Source: an uncultured Erysipelotrichaceae bacterium (GTDB lineage Bacteria > Bacillota_I > Bacilli_A > RFN20 > CAG-826). Taken from it: a stretch of DNA of 62,076 bases. The notes under the pieces are model-generated. The model saw only the letters and a program-made list of their open reading frames with translations, did no database searches and was not told the origin of the DNA. The stretch covers positions 188,907-250,982 of the forward strand of contig CADCFC010000001.1 of assembly GCA_902800645.1 (NCBI GenBank). Direction: 5' to 3'. Shown here piece by piece: positions 1 through 62,076 of the stretch. Position 1 is the stretch's first letter. Every line of letters starts with the position of its first letter. The position numbers and the translations under genes are program-made.

Positions 1-231
1 TTCTTCTTCATCCTTATATTCTTCAACCGCTTTAGCGGTTTCATCATCTTCAATTGGTTTAAGTAGACGATCCATCTCTTCGTGAAGGATTTGTTCTTCA
101 CTTGGCTTATCGTCATGCTTTAAACGTGGTTTTAAATAAAGATAAATTAAGAACGCAACAACAGCGATAACAACTACCACTCCTAATATAATTAGGAATG
201 TCATTAATTCAGTAGAAATAGCTAATGTCAT
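1..231 (-). CDS. Small single-pass membrane protein with acidic tail (runs off window start)
   Basis: Manual translation from ATG at 231: MTLAISTELMTFLIILGVVVVIAVVAFLIYLYLKPRLKHDDKPSEEQILHEEMDRLLKPIEDDETAKAVEEYKDEEE...; starts 2 nt after the stop of the Fic-like gene; not in the ORF track. Confidence 0.7.
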   Translation of the reverse strand, partial: MTLAISTELMTFLIILGVVVVIAVVAFLIYLYLKPRLKHDDKPSEEQILHEEMDRLLKPIEDDETAKAVEEYKDEEE

Positions 232-233
232 AA

Positions 234-1676
234 TTATTGCCCTCTTTTTCTATCGACAGGAGTATAAACAAACTTCTTGCCGAATTCTTTTTTAACATAA
301 TAACCATATTCCACAAGTTTTTCCATAGAAGTTCTTGCGGTTTCATATACGCATTTGGTCGCTTTTTTATATTGATCAATCGTATAATAACAGCCTAATG
401 TACAGTGCCTAGCGTAGAAATACGCTTGCCCCTTCTTTAGACGGATATCTAATTCTAGTAAATGTTTTTCTAATCTAGAAGCGGTTTTTTCATCGAGTTC
501 CTCAGGAATATAATTGACCGCAAGTCCAGAAGGTCTATTTTCAATATCTTTTACTTCTTGAATAGGTTTTTCAATTTTTTCTTCCCTATTTTCTTCTACA
601 ACCGGAGTTTGTTGAATGACTTCCGTTGGAGTCTCTTCTCTTTCTTCTTTAACAGGTTCTACACTAGGAACGGTTTCTTCAACTTTTTCTTCATCCTCTT
701 TGAAGAAATCATTTTTAATGATTTGAGCAGAATATTCCGCGAGACTGTCTAAGAGTTTTTCAATTAAGTGCTCAAACGCTTCTAAGGCAAACGAAAGGAA
801 ATAAGTTACATCGGAAGTAAGTTGCACTTCATAGAACAAGCGATTAACTTCGTTGATGTTTTCGTTTAATAATGCTTCAAAAGGAATGAAGAACGCACAT
901 TCTCCATAATTATCATTCGCCAAGACCGACTTCATGAGTAATGTAGCGATTTCATCATTGTATTCTTTAAATGGTTTGACAAATTCTACATAGTAGAATG
1001 TAATAATCGCTCTATCGATGATATTTAAATCGGTTTTAGCAAGGAAAGCAAATAAAGCATCCATCATCGATTCAATAAGTTGATGAGGAGCACACTTATA
1101 TACACGAGAAATAACCGCGCTAGAATTGATGTCTTCAAAATCAACTTGTCGATAAAAAGAGGTTAATTCGGAGTTACCAGTTACCAAGCTATAAAGTTCA
1201 GCCAAATAATCAACATCGATCGGTCTAGAGTAATGTTTTTGAACAAATCTTAAAGCGTTAAGATAATTAACAAGGTGTCTTTCTGAGTTATCGCCATGAA
1301 TTGTATTGCGAATAAATTCTTCATCACACCTCAGGTTATTTTTTAAAGCGATATTTTGTAAACTCTTTATTAGATTTGATAATTCGAAATATTGAGCGTC
1401 GCCATTTACACTATCAAGTTTATTGTATTCATTTAATAAATGAATTAGTTTGTTTTGAGCGCTGTCAGCCTTCTTTTGTATGGTTGGACATAAACAAACT
1501 CTAAGTTGATTCTTATCTACTCCTTTAATCGAGAGATAATGATAAAAGCCAGAACGGTACGCTAAAATTTTAGCCCAGACTCCATCAATTAAACTTAAGT
1601 TTAGTTCTTTACTGACTTCTTTTTTTGTGGCGTAATTAACTTCTGTAAAACGGATTGCAAGATCATTATTCGACAT
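234..1676 (-). CDS. Fic/DOC-fold protein with degenerate active-site motif, acidic linker and probable C-terminal winged HTH
   Basis: FVKPFKEYNDEIATLL aligns to the Fic motif HPFxDGNGRxxR; C-terminal YTIDQYKKATKCVYETARTSMEKLVEYGY resembles the wHTH of Fic proteins. Confidence 0.7.
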   Translation of the reverse strand: MSNNDLAIRFTEVNYATKKEVSKELNLSLIDGVWAKILAYRSGFYHYLSIKGVDKNQLRVCLCPTIQKKADSAQNKLIHLLNEYNKLDSVNGDAQYFELSNLIKSLQNIALKNNLRCDEEFIRNTIHGDNSERHLVNYLNALRFVQKHYSRPIDVDYLAELYSLVTGNSELTSFYRQVDFEDINSSAVISRVYKCAPHQLIESMMDALFAFLAKTDLNIIDRAIITFYYVEFVKPFKEYNDEIATLLMKSVLANDNYGECAFFIPFEALLNENINEVNRLFYEVQLTSDVTYFLSFALEAFEHLIEKLLDSLAEYSAQIIKNDFFKEDEEKVEETVPSVEPVKEEREETPTEVIQQTPVVEENREEKIEKPIQEVKDIENRPSGLAVNYIPEELDEKTASRLEKHLLELDIRLKKGQAYFYARHCTLGCYYTIDQYKKATKCVYETARTSMEKLVEYGYYVKKEFGKKFVYTPVDRKRGQ

Positions 1677-1762
1677 AAAAAGTTTACCTCTTGTAAGTAT
1701 TATATTTTACATATGCTTGTTTTACAAGAGATAAACTAAAAATCTACTAATTTTCAACCAAT

Positions 1763-3580
1763 TTAATCGTCGTCTTCTTCATCGATTGAAAGAATTGACA
1801 TGAATGCTTCCTGTGGAACTTCAACAGATCCAACCTTTTTCATTCTCTTCTTTCCTTCTTTTTGCTTCTCTAAAAGCTTCTTTTTACGCGAAATATCTCC
1901 ACCATAGCATTTAGCTAAAACATCTTTCCTTACCGCTTTAACATCTACTCTAGCAATTATCTTGCCACCAATAGCGGCTTGAATTGGAATTTCAAATTGT
2001 TGACGAGGAATAACAGTTTTGATTCTTCTAATTATTCCTACACCTCGGTTATAAGCATGTTGTCTAAAGACAATGCTACTTAAAGCATCAACGACTTGGC
2101 CATTAAGGAGAACGTCCATCTTAATCAAATCATTTGGTTTATATGAGGATGGTTCGTAATCAAAAGAAGCATAGCCTTTTGTGCAGCTCTTTAATTTATC
2201 AAAGAAATTGTAAACAATTTCAGATAATGGTAATTCATAAACAAGTATCATTCTAGTGTCGTCAAAATATTGAAGATCTAAATAGATACCTCTTTTCTCT
2301 TGGCAAAGTTCCATAATTGGGCCGACATATTCTTTTGGAGTCATAATGTTAGCTTTAACATAAGGCTCTTCAATAGATTTAATCTTTGAAGAATCTGGAA
2401 GTTTAGATGGGTTATCGATATTAATCATTTCTCCACTAGTGAGATAAACATGATAGATAACTGATGGAGCAGTAAGAATTAAATCGATGTTATATTCTCT
2501 TTCTAATCTCTCTTGGATGACATCCATGTGTAATAAGCCTAAAAAACCACATCTAAAGCCAAATCCTAAGGCTTGAGAAGTCTCTGGAACGAATTGTAAC
2601 GAAGCATCATTTAGAGATAATTTCTCTAAAGCTTCTTTTAAATCTTGATAATCATCGCTATCGACAGGATATAAACCACAATAGACCATTGGATTAATAT
2701 CTCGATATCCAGGGAGCGCTTTTTCCGCTGGACGAACTGCGCTAGTCACAGTGTCGCCAGGTCTAACATCTTTGATGTCTTTTATCTGTGCGCATATATA
2801 TCCGACTTGTCCACACTTTAACTCTGTTAATTTAATTTCTTGAGGAGTTCTAATTCCTAATTCAGTAATAAAGTAATCTTTATTAGACTGCATAAGTTTG
2901 ATATGATCTCCGACTTTAACACCGCCTTCTTTAATTCTCACCATGATAACTACTCCACGATAAGAATCGTAGAAGCTATCGAAGATAAGTGCTTTTAAAG
3001 GAGCGCTTGGATCTCCACTAGGAGCAGGGACGTTTTTAACAATTCCTTCGAGTAATTCATGAATGTGATAACCGGTTTTAGCACTAACTTCCACCGCTTC
3101 ATCACTAGGAATGCCAATACGTTTTTCTATTTCTTCTTTTGCCCATTCAGGCATTGCTGATGGTAAATCAACTTTGTTGATAACAGGTAAAATCTCCAAA
3201 TTATTGTCTATTGCTAAATATACATTGGCAAGGGTTTGAGCCTCAACTCCTTGAGTGGCGTCCACTACTAAAACCGCACCTTCACAAGCCGCCAAAGAAC
3301 GAGACACTTCATAAGTGAAATCGACGTGGCCTGGAGTGTCGATTAAATTGAAAACATAGGTGTTACCATCATCACTTTTGTAGGATAATGTAACCGCGTT
3401 CAACTTAATGGTAATTCCTCTTTCTCTTTCAAGGTCCATTGAGTCAAGGATTTGATCTTTCATTTCTCTTTCAGAAATTGCGCCAGTCATTTCTAAAATA
3501 CGATCTGCAAGTGTACTCTTGCCGTGATCGATGTGGGCAATTATTGAGAAATTTCTAAGATATTTTTGATCAAAATCCAT
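1763..3580 (-). CDS. lepA: Translation elongation factor 4 (LepA)
   Basis: [52 protein letters not shown]. Confidence 0.99.
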
Positions 3581-3606
3581 AATTCTAGAGCATTATAACA
3601 TTTATG

Positions 3607-5949
3607 TTAATTTTTGAAAAACTTTTGTAAACTATCACGAATATCTTCTTCATTTACCACTACTTCATAGTTATCCCATTCTTTTTTAAAAAGAATTTTA
3701 TAATCATTCCACATATATCTTTCATCTATAAGTAGAGCAGCGCCTCTATCGGTTTCGCTTCTAATTAATCTTCCAACCGCTTGCATTACTTTATTCATGC
3801 CTGGATATGTATATGCGTAATTAAAGCCATTAATTTCGTTTTTCTTGTAATATTCCACTACTTCGTTACTTTCAAAATTAATCTTTGGTAGACCAATTCC
3901 TACTATGACTACTCCAATTAAAGAATCACCGACAAGGTCTATACCTTCTCCGAAAGCACCACCGATGATTGCTAGTCCAACTACCGTTTTTCTATTTTTC
4001 TTTTTGAAGGAAGAAATGAACTCTTCTTTTTCGCTTTCACTCATCTCTTTGTTTTGAATATGTACATCAACGTTTTTTGGAAATTCTATAACCTTTAGAA
4101 GGTTATCTAAATACTCGTATGATGGTAAGTAGATAAAATAATTACCTTTCTTAGCGTTTATAAATGCGAGTATATAATTAGCGACATCTTGATAAGTCTT
4201 GTCTCTATTTTTATATCGCGTAGATATTTTAGGAGCGATAAGTAGTTTCAAATTCTCTTTTGGGAACGGAGAATTTAAAGACAAAGAAGGAGAATTAGTT
4301 TTATCTCCACCAAGTAGATCAATGTAATAATCTATCGGAGATAACGTTGCAGAAAACATTACCGAAGAATTGACCATTCGATTTTTCTCTTTGATGAATC
4401 TTGAAGCATCTAAACAATAAAACTTAAGGATTAAATCAGTTTCGCTTTTATCAATATAAATAAGGTATCTTTCTGAAATTAATTCAGAAATCTTCAAGAA
4501 TTTATTAACTTCAATAAAAAGTTCTGTGAGCTCTTTACTTACATCTTTATTATTTTCTTTGTTCACTTCTTGATAAACAGTTACAAAGCGATTGATGATT
4601 TTATATCCTTCTTCACTTAGATCATCTATCTTTGTTTGACCATATTCTAAAGAGGAATCATATTCATCAAACATCTTTCCAATTTTCGCTAAGATGTTTT
4701 TGATCTTTTTATTAGAGATATGCCTCTGCGCTTTTTTTGCCTTTTCTAAAGTTGATTTTTTAAGTTCGGCGCTAAACATATCTTTGGAGCGTTCTACTAA
4801 GTTATGTGCCTCATCAACTAGAACTATATGATGAGTACTATCTTCATCAAAATATCTTTTAAGATACGCAGTTGGGTCATAAACGTAATTATAATCGCAA
4901 ATAATAATATCGGAATATAAAGACAAATCGAGTTCTAACTCAAATGGACAAATCGAGTGTTTATTAGCGATAGAGACAATAGTCTCATTATCAAAATCCT
5001 CATATCTAATAAGTGATTCTTTAATCACGTCTTTAATCTTGTTGTAATATCCCTTTGCGTAAATGCATTCATCAGGATTACACGCTTTATCTTTGCAGAA
5101 GCAAATCTTTTCTTTGCTCATTAAGATAACGCTAGAAATTGTTAAACCATTTCTTCTTAATATCTCTAAAGCATTATGAGCGTTTTCTTTTCCAGTCGCT
5201 TTAGCGGTCAAGTAAAAGATTTTCGTTTTATCATCTTCAAGTAGATACTTAATCGAAGGGTATATAGTAGACATAGTCTTACCTATACCAGTTGGAGCTT
5301 CAATAAATAAACTATTGCTATTTTTATGCGCTCCATAGACGTATTTAGTAAGTTCATATTGCCCATCTCTAAAATTATCAAAAGGAAACTCCAAGGACTT
5401 AATCGATTCGTCTCTTTCTTCTTGAAGTCTTAATACAACGTTATAAAACTCTAGATATTTTTCAATCAAATCATAAACATAGTTTTCTAACTCTTTTGTT
5501 ATATAAGTATAGTTTTCGATCAGCTTTTCACTTTCTTTACCTTGACGGATATAAGTTAATCTCACTCCGATATGATCTAAACCTAAGGCATAAGCGAACA
5601 TATATGCATAGCATTTGGCTTGGCCGAGATGCCACTCAAGGTTTTCATCTCTAAATTCTTTTAAGCTAATAGCTGTAGTTTTGATTTCATCAATAATGTA
5701 TTCTTTATCACTCTTTTTGATAATTCCATCTGCTCGACCTTGAATAGTGACTTCAATTTCATTAACAACAAATGACTGTTTAAGAGGATATTCAGATATG
5801 TAATTAGTGCCTTGTTTAGCTTGATAAATACCGTGGAGTCTAGTTCCTTCGGTTTGAGAAGAACGATTAAAAACGCGATTATCAATATCGCCTTTTCTTA
5901 AAAGAAAGTCCACTAATTGGTGGACGCTTAATTCTAATTTAACATTCAT
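3607..5949 (-). CDS. Rad3/XPD/DinG-family Fe-S DNA helicase with N-terminal PD-(D/E)xK nuclease domain
   Basis: GRADGI...IDEIKT...QAKCYA nuclease motifs; EAPTGIGKT, DEAH, SATL, QAVGRLIR; Fe-S cysteines ICFC..CNPDEC..CPF. Confidence 0.9.
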   Translation of the reverse strand: MNVKLELSVHQLVDFLLRKGDIDNRVFNRSSQTEGTRLHGIYQAKQGTNYISEYPLKQSFVVNEIEVTIQGRADGIIKKSDKEYIIDEIKTTAISLKEFRDENLEWHLGQAKCYAYMFAYALGLDHIGVRLTYIRQGKESEKLIENYTYITKELENYVYDLIEKYLEFYNVVLRLQEERDESIKSLEFPFDNFRDGQYELTKYVYGAHKNSNSLFIEAPTGIGKTMSTIYPSIKYLLEDDKTKIFYLTAKATGKENAHNALEILRRNGLTISSVILMSKEKICFCKDKACNPDECIYAKGYYNKIKDVIKESLIRYEDFDNETIVSIANKHSICPFELELDLSLYSDIIICDYNYVYDPTAYLKRYFDEDSTHHIVLVDEAHNLVERSKDMFSAELKKSTLEKAKKAQRHISNKKIKNILAKIGKMFDEYDSSLEYGQTKIDDLSEEGYKIINRFVTVYQEVNKENNKDVSKELTELFIEVNKFLKISELISERYLIYIDKSETDLILKFYCLDASRFIKEKNRMVNSSVMFSATLSPIDYYIDLLGGDKTNSPSLSLNSPFPKENLKLLIAPKISTRYKNRDKTYQDVANYILAFINAKKGNYFIYLPSYEYLDNLLKVIEFPKNVDVHIQNKEMSESEKEEFISSFKKKNRKTVVGLAIIGGAFGEGIDLVGDSLIGVVIVGIGLPKINFESNEVVEYYKKNEINGFNYAYTYPGMNKVMQAVGRLIRSETDRGAALLIDERYMWNDYKILFKKEWDNYEVVVNEEDIRDSLQKFFKN

Positions 5950-5950
5950 C

Positions 5951-6889
5951 TTATTTTAGGATTTGCCCAACTAGACCTTGATTGCCGTTTATAAAAGACT
6001 TATAGTCCATTCTTCCCTTTCCTTCTTTTTGAAGTTCGAGAAGAGATAATAATCCATTAGAAAGTTGGAGATATAATCCACCTTTATCCGCTTTAACGAT
6101 TTCACCGATTTGACCAATGATCTCATCAGAGACAATTTTTGATTTATAAATTTTTAATTTAAGATTGTCTAAAAATAAATAAGCACCGGGAACATCGCTT
6201 AACGCTCTGATTTGACCAAACACTTCCTCTTTTGATTTAGACAAATCAATTTTTTCTTCTTCTGGTTTAATACTTGGGGCGAAAGTCACAAGCGATTCAT
6301 CTTGTGGAACGCCTTTTAATTCGCCAGCAAGATATAAAGGAAGGGCGCGTTTAGCTAAAGATAAAGCTGCGTCCCCCATTTTGATAAACAAAGAGGTTGA
6401 ATTATCTTCTTCGCTTATCTCCACTTCTTCATTCATATACATTTCTCCAGCATCCATCTCTTTAACCATTTTCATTAAAGTCATACCGGTTTTCTTTTCA
6501 TTGTTAAGTAAAGCGTATTGAATAGGAGCGGCTCCACGATATTTTGGTAGTAAACTACCATGAAGATTGATACACCCTAAAGTAGGAATATCCAATAATC
6601 CTTGAGGAACAATTTGTCCATAAGCTAAAGTCAAAATTAAATCTGGGCGTAGTTCACTAACGAACTCATATTCTTTTCTAATCTTTAATGGTTGATAAAC
6701 AGGAATATTATATTTTTCCGCAACTACTTTAGTAGGAACAGGAACTAAAACTTTTTTTCTTCCAACCGGACGATCAGGTTGAGCGATAAGAGCGATGATA
6801 TTATATCCATCTAAAATAAGCCCTTCTAAAACTTTGGAAGAGATCTCCGGAGTTCCCATAAATATAATTCTTGCTTGTTTCTTGTCCAT
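5951..6889 (-). CDS. fmt: Methionyl-tRNA formyltransferase
   Basis: IIFMGTP, QPDRPVGR, NLHGSLLPKYRGAAPIQ. Confidence 0.97.
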   Translation of the reverse strand: MDKKQARIIFMGTPEISSKVLEGLILDGYNIIALIAQPDRPVGRKKVLVPVPTKVVAEKYNIPVYQPLKIRKEYEFVSELRPDLILTLAYGQIVPQGLLDIPTLGCINLHGSLLPKYRGAAPIQYALLNNEKKTGMTLMKMVKEMDAGEMYMNEEVEISEEDNSTSLFIKMGDAALSLAKRALPLYLAGELKGVPQDESLVTFAPSIKPEEEKIDLSKSKEEVFGQIRALSDVPGAYLFLDNLKLKIYKSKIVSDEIIGQIGEIVKADKGGLYLQLSNGLLSLLELQKEGKGRMDYKSFINGNQGLVGQILK

Positions 6890-6967
6890 ATATCTTTGAT
6901 ATACCTAAGATATTATACGTGCTTTCATTAACTATCTCAAAGCAAAATAATATATTATTGTTTTGTT

Positions 6968-7426
6968 ATGAAATTTCTTCTTGTTAGTGATTCTCACGGA
7001 AATGATCAAATTCTTAGAGATTTAGTCGAACAATATCCAAACATGGATTATTACCTCCACGCTGGAGATAGTCAAAGTTCCTCTATGGCTATATATCCTT
7101 TTGATTCAGTCGAAGGAAATTGTGATTTTTATAACTTTGATCGCTGTAGAAGAATTAATACTCCTAGAGGTTATTTATTCATGAAACATTTTCCAAATAT
7201 GAGTAATAAAGAAAAAGAAGGTGTTTCAATTTTTGTCTACGGTCACACTCATAGATACAAAGTATTTGTTGAGGACAACATCATTAACATCTGTCCTGGT
7301 TCTCTCTCTAGACCGAGAGATGATAGCAACGGAAGTTATGCAATCCTTGAAGTAAATGAGGATAAAATCAAGGTAGTTATCATAGATATCGAAACAAAAA
7401 ACATTCTCGAATGTATGGAATTATAG
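6968..7426 (+). CDS. YfcE/YsnB-family metallophosphoesterase
   Basis: SDSHG, HAGD, GNCD, GHTH, PGSLSRPR. Confidence 0.9.
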   Translation: MKFLLVSDSHGNDQILRDLVEQYPNMDYYLHAGDSQSSSMAIYPFDSVEGNCDFYNFDRCRRINTPRGYLFMKHFPNMSNKEKEGVSIFVYGHTHRYKVFVEDNIINICPGSLSRPRDDSNGSYAILEVNEDKIKVVIIDIETKNILECMEL

Positions 7427-7466
7427 TAAAATGATTAAGTTTGAAAGAAAGTTGGTATAAAACACT

Positions 7467-9467
7467 ATGTATCCTGAATATAACAAAGTTAAAGCCAAAT
7501 GTGAGGAAGCAAATCTTCTTTTTGAAACATCAAGAACAATGGAAGACATCTTTTTCCTTTCTACTAAAAGAAACGAAAAAAGAATCGCTGTCACTTACGT
7601 TGACCAAAAAGGAAAGAATAAGAAATATAAATATTCTTTATTCAGAAAACACGCATTTGAAATCGCTTCAATTCTCGCGAATTTCATGATTCAACAACCA
7701 AAAAATGTTCCAATCGTTTTAAAAGCCGCAAATAGTCCACACTGGGGAGAAATATTCTGGGCAATCTTAATGTGTGGTTATAAACCATTATTAGTGGACG
7801 CAAGAACTTCTAAAGAAGGAACAGAAAATTTAATCGCTCAAGGTAAAGCAGTTGCAATCATCACTGATGACAACTACACATATAACGTTCCAAAATTCTC
7901 ATTAAAAGATATTCTCGAAGAGAAACACAGTTATGATTTTGCTCCTAATTGGGAGAATGAAGTCATCTTCTGTTCAAGTGGAACAACTGGTAACGTTAAG
8001 TTAATGGTGTTTAACGGAGAAAACCTCTGTAACCAAATTGCTGCAGCGTTAGACTTCCAAGAAACAAGTAAAACATTGCTCTATCCAAAATCAATGGGTG
8101 AATTAAGAGTCATGGCAATGATTCCTTTCCACCACATCTTTGGATTTATCGCTACCTTCTTATGGTATTTCTATTTCGGTGCCAACTTTGTATTCGTTAG
8201 ATCTTTAGCGCCTACTGAAGTTCAAACCACCGCTCAAAAATTCAAAGTCACCCACGTCTTCTCAGTCCCATTATTCTGGGATTCAGTTGCTCAAGGTTTA
8301 GAAAGAAAAAGAGCGTTAGAAACACCAGCAAAGCAGCAATTAATAGATAAGTTAATCGGATATAACACCGGTAAGATTACAAGAGAAGAAGCCGGACCTT
8401 ATAAAGCGGTTCAAAGCGTTATTCAATCTAACTTACTTGGAAAGCACATCAAATTCTGTATTTCCGGTGGCGGATATCTCGATAGCAAAACTCAAACAGT
8501 TATCAATGGTATTGGTTATCCATTATATAATGGATATGGTATGACCGAAATCGGCATTACTTCTGTTGAACTATCTCCTGAGGTCGAATTAAGACTTAAA
8601 GGTAGCATCGGAGTTCCTTTCCATGGAGTATCCTACAAAATCAAACCAACCAACAAGAAAAACCCAAATACTGGTGAGCTCTTTGTTAAATCAAAAATCA
8701 CCCATATTAGAGAGATTATTGGTGGAGAAGAAAGAGAAACCGTTCTTGATGAAGATGGATATTTCGCAACTGGTGATATCGCTGAAGTTGATCCAACCAA
8801 TAGATATTACTTAAAAGGTAGAATTAAAGACGTCATCATTAACGCTGACGGAGAAAACATATTCCCAGACGAACTTGAAATCTTCTTCAAAGGTCTTAAG
8901 CACGTACAAAACGTATGTGTGCTTGGAATTGATCAAAAGGGTTCTAAAAATCAAAAAGTTGTTTGTGCAGTTGAAATCAATAACTCTGCAAGTGAGCAAG
9001 AATTAGAAGAACTCAAAGAAAAGATGAGAAAGATTGGTCAAGACCTTCCTAAAGGAACAAAGATTACAGACTTCTATTTCTGTAGAAAGAAACTCCCAAT
9101 CGCTAATAATATGAAAGTTAAGAGATTCGTTGTTAAAAACGGTATTGAATCTCAATCAGGTGATTACATTTCCTTCGACTACAAGAAGGAAAAGAAATCC
9201 ACTCGTAACTTCGATCAAAAGACAGTCACAGAAGTATTAGAACCAATGAGAGCAATCTTCTCTAAGATTCTTATTCTTCCATCATTCAAAATCGATGATG
9301 ACGGACATTGGGTTGACGACTTAGGTGGAGACTCAATGAGTTATGTAGAACTCATCACTAATGTACAAGACCATTTCGGAGTTACTATTCCTGAAGAGTT
9401 ATATGGAAAATTAGCAACTCTCAATGATTTCGTTGAAGAAGTCGCTAAACTTAGAGGCAAAAAATAA
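7467..9467 (+). CDS. Long-chain acyl-adenylate ligase (AMP-binding) fused to a C-terminal acyl carrier protein domain
   Basis: SSGTTGNVK, GYGMTE, ATGD, GRIKD adenylation motifs; C-terminal DLGGDSM phosphopantetheine attachment motif. Confidence 0.88.
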   Translation: MYPEYNKVKAKCEEANLLFETSRTMEDIFFLSTKRNEKRIAVTYVDQKGKNKKYKYSLFRKHAFEIASILANFMIQQPKNVPIVLKAANSPHWGEIFWAILMCGYKPLLVDARTSKEGTENLIAQGKAVAIITDDNYTYNVPKFSLKDILEEKHSYDFAPNWENEVIFCSSGTTGNVKLMVFNGENLCNQIAAALDFQETSKTLLYPKSMGELRVMAMIPFHHIFGFIATFLWYFYFGANFVFVRSLAPTEVQTTAQKFKVTHVFSVPLFWDSVAQGLERKRALETPAKQQLIDKLIGYNTGKITREEAGPYKAVQSVIQSNLLGKHIKFCISGGGYLDSKTQTVINGIGYPLYNGYGMTEIGITSVELSPEVELRLKGSIGVPFHGVSYKIKPTNKKNPNTGELFVKSKITHIREIIGGEERETVLDEDGYFATGDIAEVDPTNRYYLKGRIKDVIINADGENIFPDELEIFFKGLKHVQNVCVLGIDQKGSKNQKVVCAVEINNSASEQELEELKEKMRKIGQDLPKGTKITDFYFCRKKLPIANNMKVKRFVVKNGIESQSGDYISFDYKKEKKSTRNFDQKTVTEVLEPMRAIFSKILILPSFKIDDDGHWVDDLGGDSMSYVELITNVQDHFGVTIPEELYGKLATLNDFVEEVAKLRGKK

Positions 9468-9542
9468 TAACAAATTATATTTGCATTATTTGAACGCATT
9501 TAGTATTATTATCGCTGACGCAAAAAAGAGGTAAATAAATTT

Positions 9543-9806
9543 ATGGCAAACATCAAATCACAAATTAAACGTAACAGAACTAACGAACTCGCTAGAGAAA
9601 GAAACAAAGCTGCTAAGAGTGCAATTCGTACTTCTATGAAGAAAGTTAAAGTTGCAGTTGAAGCAAAAGATTTAGCGAACGCTGAAAAACTCTTATTAGA
9701 AGCTTTCAGATTAATCGACAAATCAGTTTCTGATGGTGTTCAACATCAAAATACAGCTAGCAGACAAAAAGGTTCACTCCAACGTTTAGTCAACAGCTTA
9801 AAATAA
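9543..9806 (+). CDS. rpsT: 30S ribosomal protein S20
   Basis: MANIKSQIKRNRTNE...RNKAAKSAIRT...H.NTASR. Confidence 0.98.
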   Translation: MANIKSQIKRNRTNELARERNKAAKSAIRTSMKKVKVAVEAKDLANAEKLLLEAFRLIDKSVSDGVQHQNTASRQKGSLQRLVNSLK

Positions 9807-9816
9807 TTTATTTTAA

Positions 9817-10800
9817 TTATTGCGTTTTAAATTTTAAGATAAACATCTCAAAAGCATAATGGCGGTCAACTTGACCGCTTTTTATGTCGAGATCTAACTG
9901 ATATAAGTCATCAAGAGTATTGTGTATTGTTTTTTCAGAAATCATTGGTAAGAGTTTAGAAAGGATATAGACTCTTCCTGGTTTTATTTTAAGTTCACTA
10001 GCAATATCTTCTTTGCTCATTCTTTTTCTAGATAAATAAGCAACTTCATTGAGTAATCTAAATTGATTAGCGAGTTGACTAATCAAAGTTACAGGTTCAA
10101 CGTTTTTCACTCTTAAATCTTTAAAGAGTTCCACTGCTTCTGCATTCTTCCCATCTAAAAGCATATTAAATAAAAGGAATGCATTATCTTCAAGTGGCTT
10201 AGCCACCATTAATGTTACGTCTTTATAACGGATATGATCTGTATATAATGTTAAAACATTAATTGCGTTAATAAATAAGCCAACATCTCCATTAGTGCGG
10301 TTAGTTAATTCCATAATCGCATCGCGGTCAATTGTGATTCCTTTTTTACTAACATAGGCTTTAACATATTCGTTCCAGCTCTTTTCATCTGGGTCAGCAA
10401 TCGCGATTGTTTTTCCTTTTTCTTTAATCGCTTTTACAATTGGATTTTTTTCGTCGATTGAAGAAGATGTAACGGAAAGGATAAACAAGGTTTCTTCTAT
10501 TCCACCGCTTGAAACAAAATTAAGTAAGTCATCATAGTTTTGATCACTATCAATTTTATTTTTTGGTTTTGGTTTTAATAAAAAATAGCAATTTTCTAAA
10601 GAGACGACTTTCTTTTCATATCCGAGAGCAACATATTGGCATTCATCCACTGCGTCTTGAACGAGAAAGTTATTACCATCAAGTTTAACAAAGTTAAGGT
10701 CATCCGCTTTTTCTCCATCAAGAAAAGCTTCTCCAATCTTTTTGATTTGAGATTTAACTGTTGGACCTTGATTGCCGTAAACGAAATAAATCATGCACAT
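9817..10800 (-). CDS. holA: DNA polymerase III delta subunit
   Basis: IYFVYG N-terminus, LYQLDLDIKSG C-terminus, conserved comEC-holA-rpsT synteny; true start may be the second ATG (10794). Confidence 0.9.
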   Translation of the reverse strand: MCMIYFVYGNQGPTVKSQIKKIGEAFLDGEKADDLNFVKLDGNNFLVQDAVDECQYVALGYEKKVVSLENCYFLLKPKPKNKIDSDQNYDDLLNFVSSGGIEETLFILSVTSSSIDEKNPIVKAIKEKGKTIAIADPDEKSWNEYVKAYVSKKGITIDRDAIMELTNRTNGDVGLFINAINVLTLYTDHIRYKDVTLMVAKPLEDNAFLLFNMLLDGKNAEAVELFKDLRVKNVEPVTLISQLANQFRLLNEVAYLSRKRMSKEDIASELKIKPGRVYILSKLLPMISEKTIHNTLDDLYQLDLDIKSGQVDRHYAFEMFILKFKTQ

Positions 10801-10829
10801 ATATTATAGTCTTTTTGGCAGTTATTCTG

Positions 10830-12830
10830 TCAAAAAGTAATTGTGCCTTCTTCATCCGTCCTTCTTATTGCTACCGAGTATTTTTTTAAAATAGCAATAA
10901 CTTCTTTGTGGGGATGTCCATAAATATTATTTACTCCACAGCTTATAATCCCTACCTTAGGCCTTAAATATTTTATAAATGCTTCACTTGTAGAAGTGTT
11001 AGACCCATGATGTCCAACTTTTAAAATGTCACATGGAATATATTTGTTATCTTTCATGATAGCGTTTTCAATCTTTTTAGGGGCGTCACCCATCACTAAA
11101 TAATTATAATTATTAATGTTAAATCCTATTACCAACGAGGAATCGTTTTCTTCCTTCCATAAGTCAGGATAGACATTGTAATTAGTTAAAGTTAGGCCAT
11201 AAGCGTTAATCGGGAACAAACTATAGTCTTTGATATAGTTAGAAACTGTAAAATTTTCAATTAGAGAATCTACCGCTCCTGAATGATCAAAATCATCATG
11301 AGTGGTAATTAATAAATCGATCTTATATATTATTTCGTTTTTGAAAAATGGAATTAGAACTTCGGTTGCAATATCTTTATATCTACTACCTCCAGTATCG
11401 ATTAATATTGTTTTATTTTTATAACGGATCAGCGTAGAGTCTCCTTGACCTACATTGATAAAACAAACATAATCCTTAAATATTGCCTTAATCGGTATAG
11501 ATAATGATGAAACAAGACCTATTATTATTGCGATAAAAGCATTCTTTAATGGTCTCAATCTAATCGATGCGTAATAAAGTAAAAATAAATATATAACAAT
11601 ATAGATGACGGATATATCACCATCCATTTGATGAATATATATTTTGGGATTAATCTTTTGAAAACCGGTCAATAAATAGAACAGTCTATTCGTTAAAAAA
11701 TTCACTGCGTTTGATATAGGTGAAACAATTATAGAAAGTAAGCCTAAAACAAAAATAAATAGATAAACCGGTGTAAATATTATTTCTAGTGGAAAAGATA
11801 AAATGGATAGCTCTGAATAATATTTAATCGTAAACGGAATAAAGGCTACTTTAATTAGTAATAAAGAAATAAACCATTTAGTAATTCTCTTTTTGAATTT
11901 AAATGAATTCTTAATAAATAATGCGATTATAGGAACGTAGAATGATAAAAAGAATGCATCCTGATATGCATAAAACGGATTAATTAATAGAAAGAATACA
12001 CCAACACCGCTAGAAAGAGCTAAATGCGAAATCTTCTTTTTCAAAAGATCATTTGTAACAAATTTAACCAGATATAAAGTGAAGAATTTTATTACCGTGA
12101 ATTTGGGGAATGTGAAGATAAAATAAGGCGTCATAAGCATCAGAGAAAAAATGTTTAAAAGTTTCTCTTTTTTAATGAATAAAGACAATAACTTCTTATT
12201 AACTTTATATAGAAAATAGAGGAACACTCCACTACTAGAAATAAGCCTTGCTATATGTAGATCTCTGCTTAGTTCAACTAGCTCATCATGACTACTATAA
12301 TTTAAAAGAATTGATCCTATTACGCCTCTAGTATTACCATCAAATTGATTCAGAAAGTTTTTCTTAACTGAATTAATTCTAAATGGAGTTAGAAATTTAA
12401 CCTCTATGCTTGTTACTTCTAACTGATAAAACACCCCTTTATTATTGAGATATTCATTAAAATTAAATTCGCTTTCTAGTGTTACAAAATTAGTGTTAAC
12501 TTTATTTCCTGTAATCGATAAATAGTCCCCTATTTCGTATCCGTGTTCTTTACTTTGAACATAATAGTTCTCAAACGAACTTGAAAAGATGAAATAGTTC
12601 TCTTTTACTTCTATGACAAATCCATAATAAGTTTCTTTAACATGATGAAATCTAATATAAGATAGACCAATTCCAAAAAGCATCACTACTCCACAAACTA
12701 ATAGCAATCGCTTTTTAAACTTTAGAAAAATAAGTAAGGCGAGTAAAACTAATTCAATTATGCTTGTAACTATAGTTACTCTAAAATTAATACCTATATA
12801 TAAAGAAAGGAATAAGAGTAAAATCGTCAC
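10830..12830 (-). CDS. comEC: ComEC/Rec2 competence DNA-uptake channel with metallo-beta-lactamase domain
   Basis: Multi-TM Competence domain, NVGQGDS, IDTGG, THDDFDH, KVGHHGS, YGHPH, RTDEEG. Confidence 0.9.
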   Translation of the reverse strand: MTILLLFLSLYIGINFRVTIVTSIIELVLLALLIFLKFKKRLLLVCGVVMLFGIGLSYIRFHHVKETYYGFVIEVKENYFIFSSSFENYYVQSKEHGYEIGDYLSITGNKVNTNFVTLESEFNFNEYLNNKGVFYQLEVTSIEVKFLTPFRINSVKKNFLNQFDGNTRGVIGSILLNYSSHDELVELSRDLHIARLISSSGVFLYFLYKVNKKLLSLFIKKEKLLNIFSLMLMTPYFIFTFPKFTVIKFFTLYLVKFVTNDLLKKKISHLALSSGVGVFFLLINPFYAYQDAFFLSFYVPIIALFIKNSFKFKKRITKWFISLLLIKVAFIPFTIKYYSELSILSFPLEIIFTPVYLFIFVLGLLSIIVSPISNAVNFLTNRLFYLLTGFQKINPKIYIHQMDGDISVIYIVIYLFLLYYASIRLRPLKNAFIAIIIGLVSSLSIPIKAIFKDYVCFINVGQGDSTLIRYKNKTILIDTGGSRYKDIATEVLIPFFKNEIIYKIDLLITTHDDFDHSGAVDSLIENFTVSNYIKDYSLFPINAYGLTLTNYNVYPDLWKEENDSSLVIGFNINNYNYLVMGDAPKKIENAIMKDNKYIPCDILKVGHHGSNTSTSEAFIKYLRPKVGIISCGVNNIYGHPHKEVIAILKKYSVAIRRTDEEGTITF

Positions 12831-13357
12831 GCGTGCAAAATCACATAGTTACGTATTTTATGATATGTTGCATTGCCAATCCCGTAGACTTCTAAAAGCT
12901 GCTCAAGCGTTGAAAATAGACCATTTTCAGTTCGATAAGTAACAATTGAATTAGCAATCGTATTTGTAATGCCGTTCACAGTCGCTAAAGTAGTTGCGTC
13001 ATCACTATTAACATTTACTTTGTCCACTTCATTTACATTACATAAATCATTTGAATCGAAACGACTAGCAATATAGTAAGTCATTCCTTTTGCGAGCTCT
13101 GCGGTCTCATAATACGCTCTTTCGTCAGCGTTATTTGTTGTTCCACCACACTTTTCTAAGAGGTCACTCATGAGTGCTCCTTCATTTAATGTGTAAGAGC
13201 CTTCTTTATAAACCTCTCCTTCAACAGTTACAGTAAATGTATTAGCGACTTCAGTAACGTTTCCTACGCTCTGAATACCAATACTTGGATCGAGTACAAG
13301 AAATGTCCCAATTACTGCGATTGCGACAATTACGACCCCGATGAGTATCTTGATCAT
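12827..13357 (-). CDS. comEA: ComEA DNA receptor (SLBB + HhH)
   Basis: N-terminal TM, VEGEVYKEG, KVNVN...YRTENGLF...VYGIG; overlaps comEC start. Confidence 0.9.
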   Translation of the reverse strand: MIKILIGVVIVAIAVIGTFLVLDPSIGIQSVGNVTEVANTFTVTVEGEVYKEGSYTLNEGALMSDLLEKCGGTTNNADERAYYETAELAKGMTYYIASRFDSNDLCNVNEVDKVNVNSDDATTLATVNGITNTIANSIVTYRTENGLFSTLEQLLEVYGIGNATYHKIRNYVILHA

Positions 13358-13438
13358 TTTTATATACCCCCTTCATTTACTTAAATAGGGTCGAAATCAG
13401 AAAAAGTTCACAAAATAGTTATATTATTTTTAAACAAC

Positions 13439-13464
13439 AAAAAAAGCCCTTACATGTAAGGGCT
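13439..13464 (-). terminator. Intrinsic terminator after greA
   Basis: Palindrome AGCCCTTACATGTAAGGGCT followed by T-tract on the minus strand. Confidence 0.8.
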
Positions 13465-13480
13465 ATATTCTTTCAAAAAA

Positions 13481-13960
13481 TTAGGCGCCAATTTTGACTA
13501 CTTCAACTTTGTAGTTCTTTTTGGCTTTAACATCAACGACTTCACCAACGGCTTTTCCAATAAGTGCTTCTCCTAATGGGCAAGCGTTAGAAATCTTGTT
13601 TGAGAATGGATCGCTTTCAACAGTACCAACAATCATGTATTTTTCTTCTTTTCCAGTTTCTAAGAATCTAATTGTAACGGTAGAGCCAAGAGCAACCTTG
13701 TCTCCTTTTTTCTTAGAAGATTTTTCGTCACTAATTAATTCTGAATTAGAAAGAATATCTTCGATTTCTTTAATACGTCCTTCAACTTCGGCTTGTCTAT
13801 TTCTAGCAGCATCGTAATCAGCGTTTTCACTTAAGTCGCCTTGAGCACGAGCTTCAGCAAGTTGTCTTTTGACTTCTTCACGAGCTTCATCGATTAAATA
13901 TCTCAGTTCTTTTTCAAGTTCTTCTTTACCAGCTTTTGTTAATTTAATTTTATCTGCCAT
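13481..13960 (-). CDS. greA: Transcription elongation factor GreA
   Basis: EARAQGDLSENADYDAA, IVGTVESDP, SNACPLGEALIG. Confidence 0.97.
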   Translation of the reverse strand: MADKIKLTKAGKEELEKELRYLIDEAREEVKRQLAEARAQGDLSENADYDAARNRQAEVEGRIKEIEDILSNSELISDEKSSKKKGDKVALGSTVTIRFLETGKEEKYMIVGTVESDPFSNKISNACPLGEALIGKAVGEVVDVKAKKNYKVEVVKIGA

Positions 13961-14088
13961 AAGGATACCTCTTATTTATAGTCAAGCGTTATTATATCAA
14001 TAACGGTATCACAATTCTATATTTTATTTTGAATAATTAGTTTTGGTTTGTTTATAAAAGCATTTCAATCATATATAATTGAAAAGCA

Positions 14089-14676
14089 ATGAAAAAAGAC
14101 AGCTATCTTAAACGACTATTAACTTTGTTCCTCACTTTCCTGAAAGTGGGTGCTTTAACTTTTGGTGGCGGATATGCAATGATTTCAATCATTGAAGATG
14201 AGGTTACTAGAAAAAGAAAATGGATAAGTGAGATAGAAATATTAGACATCTTAGCAATAAGTGAAACCACACCTGGACCAATCGCTGTTAATGCAGCAAC
14301 TTATGTCGGATATAAAGTAGGCGGAGTTTTAGGCAGTATTATCGCTACACTAGGGCTAGCACTTCCATCTTTTATTATCATCTTTGTTATTTCATTCTTT
14401 TATAAAGACTTCATGCAGTGGCAAATCATTCAAGCGGCGTTTAAAGGACTGAAGGTTGGGGTCGTTTTACTTCTTCTTAATGCAGTAATGAAGTTAAGAA
14501 AAGGAGTAAAAGTTAACTTTGTTGGAATAGTCTTATTTGTCATTGCTTTAAGCGTAATGATTATTACTACAATCTTCACAGTTTCGTTTAAATATCTTTC
14601 TCTTTGCCTAATTTTATTAGGCATAATTACTGGGATTGTTTTGACTTTATTAGGTAAGGAGGGTGATAAAGAATGA
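14089..14676 (+). CDS. Short-chain chromate transporter (CHR), first half-subunit
   Basis: FLKVGALTFGGGYAM, SETTPGPIAVN. Confidence 0.92.
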   Translation: MKKDSYLKRLLTLFLTFLKVGALTFGGGYAMISIIEDEVTRKRKWISEIEILDILAISETTPGPIAVNAATYVGYKVGGVLGSIIATLGLALPSFIIIFVISFFYKDFMQWQIIQAAFKGLKVGVVLLLLNAVMKLRKGVKVNFVGIVLFVIALSVMIITTIFTVSFKYLSLCLILLGIITGIVLTLLGKEGDKE

Positions 14677-15248
14677 TCTTTTTCGAACTTTTCTATACCT
14701 TCTTCTTAATTGGTTTATTCACCTTTGGTGGCGGATACGCGATGATTCCAATGATTCAAGAACAAGTCGTTGGAAAAGGATGGATTTCTTCTTCCGCGCT
14801 TACTGATTTTATTGCGATAAGTGAAGTTACCCCTGGTCCATTCGCGTTAAATATATCAACATTTGTTGGTAATACGGTTGGCAGTCCTTTTGGAGCAGTA
14901 TGCTCTACTTTAGGAGTAATCCTTCCATCGCTAATCATCATTATCATTGTGGCGATAGTCATGAATAAGTTCATCACTAATCGCTTTGTTAAAGGTGCAT
15001 TAAATGGAGTTAAACCAATCGTTTTGGCGTTAATTTTAAGTACAGCTTTAATTTTGTTAATCAAGATTCTCTTCTTTAATGGACAATCTTTCCAAAGTGA
15101 ATTTAGCTTCGATAAAAAGAGTTTAACTCTTTTGATACTTTTATTCAGCTATACATTTATTAGCAAAAAGATAAACAAAAAGAGCGTCTCCCCAATTTGT
15201 TTACTCGGGATTAGCGCTCTATTAGGAATAATTATTTTTTCAGTTTAA
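14673..15248 (+). CDS. Short-chain chromate transporter (CHR), second half-subunit
   Basis: FLIGLFTFGGGYAM, SEVTPGPF; overlaps the stop of its partner. Confidence 0.92.
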   Translation: MIFFELFYTFFLIGLFTFGGGYAMIPMIQEQVVGKGWISSSALTDFIAISEVTPGPFALNISTFVGNTVGSPFGAVCSTLGVILPSLIIIIIVAIVMNKFITNRFVKGALNGVKPIVLALILSTALILLIKILFFNGQSFQSEFSFDKKSLTLLILLFSYTFISKKINKKSVSPICLLGISALLGIIIFSV

Positions 15249-15508
15249 TCTTCAACTTCAAAGTTGTCTTCATTGAATGCGTTAAATACTTCTTCAATTT
15301 CTTCGTATTCTTCTTCGCTTTCAATCTCTAATAACTCGCCGTTATCGTTATATTCCATTGCGATAACTTCGTCTGGGTTATTTTTTTCATATAAGAAGAC
15401 ATATTTTTTATTTCTTTCTGGATGCTCATAAGTAAAGAGGATTTCCATCACTCTTTCATTGCCTTTTTCATCCATGATAGTAATTTGCTTTTCATCCATC
15501 AATTCCAT
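15245..15508 (-). CDS. DUF1292 (YrzB-like) acidic protein
   Basis: ITIMDEKGNE...ILFT...KKYV...IESEEE; conserved position after ruvX. Confidence 0.85.
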   Translation of the reverse strand: MELMDEKQITIMDEKGNERVMEILFTYEHPERNKKYVFLYEKNNPDEVIAMEYNDNGELLEIESEEEYEEIEEVFNAFNEDNFEVED

Positions 15509-15512
15509 GTTT

Positions 15513-15935
15513 TTATCTTCCTTTCATTCTTAAATAAAAATCTAATATTTCACACGCCGCTAAACGATCAACGCTTTGCTTATGTTCTTTTCCTTTAACA
15601 TTCATATCATATAGCGTTTTATGAGCGGAAATAGAAGTCATTCTCTCGTCTTGAAGTTCAATTTTTAAAGAGGAATCTTCTTTTAATAAATCCTCCATAA
15701 AACGTTTTGAGGATTCGGCTCTAAAGCCTAAAGAGCCATCCATGTTAATTGGTAAACCAATTACAATGTTTTTAATCCCAGTTTGCATAACAACTTCATG
15801 GACTCTTTTTCTGGCTTGCGAATAAGCTTCTTTAGGAAAGCGAAACGTCTCAAGGCCATGAACAAATCCAAGGATATCACTCGTGGCGATGCCTAATGTA
15901 GTTGTTCCTAAATCAAGGCCGATATATTTATCCAT
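15513..15935 (-). CDS. ruvX: RuvX/YqgF-family nuclease
   Basis: IGLDLGTTTLGIA, VIGLPINMDG, DERMTS, VDRLAA. Confidence 0.93.
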   Translation of the reverse strand: MDKYIGLDLGTTTLGIATSDILGFVHGLETFRFPKEAYSQARKRVHEVVMQTGIKNIVIGLPINMDGSLGFRAESSKRFMEDLLKEDSSLKIELQDERMTSISAHKTLYDMNVKGKEHKQSVDRLAACEILDFYLRMKGR

Positions 15936-18529
15936 TATTTCAAAAATTCCTTCGTTTCATTAATGGCGTCATTAATTTTGCTCTTATCTTTGCCAGCACC
16001 ACTAGCGAAATCTGGACGTCCGCCGCCCGATCCTCCTAATAGACCAGCAACTTTTCTAACTAAATCACCAGCTTTAAATGATTTTAATGCTTCGCCGTTT
16101 ACACTACAAAGAACTGATAAATCATCTCCGATAAGAACGATAACTGAATTAGAATGGCTAACTTTAAGTTTATCAATAAGAGTAGATAAGCCAGCACGAT
16201 TATTATCCTTAATGTACTTGACTAATACTTCAATTCCATTAGTAGAAACAAACTCAGAATTAATTGCATTAGCTTCACTATTAGCGAGCTTACTATTTAA
16301 TGATTCTAAATTCTTTTTAAGCTCGTTCTTTTCATTCATCAAAGCATTAAGTCTAATCGAGACTTCACCATAGCTTCCAGCACCAAGAATATTTCTTGCT
16401 TGGTTCAACATATTTTCACGTTTCTTTAAGAGCTCATAAGCGCCGATAGAAGTACGAGCTACAATACGGCGAACACCACTAGCGACGCTCTCTTCGCTTT
16501 CAATAACAAATACACCAATATCTTGGGTATTTTTAACATGTGTTCCTCCACAAAATTCTTTACTAACTTCACCGAAACAAACTACTCTTACAACGTCTCC
16601 ATATTTCTCATCAAAGAGAGCTTTAGCGCCAAGTTTCTTTGCCTCATCAATAGAGAGAACTTTGGTCTCTTCTACGATTGCTTCGCTAATCCAACGATTA
16701 ACCTTTCTTTCAACTTCAGCAATCTCTTCTTCTTTCATTTTTTCAAAATGTGAGAAGTCAAAGTGAATGTATTCACTAGAAACGTAACTACCTTTTTGAG
16801 CAACGTGATTTCCGAGCACTTCTGTTAGCGCACTTTGTAATAAGTGGACTGATGAATGGTTTCTCGCAATAAGTTTACGGGCGAGTTCATCGATTTTTAA
16901 AGTGACTTTGTCACCAACTTTAATCTCTCCATAAAGCACACTGACATGATGCAAATGTTGTTTATTTGGGGCTTTAGAGACATTAGAGACTCTAGCTTCC
17001 ATGTTATCGTTTTTGATAATTCCATTATCTGCAATTTGTCCACCGCTCTCGGCATAGAATGGAGTTTCTTTTACAATTAAGTCACCTTCTCCAGTAAGAG
17101 AGTCAACTTTTTCTCCGTCAACGAAGATTCCAATAACTACACTTTGAATCTCAGTCTTTTCGTAATTGAATTCACTTGGAACAGTAAACTTCATTAAATC
17201 GATAGATTGCTTATTCATGGATTGTAGATCTCCACGAGCGGCTCTCGCTCTTTCTTTTTGTTTATTCATCTCTTCGTTAAATTCTTTAATGTCCACTGTG
17301 ACACCTTTTTCTTCACAAATTTCTAGAGTTAATTCTTTTGGGAATCCAAACGTATCATAAAGCTTAAACATGTCTTTGCCAGATAAAGTCTTACTATCTT
17401 TGAGTAAGTTGTTTAATAAAGCTTCGCCGTTAGATAAAGTTTTAATAAATTTCTCTTCTTCGGCGATGATTAATTTCTTAACATATTCCTTCTTTTCAAT
17501 TAAGTAAGGATAGAAATCCTTCATAATATCCACAACGATATCAACAAGTTGATATAAGAATGGTTTGTTAATACCTAAGACTCTTCCAAATCTTTCTGCT
17601 CTTCTAACTAATCTACGTAAGACATATCCACGTCCTTCGTTAGAAAACACTTCTCCGTCAGCAGTAGCAAAAGTCACCGCACGGATATGATCAGCAATAA
17701 CTCTAAAGGCCATTTTGTTATCTTCATATTTAACACCAGATAACTTCTCAACGCTTTCAATAATTGGCCAGAATAAATCGGTCTCAAAGTTTGATTGAGT
17801 TTCTTGCATGACACAGGCAAGTCTTTCAAGTCCTGCACCTGTATCGATGTTTTTACTTGGAAGTTCTTTATATTCGCTTCTCTTTTTACCGCTAACAGCA
17901 TTAAATTGAGAGAAAACAATATTCCATATTTCAATATAGCGGTCATTTTCCATATCGTTTTTAAGCAGGTCGATGCCAATATGCTTTGGATCATATTTTT
18001 CTCCGCGGTCAAAATATATTTCAGTATCAGGGCCGCAAGGACCATCTCCAATTTCCCAGAAATTGCTCTCAAGAGGAATCATATGATCTTCACTCATGCC
18101 ACAAGATACCCAAAGTTTTTTAGTTTCAAAATCATCTGGGAAATAAGTTATATATAACTTATCTTTATCAAATCCAAAATACTTATCACTCGTTAATAAT
18201 TCAAAGGCCCATGGGATAACTTCGTTTCTAAAATAATCTCCAATAGAGAAATTGCCGAGCATTTCAAAGAATGTATGGTGTCTATCGGTTTTACCGACAT
18301 TTTCAATATCATTAGTTCTAATGCTTTTTTGGGCATTAGTGATTCTTCTACTAGGTGGAACTTCACTGCCATCAAAATATTTCTTTAACGCTGCAACACC
18401 CGCATTGATCCATAAAAGAGTTGGGTCATTTTTTGGAATTAATGAGCTTCCTGGTTCAATGTGATGTCCTTTACTTTCAAAGAACTTGAGCCATGTGCTT
18501 CTAATTTCACTTCCAGACATTTTCTTCAT
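15935..18529 (-). CDS. alaS: Alanine--tRNA ligase
   Basis: DPTLLWINAG, HHTFFEMLGNFSIGDYF, DTGAGLERL, CGGTH, GGSGGGRPDFASG. Confidence 0.99.
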   Translation of the reverse strand: MKKMSGSEIRSTWLKFFESKGHHIEPGSSLIPKNDPTLLWINAGVAALKKYFDGSEVPPSRRITNAQKSIRTNDIENVGKTDRHHTFFEMLGNFSIGDYFRNEVIPWAFELLTSDKYFGFDKDKLYITYFPDDFETKKLWVSCGMSEDHMIPLESNFWEIGDGPCGPDTEIYFDRGEKYDPKHIGIDLLKNDMENDRYIEIWNIVFSQFNAVSGKKRSEYKELPSKNIDTGAGLERLACVMQETQSNFETDLFWPIIESVEKLSGVKYEDNKMAFRVIADHIRAVTFATADGEVFSNEGRGYVLRRLVRRAERFGRVLGINKPFLYQLVDIVVDIMKDFYPYLIEKKEYVKKLIIAEEEKFIKTLSNGEALLNNLLKDSKTLSGKDMFKLYDTFGFPKELTLEICEEKGVTVDIKEFNEEMNKQKERARAARGDLQSMNKQSIDLMKFTVPSEFNYEKTEIQSVVIGIFVDGEKVDSLTGEGDLIVKETPFYAESGGQIADNGIIKNDNMEARVSNVSKAPNKQHLHHVSVLYGEIKVGDKVTLKIDELARKLIARNHSSVHLLQSALTEVLGNHVAQKGSYVSSEYIHFDFSHFEKMKEEEIAEVERKVNRWISEAIVEETKVLSIDEAKKLGAKALFDEKYGDVVRVVCFGEVSKEFCGGTHVKNTQDIGVFVIESEESVASGVRRIVARTSIGAYELLKKRENMLNQARNILGAGSYGEVSIRLNALMNEKNELKKNLESLNSKLANSEANAINSEFVSTNGIEVLVKYIKDNNRAGLSTLIDKLKVSHSNSVIVLIGDDLSVLCSVNGEALKSFKAGDLVRKVAGLLGGSGGGRPDFASGAGKDKSKINDAINETKEFLK

Positions 18530-18551
18530 ATTGTCTTTCCTCCAAATATAT

Positions 18552-18765
18552 AAAAACGTTCCTAATTTAGGAACGAACTTTGCCGCGATACCATCCTATT
18601 TCCTATTCCGTTTCAGAATAGACTCTTACTTATAGTTATATCGTTAACTTTACGGTGGCATTACCCACATGACAGGGAGTGGCCCATTTATTTTCTATTA
18701 CGTTATTCCAGCCTAGTAACGTTTCTCTATTAATAGAAGAAATAAATTTCTTTCCCTCAACTGTG
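18552..18765 (-). promoter_or_regulatory. T-box riboswitch (Ala) upstream of alaS
   Basis: Minus strand: Stem I with AGAGA and GCTG boxes, specifier GCC (plus-strand ggc 18681-18683), T-box GGATGGTATCGCG (18584-18596), terminator CGTTCCTA-AAT-TAGGAACG-TTTTT. Confidence 0.9.
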
Positions 18766-18816
18766 ATAATAATACATTATTAACGATCGATTAACAATAA
18801 TTTTTACGCGCATAAT

Positions 18817-18842
18817 AAAAGTCAACGTTACCGCTGACTTTT
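18817..18842 (-). terminator. Intrinsic terminator after rubredoxin
   Basis: AAAAGTCAGCG-GTAA-CGTTGACTTTT on the minus strand. Confidence 0.7.
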
Positions 18843-18847
18843 AAGTA

Positions 18848-19006
18848 TTATTCTTGTTTTTCGAATGAATCTTTTGGTAAACCACACCATGGACACAAAT
18901 AAGATTCAGGTAAATCTTCAAACTTTGTTCCTGGAGCAATACCATTTGCTTCATCCCCTACTTCTTCATCATAGACAAAGCCGCAGGCTGGACAAACGTA
19001 TTTCAT
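18848..19006 (-). CDS. Rubredoxin (52 aa; absent from the ORF track)
   Basis: Manual translation [52 protein letters not shown]; two CxxCG motifs, PGTKFEDLP signature, AAGGAG SD. Confidence 0.96.
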
Positions 19007-19017
19007 GCTTTTCTCCT

Positions 19018-20817
19018 TTATTCAATTGGCTCAAAATCACTCGCGCCGTGCTTACAAAGTGGACAGACAATATCTTCAGGTAATGTATCACCTTCATAAA
19101 CATATCCACACACCTTACAAACAAAGCCCTTTTTCTTTTGAGTGTCAGGTTTAGGTTTGACGTTAGCTTGATAATAATTATATGTCATTGTTTCGACATT
19201 ATTAATGACTTTACTTTCAGTAACTGAACATATAAACATTCCGTGAGTGCCTAAATCAACGTATTGATCGACTTTTAAAGAAATCACTGAATTAACATAG
19301 TTAGTTAGTACCGCTAAGCCGTTCGCGCTTCTAACAATTTCTTTTCCTTCGAATTTGTTTTTATCTCTACCAGAGACAAAGCCATATTCTTTAAAGACTG
19401 AGAAAGGGGCTTCAATATTTAAGCAATTAACATTAAGAACACCAGTCTTTTTGATGATGTCGTGAGAATAGTTTGCTTTATTAATATTGACTGCCACTCT
19501 TAAAGGAGTATCAGTTAATTGAGTAACTGTATTAACGATTAATCCGTTATCTTTGTCACCATCTCTACTAGTAACAACATATAAACCATATCCAATTTTA
19601 AATAGAGCCTTAGAATCTACTTCTGGTTTTTTCTCCTCTTTAATTTCCTTAGTCGCTTTATATTCCTCACTTAATGCATCAGCAAGTTTAGAAATTTGTT
19701 CTTCGTTTTCTTCATTCATCGATGACAAAATGCGAACAGTTGGAGAAAGGATAGTAACGTTTTTACTATTAGCGAGTTTATCGCTCATAACCTTAGCCGC
19801 CATTGGAGCCCAAGTGCCGTTTTCAATAAGTCCAATTTTCTTATTCTGGAAGTTTCTTTCAACTAAATGAGCGATGAACGTTTCCATGAATGGAAATATT
19901 CCTGCGTTATATGTGGTAGTAGCTAAAACTATTTTTCCATATCTAAAGGCATCTTCAACACATTCCGCCATATCTTCTCTAGCTAAATCATTAACGACAA
20001 CTTTAGGAGTTCCGTTAGCTTTTAATTTTTCAGCGAGTAATTCAACGGCTTTTTTAGTGTGACCATATACGGAAGTATAGAAAATGGCGACACCTTCTGT
20101 TTCTGTTTTATATGAACTCCAAGTGTCATATAAGCCTAAATAATAGCCAAGGTTTTCACTAAGAATAGGTCCGTGTAATGGACAGATGATTTGAATGTCT
20201 AAAGTACTAGCCTTTTTAAGAAGGGCTTGAACTTGTGCGCCATATTTTCCAACGATACCAATATAGTATCTTCTTGCTTCGCACGCCCAATCTTCTTCAA
20301 CATCAAGGGCACCGAATTTGCCAAATCCATCAGCGGAAAATAATACTTTGTCTTTGTCGTCATAAGTGACCATTACTTCTGGCCAATGCACCATAGGTGC
20401 AAAGACGAAATGTAAAGTATGATTTCCAAGCGATAAAGTATCGCCTTCATTAACGACGAGTTTGTGTTTAATTTCTTCATGAAAGAATTGTTCCATCATC
20501 TTAAAGGTCTTAGCGTTACCAACCACGAACATATCAGGATATTCTTTGACAAGATTCATGATATTTGCAGAGTGGTCTGGTTCCATATGTTGAACCACTA
20601 AATATGTTGGTTTGTCTTTTCCAAGAACTTCTTTAATATTGGCGAGCCATTCTTTTGTGAAGTGTTGATCAACTGTATCCATGATGGCGATTAGTTCATC
20701 TTTGATGACGTATGAGTTATACGCCATACCATTAGGAACGACATATTGTCCTTCAAAAAGATCAACTTGATGGTCGTTTACACCGACGTAAAAAATATCA
20801 TTTGTAACTTTCTTCAT
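19018..20817 (-). CDS. Multidomain flavodiiron protein (beta-lactamase + flavodoxin + flavin reductase + rubredoxin domains)
   Basis: HMEPDH, MVHWP, SADGFG, PLHG diiron ligands; SVYGHT FMN loop; [15 protein letters not shown] reductase; CKVCGY..CPLCK. Confidence 0.92.
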
Positions 20818-20820
20818 AAA

Positions 20821-21327
20821 TTATTTTCCAATCCAAGCATCAAGCTTATCATCAACGGAATTTACTTGGCTTCCTTTACACGCAAATCCTTTTTTAACAA
20901 TCGCACCTTTTAATGAACCTTTGAGTTCCATTTCTGCTAGTCCTAAAGCGCCTTCTTCATTCGTGGCGAAAGGATAGACGACTTTGCCAACCCAATTATG
21001 ATCTCTAATAAAGGTAGCGACAATGCGTGGATAAGTTCTCCACCAGCAAGGGAATCCGAGATAAATAACATCGTATTCATCTAAAGATGAAAGAGGGTGT
21101 AAATATGGGATTCTTTCATTATATTGATCCTCAATCTTACTTCTTTTTACACATTCCTCATAAGAAGATGGGTAAGGATTTTCTGGCTCAAGTTTAAACA
21201 TTTCTCCGCCGGTTCTTGCTTGAATCTTTTCTGCAATTATTTCAGTAAAGCCTTTATGGATAATTTCTGTTTCACCATTAACCATGTTTTCTCCGACTCG
21301 AGAAAAATAGACAATTAAAGTTTTCAT
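20821..21327 (-). CDS. Flavodoxin-like protein
   Basis: LIVYFSRVGEN, YDVIYLGFPCWW, PFATNE. Confidence 0.85.
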   Translation of the reverse strand: MKTLIVYFSRVGENMVNGETEIIHKGFTEIIAEKIQARTGGEMFKLEPENPYPSSYEECVKRSKIEDQYNERIPYLHPLSSLDEYDVIYLGFPCWWRTYPRIVATFIRDHNWVGKVVYPFATNEEGALGLAEMELKGSLKGAIVKKGFACKGSQVNSVDDKLDAWIGK

Positions 21328-21412
21328 AACGATAATACCTCAAGAATCATTATTACATAATAAATGAACTTTACGAAAGAATTTTTATTTAAAATAAAAG
21401 ATTATAAAATAG

Positions 21413-21955
21413 ATGTTAATGGAACAACGTGAATATAGAAATGATAGAAAAATAAAAAGCGATGTTAAGAAACTGTATGTTTCTGCTTTTCCTAAAAATG
21501 AAAGGCCTCCAGTTCATTATTTCTTTAAAAGCGCGTTAAAAGGAAATAATAAACTAATCGCTTATTATGAGGAAAACGAATTCATTGGTTTTACCTACTT
21601 ATCGTATTATAAAGACATTTGTTATATCTTCTTTTTGGCGGTAAGTGAATCTAAAAGAAACATGGGTTATGGATCTAAAATTATTAACCAAATAAAAAGG
21701 GATAATTCAGATTATGTTTTACTTCTTTGTTATGAAGAAGTCGATGAAAAATATGTTGACTATGAAAACCGTAAAAATAGAGAGAAGTTCTATCTTAAAA
21801 ACGGTTTTAAAAACAATGAATTAAAAACAAACGAATTTGGAGTTATATTCCAAACTGCATATATAGGTAAACACAAAGTTAAAATAGAAGATTATATTGA
21901 AATATTTGTTTTAGGTTTTGGAGAATTAGCTAGAAAGTATATCAAAGAAGCATAA
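21413..21955 (+). CDS. GNAT N-acetyltransferase
   Basis: AFPKNER, FLAVSESKRNMGYGS, FYLKNGF. Confidence 0.88.
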   Translation: MLMEQREYRNDRKIKSDVKKLYVSAFPKNERPPVHYFFKSALKGNNKLIAYYEENEFIGFTYLSYYKDICYIFFLAVSESKRNMGYGSKIINQIKRDNSDYVLLLCYEEVDEKYVDYENRKNREKFYLKNGFKNNELKTNEFGVIFQTAYIGKHKVKIEDYIEIFVLGFGELARKYIKEA

Positions 21956-21966
21956 AAAAACTGACT

Positions 21967-23097
21967 TTATAAATCAGTTCTTTTGCCTTTATAGTAAGTG
22001 GAATGAATTAATCCTCCACCTAGACATATATCATTTAAATAGAAGACTGCGGCTTGACCAGGAGTCACGGCTTTATAAGGTTCATCGAACTTAAGTTCGA
22101 CAGTATCACTATCAACATAATGTATTGTCACCCCATTATCGCATTGACGATAACGGAATTTGACATTGATATGTTCTCCTTCTTTAGGTTTGAAACTTAT
22201 GAAATTCAAATCAGTAACTAAACAAGAATCACTATTAAGGAGTTCATTCTCGCTTCCACTAGCGACATAAAGAATATTGTTTTTCACATCTTTTTTAACA
22301 ACAAACCAGCCTTTAGCGACTTCGTTAGCAATTCCACCAATACCAAGTCCTCTTCTTTGTCCGATTGTATAGTACATTACTCCTTCATGAGTTCCAATCA
22401 CTCGATTAGTGGCGTAATCAACAATATTACCTTTTTTAGCAGGAATATAATTTTTAAGGAATTCTTTAAAGTTTCTCTCTCCGATAAAACACACTCCTGT
22501 GCTATCTTTTTTATCAGCGATTTCAAGATCTAAATCATGAGCGATTTTTCTAACCTCTTTTTTATCAATATCACCAAGAGGAAATAAGGCGTATTTAAGC
22601 TGCTCTTGAGAAATTTGAGAAAGGAAATATGTCTGATCTTTGTTTTGGTCAAATGACTTACATAAATAAGCAACACCATTCTCATCTTTTCTTTTCGCAT
22701 AGTGTCCCATCGCAATCATATCAAAGCCCTTTTCTTTAGCGAATTTTAAAAAGGCGTCGAATTTTATATATTTGTTGCAAAAAATATCAGGGTTAGGAGT
22801 TCTTCCGACTTCATATTCTCTTATTAAATAAGAGAAAACATCATCCCAATACTCCTTAACAAAGTCTATTCTAAGTAGAGGAATATCGAGTTTAGCAGCG
22901 ACTTTAACCGCATCATCATAGTCTGCTTCTTGAGGGCATTGACTGTTATTGATGTTTGGATTACCTAAATAGTCCCCATTAGCAAGGCTATCCCAGTTAC
23001 GCATAAAACAAGCAGTAACATCATATCCTTCTTTTTTAAGAAGATACGCCGCAACCGCACTATCAACGCCACCAGAAAGGCCAACTAAAACTTTCAT
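21967..23097 (-). CDS. mnmA: tRNA 2-thiouridine(34) synthase
   Basis: SGGVDS, TPNPDIFCN, KDQTYFL, KDSTGVCFIG, YTIGQRRGL, TPGQ. Confidence 0.98.
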   Translation of the reverse strand: MKVLVGLSGGVDSAVAAYLLKKEGYDVTACFMRNWDSLANGDYLGNPNINNSQCPQEADYDDAVKVAAKLDIPLLRIDFVKEYWDDVFSYLIREYEVGRTPNPDIFCNKYIKFDAFLKFAKEKGFDMIAMGHYAKRKDENGVAYLCKSFDQNKDQTYFLSQISQEQLKYALFPLGDIDKKEVRKIAHDLDLEIADKKDSTGVCFIGERNFKEFLKNYIPAKKGNIVDYATNRVIGTHEGVMYYTIGQRRGLGIGGIANEVAKGWFVVKKDVKNNILYVASGSENELLNSDSCLVTDLNFISFKPKEGEHINVKFRYRQCDNGVTIHYVDSDTVELKFDEPYKAVTPGQAAVFYLNDICLGGGLIHSTYYKGKRTDL

Positions 23098-23550
23098 CTA
23101 AAACAAATCCTTACTATCAAGTACCAAAGTAAATGGGCCATCATTAATCGAATGGACTTTCATATCAGCACCAAAAACGCCGGTAGAAATCTCTAGTCTA
23201 GATAAATGTCTTAATTCCTCATTAAAATAATCGTAAAGAATTTCGGCTTCATGTGGTCTCATTGCTTCAACAAAAGAAGGACGTCTTCCACCTTTGGTGT
23301 TCGCATATAAAGTGAATTGAGAAATGGAGAGGATATTTCCTTTAACATCAAACAAGGACAAATTTATTTGTCCATGTTCGTCTGGAAACACTCTTAATTT
23401 CAAAATCTTGTCTGCCATTTTTGAGACGATTTCTTTATCATCTCCATCAGTAAAACCGACAAGTAAAAGGTAACCGTTAGAAATGCTTCCAACGGTCTTC
23501 CCTAATATATCTACGTGTGCTTCTTTAACTGTTTGTAAAATAACTTTCAT
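23098..23550 (-). CDS. dtd: D-aminoacyl-tRNA deacylase
   Basis: SQFTL, GRRPSF, FGADM, NDGPFT. Confidence 0.97.
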   Translation of the reverse strand: MKVILQTVKEAHVDILGKTVGSISNGYLLLVGFTDGDDKEIVSKMADKILKLRVFPDEHGQINLSLFDVKGNILSISQFTLYANTKGGRRPSFVEAMRPHEAEILYDYFNEELRHLSRLEISTGVFGADMKVHSINDGPFTLVLDSKDLF

Positions 23551-24863
23551 TATCTAATAATTTCACGGATGACTGGTAAAACAGGTACTTCTTCGTTTGA
23601 AAAATCATACGCTGCTCTAATTTCATCTAAGACAGGGAGATATTCTTCTTCACTCTTATTTGTATAAACCGTGCATAGTAAATCACCTTTATTAACTTTA
23701 GCACCAACTTTACACGCTAAAACAATACCTGCGCTCATATCAATAACATCATCAAGGGTTTCTCTACCAGCGCCGAGTTTCATGGCACTGACACCGATTT
23801 CAAGAGCGTCAATCTCTTTAATGTATCCATCGTGTTGGCTTCTAATTTCAATAATTTTCTTAGCTACTTCAAACTTCTCAGGGTGTTCGATATAAGAAAC
23901 GTCTCCGCCTTGTGCTTCAACCATTAAGCAAAGTTTCTCGAAAGCTTTTCCATTAGCGACAACTTCATGAAGTTTTTCTCTAGCTTCTTCAATAGTGTCA
24001 CAAACCTTAGCTTGAGTAAGCATAATGCTACCAGAGGTATAACATAATTCCATTAAATCTTCTGGACCTTCTCCATGTAAAGAAGCAATAGCTTCTTTCA
24101 CTTCAAGACTATTACCAACCGCCATACCTAATGGTTCACTCATATCAGATAAAACAGCGACGGTATTTCTATTTAAAGAATTACCAATATTAACCATAGT
24201 TCTAGCGAGTTCTCTAGCCATATCCATGTTCTTCATAAATGCGCCTTCACCAACGGTGACATCTAGAAGAATTGCATCAGTTCCACTAGCAAGTTTTTTA
24301 CTCATAACGCTAGCGGCAATTAATGGAATGGATTCAACAGTACCAGTAACGTCTCTTAAGGCGTACATTTTTTTATCAGCAGGAACAAGCGAGCTTGTTT
24401 GGCCAATAATTGCTAAACCAATACGGTTGACTTGTTCGATCATTTGTTCCTTAGTCTTAGCAATAATCATATTTGGAATGGATTCAAGTTTATCAAGTGT
24501 TCCACCTGTGTGGCCTAATCCACGTCCACTCATCTTGGCCATTTTGCCACCGACAGCGGCAACCATTGGTCCTAAGACCAAAGATGTCTTGTCTCCAACT
24601 CCACCTGTACTATGTTTGTCGACCTTAATACCTTCAATTGCGGATAAATCAATGACTTCTCCGCTATGTTCCATACAATCGGTTAATGTTGCGATTTCTC
24701 TTTTAGACATTCCTCTAAAATAAATAGCCATACACATCGCACTAGATTGATAATCAGTTACTTCACCTTTAACATATCCATCAATCCAGAATTTAATTTC
24801 TTCATCGCTAAGTTCTTGGCCATCGCGTTTTTTGATTATCAAATCAACCATTCTCATATGCAA
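23550..24863 (-). CDS. pdp: Pyrimidine-nucleoside phosphorylase
   Basis: DKHSTGGVGDK, KMSGRGLGHTGGTLDKLE, LGAGR; start probably at MRMVD. Confidence 0.96.
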   Translation of the reverse strand: MHMRMVDLIIKKRDGQELSDEEIKFWIDGYVKGEVTDYQSSAMCMAIYFRGMSKREIATLTDCMEHSGEVIDLSAIEGIKVDKHSTGGVGDKTSLVLGPMVAAVGGKMAKMSGRGLGHTGGTLDKLESIPNMIIAKTKEQMIEQVNRIGLAIIGQTSSLVPADKKMYALRDVTGTVESIPLIAASVMSKKLASGTDAILLDVTVGEGAFMKNMDMARELARTMVNIGNSLNRNTVAVLSDMSEPLGMAVGNSLEVKEAIASLHGEGPEDLMELCYTSGSIMLTQAKVCDTIEEAREKLHEVVANGKAFEKLCLMVEAQGGDVSYIEHPEKFEVAKKIIEIRSQHDGYIKEIDALEIGVSAMKLGAGRETLDDVIDMSAGIVLACKVGAKVNKGDLLCTVYTNKSEEEYLPVLDEIRAAYDFSNEEVPVLPVIREIIR

Positions 24864-24928
24864 ATTACCTCATTTATTACTTTATCACAATTAATGTATT
24901 TTATACATTTTTAATTTATAATTAGGTC

Positions 24929-26212
24929 ATGGATTTTTTAGAGCATTTAAAATCATCTCTTCCAGAAAAAGAAGCATATCAGTTATATGAGTCTTTTGAT
25001 TATGATGACTCGCATGCTGTGCTTTTAAACACAAACAAAATTAGTGATGAAAAATTCATATCTTTATTCCCTAACGTCAAACCTCACCCATATGTGCCAC
25101 ATGCATATATATACGATAAAAACGAATATCCATTAGGAAAAAGTGTTTATCATGAGCTTGGTTATTTCTATTTACAAGAACCGAGCGCAATGATTGTTAG
25201 TGGTCTAATCAACTTCAAAAATAATGATCTAGTCCTTGATATGTGTGCCGCTCCTGGAGGAAAAAGTGTTCAAGCTTCTTTAAAAATGAAAGGGAATGGT
25301 CTCATCATTTCTAACGACTTATCAACTTCTAGAGCAAAATTAATTTCTAATAACTCTGAAAGATTAGGACTAAGAAATTTGTTAATAACGAATAATGACT
25401 TTTCAAAAATCTATGATTTTTATTTAAATACTTTTGACGTCATCATTTTAGACGCTCCATGTTCTGGAAGTGGAATGTTTAGAAAGAATGAATTAATGAA
25501 AGAAGACTGGTCAATAAACAAAGTTTACAAATTCAGTGAAATACAAAAAGAATTAATATCTATTGCATATAAAATGCTTAAACCAGGTGGACTATTGTCA
25601 TATTCAACTTGCTCCTATTCCAAGGAAGAAAATGAGGATGTAATATCCTATCTATTAGAAAATAGTGATGCACAAGTAAGAGATATTAATCTTAAAGATG
25701 GCTACGTCAATGAATTATCTCCTATTGGAATTAGATTAATGCCTTCACATTTTTTTGGAGAAGGCCAATATATTTGTCATATAAGTAAGCCAGGAAATAG
25801 CGAAGAAACCAAATTTAAAAATTCAAATAGAAGTGAAAGGCTCGTTTCTAGTTATGCTACTTACGATGTTAAAAGATTTGGAGAAAGCCTTTTTGCTATT
25901 TCTAATATCATAGATATTAAGAAGCTAAATGTCATTAGATATGGCGTGAAAATTGGAGAAGAACATAAGGGAATTTTTAAATACGATTTGCATTACGCAA
26001 GATCGTTAACGATAAAAGATGAATTTCCAAGAGTTGAGTTAAACGAAGAAGAACTCAGATTATATTTAGAAGGAAATCAGTTAACTAAAGAGAGTAAAAA
26101 TAAAGGGTATGTTTTACTGACATACCACAATAACTCTATTGATATCGCTAAAACCGATGGACGAGTAATAAAGAATTATTATCCGAAAGGTTTAAGAAGA
26201 AAATTTATTTAA
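24929..26212 (+). CDS. rsmF: RsmF/NOL1-family rRNA cytosine-C5 methyltransferase
   Basis: YLQEPSAM, DMCAAPGGKS, DAPCSG, YSTCS, KNYYPKGLR. Confidence 0.88.
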   Translation: MDFLEHLKSSLPEKEAYQLYESFDYDDSHAVLLNTNKISDEKFISLFPNVKPHPYVPHAYIYDKNEYPLGKSVYHELGYFYLQEPSAMIVSGLINFKNNDLVLDMCAAPGGKSVQASLKMKGNGLIISNDLSTSRAKLISNNSERLGLRNLLITNNDFSKIYDFYLNTFDVIILDAPCSGSGMFRKNELMKEDWSINKVYKFSEIQKELISIAYKMLKPGGLLSYSTCSYSKEENEDVISYLLENSDAQVRDINLKDGYVNELSPIGIRLMPSHFFGEGQYICHISKPGNSEETKFKNSNRSERLVSSYATYDVKRFGESLFAISNIIDIKKLNVIRYGVKIGEEHKGIFKYDLHYARSLTIKDEFPRVELNEEELRLYLEGNQLTKESKNKGYVLLTYHNNSIDIAKTDGRVIKNYYPKGLRRKFI

Positions 26213-26990
26213 CGCGATTAAAGCGATAATATTTATCACCTAACGCAGTCATGTTTTTATGATCGAGAGGTTTAGCGAAGAAGCTGACCTCTTTTTGAAT
26301 TCCGCTTTGGATAATTTTAGCAACTTCTTCAGTGGTTTTTCCTTCGTATTCACTAGGATAAATAGGTTTCAAATATTTAATGAATGTAGGATATCTTTTA
26401 TAGGAGTGCTTTAAATCTAATAATCTAAATGTACCATAACTAACTACAGGCACTAAAGGGACATTAGCTTTCATTGCCGCTCTAAAGGTTCCGTGATGAA
26501 AAGGAAGGAGCTTATTCATCGGATCTTTATTTCTTGTTCCTTCTGGATAAATCACCCAGTTAATCGATTGATTTTTAAGTGAATCTTGAACTTTCATCAT
26601 CACTTTTAATTGCTGTTTTAAATCTGTTCTATTCAAAAATAATCCATCAATTGAAGAAAAAATTCTTCCAACTAGCGGCATCTTTTTTATTTCTTCTTTA
26701 GCGACAAAAGTAACTGGTTTATCCATCGTTTCAATAAATAAAAGTGGATCGACAGCAGCTAAGTGGTTGCAGTAAAAACAAGACACTTCGTCTGGAATAT
26801 TTTCCTTACCAAAAACTTCAACATCAAGCCTTAGGGCTTTGTTAACTTTCAAAATAAGTTTTCTAACAGTGTTATATCTTTTATTTATCGGCGTTTTTTC
26901 TGGATGATTTGAATAACGGAAAATCCAGGTAATCATCGACCATATTAATCTTGGAAAAAGTAATAAAACTGCTCTAATTAAGTGCCACAT
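26205..26990 (-). CDS. plsC: 1-acyl-sn-glycerol-3-phosphate acyltransferase
   Basis: NHLAAVD, FVAK, YPEGTR. Confidence 0.88.
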   Translation of the reverse strand: MWHLIRAVLLLFPRLIWSMITWIFRYSNHPEKTPINKRYNTVRKLILKVNKALRLDVEVFGKENIPDEVSCFYCNHLAAVDPLLFIETMDKPVTFVAKEEIKKMPLVGRIFSSIDGLFLNRTDLKQQLKVMMKVQDSLKNQSINWVIYPEGTRNKDPMNKLLPFHHGTFRAAMKANVPLVPVVSYGTFRLLDLKHSYKRYPTFIKYLKPIYPSEYEGKTTEEVAKIIQSGIQKEVSFFAKPLDHKNMTALGDKYYRFNRVK

Positions 26991-26992
26991 AA

Positions 26993-29062
26993 TTATTTAG
27001 TTACGATTTCAAGAGCTAAACCTGGAATAAGGAAAGATTTCACAAAATTTGATTCACCCTTAACTATTCCGTGCCTTGAAAAATAATGCTTGTAGTAATC
27101 TTCGAGTTCAATGACCAAATTTTCTTCAGTTGGATTAATCAAAATTAAGGCTTCTTGAGAATCAATTAATAAATCCTTACCTTTAATTTTTACCGTTAAT
27201 AAGCCGTTTGGAAGATGGTTCACTTCTATGTTGTCTCTAAAATTATGTAGGTTATTGTACGAAGCGTAGTTAAGCGATTTCCTAACCTTAATAAGATCGC
27301 TTAAGTAATTAACCATGTCTTTCCTCTCTTCGACAAGTTCCCAATTCATATTATTAATTTTTGGAATGTTATATGTGTTATCTAGTAATTCTTTTGATAA
27401 ACCAATTTCTTGGCCCATATGAATAAATGGCACACCATAAGATAAAATAGTAATCGCATTAGCGAGTTTTACTCTTTTTAAGCAAGTATCAAGGTTATCA
27501 TCGAAATAACTAACCTTATCAAACAAAGTTTGATTATCGTGACATTCAACATAGTTTATCGATTGATTTGAACTAGCGTATCTATTTGAGAGCAGCCCGC
27601 CAAATAAAGAATCATCAATATCAAAATAATTATTCGTATTACCCAATATATATCCAGGCGAATATTTTTCAAAAGTCGATCCTTTGATTACTTCGCGGAA
27701 TTTATCATTAAAGAAGCCCATTTCTGGAATGAGATGAGAATTATCACTGCTAGTTTTTTGTTCAGCTTTAAGTTCAACCCCCATGTTCCAGCCTTCACCA
27801 TAAAGAATCGCATCTTTTTTAACTTCGTCACGAATTCTAACGATTTCCTTACTAGTATCAATATCAATTAAACCAAGAAGATCAAATCTAAAGCCATCAA
27901 CATCAAATACTTCTAAGAAATATCTAATAGAGTCACAAATTATTCTTCTCACCATGCTTCTTTCGCTAGCAACATCATTACCACACCCAGAAGCGTTGGC
28001 CATTTTTTTACCGTTCTTTCTAAAATAATAATAAGGAACATTCTTTTGAAAATCAGTGGTTATATAATCATATAAATGATTATAAACAACATCCATTACC
28101 ACTCTTATATCGTTTTTATGTAACTCATTAACTAAGGTTTTAAATTCTAATAGTCTAGCGAGTCCACTTTCTGGATAAGCACTATAGCTTCCTTCTAAAG
28201 CAAAAAAGCTAATTGGGTTATATCCCCAGTTATAACGGTCTTTCTCAATATCATCAACGTCATCGAAATCGATAACTGGCAAAATCTGAATGTGAGTAAT
28301 TCCTAACTGTTTCAAATAATCAACTTTCTTTAAGATAGATAAATATGTTCCACTATCAGTAATCTTTTTATCACCCTCGGTAAAATCTCTAATATGAAGT
28401 TCATAAATGATCGCGTCACTATATGAATTCATTTTTGTTTTTGGTTTAATCGTTCCTAAAGATAAAACATCATTAATATCAATAACAACAGATGTTTCAC
28501 TGTTTAATCCAACAGCCTTACCGTAAGGATCATTAATTTCTTTTTGTAAATTGTTTTGATAGATAACATACTTATATTTTTTAAGTAACAAGTCCCCTTT
28601 TACACGAATCGAAAACACCCCGTTTTCTTTTCTTTTCATTGGTAATACTAAGAAGGAGTTTTCACCATTTTCAATCTTAAGATTGATCTTTTCACTTAAT
28701 GGTGACCAAAGTCTAAAAATAGATTCTTCTTTACTATATTCAAGGCCAAGCTTTCCGTTATAAGTATATAAAGAAGCAAATTCATTTGTTGTTACATAGT
28801 AGTCATATCTTAAAAATAAGTCATCGTCTTCGTTAGTTTTGATTTTATAAACATGTCCGAGTTCAATTGGCTCTTCACTCACTAAATCAATAGAGAAGAT
28901 TTGGTTATGGTTTTTGACACTTTCCTTTTTTAAAGGAAAAGAAACGTTATCTTTCACTAAAGAGAAAGTAACACCACTAACATCATCACTAATAAAAGAG
29001 ACTGAGATATGGTTATTTTCTTTTAAAACTGCACTTATAAATTGATTGTCCATATTAATCAA
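26993..29062 (-). CDS. pulA: Type I pullulanase (GH13)
   Basis: YNWGYNP, DVVYNH, DGFRFDL, YGEGW, NYVECHDN. Confidence 0.9.
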   Translation of the reverse strand: MINMDNQFISAVLKENNHISVSFISDDVSGVTFSLVKDNVSFPLKKESVKNHNQIFSIDLVSEEPIELGHVYKIKTNEDDDLFLRYDYYVTTNEFASLYTYNGKLGLEYSKEESIFRLWSPLSEKINLKIENGENSFLVLPMKRKENGVFSIRVKGDLLLKKYKYVIYQNNLQKEINDPYGKAVGLNSETSVVIDINDVLSLGTIKPKTKMNSYSDAIIYELHIRDFTEGDKKITDSGTYLSILKKVDYLKQLGITHIQILPVIDFDDVDDIEKDRYNWGYNPISFFALEGSYSAYPESGLARLLEFKTLVNELHKNDIRVVMDVVYNHLYDYITTDFQKNVPYYYFRKNGKKMANASGCGNDVASERSMVRRIICDSIRYFLEVFDVDGFRFDLLGLIDIDTSKEIVRIRDEVKKDAILYGEGWNMGVELKAEQKTSSDNSHLIPEMGFFNDKFREVIKGSTFEKYSPGYILGNTNNYFDIDDSLFGGLLSNRYASSNQSINYVECHDNQTLFDKVSYFDDNLDTCLKRVKLANAITILSYGVPFIHMGQEIGLSKELLDNTYNIPKINNMNWELVEERKDMVNYLSDLIKVRKSLNYASYNNLHNFRDNIEVNHLPNGLLTVKIKGKDLLIDSQEALILINPTEENLVIELEDYYKHYFSRHGIVKGESNFVKSFLIPGLALEIVTK

Positions 29063-31658
29063 TTAACTCTCCACTACTTACAGAATCATAGCCACGATTA
29101 GCTAAATCGATTTCGTCATGGACTAAAACTCTACAACCTTTTGAGCTGCCATCTTGCTCAGTAGAAACAATTCCTTCTTTTTGTAGTCTAATAAAGAAGC
29201 GGCCAGCTCTATTAAAGCCAACAGAACATTCTCTTTGAATTCTACTCATGGAAACGAATTGTTGAGTCATCGCCCATTCCTTGATTGATTGATATTTATT
29301 CTCTTCTTCAGCGTTTGTTTCTTTTTCAACTTCACCAGGAGCTAAAACGTTAACAGTTGGTTCTTTAGAATGATCGACAAGATCTAAATAATTAGGATCA
29401 TAATGTGTTTCGTAATGTTCTTTTAAATAGTTCACTATGTGAACAATTTCTTTATTTTGAATAAAGCATCCTTGTAAACGAGTAACTCCAACACGGCTAA
29501 CTAGAGGGGACTGAACAAGCATATCACCTTTACCAAGTAATTTTTCAGCGCCACCTTCTCCAATAATTGTCATAGAATCGGTGTAACTACTCGTCATAAG
29601 CGCGACGTGAGTTGGTAAGTTGCCTTTAATAACACCGGTAATAACATTAGTCGATGGTCTTTGAGTGGAGATAAGTAAGTGAATGCCAGCGCTTCTTGCC
29701 TTTTGAGCTATAGAAACAACTGGTTGAGAAATCTCCTTACAGTTATCAACTAAATCCGCATATTCATCTAATACCGCAATAATATATGGAATTGTAGGCT
29801 CGTTATTTTCTTTTGCCCAAGCATTATATTGCTTAATATCACTAATCTCTGGATTAGTCATAAAGAGCTCATAACGTCTTTCCATTTCTTCCACTAATTT
29901 TTGTAAACAAACTTTGGCTTTCTCGGCCTCAGTAATAATTGGACATAATAGATGAGGCATATTCGCGTATTTAGTCATTTCAACTTTCTTAGGATCAACT
30001 AAAACAATCTTTAAATCATCAGGGCTATTCTTCATGATTAAAGTCGCGATAATTGAGTGGACATAAATGGATTTACCACTTCCAGTGGTACCAGCGACAA
30101 GAAGGTGTGGGAAATCATTAAAATCTGCGTAAACAACTTTACCAGAAATATCTTTACCAAAGCCAACCGCTAAAGGATGCTTTTTAGTATCAGTTGGTAA
30201 AGCGGTAAATACATCTTTAAAGCTAACTGTAGTAGTCATTGAGTTAGGAACTTCAAATCCAGAATAAGATTCTCCAGGAATGATAGGAACAAATCTAGAA
30301 ACAACTCCTCCTAACCAAACAGAGATTTCTTGTTCAAGTTTTTCGACAGATTTAATCGTGACATTAGGATCATATTCAATAGAGAATCTAGTTACACTAG
30401 AACCAATTGTGTAGCCAACACATCTCGCTCCTACTTTAAAGTTCGCTAAAGTACGATTGATGATTTCTTTTCGCTTTTCCGCAACTTGTTCATTAACTTC
30501 TTGAGCTTCTGCGGTGTCATAAGTCATCAAGATATCTGGTGAAGGTGGAACCCACACCACTCTTTCTATCTTTTTAGGAGTAGGAATAGTTTCTTCCTTC
30601 TTTTCTTCAACTTGATTATTCATCTCATCAAATAAAGAAATCGTATCTTGCATGTCTTTACTAACTTCAAGATTCATAATTGGCTCAGGATTGCTTTCAG
30701 GAAGAGGAACATTTTCTTCGCTATCAAAAGCGTTTTCAACTTCATTAATTTCTTCATTTGCCATTTCTTCGTTTGCTACTGGAGTAGAAGAGGGCATATC
30801 GATTTCAGGTTGCACAATATTTAAAGGACTAACTTCATCATTAGTCAATACTAATGGTGAAAATTCAGAAACTGTATTGTTTACGTTATTATTAACTATT
30901 TGTCCATTAGAGAAGTTTTCTTCATTAGATGGGCCTAATCTATCAAAACCACTATTCTCGTTGATAAATGGTTTAGGATCGCTTTCATATCCATATTTAA
31001 TTTCTGGTTTTGGCAATTCTTTTTCTTCGTAGAATGATTCGTTAGTAGCTTCTTCTACATTTTCATCATTCTTTTCTTTTCCACCAAAATGTTTTCTAAG
31101 TAGTTTACTAATAAGAGGAAGAGCAAATAAGAAGGAGGCAATCAATATAAATATAATTGCAATAAAGACAACGATGACGTCGTCGGCAAGTGTTCCAAGA
31201 GTCAACACTCCAACAAGCCCGTATCCTAAATAAGTTGTATTTGCGAATAAGTTAATAGTCTTATTGGTGTTCGCGTACCATCCAGAAAGCTGATAATTAA
31301 ATTCAGCGTTCATGTTCACTAAGTCACCATTTTTAAGTGTTGCCCCAGTGCTTTTAAAGATAATAAATGAGACTAAAGTGGATAGACCAACTAAAGTGAA
31401 GAATAATGCAACAGTAAAAGAGAAACGAGGGAATTTGAATTTCTTCTGTTTAACTATTCGATAAATTCCACTAAAGATTAATAAAGCAGTGATTATATAA
31501 TATGCGGTTCCAAAAAGATAAATAGGAAGGAACGATAAAGTTCTTCCAATTTTACCGACATTAAGAATAAGCATGATACCAAAAAGAACAGAAAATAATC
31601 CTTTGATGATATTTTCTAGTTTAGGTGAAATCTTTTTAATTTCTTTTTCTTCGCCCAT
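29055..31658 (-). CDS. ftsK: DNA translocase FtsK/SpoIIIE
   Basis: N-terminal TMs, PHLLVAGTTGSGKS, DPKKVE, TQRPS, GAEKLLGKGDM, C-terminal gamma domain. Confidence 0.95.
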   Translation of the reverse strand: MGEEKEIKKISPKLENIIKGLFSVLFGIMLILNVGKIGRTLSFLPIYLFGTAYYIITALLIFSGIYRIVKQKKFKFPRFSFTVALFFTLVGLSTLVSFIIFKSTGATLKNGDLVNMNAEFNYQLSGWYANTNKTINLFANTTYLGYGLVGVLTLGTLADDVIVVFIAIIFILIASFLFALPLISKLLRKHFGGKEKNDENVEEATNESFYEEKELPKPEIKYGYESDPKPFINENSGFDRLGPSNEENFSNGQIVNNNVNNTVSEFSPLVLTNDEVSPLNIVQPEIDMPSSTPVANEEMANEEINEVENAFDSEENVPLPESNPEPIMNLEVSKDMQDTISLFDEMNNQVEEKKEETIPTPKKIERVVWVPPSPDILMTYDTAEAQEVNEQVAEKRKEIINRTLANFKVGARCVGYTIGSSVTRFSIEYDPNVTIKSVEKLEQEISVWLGGVVSRFVPIIPGESYSGFEVPNSMTTTVSFKDVFTALPTDTKKHPLAVGFGKDISGKVVYADFNDFPHLLVAGTTGSGKSIYVHSIIATLIMKNSPDDLKIVLVDPKKVEMTKYANMPHLLCPIITEAEKAKVCLQKLVEEMERRYELFMTNPEISDIKQYNAWAKENNEPTIPYIIAVLDEYADLVDNCKEISQPVVSIAQKARSAGIHLLISTQRPSTNVITGVIKGNLPTHVALMTSSYTDSMTIIGEGGAEKLLGKGDMLVQSPLVSRVGVTRLQGCFIQNKEIVHIVNYLKEHYETHYDPNYLDLVDHSKEPTVNVLAPGEVEKETNAEEENKYQSIKEWAMTQQFVSMSRIQRECSVGFNRAGRFFIRLQKEGIVSTEQDGSSKGCRVLVHDEIDLANRGYDSVSSGELID

Positions 31659-31696
31659 ATAAAATAATTATACGCACATGCACACGAAAAATGAAT

Positions 31697-31723
31697 AAAA
31701 AAAGCACAAATTAATGTGCTTTT
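31697..31723 (-). terminator. Intrinsic terminator after the RNase J gene
   Basis: AAAAGCAC...GTGCTTTT stem with T-tract on the minus strand. Confidence 0.6.
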
Positions 31724-33410
31724 AATCAACAACTATTACAATTGGTTCAATTAATGGCTCTCGACCATTTTCCCTTTTAATAAACCAACGAATTCGATCT
31801 TTGATTGTATTTTTAGTAGCCTCAATATCTCCACCTTTTTTAAGACATCCATTAATCTCTTCGGTATATATTTGCGTAATCGATTTAAGTAGAGGTTCGG
31901 CTTCTTTAACGTAAACAAATCCACGCATTTGGCAATCAGGGCCTGCAATAATTCTCTTTTCTTTATTTGAGATTGTTGAAGCGATGACAACCGCCCCATC
32001 AACACCCATCTTTAATCTAGACTCGATGATTTCTTCATCATATCTAGTTACACCTTTACCATCGACTAGAGTAGGAGAAACATCGATTCCAGTGACTTCA
32101 TTAGGCAAAACAACTGGTCTCTTATTTTCTTCAAAAATAAGTTGCATACCATTATCAAGCACAAAGACATTCATATGGTTAAGACCAACGCCTAAAGATA
32201 CAGCGAGTTTGGCATTATCCATAATCTTTGTGTAATTACCTCTAACAGGGAGATAATATTTTGGTTTAAATAAATTAATAATGAAGCGAATATCATCTTC
32301 GTTTGCGTGCATTGCACTGACATCTTTATTCTTGAGCCAGACGACTTCACAATTAGTGCGATAAACCATATCCATCGCTCTAGTGGCAATCGTTTCAAAA
32401 CTTGGGCGAGGAACTGCAGTATTAATAAAGATATCATCAGGTTCAATCTTGATGCGTTTATCAGCGTTAGTGTTATTAACTAAAGAAAATATTTCTTTAA
32501 AGATATCATCATTTTGACCAACAAGAAGAATAACTAAATCATTTTTCTTAATGCGCAAGAAATCTTCTTTTTTTATGAAATCGCTCGTAGTTAATGAACC
32601 GGTTCCAGTCGCTGCAACGATTTGATTCATAATCGTATAGGTATAACTATCGTAGCAGAAAATCTTTTTACCATATTTTTTAAGTAGACGAATAATCTCT
32701 CTAATACGGTACATATTTTGCCAATAGCAAGTAACGAATAATCTTTTACCAGCTTTAAAGCTGCTATCTAATAAATCTGCACTTCTATGTTTAGGGGAGC
32801 AATAGCCTTTTTTATCAGCATTTTTACTTTCCGCCATAAGTAGAAGAGTTTCTTCTTTTGCAATTTCGTTAGCCATAGAAAGATCAAATTTATAATTGCT
32901 TTCTTCAGCAGCAAAATTGATGATAAAGTCACCAGTAAAAACAATATTTCCTAAAGAAGTAGAAATAGCTACTCCACAACTATTAGCGGCGTTATGACAA
33001 GTTTGGAAAAATCTCACTCGACGATTAGCAATAATAATATCATCGCTTGGATTTATGATTTTAAAATCATAATGAAGCTTTTGTTGATCATAAATTGCGA
33101 GCTGTCCTTCCATAATTGTCATCGTAGTTCTCGTACAATAAACTGGAGCAGGAGCGTATTTATAAATATGTCGCAAAGCACCCATCGATTCATCGTGACC
33201 ATGGGTAATAATATAGGCTTTTATTCGCGCAGAATTTTTAATTAAATAATCAAAATTAGGGAGTAAGGCATCTACACCAGGAATTGTTTTGTCAGGTAAA
33301 GTTTGTCCGCAGTCGATAACAAAAATATCATTGTTAATCTCAATGACATAACAATCGCGACCATCCTCATCTAAACCAGCTAAAGCAAAGACCTTAATTT
33401 TGTCAGCCAT
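31722..33410 (-). CDS. rnjB: Ribonuclease J, J2-like (degenerate metal ligands)
   Basis: THGHDESMG, VFTGDF, GPDCQMRGFV, REPLIEP; beta-CASP architecture. Confidence 0.8.
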   Translation of the reverse strand: MADKIKVFALAGLDEDGRDCYVIEINNDIFVIDCGQTLPDKTIPGVDALLPNFDYLIKNSARIKAYIITHGHDESMGALRHIYKYAPAPVYCTRTTMTIMEGQLAIYDQQKLHYDFKIINPSDDIIIANRRVRFFQTCHNAANSCGVAISTSLGNIVFTGDFIINFAAEESNYKFDLSMANEIAKEETLLLMAESKNADKKGYCSPKHRSADLLDSSFKAGKRLFVTCYWQNMYRIREIIRLLKKYGKKIFCYDSYTYTIMNQIVAATGTGSLTTSDFIKKEDFLRIKKNDLVILLVGQNDDIFKEIFSLVNNTNADKRIKIEPDDIFINTAVPRPSFETIATRAMDMVYRTNCEVVWLKNKDVSAMHANEDDIRFIINLFKPKYYLPVRGNYTKIMDNAKLAVSLGVGLNHMNVFVLDNGMQLIFEENKRPVVLPNEVTGIDVSPTLVDGKGVTRYDEEIIESRLKMGVDGAVVIASTISNKEKRIIAGPDCQMRGFVYVKEAEPLLKSITQIYTEEINGCLKKGGDIEATKNTIKDRIRWFIKRENGREPLIEPIVIVVD

Positions 33411-33490
33411 AAAACTCCTTTAATTCAAAAACATTGACTATATTTGTTTTCTTAGCCTTATTTTAGCAAATTAACTATTTAATTCAATAG

Positions 33491-33832
33491 TTATTTAATG
33501 TTTTTAGTAATAACAATATCTGCGCCTAAACCAAGAACATTGCTAATAGCAATATCCCCGATATGAGTTGGAGCATCCACTCCAACCTTATTAATTTCTT
33601 CCATGACATCAAAGATTTTTCCTTTTGGGATTGATGTACTAGTTTTGACAGAGACGACACAGTTCTCTCTGTTTTTAACCCTCATAAACGAAGTAATCAT
33701 TCTTTTAGGATTCGTTAATTCGTCTTTAGCATATTGCGCTCCACGAGGACAAGAATTGCCAGTAACATTTAATTCGTCATCAATGGTTAATCGACATCCT
33801 CTAGGACAGACGATACATGTTAATTCTTTCAT
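33491..33832 (-). CDS. DUF1667 CxxC protein
   Basis: LTCIVCPRGC, GNSCPRG, VSVKT. Confidence 0.88.
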   Translation of the reverse strand: MKELTCIVCPRGCRLTIDDELNVTGNSCPRGAQYAKDELTNPKRMITSFMRVKNRENCVVSVKTSTSIPKGKIFDVMEEINKVGVDAPTHIGDIAISNVLGLGADIVITKNIK

Positions 33833-35088
33833 TATTTTCTTTCCTCCAAAGAGACTTCAATTTCATCTACTGGGAGATTTTCAAGTTTGCTCTTATTAAT
33901 CTTAATCATCACCATTTCACTTGGAATAAGAACCATCTTCACAACCTTTTGAATAAGAGTGTCGCCACTTTTAAAATTCACAAAGACATCTTTAATTGGT
34001 TTACGAACTCTAAACTTAAAGGTGATGTCATTATTTAAGTCAGTCTCAATATATTGAGGAATGACATATCCAACACCATTTCCAGGTTTAACAGTGATAT
34101 GACGCTTCTTCTCGCTTAACCCCTTGATATAGTTAGCGGCGCCTCTACCAGCTTCTCTTCCTTCGTCAGTAACAAAGTCGACAACATCATGGACGTGTAA
34201 ACAGTTACCACAAGCAAATACACCAGGAATAGAAGTCATGAGTTGATCATTAACTTTAGCACCTTTAGTAGAAGACATTTCAGCGTGTAATTTGTCTAAA
34301 AGGCTCACATAAGGAATTAATCCAACAGATAAAAGCAATGTATCACATTCAAATTCCATCTCAGTTCCTGGGATGAATTTCATCTTATCATCAACAGCAG
34401 CAAGAACTACTTTTTCTACCCTACCACTCTTACCTTCAACTCTTAAAACTGAGCGAGATAAATAAAGAGGAATATTGTAGTCGTTTAAACATTGAGCAAT
34501 GTTACGATTTAAGCCGTTAGAATAAGGCATGAGTTCAGAAACACAAAGGACTTTTGCGCCTTCTAAAGTCATACGTCTAGCCATGATTAAGCCGATATCA
34601 CCACTACCAAGAATGACAATACGTTTACCAGCTAAATATCCATGGATATTTAAATATTTTTGAGCTGTTCCAGCAGTAATAATACCACTGCAACGATCTC
34701 CACTTAATTGAATCGCACCAGCGCTTCTTTCATAACATCCAGTAGCGAAAACAATTGCTTTTGCTTCAATATTTACTATTCCATCATTAGCGTTGGAATA
34801 TGTAACAACTTTGTTTTCGGTGACATCAAGAACAAGAGAATCAAGTTTGTATTCAATTCCCATCTCTTTTACAACATCAGCGAATCTTGATAAATATTCA
34901 GGGCCTGTTAATTCTTCTTTGAATTCAGTTAAACCAAATCCATTATGAATGCATTGGTTTAAAATACCACCCAAAACATTATCCTTTTCAAGGATAAGAA
35001 TATCGTCGATTCCGTTTTTCTTCGCTTCAATAGCGGCCGCCATACCAGCGGAACCACCACCAATAATAACTAAATCACGTTTAATCAT
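33832..35088 (-). CDS. FAD/NAD(P)-dependent pyridine nucleotide-disulfide oxidoreductase
   Basis: IGGGSAG, GILNQCIHNGFG, GSGDIGLIMARR, CGNCLHVHD. Confidence 0.9.
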   Translation of the reverse strand: MIKRDLVIIGGGSAGMAAAIEAKKNGIDDILILEKDNVLGGILNQCIHNGFGLTEFKEELTGPEYLSRFADVVKEMGIEYKLDSLVLDVTENKVVTYSNANDGIVNIEAKAIVFATGCYERSAGAIQLSGDRCSGIITAGTAQKYLNIHGYLAGKRIVILGSGDIGLIMARRMTLEGAKVLCVSELMPYSNGLNRNIAQCLNDYNIPLYLSRSVLRVEGKSGRVEKVVLAAVDDKMKFIPGTEMEFECDTLLLSVGLIPYVSLLDKLHAEMSSTKGAKVNDQLMTSIPGVFACGNCLHVHDVVDFVTDEGREAGRGAANYIKGLSEKKRHITVKPGNGVGYVIPQYIETDLNNDITFKFRVRKPIKDVFVNFKSGDTLIQKVVKMVLIPSEMVMIKINKSKLENLPVDEIEVSLEERK

Positions 35089-36518
35089 AATTTCTTCACC
35101 TCTTCCACGAGGATATTAGATGACTCTTTATCCCATTTGATATCTAAAGGAGAAACTCCATAATGTTTAGCAAGAATTAAAGTGACCATTGGAGAACAGA
35201 ATCCACCTTGGCATTTACCAAAGCCTGCTCTACATCTTCTTTTAACTCCTTTTACTGTGGTAGGAGGAACGGAACGGGTTAATAGTTCTTTAATTTCACC
35301 TAAAGATACTTTTTCACAGCTACAAATAATCTTTCCAAAATCTGGATCTTCTTTGATTATTCTATTTCTTTCCTCTTCGTTCATATCGCATAAACGACGA
35401 TATTTCTTAACACGAGGATTGAAGTTTTTCTTTTCAACTAAATTAAATAATTTAGAAACGTAATTCTCAAATACATATTCCGCAATCGCAGGAGAAGATA
35501 CAAGTCCTGGAGATTCAATACCAGCAACGTTAATAAATCTCTTGTTGCTCTTTGCAGGTTCAATAATGAAATCGTGTCTAGTTGAGGTTGGTCTAATGCC
35601 AGAGAACACTCTAATAACTTGGTTAAACGGAATATCAGGAACGAGCTCAGTTGCTTGTCTTCTAATTTCACCAAGAGTGTAGCTATCAGTAGCAAAATCT
35701 TCAACATCATCAATTGGTTCGCTACTAGGTCCAACAATGTAGTTATTACTACTAGTCATAGAAACAAGAACGCCTTTTCCTTTTGCGCTAGGAAGAGGGA
35801 ATATTGTGTGATTGACTAATCCGACATCGTAATGGTCTAAAACAAAATATTCGCCTTTACGAGGAATGAGTTTCCAATCGATATCTTCAATCATGCTAGC
35901 GATTTTATCGCTATATAAACCAGCCGCGTTAATCACCACTTTAGTTTCATATTCACCTTTAGAGGTTTTAACTAAAAAGTGATCACCTAAATCTTTAATA
36001 TCAACAACTGGTTCACTTAAGTGGAGTTCAACGCCATTATCAACCGCGTTTTCAACACAGTGAACAACTAAATTAAATGGATCGATAACTCCAGCTGTTG
36101 GAGCGAGTAGTGCCCCTTTTACTTCTTTAGAAATATGAGGTTCCATCGCCATCACTTCTTCTTTAGAAAGAAGTTTAACAGGAACACCATTTTCTTTACT
36201 TCTAATCACTAAATCATCAAGCATCTTTAGTTGCTCATCAGTGACAGCAACTGTTAAAGAGCCACAACGAGAAAAGTGAACATCAAGTTCATCACTAATC
36301 TCATCAAACATCGCATTACCGCGAACATTCAAAAGTGCTTTTAAGGTATGAGGCACTGGGTCATAACCGCTATGAACGATTGCACTATTAGCGTTACTCG
36401 TAACATTTCCAACGTCACTCTCCCTTTCAAAAAGAGCGACATCCAATTGGTAACGGGACAACTTCCTAGCGATAAAAGCACCGGAGACACCTGCGCCTAT
36501 GATAATTACATCTCTCAT
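35085..36518 (-). CDS. GlpA/LhgO-like FAD oxidoreductase with C-terminal BFD-type [2Fe-2S] domain
   Basis: IIGAGVSG, NSAIVHSG, GIESPGL, CSCE...RAGFGKCQGGFC. Confidence 0.88.
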   Translation of the reverse strand: MRDVIIIGAGVSGAFIARKLSRYQLDVALFERESDVGNVTSNANSAIVHSGYDPVPHTLKALLNVRGNAMFDEISDELDVHFSRCGSLTVAVTDEQLKMLDDLVIRSKENGVPVKLLSKEEVMAMEPHISKEVKGALLAPTAGVIDPFNLVVHCVENAVDNGVELHLSEPVVDIKDLGDHFLVKTSKGEYETKVVINAAGLYSDKIASMIEDIDWKLIPRKGEYFVLDHYDVGLVNHTIFPLPSAKGKGVLVSMTSSNNYIVGPSSEPIDDVEDFATDSYTLGEIRRQATELVPDIPFNQVIRVFSGIRPTSTRHDFIIEPAKSNKRFINVAGIESPGLVSSPAIAEYVFENYVSKLFNLVEKKNFNPRVKKYRRLCDMNEEERNRIIKEDPDFGKIICSCEKVSLGEIKELLTRSVPPTTVKGVKRRCRAGFGKCQGGFCSPMVTLILAKHYGVSPLDIKWDKESSNILVEEVKKL

Positions 36519-36533
36519 ATACTTTTATTATAT

Positions 36534-36562
36534 AAAAAACTCTCGAAAATTCGAGAGTATTT
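36534..36562 (-). terminator. Intrinsic terminator after pnp
   Basis: ACTCTCGAA..TTCGAGAGT stem plus T-tract. Confidence 0.7.
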
Positions 36563-36573
36563 TAATTTATTTT

Positions 36574-38793
36574 TTATTTTCTGAATTTACGTGGTCCTTT
36601 AACCGACTTATCAGGACGAGCATTGTGCTCTAATTTTCTTCCTTCAAAGCGATCAAGTTTTCTGCCTTCTTCTTCAGCTGGCTTTTCCATAAATTCTTTA
36701 GCGGAGACCTTAACTTTTCCGTGGTCATCGATTTCGATTACACGAACTTTTAATGTATCTCCAACTTTGACGACATCGCTGGCTTTATTAATGTATCCCC
36801 AACCTAAGCGGGAAACATGGCACAAGCCTTCAACGTTACCGAAGAGTTTAACGAACGCACCATAATCTTCAACTCTAGTGACTTCGCCTTCAAATTCTTC
36901 ACCAACTTTTGCTTCTCTAACAATATCAAGGATGATTTGTTTTGCTTTGTTGATGACTTCTCTATCCATGTGGTAGAGAGTGACTTGTCCATTATCTTCG
37001 ATATCAATCTTAACGTTATCGCATTGAGCGATGATTTCGTTAATGACTTTACCACCAGTACCGATAACGTCTCTAATCTTATCTTCATCAATGAAGAAGG
37101 TATCCATCTTAGGAGCGTATTTACCGACGTCTGGACGTGGTTCACTAATCGCTTTCTTCATCACTTCACGGATTTTAGCTCTCGCTTCATGAGCTTGGGC
37201 TAAAGCTTCGCGTAGAACTTCTTTAGTGACACCTTTAATCTTGATATCCATTTGTAAGGCGGTAATACCTTTTTCAGTACCAGCAACCTTGAAGTCCATA
37301 TCACCGAAGTGATCTTCTAATCCTTGAATATCAGTAAGGATGGTATATGGGTGTTTGCCATCGAGTGGTCCAGAGCTAATTAATCCCATAGCGATACCAC
37401 TAACGATACCTTTAATTGGGACACCAGCGGCCATAAGTGACATACATGAAGCACAAATACTTGCTTGAGAAGAGGAACCATTAGATTCAACAACTTCAGC
37501 AACAGTTCTAATTGTGTATGGGAATTCTTCGGCACTAGGAATAACGTAAGATAACGCTCTTTCACCTAATGCACCGTGACCGATTTCTCTTCTTCCTGGA
37601 GAGCCCATTCTTCCAACTTCACCAACAGAATATGGTGGGAAGTTATAATGATGCATCCAGTGACGAGTTTCTTCATCGGTTAAGTTATCGATGATTTGTT
37701 CATCGCTCTTAGCACCTAAGGTAGTAACAGAGATGACTTGAGTTTGTCCACGGGTGAACATCGCAGAACCATGAGTTCTTGGGAGTAAATCGACTTGAGC
37801 GTCCAAAGGACGAATCTCATCAACTTTACGTCCATCAGGTCTAATTTTCTCATCAGTGATTAATCTTCTCACTTCTTTAGCGACTAACTTTTCAAGGGTT
37901 TCTTTAACCATTGATAAAGTCTTTTGGTGAGTCTTTTCATCTTCATATTTACGAGTGTCGTAATCTTCAATGATTTCGTTTTCAATCGCATCAATCGCGT
38001 CTTGTCTTTCGAGCTTGTCGAAGATAGAGATGGCTTTAACTAAACGAGCTTCCGCTCTTTCAGTGACATCTTTTTCGATGACTGGATCACAGACATATAA
38101 ATCGATGTGACGTTTTTCTTTGCCGATTTCCTTAATGATTTTTTCTTGCCAGACACAGAGCTTTTTAATAGCCTCGTGACCAAACATTAAGGCGTCAAGC
38201 ATATCTTCTTCACTAACTTGATCAGCACCGGCTTCAACCATGTTAATGGCTTCTTTAGTACCAGCAACTGCTAAGTTAATATCGGAATGAGCTTTTTCTT
38301 CCACTGTTGGGTTAATGACGAATTTGCCGTTAACTCTTCCGACGTATACACCAGCGATAGGACCATCAAATGGAATATCAGAGATTCCAAGAGCTAAGCT
38401 TGATCCGAGCATCGCGGTCATTTCTGGTGTGCAGTCTTGGTCGACTGACATAACAGTGTTAACAATTTGGACTTCGTTACGGAATCCTTCGGAGAACATT
38501 GGTCTAATTGGACGATCAATTAATCTTGCGGTTAAGGTAGCGTGTTCTCCCGCTCTACCTTCTCTTCTTAAAAACGATCCTGGAATTTTACCAACGGCGT
38601 ATTGTTTTTCTTCATAACCAACTGTTAATGGGAAGAAATCGCCTTCTTTTGGTAAATCAGAAGCACATGCGGTGGAAAGAACAACAGTCTCATTTAATCT
38701 TACAAGAACTGCGCCGTCGGCTTGTTTAGCAATTTCGCCTGCCTCGACGACAAACTTCTTTCCTTCGAATTCTAATTCGAATACTTTTTTCAT
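36574..38793 (-). CDS. pnp: Polyribonucleotide nucleotidyltransferase (PNPase)
   Basis: [40 protein letters not shown] and S1 domains; start set at MKKVFELE. Confidence 0.98.
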
Positions 38794-38858
38794 TTCTTTT
38801 TTCTTCTTTCTAAATAACATACGGGAGTATATTAACATTAGTTAATCATCTAATCAAC

Positions 38859-38882
38859 AAAAAAGAAGCACAAGTGCTTCTT
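38859..38882 (-). terminator. Intrinsic terminator after rpsO
   Basis: AAGAAGCAC-TT-GTGCTTCTT followed by T-tract. Confidence 0.7.
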
Positions 38883-38899
38883 ATCTGTTTTTCTTTCGC

Positions 38900-39169
38900 T
38901 TATTTTCTTAAGCCGAGAGCAACGATGAGTCTTAAATAAGATTCACGGTCTGTTCTAGCTAAATAATCAAGTAAGCTTCTACGTTGACCAACGAGAATCA
39001 TTAAGCCTCTTTTACTAGCGGCGTCTTTGTGATTCTTCTTTAGGTGTTCAGTTAACGCTTTGATTTGTTCGGTGAGTAAGGCAACTTGAACTTCAACAGA
39101 ACCAGTGTCTTTTTCATTCTTACCGAATGTCTTGACGATTTCAGCTTTTCTTTCTTTGGAAAGTGCCAT
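38900..39169 (-). CDS. rpsO: 30S ribosomal protein S15
   Basis: DTGSVEVQVALLT, VGQRRSLLDYL. Confidence 0.98.
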   Translation of the reverse strand: MALSKERKAEIVKTFGKNEKDTGSVEVQVALLTEQIKALTEHLKKNHKDAASKRGLMILVGQRRSLLDYLARTDRESYLRLIVALGLRK

Positions 39170-39194
39170 CGCTAAGTTCCTCCTTATTTTTTCT

Positions 39195-39255
39195 TAACTT
39201 AAGCCCGGGATGTTCGTTGAGGATTCGAAACTCCTAGAAATAAGTCGCTGGTAGT
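39195..39255 (-). promoter_or_regulatory. Candidate S15 autoregulatory leader RNA
   Basis: GC-enriched 5' UTR able to pair GACTTA/TAAGTT and GGA-GTTTCG/CGAAC-ATCC, directly upstream of the rpsO SD. Confidence 0.5.
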
Positions 39256-39314
39256 ATCTTATATTAATTATTTACTAAAAGTAAAGATAAATATTATGAA
39301 AATATATATCTCAA

Positions 39315-40214
39315 TTAGTTTAATTCATTTTTTGCGCATTCTTTGTCTTTTTCAAGTTGCGCTTTCAAATCTTCTAAGCTCGCAAATTTTTGAATGTCAC
39401 GAATATATTTTATGAATTGAACCTCGATCTCTTTGCCGTATAGATTATCGTGGTAATTTAGTAAATGGACCTCAATGATTGGATCTTTAAGTTCCATGAT
39501 GGTTGGATGGGTACTCATAGAGATAATTGATTTATATCTTTTTCCAAGTAGCTTAACATAACCGATATAAACACCGATTTTTGGAAGCACATATGGGTAA
39601 GTTAAATCTAAATTAGCGGTTGGAAAGCCAATCTTCATTCCATTATGACTTCCTTCCACTATCATACCGCTAACTGAATATGGGCGATTAAGGAGTTTAT
39701 GAACGCTTTCCATTTCTCCATTATTAATAAGTTCTCTAATCACTCTACTACTAACTTTTTTATCTTCGATAGTTAATAAAGGATAAACGTAGACATCAAA
39801 ATATTTTTTAAGATCTTCTTTATCCCCACTTGCGGCTTTTCCAAAATGATAATCCTCACCAATATAAATCCTTTGAGGATTTATTTTAAGTAGAATCTTA
39901 TTGATAAAATCTTCTTTAGAGACATCCAATAATTCTTTACAAACTCTTAAAACATAGAGGTATTTAACACCCAACTCTTTAAGAATATTTGCCTTATCAA
40001 ATAGGGAAGTAATGTGAGAATATTTGATACTTTTCCCAAGTATAAAAGAAGGAGAAATATCAAAAGTCATCACTCCGGTGTCTCTTTCTTTAACCGCCTC
40101 TTTAATCATCTTTTGATGACCGATATGAACACCATCAAAATAACCGAGAACGAGGTTAATGTCACTATTTTCACTCAGTTCAATTTTGTTGATGTCGATT
40201 TCAATAATTTGCAC
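39315..40214 (-). CDS. ribF: Bifunctional riboflavin kinase/FAD synthetase
   Basis: LGYFDGVHIGH, VSSRVIR, IGFPTAN, EVHLL. Confidence 0.96.
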   Translation of the reverse strand: MQIIEIDINKIELSENSDINLVLGYFDGVHIGHQKMIKEAVKERDTGVMTFDISPSFILGKSIKYSHITSLFDKANILKELGVKYLYVLRVCKELLDVSKEDFINKILLKINPQRIYIGEDYHFGKAASGDKEDLKKYFDVYVYPLLTIEDKKVSSRVIRELINNGEMESVHKLLNRPYSVSGMIVEGSHNGMKIGFPTANLDLTYPYVLPKIGVYIGYVKLLGKRYKSIISMSTHPTIMELKDPIIEVHLLNYHDNLYGKEIEVQFIKYIRDIQKFASLEDLKAQLEKDKECAKNELN

Positions 40215-41078
40215 TTAAAATAATCCTCTAACAAATCTAAATTTGTTATTCTCTTTTTGATATATAGCGATAGCGGTTTTATTACTATCACTAACTAATA
40301 TTGTATTCTTATTTGTACTAAAATCTAAATATGTTCTTTTTCCGTTTTTAATATCTTCAATATCGCTATCTTTTAAAGTCACTACTTCAATAAAACGAGA
40401 AAGAATCTCATAAGTGGAATATATCTTATAGTTATTATTAGCTAAATCAGTTAAGGAATAAGCTTCATCAACTTTAAAGCAATCAACAGAAATTCTTCTT
40501 AATTGGATCAAGTGACCTACAGTATCAAGTTTATTAGCAATGTCACTACCGAGACTTCTAATATATGTCCCTTTAGATACTTTACAGTAGAATCTAATAG
40601 TAGAATCATTCTTATTATAATCGAGTAATTTAATGTCAAAGACATTAATTTTACGCGTAGGTCTATCGACTTCTATTCCTTTATGCGCATACTCATATAA
40701 TCTTTTCCCGTTCACGTGAATTGCACTAGTTAAAGGAGGAATTTGTTCGCTTTCCCCTAAAAAAGAAAGGAGGACTTTACTAATTTGTTCTTCGTTTAAT
40801 TCTTTGACACTTTTAGTTTCAATGACTTCACTTTCATTATCTAAAGTTGAAGTTGCTTCTCCAAGTTTTAAGGTTGCTTCATATTCTTTAATAGAATCTT
40901 TAAAGAAAGTAACCGCTTTTGTTGATTTACCAAAGGCCATAATAAGTAAGCCACTAGCAAAAGGATCGAGAGTACCGACATATCCAACTTTTTTCTCGTT
41001 AAATAGTCTCGCTAACTTATTAGCGCTACTACGACTAGTTTCTCCAATAGGTTTATCGAATAATAAAATTCCGTCCAT
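40215..41078 (-). CDS. truB: tRNA pseudouridine(55) synthase
   Basis: GTLDPFASGLL, SKGTYIRSL. Confidence 0.96.
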   Translation of the reverse strand: MDGILLFDKPIGETSRSSANKLARLFNEKKVGYVGTLDPFASGLLIMAFGKSTKAVTFFKDSIKEYEATLKLGEATSTLDNESEVIETKSVKELNEEQISKVLLSFLGESEQIPPLTSAIHVNGKRLYEYAHKGIEVDRPTRKINVFDIKLLDYNKNDSTIRFYCKVSKGTYIRSLGSDIANKLDTVGHLIQLRRISVDCFKVDEAYSLTDLANNNYKIYSTYEILSRFIEVVTLKDSDIEDIKNGKRTYLDFSTNKNTILVSDSNKTAIAIYQKENNKFRFVRGLF

Positions 41079-41104
41079 AATATAAAAAGAGATATAAATA
41101 TCTC

Positions 41105-41431
41105 TTATTTCTTTAATAATTCTTCAATTCTCTCTTCTTTTTTATATCCTTCATCAAGGACAAAGCGAATTTCAGGGACTCGACGAGTGTCAAGTTTCTT
41201 AGCGAGTTCGCTTCTAATATAGCCTTTCGCTTTATTTAAAACTTCTAAAGAAGGAGCGATATCTTTTTCAATGATGAAAGAGACGTAAACTGTCGCATAA
41301 GAGAAATCCTTAGACACTCTTACTTCAGGGATAGAAACAAATCCTAAGTGAGGATCTTTTACCTGAAATTGAATGATTTCGGCAATGTTCTTTCTAATAA
41401 TAGAAGCAATACGTTCTTGTTTATTCGCCAT
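41105..41431 (-). CDS. rbfA: Ribosome-binding factor A
   Basis: KDPHLGFV, KAKGYIRSEL, RRVPEIRFVLD. Confidence 0.96.
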   Translation of the reverse strand: MANKQERIASIIRKNIAEIIQFQVKDPHLGFVSIPEVRVSKDFSYATVYVSFIIEKDIAPSLEVLNKAKGYIRSELAKKLDTRRVPEIRFVLDEGYKKEERIEELLKK

Positions 41432-43266
41432 TAGTCGCTCTCCACCATTTCATATCCTTCAATGATGTCATTTTCTTTAACATCGTTAAAGTTTTCAATT
41501 AACATACCACATTCAAAGCCAGCCTTAACTTCCTTGACTTGGTCTTTTTCTCTTTGTAAAGAAGCAAGTTTACCAGTAAAGACAACAACACCATCACGAA
41601 TAACGCGTACTAAGGAATTTGCTTTAATTACTCCGTCAGTCACCATACATCCGGCAATTGTTCCGATTTTAGAAACTTTGAACAATCTTCTAATCTCTGC
41701 TTGACCAGTAACTTTTTCAACGAGTTCTTTTTTAAGCATGCCTTTCATCGCTGCTTGAATTTCTTCAATTAAAGCGTAGATGATGTTATGTAATCTAATT
41801 TCAACTTTTTCTTCTTCCGCTTTTGCTCTTGTTTTAGCGTCAGGTCTAACGTTAAAGCCATAAACAATAGCCTTAGAAGCGCTGGCCAAAAGGATATCAC
41901 CTTCAGTAATCGCACCACTGGTAGCACGAATAACATTAATCTTAATGTTATCAGTGTTAAGTTTTTCTAAAGATGACTTAACTGCTTCAGCACTACCTGT
42001 GCTATCAGCTTTAATAATGACATTAATTGTTTGAACTTCACCAGCTTTAGACATATTGAATAAGTCTTCTAAGCTAGCCGCACTACTCTTATTCTTTTCT
42101 CTAGCTTCTTTAAGTTGTTTACGTTTTAAAGCGATGGAACGAGCTTCGCTCTCTTCAGAGAAGGCCATAAAATGATCTCCTGCTTCAGGAACTTCAGCTA
42201 ATCCAATAACACTTACTGGAGTTGAAGGAGTAGCAACAGAAAGAACTTTCTTAAATTCATTAGTCATTCTTCTCGCTTTACCATAAGAAGAACCTACGAC
42301 TAAGTAGTCACCTTCTTTTAAGGTACCGTTTTGAATGAGCAAGGTTGCCTTTGGGCCTTCGTTTTTATCGAGTTTAGCTTCAAGAACTGTGCCTAAAGCG
42401 TATCGATCTGGGTTAGCTTTGAGTTCGCTCATTTCACTAACTAAAAGAATTGCTTCGAGTAAGCCATCAATGTTTTGTTTCTGCTTTGCAGAAATTTCCA
42501 CCATGATGTTTTCTCCACCATATTCTTCGGCAACGATTTCGTGCGCCATAAGTTCATTTTTAACTCTAGAAGGATCGGCCCCTGGTTTATCGATTTTATT
42601 AATTGCGACAATGATAGGAACTCCAGCGCTCTTAGCGTGATCGATAGCTTCGATTGTTTGAGGCATAACCCCATCATCAGCGGCGACCACTAAAACAACG
42701 ATATCAGTAACAGAAGCACCACGACTTCTCATCGCAGTAAAAGCTTCGTGACCTGGAGTGTCAATAAAGGTAATTTTTTGACCTTTGATTTCTTTTTGAT
42801 AAGCACCGATTTCTTGAGAAATACCACCGACTTCTCCGGCGACGAGGTTAGAATTTCTAATCGCATCGATTAAGGTAGTCTTACCGTGATCAACGTGACC
42901 CATAATTGTAACAACTGGAGGACGTGGTTTAAGTTTAGAAGGATCGTCATTAATGACGACATCTTCAAAGTTTTCGGCAGCAACAATCACTTTTTTCTCA
43001 AAGTCATAACCGAATTGTAAACAAACTAATCCGATTAATTCATCATCGAGAATACTATTGATAGTTATCATTTTTCCTTGCATAAAAAGGAATTTGATAA
43101 TGTCTGCAACTGGAACATTAAGTGCTTTAGAAAGCTCGGCAGTAGAAATCGCACCGGTATAAACAAATTTACCACCATTAACTTTGGTCTTTGTTTTATC
43201 AGCGCTTACTTTAGTGGAAACATTAGTTTCTCTTTCAAATGTTTGCTTGTTCTTTCCCATTGTCAT
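41431..43266 (-). CDS. infB: Translation initiation factor IF-2 (short N-terminus)
   Basis: RPPVVTIMGHVDHGKT, DTPGHEAF, DDGVMPQT, NKID. Confidence 0.98.
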   Translation of the reverse strand: MTMGKNKQTFERETNVSTKVSADKTKTKVNGGKFVYTGAISTAELSKALNVPVADIIKFLFMQGKMITINSILDDELIGLVCLQFGYDFEKKVIVAAENFEDVVINDDPSKLKPRPPVVTIMGHVDHGKTTLIDAIRNSNLVAGEVGGISQEIGAYQKEIKGQKITFIDTPGHEAFTAMRSRGASVTDIVVLVVAADDGVMPQTIEAIDHAKSAGVPIIVAINKIDKPGADPSRVKNELMAHEIVAEEYGGENIMVEISAKQKQNIDGLLEAILLVSEMSELKANPDRYALGTVLEAKLDKNEGPKATLLIQNGTLKEGDYLVVGSSYGKARRMTNEFKKVLSVATPSTPVSVIGLAEVPEAGDHFMAFSEESEARSIALKRKQLKEAREKNKSSAASLEDLFNMSKAGEVQTINVIIKADSTGSAEAVKSSLEKLNTDNIKINVIRATSGAITEGDILLASASKAIVYGFNVRPDAKTRAKAEEEKVEIRLHNIIYALIEEIQAAMKGMLKKELVEKVTGQAEIRRLFKVSKIGTIAGCMVTDGVIKANSLVRVIRDGVVVFTGKLASLQREKDQVKEVKAGFECGMLIENFNDVKENDIIEGYEMVESD

Positions 43267-43535
43267 TACCTCTTTTCTTCACTTAATATCTGGATTAATT
43301 CGTCGTAAATAGAATCTTTAACGTCACTTTCAAGTGCTTTAGAAAAAGCGTGACGTTTTTTTGCTTCTAAAATTACTGAAATTTCCTTTTTGATGTAACA
43401 TCCTCTTCCCATCATATTTTGATTTAAATCAACCTTTACTTCTTTATTAGAGATAACAACACGAAATAGATTTTTCTTTTCATGCTTTTCTCTACTAATA
43501 ATACAAGTGCGAATTATAGGAAGGGTTTTATTCAT
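43266..43535 (-). CDS. ylxR: YlxR/RnpM-family RNA-binding protein
   Basis: RTCIISREK, GRGCYI; between nusA and infB. Confidence 0.88.
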   Translation of the reverse strand: MNKTLPIIRTCIISREKHEKKNLFRVVISNKEVKVDLNQNMMGRGCYIKKEISVILEAKKRHAFSKALESDVKDSIYDELIQILSEEKR

Positions 43536-43554
43536 AATAATTTAATTAATTAAA

Positions 43555-45216
43555 TTAGTCTTCGTCGTAATATTGATCATATTCATCGTAATCAATATCT
43601 TCATCATCTCTTTCGACACTCTCTTCGTTCTCTTCTTCCTCGAGTTCTTTGAGTTCTTCTTCAGTATAGATAGACATACGTGGTCCATCAGCGTGAGTAA
43701 TAACTGGAGCGTCGTTTTCTTTCTCTTCGGTTTTCTTTTTACGTTTTGAATAAGATGATTTCTTTTCTTTCTTAGAAGAATCTTCTTCAAGAGCTTTTTC
43801 TAAAGATTCAAGAGTTGTTGTGGTCTTAACAGAAGTAGATGGAGCAGCTTTTTCTTCTTTAACTGGTTCTTCCGCTTTTACTTCTTCACTAACTTCCTCC
43901 TTCTTCTCTTCAACTGGTTTAGAAATTTCTTCGCTTTCAGCGACTTCTTCTAAGGCTGTATCAAAGTCATTGGATTCGTCTTCATAATTACGTTCTTGAG
44001 GAGCAACATATCCTTCTGGTAATCCTGGGAGGACTGTTTCTTCTTTATTTTGATATACAAGAGCTTCTCTTTGAGCTTCCATGACTCTTCTTGCTCTTTC
44101 TTCCATATCAAGAGAAGAGAGTTCTTCAAATGTTTGAAATTCAAGACCTTCGTTAAGGGCGTCACTTTCGATCTTGATATCGATGTTATAGCCAGTAAGC
44201 TTAACCGCTAAACGGGCGTTAACACCTTTTCTACCGATTGCTAAAGATAAGGAGTCGTCTTTAACAACAACAACGGCAGACTTATTTTCTTCATCAACTT
44301 TAACACCAACTACACGAGCAGGTTTTAAAGCTTCCATGATGTATAGGCCAGCGTTATCTTTATAGCTGATAATATCAATCTTTTCTTTAGAAGAACCATT
44401 TCCAAGTTGAGAAACAACTTTTTGGATTCTACTACCATTAGGACCAATACAGGCGCCTGCTGGATCAACATTAACATCATTAGAATAAACGGCAACTTTA
44501 CTTCTTTCGCCAGCTTCTCTAGCTAAAGCTTTAATAATAATCGTGCCATCATATATATCGTGAATTTCATCGGTCATTAATGCCTTTAAGAAACCTTCAG
44601 AAGCACGGGAAACGACAATATGCGCTCCTTTTGTGCCGGTTGCGACATCATTAACGAATAATTTGATATTTTCACCAATCGCGAATTTTTCATCTTTAAT
44701 CATTTCTTTTCTTGGTAGATAAACAGAAGTTCTTCCAATATTAATAGAAGCACCACGGTCATCATATTGTTCCACTCTACCAGTGATTAAAGTATTGATT
44801 TTATCTTTGAATTGTTCGTGAAGGATTTCTTTTTCTGCTTCGGCGAATTTTTGTTTCATTAAGTTTTTAACTGTTAAAACAATCGCTTTACGAAGTTCAT
44901 CAATATTCGCATAGATTCTAAACTCATCACCAACTTTATATTTCTTACTTGGATCGAGTTCGTGCGCATCTTCTGCTGAGATTTCTAATAAATCATCTTC
45001 AACGTCAGCGACGACGTTTTTGATTTGATACATTTCAATAACACCTTTTTCGAGGTCGATATTGACATTCACTAAAGCATCATCACCACCAACGCTCTTC
45101 TTAAACGCCTTGGTCATAGATTCTTTAAGTGATTCTAATACGCGCTCTCTTGAGATGCCCTTATTAATCTCAATTTGCTCAAGCGCTGCATTAATTTCGT
45201 TTACATTAATAGCCAT
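43555..45216 (-). CDS. nusA: Transcription termination factor NusA with long acidic C-terminal extension
   Basis: AREAGERSKVAV, GACIG, LSLAIGRKGVNARLA. Confidence 0.97.
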   Translation of the reverse strand: MAINVNEINAALEQIEINKGISRERVLESLKESMTKAFKKSVGGDDALVNVNIDLEKGVIEMYQIKNVVADVEDDLLEISAEDAHELDPSKKYKVGDEFRIYANIDELRKAIVLTVKNLMKQKFAEAEKEILHEQFKDKINTLITGRVEQYDDRGASINIGRTSVYLPRKEMIKDEKFAIGENIKLFVNDVATGTKGAHIVVSRASEGFLKALMTDEIHDIYDGTIIIKALAREAGERSKVAVYSNDVNVDPAGACIGPNGSRIQKVVSQLGNGSSKEKIDIISYKDNAGLYIMEALKPARVVGVKVDEENKSAVVVVKDDSLSLAIGRKGVNARLAVKLTGYNIDIKIESDALNEGLEFQTFEELSSLDMEERARRVMEAQREALVYQNKEETVLPGLPEGYVAPQERNYEDESNDFDTALEEVAESEEISKPVEEKKEEVSEEVKAEEPVKEEKAAPSTSVKTTTTLESLEKALEEDSSKKEKKSSYSKRKKKTEEKENDAPVITHADGPRMSIYTEEELKELEEEENEESVERDDEDIDYDEYDQYYDED

Positions 45217-45227
45217 AAATACACTCC

Positions 45228-45686
45228 TTAAAATTTAATTGCTAAACGAATTTTATATATATTATTAAATAATATAACTATTTCTTTTACTCTGGTTTTA
45301 ACTCGGTATTCAAGAATAAAACTATCATCTTTAACTTCTTTAATTGTTCCTTCAAAGATGTTTTCTCCGTTAATCGCGTTATTAACGTGAACATTCACAT
45401 AACGATTAACGTAATCTTTTAAGGATTCAATTTTTAATGGTTTCTCCGCTCCTAAAGAAGAGATATCAAGCATATAAGCCTCATTACTATCATCAATATT
45501 ATCGAGATATGCGCTTAATTCATTAGTGACTTCAACAATCATATTCATATCGATTGGTTCAACCTTATCAATAACGATAGAAAGAATGTTTTCGCCTTTC
45601 TCGTTTCTTTTAGTAATTGAAACTGGTTCATATCCTAAAGAAACAATTTTCTCTTCAAGTAAGCTTTTGATTTTAGTTAAATCCAT
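45228..45686 (-). CDS. rimP: Ribosome maturation factor RimP
   Basis: YMLDISSLGAEKPL; first gene of the nusA-infB operon; start set at ATG 45686 behind AAGGAAGG. Confidence 0.92.
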   Translation of the reverse strand: MDLTKIKSLLEEKIVSLGYEPVSITKRNEKGENILSIVIDKVEPIDMNMIVEVTNELSAYLDNIDDSNEAYMLDISSLGAEKPLKIESLKDYVNRYVNVHVNNAINGENIFEGTIKEVKDDSFILEYRVKTRVKEIVILFNNIYKIRLAIKF

Positions 45687-45699
45687 GAGCACCTTCCTT

Positions 45700-45732
45700 A
45701 AAAATAAAGAGCGGCACTAGGCCACTCTTATT
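45700..45732 (-). promoter_or_regulatory. rimP leader attenuator hairpin
   Basis: AAGAGTGGC-CTAGT-GCCGCTCTT then TATTTTT immediately upstream of the rimP SD. Confidence 0.65.
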
Positions 45733-45817
45733 CAGAGTAATTTTACGTTTATTGCTAAACGCATAATTATATTATTTGAATATAAATCTTAAATCAACCA
45801 CTTTTTTAAAAATATTA

Positions 45818-46798
45818 TTAACCTATCTGCTTTCTATTTCTGAAGAAGTTATAAATAAGGGCAATTATTAACGGGCAAATAATCGAAATAGGAATAACAA
45901 TATAATTCACATAGGTAACGTTTAAATAAGAATAAATCAATTGCATGAATAATCGATGAGATAGATATAGAAATAATGGCCCACTTTTTCCGAATAGAGA
46001 ATATAATCTTTCTCCTAAAATGAACTTTGGATTTTTGATCGAATAAATGAAACAAATTGAGGCGAGTAAAATAGAAGACAAATAGAATTCATTCACTTTG
46101 GAATGTAAATGTAAATGCATATAGGCTTCTAAAGAGCCGCTTATAAAAAGAAGAACAACTAAAATAATAAATAATAAAGTGGGAATATTTTTAATATTCT
46201 TTTCATGGTCATAAAAATAAGTGCCAAGTAAAAAACAAGGTAAACCGGTGAAAATAAAATTCCTTGTCACATGGGGGTCACTAAACACTCCAAAATCATA
46301 TATTCCCGCGATTAATCTAAAGACATAAATGTTAATTAAAATAACACTAGGAATAATAATCATGTATTTAGATTCATGAATCCACTTAATCTTATAAATG
46401 AATGGAAAGATTAAATAGCAAAGGATCAAAGCGATAGTAAACCACAAAAAACTAGTTTTCGGTTTATAAACATTAAAAAAATTAATAAAGCTAGTTGGAT
46501 AACTACCAAATTTAGAAATATTAATCGGAATAAAAATCGCACAATAAATAGCGAAAGTAACTATCGAAATAATCAATAATCTTAAGCATCGAAATAAAGT
46601 GTCTTTCTTATAGGAATAATCACTTTTAGCGAGCGTTTTATTATAAAAATAACTAGACAAAATAAAGAAAAAGATGACCGTTCCTCTTCCTAATGAGTCA
46701 AAATAAAAATCACCACTTTTAAATGAAGCGTGAACAAAGACCACTAATACCGCAAAAAATAGTTCAAAGAAATAAAGTCGATAATTAATCTTTCTCAT
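45818..46798 (-). CDS. Acyltransferase-3 family membrane O-acyltransferase
   Basis: VLVVFVH, FFFILSSY, FLWF, FLLG, LYLSH; about 10 TM helices. Confidence 0.75.
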   Translation of the reverse strand: MRKINYRLYFFELFFAVLVVFVHASFKSGDFYFDSLGRGTVIFFFILSSYFYNKTLAKSDYSYKKDTLFRCLRLLIISIVTFAIYCAIFIPINISKFGSYPTSFINFFNVYKPKTSFLWFTIALILCYLIFPFIYKIKWIHESKYMIIIPSVILINIYVFRLIAGIYDFGVFSDPHVTRNFIFTGLPCFLLGTYFYDHEKNIKNIPTLLFIILVVLLFISGSLEAYMHLHLHSKVNEFYLSSILLASICFIYSIKNPKFILGERLYSLFGKSGPLFLYLSHRLFMQLIYSYLNVTYVNYIVIPISIICPLIIALIYNFFRNRKQIG

Positions 46799-47661
46799 TT
46801 GTAGATGTTAATAACTTTACTATGGCCATTTTTTGAATATTTATCACTAACCCCTTCTTTAAGGAGATTTTCTTTTATGTGTAGCGAACTATCCCCATAA
46901 CGGAGTAAGCAGAATTCTTTAATGTTATTAAAAGAGTATATTTTCTTTCCATAAAAGTCATATTCCTTAAACGGATAAATAACTTCTTTTGGGAACGCTA
47001 AAGAGTGGACCATATATTTTGGGTGTTCTTGGAAAGGGATAATAACTGTTTGACTAACATAATCACTATCTCTATATTTTTCGGCGACCATCCTTTCGTG
47101 TTTCCTTAAAGAAGATCGAATTCTTTTCGGATTAAGATGTAAGAAAGCATCTAAAAAGATGTATAAAGGCATTAATAATTTGGATTTTTTTATGAGTTTA
47201 CGGTGCTCTTTTATATTAGAAGGAACGCCCATAAAGAAACATATATCAACAAATATTCCCCTATCTTTAGTGTGATCAGGAAGAGTAAAGCGGTTCTTCT
47301 CTTTGATAGAAGAGTGTTTATATCTAATCTTGATCGCTGGGATAAGGGGATTATATCTTTTATTGACCATTTCACAGTCAAGCGTATAGTCATCGCTTAA
47401 ATCTTTTTGGCACGCATTTACAAAACGCTCATAATCAAAATATGAGATAACAATATCTCCATCATCATCCCATGGGATGATTCCGTTAAAATTATATAGT
47501 CCAAGAGCACTACCAAACGCTAAAGCATAGGGAATGTCATTTTTTCGACAAATACGGTCAATTTCAAAAATAATTTTCTTTACCACCTCGTGGACTTGAA
47601 AATTATCTATCTCTTCTTTTTTATCGTTATGACCAAGAATAAATCTTTGATTATTATTCAT
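46795..47661 (-). CDS. LicD-family nucleotidyl/phosphotransferase
   Basis: FGSALG...GIIPWDDDGD, FVDI, F..Y.F...LRYG. Confidence 0.9.
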   Translation of the reverse strand: MNNNQRFILGHNDKKEEIDNFQVHEVVKKIIFEIDRICRKNDIPYALAFGSALGLYNFNGIIPWDDDGDIVISYFDYERFVNACQKDLSDDYTLDCEMVNKRYNPLIPAIKIRYKHSSIKEKNRFTLPDHTKDRGIFVDICFFMGVPSNIKEHRKLIKKSKLLMPLYIFLDAFLHLNPKRIRSSLRKHERMVAEKYRDSDYVSQTVIIPFQEHPKYMVHSLAFPKEVIYPFKEYDFYGKKIYSFNNIKEFCLLRYGDSSLHIKENLLKEGVSDKYSKNGHSKVINIYK

Positions 47662-48746
47662 TAGTGAAATGGATTGACAATTATTTTGCCGTCAAGGCAC
47701 ATAACTTCTGTAGTCTTAGCTTTCGCTAACCAGTTGCTGCCTCTTCTCACTTTTTTCCATTCATCTTTAGATCCACTATAATTGATTCTTTCTAACTCTA
47801 CACAGTTAAAGAAACAATTAGCGCCGATATCAGTGACAGTTTTTGGAATAGAAACAACTTTAAGTTTTAAACAATTAGCGAACGCTCCATTACCAAGTTT
47901 GGTGATATTTAATGGAATATTAGCAACGATTAAATTTTGGTTCTCACTAAAAGCGTGGCCACCAATGGATTCGATATTACTAGGAATTGTTGAACTTCCT
48001 TCATATTTCACTTTTGTAATTTCATGAACTTTTGAAACGTGTTCAATAGTAGGATTTTCATCATGATATTCAAGTTCATCTTCTGGAATTGAATCCTTAA
48101 AATTAGCTTGATAGAGAATAGAGATAATAATTAATAAAACGAGATAACCAGCAGAGATATAGAAGAATGTCCATATATTTAAGCGGTTTCCTGCGAGGAA
48201 CGCTTGACTATTAGCGAAGCCGAAATACACAACGAGATAGCTTAATGCTATAAGTAAAGAAATAACAAATGATAAAGAAGCAAACACTCTCACCATTCTA
48301 TTGCTCTTCAAATAACCTCTAATGATGTGAACGATAAATGTGATCATCAAAACAAAAGAGAAGACAAATAAAATTCCGATTAATAAAGCAGCAATCAAGT
48401 TAAAGTAAGGAACCGCTACATAAATTACATTTCCACTATAATCAGGAGTAATTAATGCGGTTAAAAGTAGATTGATACTAACCGCTGGTTGACCAAAAAT
48501 CTTCTTCATGAATTCGATGCCGTCTTTAGCGAGATCAAGTCCACTAAATTTCATATATGGGTTAGGGATTAACGCTCCTGCTTCAGTTAAGGTCTCTAAT
48601 TGACCAAGAGTAAGAAATAAATAAACTAAAGGAGCGCCAACTAAGGCCAAAGTAAAAATCGCATAAAAAATATTAGCGACGCTATGAGGATGGTTAACTT
48701 TCCAGCCGTTAACTTCTTTAACCTTTCTAAGATTTTCTTTTCCCAT
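47661..48746 (-). CDS. Membrane protein (about 4 TM) with C-terminal BspA-type leucine-rich repeats
   Basis: Hydrophobic segments then IPSNIESIGGHAF, ITKLGNGAFANCLKL, IPKTVTDIGANCFFNCVEL, C-cap YSGSKDEW...CLDG. Confidence 0.8.
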   Translation of the reverse strand: MGKENLRKVKEVNGWKVNHPHSVANIFYAIFTLALVGAPLVYLFLTLGQLETLTEAGALIPNPYMKFSGLDLAKDGIEFMKKIFGQPAVSINLLLTALITPDYSGNVIYVAVPYFNLIAALLIGILFVFSFVLMITFIVHIIRGYLKSNRMVRVFASLSFVISLLIALSYLVVYFGFANSQAFLAGNRLNIWTFFYISAGYLVLLIIISILYQANFKDSIPEDELEYHDENPTIEHVSKVHEITKVKYEGSSTIPSNIESIGGHAFSENQNLIVANIPLNITKLGNGAFANCLKLKVVSIPKTVTDIGANCFFNCVELERINYSGSKDEWKKVRRGSNWLAKAKTTEVMCLDGKIIVNPFH

Positions 48747-48795
48747 TAATGTTTCCTATCTTTACAATTATCACATACAAGCAATAATTATTAAA

Positions 48796-49575
48796 TTATT
48801 TTTTAAAGCCGCGCTCAATAGCTTGAGCTTCTAGCTTATTAGCTAGTTCAACGTTTTTGCTAATGGTAGTACCATTACGATAATATAGTGAGAGATTATA
48901 TAAACATCTCGGTTCAAATAAGTTAGCACCAATCTCATAATATTTTCTGGCGAGATTAAAATCTTGTTTTACTCCTAGCCCTTTTGCATAACATAGTCCT
49001 AAGTGATAAATAGAATCCAGGTTTTTAAGATCGGCACCAATACTAAAATATTTAAACGCCTTTTCATAATCAGCTTTTGCGTAATATAGTTTAGCAAGAG
49101 ATTCAGCGCTACTTTTATCGCCGAGTTCTATTGCTTTTTTAAGTAAGTCAATCACTTTATCATCATCTTTTTCCACTATTTCTCCTTTTGAGTACAGAGA
49201 AGCTAATAATTTAATTGAGGGGATGTGATCTTTATTAATTCCGCTATCAATATAATGTTTAGCTAAAAGCAAATCATTTTCGTTAATAGCAATTAAAGCA
49301 AGATTATATCCGCTATCAATATCGCCTAAAGCAAGACTTTTAGAATATAGAGATTTTGCTTTCTTTAAATTAATATCTGTTCCGATTCCCTTCATATAAA
49401 AAGAAGCGATATATTTGTACCCTTTTTTAGAAGATATGAATTCTAATTTTTGGGCAGTTAAATACGCCATATCTTCTCTTCTATTTTGAAGATAGTAATT
49501 GCTCAATGAAATAATTGCTTCTTCATTGCCGATAGAAGCCTTTTCTTTAAGGGAATCAAGTTCATACTTTTCCAT
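48796..49575 (-). CDS. Sel1/TPR repeat protein
   Basis: YMKGIGTDINLKKA, LGLCYAKGLGVKQDFNLA, YYRNG. Confidence 0.88.
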   Translation of the reverse strand: MEKYELDSLKEKASIGNEEAIISLSNYYLQNRREDMAYLTAQKLEFISSKKGYKYIASFYMKGIGTDINLKKAKSLYSKSLALGDIDSGYNLALIAINENDLLLAKHYIDSGINKDHIPSIKLLASLYSKGEIVEKDDDKVIDLLKKAIELGDKSSAESLAKLYYAKADYEKAFKYFSIGADLKNLDSIYHLGLCYAKGLGVKQDFNLARKYYEIGANLFEPRCLYNLSLYYRNGTTISKNVELANKLEAQAIERGFKK

Positions 49576-49637
49576 ATTATTAATTTTATATTTTATAAAA
49601 TTAAATGTAAATAAAAAATAAGAATCTTTTTTGATTC

Positions 49638-50267
49638 CTATCTAATTAATTCGTCGAGAGAATAGATTGTTATTTCACAAAGATTTCCATGTTCATGATT
49701 ACGATCTATTAAGACTGGAGTAACCTCTGCGTTAACCGCGCTTTTCATATCATCAGGTGCGTCGCCAACATAGCAGCACCCTTCTATATTTTTGCCGAGT
49801 AATTCTAGCCCTTTTAAAATTGGGTCTGGATATGGTTTATGTCTTTTAGTGGCTTCATTACCAATAACTACACTAAATAAAGATGAATCAAGTCCGATAA
49901 AATTCAAAACCTCTAGAACGTGTTTCTTACTGTTAGAAGTTACAATACCTAGTGTTTTACCATTTTTACGTAATGTTTCTAACACTTCTTTGACTTCTTC
50001 ATAAGTTTTGGTGGCTTTTAAAACATCTGGATCATCGAGTAATCTCACAATCTCATCGCCAAAGATTTTTTTACTCTCTTCATCAACTGGTCCGTTTAAT
50101 TCTTGATAGCCAACATAAAGTGGGCATCTCATTAGTCTTAATGTATATCCTTCAGGAACCTTCACTCCAACTTTAGAATAAGCACCAGAAAAAACTTTCA
50201 CTAATGATTCGTATGAATCAACAAGTGTCCCATCAAAATCAAATAAATAAGTATCAAAACTTTTCAT
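49638..50267 (-). CDS. HAD-family hydrolase (Gph/PpaX-like)
   Basis: FDFDGTLVDS, IVTSN, HKPYPDP, VGDAPDD. Confidence 0.92.
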   Translation of the reverse strand: MKSFDTYLFDFDGTLVDSYESLVKVFSGAYSKVGVKVPEGYTLRLMRCPLYVGYQELNGPVDEESKKIFGDEIVRLLDDPDVLKATKTYEEVKEVLETLRKNGKTLGIVTSNSKKHVLEVLNFIGLDSSLFSVVIGNEATKRHKPYPDPILKGLELLGKNIEGCCYVGDAPDDMKSAVNAEVTPVLIDRNHEHGNLCEITIYSLDELIR

Positions 50268-50360
50268 CCTGGATAATCTTACCGAAAAGAAGAGAAAAGA
50301 TAAACAAAAATATAATTACTATTGAAATTATATGTATGGGTAAGTAGAATTATGGGCGTT

Positions 50361-50867
50361 ATGAAAATGAAACTTGCGATTTTTGTCTATTGTGTAATAT
50401 GTAACATACCTGTATGTTTCTTCCTTTGTTTAACCTCTTCAATCATCGGTAATTCAACATTTGAAGCAGGCGTATTAACAATCGCACTAAACCAAATCAA
50501 TTGGCTCAACATGCTCTATAATTTCTTAATCGGCTTTACAATTGCGATGGTTGTTGGAACCTGTGTTCCATTAACAAAAATTGGAAGATGGTTCACTAAT
50601 CTCTTCCACGTTAAAAACGATACATATACCGGCAATATGCCATATCGTTTACTTGCAACGTTAATTATTACTCTTATCTATTACGTCGCTATTACTCCTG
50701 CCTTAACCGTATTCAATTATTTGATAGGCGTATACACCACTCCAGGACAAGCTGGATTATCAATGCTATTCAATCTTCCAATCATGTTACTCGTCGGATT
50801 CGTCTCTTCACTCATTAATGACGTAGCCGCTTATCGAGTAGCGCATATGATTGATGCAGAATTCTAA
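50361..50867 (+). CDS. Hypothetical membrane protein (4 TM)
   Basis: Four hydrophobic segments, followed by a terminator; start uncertain (ORF track begins at 50322). Confidence 0.65.
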   Translation: MKMKLAIFVYCVICNIPVCFFLCLTSSIIGNSTFEAGVLTIALNQINWLNMLYNFLIGFTIAMVVGTCVPLTKIGRWFTNLFHVKNDTYTGNMPYRLLATLIITLIYYVAITPALTVFNYLIGVYTTPGQAGLSMLFNLPIMLLVGFVSSLINDVAAYRVAHMIDAEF

Positions 50868-50875
50868 AGAATAAC

Positions 50876-50902
50876 AAAAAACTGGGAAGCCCCAGTTTTT
50901 TT
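50876..50902. terminator. Bidirectional intrinsic terminator
   Basis: AAAAAACTGGG-AAG-CCCAGTTTTTT between convergent genes. Confidence 0.8.
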
Positions 50903-50922
50903 GTAACTAAATTATTAGTAAT

Positions 50923-51588
50923 TTATTTGACTAAAAATGTCACGACCACCATCGCTGAAGCAACTACGCTCGCGGTAATTGGTGAATAGATAATCTTTTT
51001 AACGTTATCAAAATTCCAATTATATTTTTGAGCGAGTTTAACTCCACCATATAAAAGTGAGCCAAATGCAAATGTATAAAGAATTGCAATTGCATTAATC
51101 ATGAAGACGTATTTCTCAATGTTGGCGGTAATGGTTGCCATAGAAGCAGTAGTAACATTAACTCTAATAAATGTTGAAAGAGTTAAATACATCGTATTAG
51201 CAAAGATAAATAATCCTAGTCCTTTAAAGGATAAGAGTTCTTTTGGTCTAAAGACGAATAGAGCAACTCCCATGCAAAGAGCTTCCATCAAGATGTAATA
51301 AGCAGGATTAAATGACATGTGGAATACCGCGCAACTAATCGCTTTAATACCAGCAGCTAACACTCCCATATATAATACAGATCTAAATGTACCGCTTCTT
51401 TTATAGCACGCTCCCATAAGCATGAAAGCGATTGGCACTAAGATAACTGAATTAGATACGTACATCCCTGCCATTTTCACCATTGGCAAGTGTAAAAATG
51501 TGCCGAGAGTCGCTTCAATAATTCCCCATAGTCCACCAAAAAGAAGGACAGTAAATAAAAGTTTGAGTGGTTGATATTTCTTTTCCAT
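50923..51588 (-). CDS. Six-TM membrane protein, possibly a solitary ECF S-component-like transporter
   Basis: FGGLWGIIEATLGTFLH motif, ~220 aa, about six TM helices; function is inference. Confidence 0.55.
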   Translation of the reverse strand: MEKKYQPLKLLFTVLLFGGLWGIIEATLGTFLHLPMVKMAGMYVSNSVILVPIAFMLMGACYKRSGTFRSVLYMGVLAAGIKAISCAVFHMSFNPAYYILMEALCMGVALFVFRPKELLSFKGLGLFIFANTMYLTLSTFIRVNVTTASMATITANIEKYVFMINAIAILYTFAFGSLLYGGVKLAQKYNWNFDNVKKIIYSPITASVVASAMVVVTFLVK

Positions 51589-51660
51589 ACAAATTCTCCA
51601 ATTCTAATCGTTATTTTAGTATAAAAATCTCACTCGGTTAACAGTAAATTTAACTCTCGC

Positions 51661-51692
51661 ACGCGCGGTCATTAACCTTGAATGACGCGCGT
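51661..51692. repeat. GC-rich intergenic inverted repeat
   Basis: ACGCGCGGTCATT-AACCTTG-AATGACGCGCGT, 12-bp arms with one bulged base, between divergent promoters. Confidence 0.7.
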
Positions 51693-51739
51693 ATAAAAAA
51701 TATTTTTTCTAATCCTCTATATGCTACAATATTGAGCGT

Positions 51740-52543
51740 ATGGCAGACATATATTCAAAGATTAATGAACTTAGAAACGCTGGCAAAGATTTAGTGATTG
51801 TTACCGTCACTGAAAAAGATGACGTCGCTTTTGGAACAGTAGGCGGAGGAGCAATTGAATTCTATGCGAGAAATAAGTGCAAAGAAGTCATCAAAAGTCG
51901 CACCTCATTCACTGAAAAATACTGTTTATTCGATCGCGAAGTTAAAGTAGAGACCGATGAGATTAAACTCAATATGGCTTGCGGTGGTCACGTTACTCTT
52001 TTCTATGAATTTGTCGGACCTAAACAATATGTTTATATTTTCGGTGCTGGTCACTGTGGGGCGGCGTTAGCGAGAGTCCTTAGACCATTAGATTTCTACG
52101 CCACTATTATTGATGAAAGAGATTATGTAATAAACGCCTTAGATGATTCCGCTAATGTGAAGGTCAATCAAGGGTTTGTTAGTTATCTTAGTGAACATAA
52201 GATTCCTGATGGAAGATATATTGTTGTCTGCACTCCAAGCCATCAAAATGACTACAATGTTTTAGATAAAATTTTAGAGCTCAAAATGAAACCTAAATAT
52301 TTTGGAATGCTCTGTTCTAAAAAGAAAGTTAATGATTACCTTGCTAGAGCGATAGAAAAATATGGAGATAACCTAGATTTCTCTAACTTCTATTCTCCTA
52401 TTGGTCTACAAACTGGAGGAGATTCGCCAGAAGAAGTTGCTATATCTATAGCAAGTGAGATACTTTCTGTTCATTACGGTAAAGAAAAACTCTCAGGCCA
52501 CATGAGAGATACAGTTAAAGAAAATCAAAAATATTTTAAATAA
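51740..52543 (+). CDS. xdhC: XdhC/CoxI-family molybdoenzyme maturation factor with apparent in-frame internal deletion
   Basis: GTVGGGAIE, MACGG, IFGAGHCG, SPIGLQTGGDSPEEVAISI; the usual GSxP...GAKM segment before GTVGGG is missing. Confidence 0.8.
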   Translation: MADIYSKINELRNAGKDLVIVTVTEKDDVAFGTVGGGAIEFYARNKCKEVIKSRTSFTEKYCLFDREVKVETDEIKLNMACGGHVTLFYEFVGPKQYVYIFGAGHCGAALARVLRPLDFYATIIDERDYVINALDDSANVKVNQGFVSYLSEHKIPDGRYIVVCTPSHQNDYNVLDKILELKMKPKYFGMLCSKKKVNDYLARAIEKYGDNLDFSNFYSPIGLQTGGDSPEEVAISIASEILSVHYGKEKLSGHMRDTVKENQKYFK

Positions 52544-53917
52544 TCAAATATGGCGAAATTCAAAAATTGAATAGCCATATTTTTTTCTTTTAAAAAACAT
52601 TATAAGTAAAGTCATCGCCATCGATAAGAATTCAGCGACGATAATTGAAACCCAAATTCCATCCACTCCCATAATTAAAGGGAGAATAAAAACAAAAGTT
52701 AATTGGAAGACTAAAGTTCGACAAAAAGAAATAAGAGCGGATATTAATCCATTATTTAACGCAGTAAAGAAGGATGATCCAAAAATAGAAAATCCAGCGA
52801 GAAGATAGCAAACAGAATAAATTCGCATCGCTCTAACTGTAAGAAATAATAAAGATGGATAATCGTTAGCGAAGATATAAGTTAATGGTTCCGCTAAAGC
52901 GAGAGATAAAGAAGACATCACTAATCCAGCAATACCAATAATCACCAAACTCTTTTTTAAAACGTTAGATAATTCTTTCGTATTCTTTGCCCCAAAGTTA
53001 AAGCCGATAACAGGAGCAATTCCTACGGAATAACCAATAAATATTGCGAAGAAAACAAAGCAAACATAAGCAATAATTCCATAAGCGGAAACACCATCTT
53101 CTCCAATATATTTGAGTAGTTGAATATTGAAGACGATATTAATTACGCTTCCCGATATATTAGCGACGAATTCACTACTTCCGTTTGTGATACTTTTAAA
53201 TATATCTTTAAAATCGATTTCAGTCTTTCCTAATCTAATTAGATTATCTTTTTTAAATCGGAAATATAAATATGGACCAAGCGCGGAGATAAACATTCCA
53301 CTTAAAGAAGCGAATGCCGCTCCGATTACCCCTTTATGAAAAACTCCGATTAATAGAAAATCTAAAAGCATATTGATAAATCCACTAACTAAAGAGAAGA
53401 AAAATCCTAGTTCGCTCTTTTCATTTACTGAGAAGAATGGATGGAAATAGCCTTGCATGATATATAGGAAAACTCCACCAATCATGATCCTTCCATACAT
53501 TTCCGCGTTATTAATCATATCTTCCGTCGCATTAATAGAATTAATTGAGGCGAACCCTTGAGCGATTGGTCTTACTAAAAAGAAAAAAATGATGGATAAG
53601 ATTACACCAACAATAAAAGTTACATATGTAATTAATGAGAATGTTTTATTGGCTTTCTCATTTTTTCCTTCTCCTAAATATTTACTGACTAACGCTGCGC
53701 CTCCGCTCCCAAACATAAAGCCGACACAAGCGACAATCATCACCACTGGGAAAATAAGATTAACTCCCGCAAAAGCACTACTAGAAGCGTGATTAGAAAT
53801 AAAGTAGCCATCAACAATCCAATATATTGAAGTAAAAAGCATCATCAAAATTGGAGAGATAGTAAATCTTAAAATCTTCTTATAAGTAAAGTGATCAGAA
53901 AGATGTATTTTTTCCAT
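52544..53917 (-). CDS. MATE-family efflux transporter
   Basis: LSDHFTYKK, IVDGYFIS, LLKYIGEDGVSAYG, 12 TM; start set at MEKIHL. Confidence 0.92.
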   Translation of the reverse strand: MEKIHLSDHFTYKKILRFTISPILMMLFTSIYWIVDGYFISNHASSSAFAGVNLIFPVVMIVACVGFMFGSGGAALVSKYLGEGKNEKANKTFSLITYVTFIVGVILSIIFFFLVRPIAQGFASINSINATEDMINNAEMYGRIMIGGVFLYIMQGYFHPFFSVNEKSELGFFFSLVSGFINMLLDFLLIGVFHKGVIGAAFASLSGMFISALGPYLYFRFKKDNLIRLGKTEIDFKDIFKSITNGSSEFVANISGSVINIVFNIQLLKYIGEDGVSAYGIIAYVCFVFFAIFIGYSVGIAPVIGFNFGAKNTKELSNVLKKSLVIIGIAGLVMSSLSLALAEPLTYIFANDYPSLLFLTVRAMRIYSVCYLLAGFSIFGSSFFTALNNGLISALISFCRTLVFQLTFVFILPLIMGVDGIWVSIIVAEFLSMAMTLLIMFFKRKKYGYSIFEFRHI

Positions 53918-53954
53918 CGAAAAATAATGTATCAAACTTATGTTTATATATAAA

Positions 53955-53980
53955 GAAAAACAATCGAATTCGATTGTTCT
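53955..53980 (-). terminator. Intrinsic terminator after the repeat-protein gene
   Basis: Palindrome AACAATCGAATTCGATTGTT plus T-tract on the minus strand. Confidence 0.7.
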
Positions 53981-54322
53981 TTATGCATATAATAATGCGA
54001 TTAGCATCATCAGTTCCCGATGAGCGATAAATCCAGTTATTTCGTAACGGATTGGTCCGCAATAATCTTTGATATAGCTTCCACTAATCTCGGCGATGAT
54101 TGGACCACAGTATTCTTTAATATAATTGCCTCTCACTTCAAGGAGATATCTACCACAGTATTCTTTAATGTAGTTTCCGCTTATTTCATATAAGTTCCTA
54201 CCACAGTATTCCTTGATATAGTTTCCGTTAAGCTCATATTTAAAAGGACCACAGTATTCTTTGACTCTGCCACCAGTGATTTCTAATATATTAGGACCAC
54301 AATACTTTTTAAGATACGCCAT
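53981..54322 (-). CDS. Six 16-aa tandem-repeat protein (IKEYCG) with C-terminal hydrophobic helix; beta-flower-like
   Basis: Repeats LKKYCG/VKEYCG/IKEYCG x3/IKDYCG at a 16-aa (48-bp) period; own -10 and terminator. Confidence 0.75.
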   Translation of the reverse strand: MAYLKKYCGPNILEITGGRVKEYCGPFKYELNGNYIKEYCGRNLYEISGNYIKEYCGRYLLEVRGNYIKEYCGPIIAEISGSYIKDYCGPIRYEITGFIAHRELMMLIALLYA

Positions 54323-54437
54323 AAGCTACTTTTACATTATATATCACATTAACTTTTTTCTTGTAAAAATCGTCAAATTTGTTTTAATAGATACTAGAAA
54401 GGGTCACTAATTTTACTTGGTGATAATTAAAAATAAT

Positions 54438-54608
54438 ATGTCAACAGTTGAACAACTCAAAGCCGCATTTGAAACTTTTGTCGCGGAAAATGAAAAATTT
54501 GTCGAAAAGGGAAATAAAGCCGCTGCTGGCCGTGCTCGTAAAGCCTTAATGGAACTCGCTAAATTAGCAAAAGTCCGCCGTGCAGAAATCCTCGAAGAAA
54601 AGAAATAA
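54438..54608 (+). CDS. Histone H1-like Hc1-family small basic protein
   Basis: EKFVEKGNKAAAGRARKALMELAKL matches the Hc1 signature KGNKAAxxRARK; start set at ATG 54438; terminator follows. Confidence 0.75.
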   Translation: MSTVEQLKAAFETFVAENEKFVEKGNKAAAGRARKALMELAKLAKVRRAEILEEKK

Positions 54609-54627
54609 GGATTTAGCTTAAACTATA

Positions 54628-54660
54628 TAAAATGCCAATCAATCGATTGGCTTTTATTTT
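54628..54660. terminator. Bidirectional terminator
   Basis: GCCAATC-AATC-GATTGGC flanked by A and T tracts between convergent genes. Confidence 0.7.
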
Positions 54661-55223
54661 TAATAATTTAATAGTCTCCCATAATCATTCCACTCACCAT
54701 ACATTTTTCCTTTTTTGGTTTCATTAATAAGATGGGTGAGTGATTTTTTATACATAACAGGGTCTTTCTTTTTATAAAAAGCAACATTATATGATCTCAC
54801 TCTTTGATATAAAGGTGGAAAAGATTTAAACGCTTTTAATAAATGATGGCTGCTCAGCGCTTTTTTAATATCTTCATCAAGTTTATAACTTCTACTTCCT
54901 AAAGGAGGGAGGACTTTTCTTCCTTCTTTTTCCATTAAACCTAGTTTAATTAATCTTCTCACTCTTTCTTTATTAAGTTCAGTCCAAGGAGATCTTTTGT
55001 TTCGAGGAGAGAAGCGTTGATAAATCACTCCATCAACACTTTTTTGAACACTATCAATCCAGCCAAAGCAAAGGGCTTCTTCAACCGCATCAAGATAATA
55101 GAAACCGTGTTTAGTTGGTTTCCCTCTTTTAACGATCAAATAACATTCTCTAGATTTTTGAGAATGCTCTTTAAGCCAAAGGCGGAACTCTTCACGAGTG
55201 GAAATAGCTAATATGTTATTCAT
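54660..55223 (-). CDS. YdeI/OmpD-associated family protein
   Basis: REEFRLWL, YLDAVEEALCFGWID, FSPR...WTELNKER. Confidence 0.9.
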   Translation of the reverse strand: MNNILAISTREEFRLWLKEHSQKSRECYLIVKRGKPTKHGFYYLDAVEEALCFGWIDSVQKSVDGVIYQRFSPRNKRSPWTELNKERVRRLIKLGLMEKEGRKVLPPLGSRSYKLDEDIKKALSSHHLLKAFKSFPPLYQRVRSYNVAFYKKKDPVMYKKSLTHLINETKKGKMYGEWNDYGRLLNY

Positions 55224-56448
55224 TATTTTAAGAATTTGGAGAGAATTTTCTTTTTCTTTTGGCTATATGGATGCTCTCTTAAAGAAAGATTAAAATGCGT
55301 CTTTCCAAATAAAACCGTAGAAGGATGAGTGAATTCTTTAAATCCCCATTCTCCGTGATAGGCTCCCATACCAGAGTGGCCAGTTCCATTAAATGGAACT
55401 CCTTTCACCATTAAGTGGAGACATACTTCATTAACACAACCTCCACCATATTGAGATGTGGACATTACTTTCTTTGCCCACTTTTTATTTTTGGTAAAGA
55501 GATATAATGCTAAACCGTGTTCTCTATTTTCAATAACTTTCAACAAGGAATTAATCTCATCATCTTCATATCTAACAATTGGTAAAAGAGGTCCAAAGAT
55601 TTCGTGATTAACAATGCCTTCATCAATATTTATAGGATATATAATCGTTGGAGCGTATTTTTGTTTTTCTTTATCACCAACTCCACCATAAACGATTCTA
55701 TCTCTATATTCATTTGCTTCTTTTTCAATATTCTCAAACGCTCGAACAGTAATTAATTTTGGATATTCTTCGTTATTAACTGGATCAGGGCCAATTTGTT
55801 TAGTGAATGCATCTTTTAGTTCTTTAACAAATTCATCTGCGACTTCACTAGCGACAGCAACTTGATTGATATTGATACAAATCTGTCCAGCGTTAGCGAG
55901 TCTAAGCAGTAATCAGCGACATCATGTCCTCCATCAATCACCACTACATATTCTTTTGGAAATGTAGATGAAATGATCTCTTTTAAGACTTCGGTAGACG
56001 CTTTTGATTTACTACTTGCTTTAATTAAAGCAGTGTTACCACCACTAATAGAGGCAGCAAGAACGCCTAAAGATAACAAAAATGGGAAATTAAATGGAGA
56101 AATAATTAAGGACACTCCATAAGGAAGTTTATATACCTTAGTAAAAATAGAAGGGAAACAGGCAAAACCTGAGAAATGTGTTTCTGGTCGATTCCACTTC
56201 CTAAGTCCTTTAATGTATTCGTTTATTTCTAAAATGATTGTGCCGATATCGCAGAAATACGCTTCGACATCACTTCTTCCTAAATCAATATAAAGAGCTT
56301 CTTCAATCTTCTTTTGGTTTAAAAGAAGGGCTTTCTTTAGCTTTTTAAGAGCTTCAATACGGAATTTAATGTCAAGTGTTTTTCCGGTTTGGAAAAATTC
56401 TCTTTGCGCTAAAAAGAGATTATGAATATCTTCTTTACTATATGGCAT
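55223..56448 (-). pseudogene. Aldehyde dehydrogenase (ALDH3-like) pseudogene with internal deletion and frameshift
   Basis: N-half (ISPFNFPF, GGHDVADYCL) joins out of frame at ~55900 to LANAGQICININ...EIFGPLLP...PFNGTGHSGMGAYHG; FTGS and ELGG segments absent. Confidence 0.88.
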
Positions 56449-56498
56449 ATTTATATCCTCTAAAGAAATTCTAACAAATTTCTAATAAGGAGTAATAA

Positions 56499-56775
56499 TT
56501 AAAATTGGACACAGTCGAGAATAAGCATGACGACAAAGCCGAAGATAAATGACCAAACTCCGAAGTGGTCATGACCTTCACTAGTCATCTCTGGAATCAT
56601 TTCTTCAGCAACTACATAAATCATACAACCAGCGGCAAACGCTAACGCCCAAGGCATAATACCTTGAATTTGCATCGCTAAAAATAATCCAACAATAGCG
56701 GCGATTGGTTCTACTACTCCAGATAGCATTCCAAACAGGAACGCTTTGGAAGAAGAAACGGTTTCTCCTTTAACA
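56499..56775 (-). pseudogene. ZIP/ZupT (GufA-like) metal transporter, 3' remnant
   Basis: KGETVSSSKAFLFGMLSGVVEP...AFAAGCMIYVVAEEMIPE are the last three TMs; an in-frame TAG lies upstream and there is no N-terminal part. Confidence 0.8.
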
Positions 56776-56918
56776 ATGATTTTGTTACCTTGGTTAGTGA
56801 TAACTAACTATTATACATATTTTATATGTCTAATCAACTATTACGCTTAAAAAAGATAAATAAAAAATGCATCGCTATAAGTTCTCTAGTAATGCATTTT
56901 AATCAAGATTAATAGGTA

Positions 56919-57647
56919 TTAATAAGAGCACCCGTAAGAAAGAATAATGGTGCCAATTTCTATTCCTGTATGATTATATTGTCCATCTTTTAGTCCAATA
57001 TTGGTATATGTTGAGGTAAATGCAGTGTTATATTCCGCGTCACCTCTATGCCACACACCACTTTGTTCATCTTGTGGGGCAGAATAAGTTAAAGTTGCTA
57101 AAACGGTTAATGATTGTAGCTCGAAGTTTGGGAAACTAAGCTCGGTTAACACTCCCATGTTTTCATCATCAGGGTCTCGTTCAAAAGTGAAATCACCAAC
57201 AAGAATCTTTATTCTGTGTATGTCTAAATAACCTATAGGCCAAACCGGATGATTGTCTTCATTAGGGACAAAATTAGAATTCGCATTTGTCTGTAACGAT
57301 GGTCTATTATTTGAAACTGTGTATCTTGGTACTTCCGTAACATCAACACGATCTTCTGAATCAACAGCTAATATAGCAAGTTTTACATCTCTAACTACTG
57401 TCCCAGGTTCAGTACCCTCACTAGTAGAATGAAACATAAACGCTCTAGCGATAAAACCATCCTCAACGACATATGTGTTTTTACACCATCCATCATATGC
57501 CCAAGTTACGATAGGATATTGGGCGTTGGTTTTTGGCTCACTAGCAAATGCACCAAATTGTTTCATTCTTAAACCGGCTGCAGCAATCACTGTAATAGCG
57601 CTAACAGCCACTAACGAACTAGCAATAAACAAATTTCCTTTTTTCAT
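56919..57647 (-). CDS. Exported hypothetical protein ending in IILSYGC
   Basis: MKK + hydrophobic signal/anchor; beta-rich mature part; TATAAT promoter and downstream hairpin. Confidence 0.7.
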   Translation of the reverse strand: MKKGNLFIASSLVAVSAITVIAAAGLRMKQFGAFASEPKTNAQYPIVTWAYDGWCKNTYVVEDGFIARAFMFHSTSEGTEPGTVVRDVKLAILAVDSEDRVDVTEVPRYTVSNNRPSLQTNANSNFVPNEDNHPVWPIGYLDIHRIKILVGDFTFERDPDDENMGVLTELSFPNFELQSLTVLATLTYSAPQDEQSGVWHRGDAEYNTAFTSTYTNIGLKDGQYNHTGIEIGTIILSYGCSY

Positions 57648-57670
57648 AAATGGTTATTTTTTTCAATTAT

Positions 57671-57704
57671 ATTATACAAAGAACTATATCACAAAAGTAT
57701 TACA
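57671..57704 (-). promoter_or_regulatory. Promoter with 11-bp-period tandem operator (degenerate copy)
   Basis: Minus strand TGTAATA-CTTT-TGTGATA-N10-TATAAT. Confidence 0.5.
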
Positions 57705-57760
57705 ACAAAATAAAAAACATTTCCCAATTAAAATATTGTCTATAAATTAATTTATAAATA

Positions 57761-58727
57761 TTATTTTCTACCTGCAAGAATTCGATAAAGCGGATTAACA
57801 AATCTTTTAAGAACGTATCCAATAGAGACGCTTATGATTGAAGTAATAATCCAAGTTAGAAAGAAAAATAAAACACAATTATAGTTAGTGAGATTCACTC
57901 TCGCTCTAAAGATAAGCCCGAATAATTGAGCAATCGAGAAATGGAAGAAAAATATAAACGCTGAAATCTTAAAGACTTCATGTACACTTTCTTTTTGATA
58001 TAAAGAGAAGAGAACATCAAATGATATCCATAATAATGCAACTTCCAGCAATTAAAGAGGCTATTACTAAAAGCAAAATTAGTGAAAAAGCCCCAATTAA
58101 TCTCGGTTTAAAGTGATTCATGATAGGAATCTTAAAATATGACAAATAGCAGCCAACAAAAAATAGCGGAATCCAAAGGAGTATTCCATAATAATTTGGT
58201 GTGAAGAAAATATAAATAACAAAAACAATAATCGGAATAAATATTGACCACTTCTTTAAATATTTAAAGACGAAATATAAAAGAGGCGAGCATATACAAA
58301 ACACCACTAACGGACGAATAAACCATATATGTAGGCATCCGTTAGAAAGAAAAATATCTAAAGCAACACTTTGAAACGTCAATTCAATCGTTTCTTTTTT
58401 TATCGCAGGAACAATAATTCTTACTGCTAAGAATCCTAAAATACTCCACAAGAAATATGGAATTACTAAAGAAAATAATTTCTTAAGTAACATCTTAGGA
58501 TAATCTTTTAAAACATAGTTATTAAATAACAAGTAACCAGATATTACAAAAAACGTCGGTACTGCTGCATCTCCTAAAGTGAGAAATATCCTTTGGATGG
58601 TTAATGAAAATTGATATCCATTTGCCAAAGGATCAAGAAAACCAGTAAAGGAAGAATGGATCGCAACGACTAAAATCGCCATTATGAAAGTCGCATAATA
58701 AATCTTGTTTGATATTTCCTTGCTCAT
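57761..58727 (-). pseudogene. Acyltransferase-3 family gene split by a frameshift
   Basis: ILVVAIH, AVPTFFVISGY, SLVIPYFLWS, HIWFIR in 58017..58766; C-terminal FIFFFH...ILAGRK in another frame (57761..58051), overlapping at 58017-58051. Confidence 0.8.
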
Positions 58728-58987
58728 AGTTTTGTTAGTCTTAAAATAATCTAACACATTATACAAAATCGTCTAACAAAAAATTAGAGCCATATTATAA
58801 AAAAACATGTAAATTGATTAAAATCTCTTTACATGTAGTAATTATAATAGGTCACTATTTATCCTAAAGATATACATGCTGCAAGAAACGATTTAGATTA
58901 AGAATAATTGCAAACATAATCATCATCAGGAGTGATCATTATATTTTTGGTATTTATAAAATGGTTATTAACAAAATAAATTTTGAA

Positions 58988-59269
58988 TTATAAGCGGTTC
59001 CACTTCTTTCCGCATCCTTTGCAGCGAGCCCAACCATCTTTTACTACAACGTCGTTGCAACCGCAGAATGGGCAATCAGACTGATTAATTGCATCTCCAA
59101 TATCTGAAACAACGCTACAAGCTCCACCACCACTAATAGCAGAAAGTTGTTCATCAGTGAGCTCAATGCCTTCTTCTTTTGCTAACGCTAATAGTTCATC
59201 GTGGTTTTTACATTGTTTTACTTTTTTGATTTGTTCTTCGGTTAATCCTTTTAATAATTCTTTTTTCAT
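58988..59269 (-). CDS. Nif11-like leader, double-glycine precursor peptide 1 with zinc-ribbon-like core
   Basis: ELLALAKEEGIELTDEQLSAISGG leader; core with CPFCG...CKGCGKKW; GGAGGAG SD before ATG 59269. Confidence 0.85.
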   Translation of the reverse strand: MKKELLKGLTEEQIKKVKQCKNHDELLALAKEEGIELTDEQLSAISGGGACSVVSDIGDAINQSDCPFCGCNDVVVKDGWARCKGCGKKWNRL

Positions 59270-59294
59270 ATTAATACTCTCCTCCACAATTAAT

Positions 59295-59328
59295 AAGTTA
59301 TCACATTGATTGTCACAGATGTGTCACA
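59295..59328 (-). promoter_or_regulatory. Promoter with 11-bp-period tandem operator
   Basis: Minus strand TGTGACA-CATC-TGTGACA-N10-TAACTT (TGn-extended -10). Confidence 0.6.
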
Positions 59329-59349
59329 AATAGATTTTTATCTTTGCAA

Positions 59350-59538
59350 CTATTTATTACCAATAGGATCACCGTTTTCATCAACTTCCACATTATCTAA
59401 TGATGGGACAACATATTTTTTGAAATTATTCATAAATTCTGTTGATTGAGAGGAGGAATATGGAGTAAATGAATCACAATCTAATCTCATTTGATTAGCG
59501 GTAGTACCCACTAAATTGGTATATATAGAATATTTCAT
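59350..59538 (-). other. Short ORF, probable 3' remnant of an unknown gene
   Basis: Protein-like composition but ATG sits directly behind a terminator-like hairpin with no SD. Confidence 0.3.
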
Positions 59539-59540
59539 AG

Positions 59541-59582
59541 AAAAGCGCCACTTTCCTAATGTCTAGGATTTGTGGCACCTTT
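59541..59582 (-). terminator. Terminator-like hairpin after precursor 2
   Basis: GGTGCCAC-AAA-TCCTA-GACAT-TAGGA-AA-GTGGCGCT-TTT. Confidence 0.55.
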
Positions 59583-59624
59583 CAATGTGAGTGTGCTATT
59601 ACTATTAAAGGATTTTGAAAATAA

Positions 59625-59903
59625 TTATTTTTTGCTCCATTCATGACCGCATTTTGTGCAAGTGAGATCATAACCAACAAATGGGAACCAAACCCATTCA
59701 GTTTTAGTTGATCCACATTTTGGACATTTTACGTCACTAGGAGGTTCAGATGTACATCCACCGCCGCTAACAGCCTCTAATTGTTCATCAGTGAGTTCAA
59801 TACCTTCTTCTTTTGCTAACGCTAAAAGTTCATCACTATTTTTACAGGCTTTAACCTTAACGATTTGTTCCTCGGTTAAGCCTTTTAATAATTCTTTTTT
59901 CAT
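59625..59903 (-). CDS. Nif11-like leader, double-glycine precursor peptide 2 with zinc-ribbon-like core
   Basis: ELLALAKEEGIELTDEQLEAVSGG leader; core with CPKCGS...CTKCGHEW; AAGGAG SD. Confidence 0.85.
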   Translation of the reverse strand: MKKELLKGLTEEQIVKVKACKNSDELLALAKEEGIELTDEQLEAVSGGGCTSEPPSDVKCPKCGSTKTEWVWFPFVGYDLTCTKCGHEWSKK

Positions 59904-59929
59904 ATACTAAGCTCTCCTTCAACAATATC

Positions 59930-59962
59930 ATTTTAGCAAATCAACGTCACAAAAGTGTCACA
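59930..59962 (-). promoter_or_regulatory. Promoter with 11-bp-period tandem operator
   Basis: Minus strand TGTGACA-CTTT-TGTGACG-N9-TAAAAT (TGn-extended -10). Confidence 0.6.
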
Positions 59963-59963
59963 T

Positions 59964-59997
59964 AAAAATAAAAGGACATACAAGTTTGTATATCCTT
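59964..59997 (-). terminator. Intrinsic terminator just downstream (minus strand) of the left tRNA-like repeat
   Basis: AAGGATATACAA-AC-TTGTATGTCCTT-TTATTTTT. Confidence 0.7.
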
Positions 59998-60008
59998 AAC
60001 CTACAAAT

Positions 60009-60027
60009 TGGCTCTCTTGTTTGATTT
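60009..60027. repeat. 19-bp direct repeat, left copy (att-like)
   Basis: TGGCTCTCTTGTTTGATTT; 18/19 identical to 62058..62076. Confidence 0.9.
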
Positions 60028-60035
60028 GGACACAA

Positions 60036-60107
60036 TCGTATATGAGATTGTGAAGTTTGTACATGAGATGCTCGTTTTTCGTACATCAATCAAAAATTTT
60101 CGTACAT
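60036..60107 (+). repeat. Four phased T(C/T)GTA(C/T)AT motifs
   Basis: GTA(C/T)AT cores start at 60038, 60059, 60081 and 60102 (spacing 21, 22, 21). Confidence 0.7.
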
Positions 60108-60243
60108 TGAAATTATAGCAGTTTTATCGTGTAACGATAGGACATTGTTTTCAGTGGGCGAGATTTTATCCTTTTTGGACTTCTCACAGATTACTAAAAC
60201 CGATAATGCACCAAACGATGGCTAGCAAAGATACTGAAGGATG

Positions 60244-60276
60244 AAAAAAGGCCGAAGCACACATGGGCATCGGCCT
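60244..60276 (-). terminator. GC-rich terminator after the cargo gene
   Basis: AGGCCGATGC...GCTTCGGCCT-TTTTT. Confidence 0.75.
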
Positions 60277-60299
60277 AAATTCGTAGTTAATCGTGACCT

Positions 60300-60881
60300 C
60301 TAGCAGGAATATGAGATCGTGAGTGAGGTGATGGTAACGCTGCCCTCCATAACACTAAACGACGGACATTTGGAAGGGGTAATTGATGGAACTTCGTATG
60401 GTTTCCCGCTTTCGACCATATGGATATGCTTATCCATGCTTTCAAAGTTCACGTCCACGGGTAATTCGGGTCCTTCGGGTCCTTCGGGTTGTTCTCCTTT
60501 GCTCGAGTAAGAAATCTCGAAGCCAGTGATGGTGGAGAACTCATAGGCGCGCCCCACCAATACGTCCTCGATGTCAAAGAGGCAGAGTTCCATGAAGGAA
60601 GCGCCTTTGAAGGTGAAGGACGCCTCGTCGTTGTAGCACCCCACCATGCCGACCTTGTTGCCATTATCGGTTGCCGTGGTAAAGACGATGAATTCTTGTC
60701 CATATACATCCACCACCTCAGATGAGGTGTTGCTTTCGTTGAAGGTGACGCTGTATTCTTTTGGATCAGATTTTACTTGTAAATAGCTTAGATGATTTTT
60801 TATTCCACTTAATGTAACAACGGAAATACCAACTAAAAAAAGCGTTCCCATTAAAGCTGATAATACTGCCATTTTCTTCAT
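60300..60881 (-). CDS. Exported hypothetical protein ending in ITSLTISYSC
   Basis: MKK + hydrophobic signal/anchor, AAGGAG SD, own terminator; same termini pattern as 56919..57647. Confidence 0.75.
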   Translation of the reverse strand: MKKMAVLSALMGTLFLVGISVVTLSGIKNHLSYLQVKSDPKEYSVTFNESNTSSEVVDVYGQEFIVFTTATDNGNKVGMVGCYNDEASFTFKGASFMELCLFDIEDVLVGRAYEFSTITGFEISYSSKGEQPEGPEGPELPVDVNFESMDKHIHMVESGKPYEVPSITPSKCPSFSVMEGSVTITSLTISYSC

Positions 60882-61026
60882 ATTTTCTTTAAACTCCTTT
60901 AAATAAAATAATCAACTAATTTCTTTTATTTTATAGGAGGAAGAAATGATGAGCAAGCACTATGTGCTAGAGTGCCATTTTTTTAATAATTTGATATTCT
61001 TACCACATTGCTGGAGGTAATGTAAA

Positions 61027-62019
61027 ATGATTAAGAAAGCTCGGTTATTAGAAGAGAATACGAAGCTAATAAGAAAGATTTTTATCTTTGAACATATTGG
61101 AATTGGTTACAATGCTTCAATTCAAGAAAAAGAAGAGGCTACCAAAAGATTTCTTGAATTAAATCCAACTTTTACCGCATATGAAGTATGTACCACTATC
61201 GGTTTATCAAGAGGAACTTTTTATAATTATCTTCATCACAAAGTTGAAGAAACCGTATATGCGAAGAATGAGAAGCTACTCACCAAAGAAATAATTAGAA
61301 TTTTTAACGAATCCAAAGGACTATATGGGCAAAACAGAATTCGAATAGTGTTAAGGCAAAAAGGAATTAACACTACTACAGTTACAATTTCCAAAATAAT
61401 GAAAGAGAATAATTTAAAAGTTAAAAGAGTTATTCAAAGACCATCAGCAAAAGAAAACAACAAAAAGAAGAAAGCTAACTATAAAATAAATCTTTTAAAA
61501 CAACAGTTTAATCAAACATCTCCAAATAAAGTTTGGGTATCGGATTTTTTAGAATTAAAAGTTAATTCTGTAAAGTTTTATATATGTGCAATACTAGACC
61601 TATATTCACGAAAAGTTATCGCCTGGAGATTATCACATAAAAGAAACGAAAAACTTGCGATAAATACATTTAAAGATGCATTTGAAAATAGAAACGAACC
61701 AGAAGGATTGGTTTTTCACACGGACCAAGGTGGAGAATTCACCTCTAAGGCATTTATGACTACTTTAAAGATGTTAGGCGTTTCTCAATCCTTTTCTTTT
61801 CCTGGTAATCCATACGACAACGCAGTTATGGAAAGCTTTTATTCAACTTTAAGGAAAGAAGAAATCAATATTAATATTGATAAATATGAAAATTCACTCA
61901 TAATCAAACAATATCTAGAAAAATATATCCACTATTACAACGAACAGAGAATTCATACTGCAATTGGAATGTCGCCAGACCAGAAAGAGGGTCAAAAAAA
62001 TTATTTATTAAATAAATAA
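61027..62019 (+). CDS. IS3-family-like DDE transposase/integrase (single ORF, no OrfA seen)
   Basis: LSRGTFY, YGQNRI, PNKVWVSDF, LDLYSRKVIAW, FHTDQGGEF, DNAVMESF, YYNEQRIH; GGAGGT SD. Confidence 0.92.
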   Translation: MIKKARLLEENTKLIRKIFIFEHIGIGYNASIQEKEEATKRFLELNPTFTAYEVCTTIGLSRGTFYNYLHHKVEETVYAKNEKLLTKEIIRIFNESKGLYGQNRIRIVLRQKGINTTTVTISKIMKENNLKVKRVIQRPSAKENNKKKKANYKINLLKQQFNQTSPNKVWVSDFLELKVNSVKFYICAILDLYSRKVIAWRLSHKRNEKLAINTFKDAFENRNEPEGLVFHTDQGGEFTSKAFMTTLKMLGVSQSFSFPGNPYDNAVMESFYSTLRKEEININIDKYENSLIIKQYLEKYIHYYNEQRIHTAIGMSPDQKEGQKNYLLNK

Positions 62020-62043
62020 AAGAGATTCGTTGGTTCGAATCTC
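62014..62043 (-). terminator. Terminator oriented for a minus-strand transcript entering from the right repeat
   Basis: Minus strand GAGATTCG-AACCAA-CGAATCTC-TTTTATTT; no T-tract on the plus side. Confidence 0.6.
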
Positions 62044-62057
62044 AATAGTGTTCCATA

Positions 62058-62076
62058 TGGCTCTCTTGTTCGATTT
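62058..62076. repeat. 19-bp direct repeat, right copy (truncated by window end)
   Basis: TGGCTCTCTTGTTCGATTT. Confidence 0.9.

Follow-up and report, generated by a model that had tools for sequence, protein, structure and literature searches.

The right end of the window (the whole stretch of 62,076 nucleotides that was analyzed) is occupied by a unit of ~2.05 kb, referred to as element A (60009-62055), which comprises a left end starting with TG, a cargo gene, a transposase gene, and a right end finishing with CA (Table 1). The transposase contained the HTH_21, rve, rve_3, and rve_2 domains (Pfam) and matched the NCBIfam IS3 model NF033516 with a score of 253.4 bits (cut-off, 160), the alignment spanning positions 62 to 367 of the 369 positions of the model. 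Residues D173, D233, and E269 were invariant or nearly so in an alignment of 33 sequences. No OrfA frame was found upstream of the transposase gene, which has no frameshift. The two overlapping frames and the programmed -1 frameshift that are a trait of the IS3 family were absent from element A and from its relatives, which are single ORFs of 317 to 335 or 375 to 395 residues; the Bacilli subclade lacks the first 61 positions of the IS3 model. These searches agree with an earlier note on this DNA, which had described one cargo gene and a single-ORF IS3-like transposase with an intact DDE motif and no OrfA.

Table 1. Coordinates of element A, its borders, and its small features in the window
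Feature	Coordinates	Strand	Basis or remark
Hairpin and T-run resembling a terminator, to the left of element A	59972..59997	-	Hairpin scan; begins 11 nt after the CCA-like end of the first copy of the 19-mer
Left terminus (IRL) of element A, starting with TG and containing the first copy of the 19-mer plus a TTTGGAC box at 60025-60031	60009..60038	+	Homology to G016, L096, and L097 starts exactly here, with differing left flanks
Three direct copies of GTACAT (two as TCGTACA), with spacings of 22 and 21 nt	60059..60107	+	Candidate subterminal transposase-binding sites
GC-rich hairpin and T-run, probably terminating the cargo gene	60250..60275	-	Read by eye from the sequence
Cargo gene, 193 aa, with an N-terminal signal-like segment	60300..60881	-	ORF list, profile search, homologue clusters
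Conserved 5' block of the cargo family (signal peptide plus upstream region)	60846..60982	-	85 to 86% identical at several places in G012, G013, L096, and L097
Single-ORF IS3-like DDE transposase, 330 aa (D173, D233, E269)	61027..62019	+	Profile searches, alignment
Hairpin plus T-run holding the T-loop-like word GGTTCGAATC (62032-62041)	62022..62043	-	Hairpin scan; begins 14 nt after the CCA-like end of the second copy of the 19-mer
Right terminus (IRR) of element A, ending ...CCA	62026..62055	+	End of the homology shared with the copies in G016, G002, and G005, at 62056-62060
Two-base spacer TA	62056..62057	.	Same 2-nt gap between element end and tRNA CCA in 50 loci
Second copy of the 19-mer (C variant), read as the initial 19 nt of another left terminus	62058..62076	+	Repeat scan, contig end

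The cargo protein had no match in Pfam or NCBIfam, and none of its 28 homologous clusters carried a Pfam domain or a name; it is predicted to be secreted from its signal-like segment. An identical protein (P0121) is recorded on a contig of 323 kb, which may reach across the end of contig C1. The G+C content of the gene was 46 to 52%, versus ~30% in the surroundings. In G012, G013, L096, and L097, paralogues and orthologues of the cargo gene adjoined tRNA-Thr(GGT) and were not accompanied by a transposase. The gene bodies in these sequences were only 66 to 69% identical, well below the conservation of the 5' block of the family. The hairpin located downstream of the cargo gene is absent from the automated hairpin list because its loop exceeds 8 nt.

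The sequence TGGCTCTCTTGTT(T/C)GATTT occurs at 60009-60027 and at 62058-62076, in both cases on the plus strand, with 18 of 19 identical positions (T versus C at position 14). The two direct copies, already described in the earlier note, were confirmed by a scan of the window allowing up to 2 mismatches, which detected exactly 2 matches versus 0.01 expected (100 shuffles). With up to 3 mismatches, the whole assembly (1.3 Mb, 60 contigs) contained one further match (16/19, on contig C20), and no contig end carried on from the 19-mer. Base 62076 is the final base of contig C1, which truncates the second copy. Comparison of 59900-62076 with its own assembly by blastn returned the self match only, i.e., a single copy of the element. 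Parts of the stretch were present in 20 public runs, the four best of which were assembled, with a word depth of ~3 to 9 over the element; since 61993-62076 was passed over as a repeat in the resulting contigs, which displayed neither a joint nor a loose end in that segment, this comparison covers the element left of 61993.

Homology to relatives delimited the unit. The copy present in G016 was 86% identical to element A over 60121-62060 and 71% identical over 60009-60128. Homology begins at the TGG of the 19-mer and stops at 62060. The G016 copy is flanked on its left by unrelated sequence and, immediately on its right, by a complete tRNA-Thr(GGT) gene, the 3' end of which is unlike the 19-mer. 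Two metagenome contigs (L096 and L097) displayed the same left terminus behind two other left flanks, with tRNA-Thr(GGT) on the right. Judged from these homologues, the 19-mer is the first 19 bases of the left terminus of the IS3-like unit rather than a displaced tRNA fragment. The same left end bounding three copies with differing left flanks corresponds to what the earlier note had mentioned as an alternative, namely, that an IS left end forms the repeat and that a second copy starts at 62058.

In the sister species G002, the left neighbor is the same as in the window (a Nif11-like gene), and on contig C10 of that species the right end of the orthologous element is followed by TA and then by tRNA-Thr(GGT). 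The arrangement in the source genome is unlike that of the sister species, since its own tRNA-Thr(GGT) gene is located on contig C12 with a hairpin of its own and a methylase-like ORF, but no transposase, on its 3' side. Most likely, as seen in the sister species, the array of the source genome adjoins tRNA-Thr(GGT), with a joining sequence that lies outside the assembly. Every visible copy of this left terminus is found at one tRNA, Thr-GGT, and for this subfamily a locus inherited vertically can hardly be told apart from one that was hit repeatedly.

The termini of element A, TG (60009) and CA (62055), are those of the IS3 family, with inverted repeats that are weak and asymmetric. In the TGG.../...CCA register, 15 of 30 positions matched, a score reached by 0.45% of the 30-mers of the window, in keeping with the observation in the earlier note that long inverted repeats are lacking. 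The direct GTACAT repeats of the left end are retained in G016 and L097, and other left ends of the clade also contain two or three direct repeats. TCGTACA was found 4 times in the window versus 4.5 expected, and only its clustering at 60079 and 60100 stands out. In relatives, the equivalent right end is followed by 2 nt and then by the TGG of a tRNA; the two spacer positions differ even among near-identical copies. Target-site duplications of 3 to 5 bp are a trait of the IS3 family. A 3-bp duplication of TGG is compatible with every copy located at a tRNA, trivially, since it is indistinguishable from a TGG encoded by the element, and a 2-bp target duplication is compatible with 4 of the 10 junction pairs compared by eye, which are not all independent.

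Minus-strand hairpins followed by a T-run had been noted 11 to 14 nt past the CCA-like end of each repeat, the right one containing a T-loop word; both were recovered by the hairpin scan (59997-59972 and 62043-62022), and the T-loop word is present in the right one. From its orientation, the right hairpin is predicted to terminate minus-strand transcription entering from the right. The left-flank hairpin resembles the right-end/terminator module of a preceding cassette. A homologous hairpin module of 38 nt is present in G012 and G013, 5 nt from the CCA end of tRNA-Thr(GGT), and 13 of 25 positions are identical between 59984-60008 and the bases preceding the second 19-mer, which are the right end of element A itself (repeat family D1). 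A search for the left-flank hairpin as a high-copy repeat in its own genome returned AT-rich chance matches only, and a search further left in the window for an array of hairpin-then-TGG junctions revealed nothing convincing.

The environment of related transposase genes was surveyed in 80 of the 384 confirmed stretches. In 53 of the 80 loci, the right end of the element adjoined the CCA end of a tRNA or tmRNA gene that was intact and convergent, with a gap of 2 bp in most of them. Fifty of these loci contained a tRNA on the minus strand within the first 320 nt rightward, with TGG directly following the 2-nt gap, and Rfam added 2 tRNAs and 1 tmRNA. The left flanks, which served as an internal control, contained 1 tRNA in 244,099 bp. 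The neighboring genes belonged to 17 anticodon types plus a tmRNA, and their orientation was identical in all 53 loci. Among the remaining loci, two contained a transposase-less segment (0.64 or 1.18 kb, starting with TGG and direct repeats) between the element and tRNA-Met, seven adjoined 3' tRNA fragments, two adjoined T-arm-like mimics, and one adjoined a left-end-like segment; 11 were devoid of any tRNA-like neighbor, and 4 had too little flank to be judged. The left ends of two off-target copies (L058 and L065) were not definable by eye. In a quick tree of the transposases (76 rows; 5 fragments of <250 residues left out), tRNA adjacency was scattered over the whole tree, and rows without a tRNA were often sisters of tRNA-adjacent rows.

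Near-identical copies were found at different tRNAs, indicating recent movement: 97.7% identity over 4.9 kb for L020 (Pro) and L026 (Trp), 98.9% for L073 (Leu-GAG) and L076 (Pro), and 94.4% over 4.56 kb, with unrelated left flanks, for L025 (Glu-CTC) and L034 (Glu-TTC). These copies carry up to 3.8 kb of cargo, including genes for FeoA, FeoB, and a DtxR-like repressor in L020/L026 and for LysR, MATE, and a 118-residue ORF in L025/L034. Compact members of ~1.35 kb (1,347 bp for L075) encode the transposase only. The transposase gene is always the gene nearest to the tRNA, at a distance that is constant within each subfamily. Head-to-tail arrays, as well as arrays of transposase-less cassettes with similar hairpin borders, were present among the relatives. 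Thus, the proposals of the earlier note that a DDE enzyme is tied to tRNA sites, that it transports cargo, and that tandem arrays are built all found support in the survey. In the cases inspected (L025, L034, L075, and G016), the adjoining tRNA was complete and its sequence was not repeated at the far end. Comparison of the loci shows the family to insert in a site- and orientation-specific manner, at a distance of 2 bp past the CCA end that tRNA and tmRNA genes encode.

The right ends were compared with the adjoining tRNA genes by using 24 clusters of <70% similarity. Positions 1 and 2 of the right-end consensus were variable, position 3 was T in 20 of 24 clusters, and position 4 was G in 22 of 24; positions 19 to 24 read TTTGAA in 14 to 20 clusters. 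GAAC started at position 22 in 10 clusters, at position 23 in 3, and at position 24 in 1. Counted from the T of TGG, the GAAC of the tRNAs started at position 21 in all 24 cases, and the gap to the tRNA was 2 bp in 20 to 22 of the 24 clusters. This similarity suggests recognition of the tRNA end as a surrogate inverted repeat. The idea draws on the right end only, since no T-loop-like box is present in the left termini of other subfamilies and left termini bear little resemblance to right termini.

Together, these comparisons make it probable that 60009-62055 is an IS3-like mobile unit followed by a second left terminus and belonging to a family that homes to tRNA ends. In this account, the second 19-mer would be the left terminus of another, non-identical element arranged head to tail, 2 bp past the right end of element A; the 21 nt at 62056-62076 recur unchanged at the left junction of the copy in G016. 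In the loci compared, the right terminus faces the tRNA, with the transposase gene converging on it, and insertion at this position leaves the tRNA intact. The transposase would pick the insertion site by itself, since the compact members encode nothing more. It may read the T-loop box and the CCA end of the tRNA gene as a substitute for an inverted repeat, because this box recurs in the right termini, almost equally far from the TG...CA tip. The hairpin of the right end could take over from the displaced terminator of the tRNA, and repeated insertion at one tRNA end, or by tRNA-like left termini, would stack elements and transposase-less cassettes. We tentatively extend this account to a large clade of single-protein IS3-like elements from gut and rumen Firmicutes, a generalization that may well hold but on which we would not insist: any tRNA or tmRNA 3' end could act as a surrogate inverted repeat for 2-bp, one-orientation insertion with a replacement terminator, repeated hits would lead to integron-like cargo arrays, and the whole would form a natural, RNA-free, one-protein safe-harbor system.

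The junction at the contig end might instead be made of the abutted right and left ends of the same element, present as a tandem dimer or as a circular intermediate of copy-out/paste-in transposition and entered by the assembler. The right-end/2-bp/left-end junction (62055-62058) has the form expected of a circle with abutted ends, and the single copy of the element in the assembly, together with a contig that stops 19 nt into the repeat, would fit this explanation. However, the second 19-mer is the C variant, unlike the first copy, and matches G016, L096, and L097. Mixed strains could account for this difference, since in one public run, from another strain, the first position also displayed the C variant, but it is no less likely that the second element is a different one because transposase-less units with this left terminus occur beside tRNA-Thr. 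A dimer or a circle is considered unlikely. The possibility that the transposase does not choose the tRNA, either because random insertions survive preferentially behind tRNA genes or because another recombinase moves the cassettes with the transposase as a passenger, would accommodate the 11 copies located away from tRNA-like sites and the arrays of transposase-less cassettes with similar hairpins, which imply that something mobilizes or duplicates units without a transposase. This explanation appears very improbable in view of the 2-bp gap of most copies, the single orientation at 17 anticodon types plus a tmRNA, the existence of members containing the transposase alone, and its fixed position next to the tRNA; survival filtering is not expected to yield base-exact junctions.

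The explanation to which we give the least credit is the reading of the repeats in the earlier note, according to which the 19-mers are tRNA 3' halves duplicated and displaced upon integration into a tRNA gene, as by integrase islands (att-like sequences). The minus-strand repeat does end in CCA and is followed by a terminator, and some relatives adjoin genuine 3' tRNA fragments; the succession TGG, 13 nt, TTTGGAC loosely resembles an acceptor end plus T-loop, one base out of register, as the earlier note had itself observed. ARAGORN detected no tRNA within the window, and none of the 45 tRNAs of the genome nor its tmRNA ends in ...CAAGAGAGCCA, in an assembly that is 90% complete and from which tRNA-Trp and one CAT tRNA are missing. 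Past the shared TGG, the 19-mer region matched the end of tRNA-Thr(GGT) at only 5 of 27 positions with an offset of 0, at 11 with an offset of 1, and at 7 with an offset of 2. The repeat also travels with the element, forming its left boundary in G016 next to an intact tRNA-Thr with a different 3' end, and the tRNAs inspected beside relatives are not duplicated. No tyrosine or serine recombinase domain was found in element A or in the 10 ORFs located at 50.9-58.8 kb.

The IS3 family is one of the largest families of insertion sequences and is generally held to show little target choice. The elements described here share with its members (IS911, IS150, and IS3) an rve-type DDE transposase, TG...CA termini, short imperfect inverted repeats, and, for the compact members, a size of 1.35 kb. 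They differ by a single fused ORF without OrfA, by passenger genes located between the left end and the transposase, by strongly asymmetric ends with direct repeats at the left, and by site- and orientation-specific insertion at tRNA ends. Targeting of end-like sequences by IS911 arises when OrfAB acts without OrfA, and insertion beside such sequences was reportedly described by Loot et al. in 2002 (EMBO J) and by Rousseau et al. in 2008 (J Bacteriol). In this reaction, according to the available part of one study, the element end is placed a few bp from an inverted-repeat-like target (PMC7986276). The clade resembles IS911 in this respect, with a transposase of the same family acting without OrfA and an end located a few bp from a repeat-like target. 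Unlike with IS911, the target is the T-loop box plus CCA end of host tRNA genes, present in every genome, and insertion at this site is apparently the normal mode rather than a laboratory condition. IS1397 and ISKpn1 are the REP-inserting elements of the IS3 family. Insertion of IS3-family members into REP sequences, a structured and repeated chromosomal target, is dealt with in the accessible section of a further report (PMC1525189). The clade is unlike IS1397 and ISKpn1 in targeting the 3' end of tRNA genes rather than REP, in carrying cargo, and in forming arrays.

Homing of Tn7-like elements needs several proteins, TnsA/B/C plus TniQ/TnsD or Cas. The clade is unlike them in that its only conserved gene encodes a single protein of 317 to 395 residues and in the 2-bp gap to the tRNA. 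Element A departs from the TnsB/TnsC/TniQ-TnsD set, its sole transposase gene being of the IS3 type. Insertion downstream of the tRNA in a fixed orientation, with an intact gene and carriage of cargo, is shared with those Tn7-like and CRISPR-associated transposons whose homing sites lie downstream of tRNA genes, as described in the available parts of three publications (PMC9881144, PMC11915506, and PMC8649781). Occupation of tRNA 3' ends, cargo, and tandem stacking are shared with tyrosine-integrase islands, from which the clade differs by the lack of a detected integrase, by the lack of a duplicated tRNA segment, and by insertion outside the tRNA gene. In eukaryotes, the yeast retrotransposon Ty3 targets tRNA genes. 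The TRE retrotransposons of Dictyostelium also do so, according to the part of the source that was available (PMC5633606). The use of tRNA genes as safe landing sites is common to TRE, Ty3, and the clade, which is unlike them a bacterial DNA transposon and presumably recognizes DNA itself rather than the transcription machinery. No report of an IS3-type element targeting tRNA genes was found in the literature searched, including the available portions of PMC2430713, PMC3556495, and PMC6211511, ISfinder and subscription journals lying outside the search.

If correct, this account would add to integrases and Tn7-like systems a third route that turns tRNA genes into hotspots for foreign DNA. The cargo of the clade (efflux, iron uptake, and secreted proteins) lands base-exactly behind tRNA genes and stacks in arrays, which would account for integrase-less islands at tRNA genes and for some of the contig breaks found beside tRNAs in metagenome bins. 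Since only one protein of ~330 to 390 residues is conserved, the target rule (T-loop box, CCA, and 2-bp gap) is simple to test, and, if true, it would offer a compact tool for site-specific insertion at a site common to every bacterium. For the insertion sequence field, the clade would be a natural case in which to test whether an IS3 transposase becomes locked onto repeat-like targets once OrfA is lost.

The 19-mer TGGCTCTCTTGTTTGATTT at positions 60009 to 60027 recurs in the same orientation, with a single change (C for T), at positions 62058 to 62076. Since the window is the terminal 62 kb of contig C1, the second copy ends the contig, forming its last 19 bases. When up to two mismatches were allowed, these were the only 2 matches in the window, versus 0.01 expected from shuffled sequences; allowing three mismatches added just one 16/19 match, on another contig of the 1.3-Mb assembly. 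On the minus strand, a terminator-like hairpin and T-run lie beyond each copy, at 11 and 14 nt, and the right hairpin includes GGTTCGAATC. The termini of the intervening unit (element A) are weakly inverted: in the TGG.../...CCA register they match at 15 of 30 positions, and 0.45% of the 30-mers of the window score as high. The earlier note had described these features correctly, including the repeats, the ORFs, the lack of OrfA, the minus-strand hairpins, GGTTCGAATC, and the lack of long terminal inverted repeats.

That note had read the repeat as a copy of a tRNA 3′ end and had offered, as the alternative, the left end of an insertion sequence with a second copy starting at 62058. Searching for a tRNA with the corresponding 3′ end, ARAGORN found no tRNA in the window, and no 19-mer-like 3′ end among the 45 tRNAs and the tmRNA of the genome, a set from which tRNA-Trp and one CAT tRNA are missing in an assembly 90% complete. 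In G016, a genome of the same genus, a copy that is 86% identical to element A over 60121 to 62060 and 71% identical over 60009 to 60128 has homology starting exactly at TGG, next to an unrelated left flank, and stopping at 62060, where it directly abuts a complete, oppositely oriented tRNA-Thr(GGT). Past the common TGG, the repeat matches the 3′ end of this tRNA at only 5, 11, and 7 of 27 positions at offsets of 0, 1, and 2, respectively. Two metagenome contigs found by a scan for the left terminus (L096 and L097) contain this terminus, each with yet another left flank, and tRNA-Thr(GGT) lies 0.9 to 1.3 kb rightward of it. The conservation of the left terminus next to differing left flanks indicates that the 19-mer opens the left terminus of the element itself, forming the left tip of element A, and the reading of the 19-mer as a tRNA piece was rejected on the basis of the genome tRNAs and of these three relatives. 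Their left boundaries bear out the alternative: at its left junction, the G016 copy has exactly the 21 bases of 62056 to 62076, and the second 19-mer is evidently the left tip of another element. The 19-mer is thus found twice because two elements stand head to tail. A contig from public sequencing run X1 has the same left flank, with T replacing G at 60010 and C replacing T at 60022, indicating that the TGG tip is not invariant and that the first 19-mer position, too, has the C variant in another strain.

Features of element A
Feature	Positions	Strand	Description
Element A unit	60009-62055		Left terminus to right terminus
Left terminus	From 60009		Starts with TG
Three GTACAT repeats	Left part of element A		At intervals of 22 and 21 nt; retained in G016 and L097
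Cargo gene	60300-60881	Minus	193-aa ORF; own hairpin
Conserved 5′ block of cargo gene	60846-60982
Transposase gene	61027-62019	Plus	330-aa ORF; HTH_21 and rve domains
Right terminus	End 62055		Ends in CA; contains terminator hairpin

The 330-aa ORF scored 253 bits against the NCBI IS3 transposase model (cut-off, 160), aligning only from model position 62 onwards, and its catalytic triad is D173, D233, and E269. No OrfA frame was found in element A. By sequence similarity, the transposase falls in a coherent single-ORF clade comprising 477 database clusters at an E value of 1e-10 or better. The nearest clusters (317 to 335 aa) come from genome bins of Bacilli and Erysipelotrichaceae, and remoter ones (ca. 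380 aa) have an additional N-terminal helix-turn-helix. The 193-aa cargo ORF matched no entry in Pfam or NCBIfam. The cargo gene contains three 9-bp tandem units similar to CGGGTCCTT (60458 to 60493), and the G+C content of 60200 to 60800 is 46 to 52%, versus ca. 30% in the surroundings, a contrast suggestive of either acquisition from a foreign source or a repeat region under constraint. The database protein P0121 is 100% identical to the cargo protein over 98% of its length; it is encoded on a 323-kb contig, which exceeds the 251-kb contig C1 and may reveal the sequence past 62076.

Related loci were fetched with an alignment of 33 clade members, taking one genome per species, and the best 80 of 384 confirmed stretches were analyzed with the transposase oriented on the plus strand. 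Some of these are evidently contigs of an earlier fetch, and the count was therefore restricted to the 80.

Right neighbors of the elements at the best 80 of 384 loci
Right neighbor	No. of loci
Minus-strand tRNA (ARAGORN), TGG (CCA end) directly after element	50
tRNA-Met by Rfam	2 (L031, L035)
tmRNA by Rfam	1 (L059)
Transposase-less segment (0.64 or 1.18 kb), then tRNA-Met	2 (L030, L032)
3′ tRNA fragment (T-arm, acceptor strand, CCA; no 5′ half)	7
T-arm-like mimic	2 (L021, L077)
Left-end-like segment	1 (L036)
Not assessable (right flank of 151 nt or less)	4
Nothing tRNA-like	11

The distance check confirmed that DDE transposase homologs are tied to tRNA ends, since 53 of these best 80 of 384 loci have an intact tRNA or tmRNA as neighbor, representing 17 anticodon types plus tmRNA. 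A tRNA was present within the first 320 nt rightward at 50 of the 80 loci, always on the minus strand, and the left flanks, used as the internal control, contained 1 tRNA in 244,099 bp. In a quick maximum-likelihood tree of 76 rows (5 fragments of <250 aa excluded), tRNA adjacency was scattered across the entire tree, rows without a tRNA often being sister to rows with one. The tmRNA case (L059, 3209 to 3558) adjoins the 3′ end of the gene with the same 2-bp gap. The copies abutting tRNA fragments (L048, L055, L057, L060, L063 and the identical L066, and L069) have neighbors called by neither ARAGORN nor Rfam. Homology extends 300 to 450 nt beyond the fragment in L057, L060, and L063, and the fragments may either be integrase-island leftovers or travel with the element. 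At L053, tRNA-Ala and tRNA-Val (3544 to 3618 and 5006 to 5081) of one tRNA cluster have an element between them, indicating that insertion inside tRNA operons is tolerated. At L009, a small minus-strand ORF upstream of a related transposase lies between the copies of a 70-nt direct repeat (1 to 70 and 831 to 900) that includes a T-arm-like hairpin ending in CCA, the tRNA-like piece having the same direction as the transposase.

The 50 right ends, read inward from the tRNA, were grouped into 24 clusters less than 70% alike (best 80 of 384 loci). Positions 1 and 2 are variable, also between near-identical copies, 20 of the 24 clusters have T at position 3, and 22 have G at position 4, indicating that the element terminates in CA, two bases from CCA. 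Positions 19 to 24 read TTTGAA in 14 to 20 of the 24 clusters, with GAAC beginning at position 22 (10 clusters), 23 (3 clusters), or 24 (1 cluster), and positions 29 to 32 are T rich. In the neighboring tRNAs, read inward from TGG, the T-loop GAAC starts at position 21 in 24 of 24. With these matching tips and box spacings, the right terminus and the tRNA end form an imperfect dyad about the 2-bp gap, each half having a TG tip and a T-loop-type box ca. 20 nt inward. The left terminus of element A has TTTGGAC in the register of this box; no T-loop-type box was found in that register in the left termini of the other delimitable subfamilies. No target duplication was established at the junctions. 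As judged from the aligned junctions, insertion position, orientation, and spacing are fixed, the tRNA is left intact, and the right-end hairpin and T-run are oriented so as to stop transcription leaving the tRNA. The transposase itself would choose the site, because no other gene is shared by all members, and it may bind the T-loop box and CCA end of the tRNA gene in the way that it binds its own right terminus. IS911 transposase produced without OrfA reportedly inserts beside end-like sequences, and the present clade lacks OrfA. In a study of IS911 (PMC2909936), the N-terminal part of the transposase is described as binding the subterminal repeat region, the tips being left to the catalytic domain.

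Near-identical elements were found at different tRNAs: L020 (Pro) and L026 (Trp) are 97.7% identical over 4.9 kb, including FeoA, FeoB, and a DtxR-like repressor as cargo; L073 (Leu-GAG) and L076 (Pro) are 98.9% identical; and L025 (Glu-CTC) and L034 (Glu-TTC) are 94.4% identical over 4.56 kb. The unit of the last pair, 4.46 kb in length with both ends visible, encodes a LysR regulator, a MATE transporter, and a small ORF, and its two copies have unrelated left flanks. The pairs with cargo show that cargo and transposase move together. Compact members, such as L075 (1,347 bp), have the transposase as sole gene.

Together, the relatives give good support, which the window alone does not, to the earlier proposal of a tRNA-targeting DDE cargo transposon. 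Element A is an IS3-family relative, resembling this family in its transposase and tips, as do the clade right ends in their CA terminus; it departs from the family in having no two-frame organization, in carrying cargo, in the asymmetry of its ends, and in its target choice. Functional likenesses exist to Tn7-like elements and to integrase islands at tRNA genes, but element A has the proteins of neither. The full-text literature that was searched, outside of which lie ISfinder and most subscription journals, contained no report of a tRNA-gene-targeting IS3-type element; a prior description is possible.

Left of element A, two small minus-strand genes (58988 to 59287 and 59625 to 59903) encode peptides in which a Nif11-like leader with a GGG end precedes Cys-rich, zinc-ribbon-like cores, with Pfam matches below the cut-offs; these could serve as precursors of a ribosomally synthesized peptide. 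Homologues occupy the same place in G002 (the sister species) and G011 and also occur in L096. An aldehyde dehydrogenase occurs in two pieces (55223 to 55546 and 55816 to 56448), and an Acyl_transf_3 gene is possibly split (57761 to 58051 and 58017 to 58766, with a Pfam match in the latter only). The region has the look of decaying accessory DNA.

A hairpin module (59967 to 60004) is present in the left flank of element A. In G012 and G013, its homologue is separated by 5 nt from the CCA end of tRNA-Thr(GGT); element A thus starts where that tRNA would start. The 25 bases preceding the first 19-mer are identical at 13 positions to the 25 preceding the second, which form the right end of element A, and by this likeness the left neighbor resembles an older cassette's right end. 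In G002, where a Nif11-like peptide gene is likewise the left neighbor, the right end of the element is followed by TA and tRNA-Thr(GGT), and the left terminus is absent. In the source genome, tRNA-Thr(GGT) is located on contig C12, its 3′ side having its own hairpin and, at 1 to 1005, a methylase-like ORF (read from the translation) cut by the contig start. This arrangement suggests that extra DNA, from the second left terminus on, probably separates element A from the tRNA, and the second element, which is unseen, might have the ORF as its cargo. Contigs from public sequencing runs gave no sequence past 62076.

Arrays might form if a new element inserts between an older element and the tRNA, or if an element inserts beside a left terminus, itself TGG-starting and loosely similar to a tRNA end. 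The transposase-less segments of L030 and L032 open with TGG and 2 to 3 direct repeats, and the L030 transposase has a stop after 5 codons (ca. 4001 to 4020), indicating a dead copy in a tandem arrangement. Units in L096 and L097 likewise lack a transposase and have the left terminus of element A beside tRNA-Thr. In L102 (G061, contig C16, reverse strand), five similar hairpins (AAAAAGGAYTGA...GTATCAATCC at 2449, 6057, 9093, 9929, and 11332), four of them with a (T)TGG start ca. 12 nt on, span 9 kb downstream of tRNA-Glu(TTC), ending at that tRNA, and one 1.4-kb transposase-less cassette has the same hairpin on both sides. This locus resembles an integron-like array of cassettes beside a tRNA end and, with the L096 and L097 units, could be a model for the DNA that follows the second left terminus.
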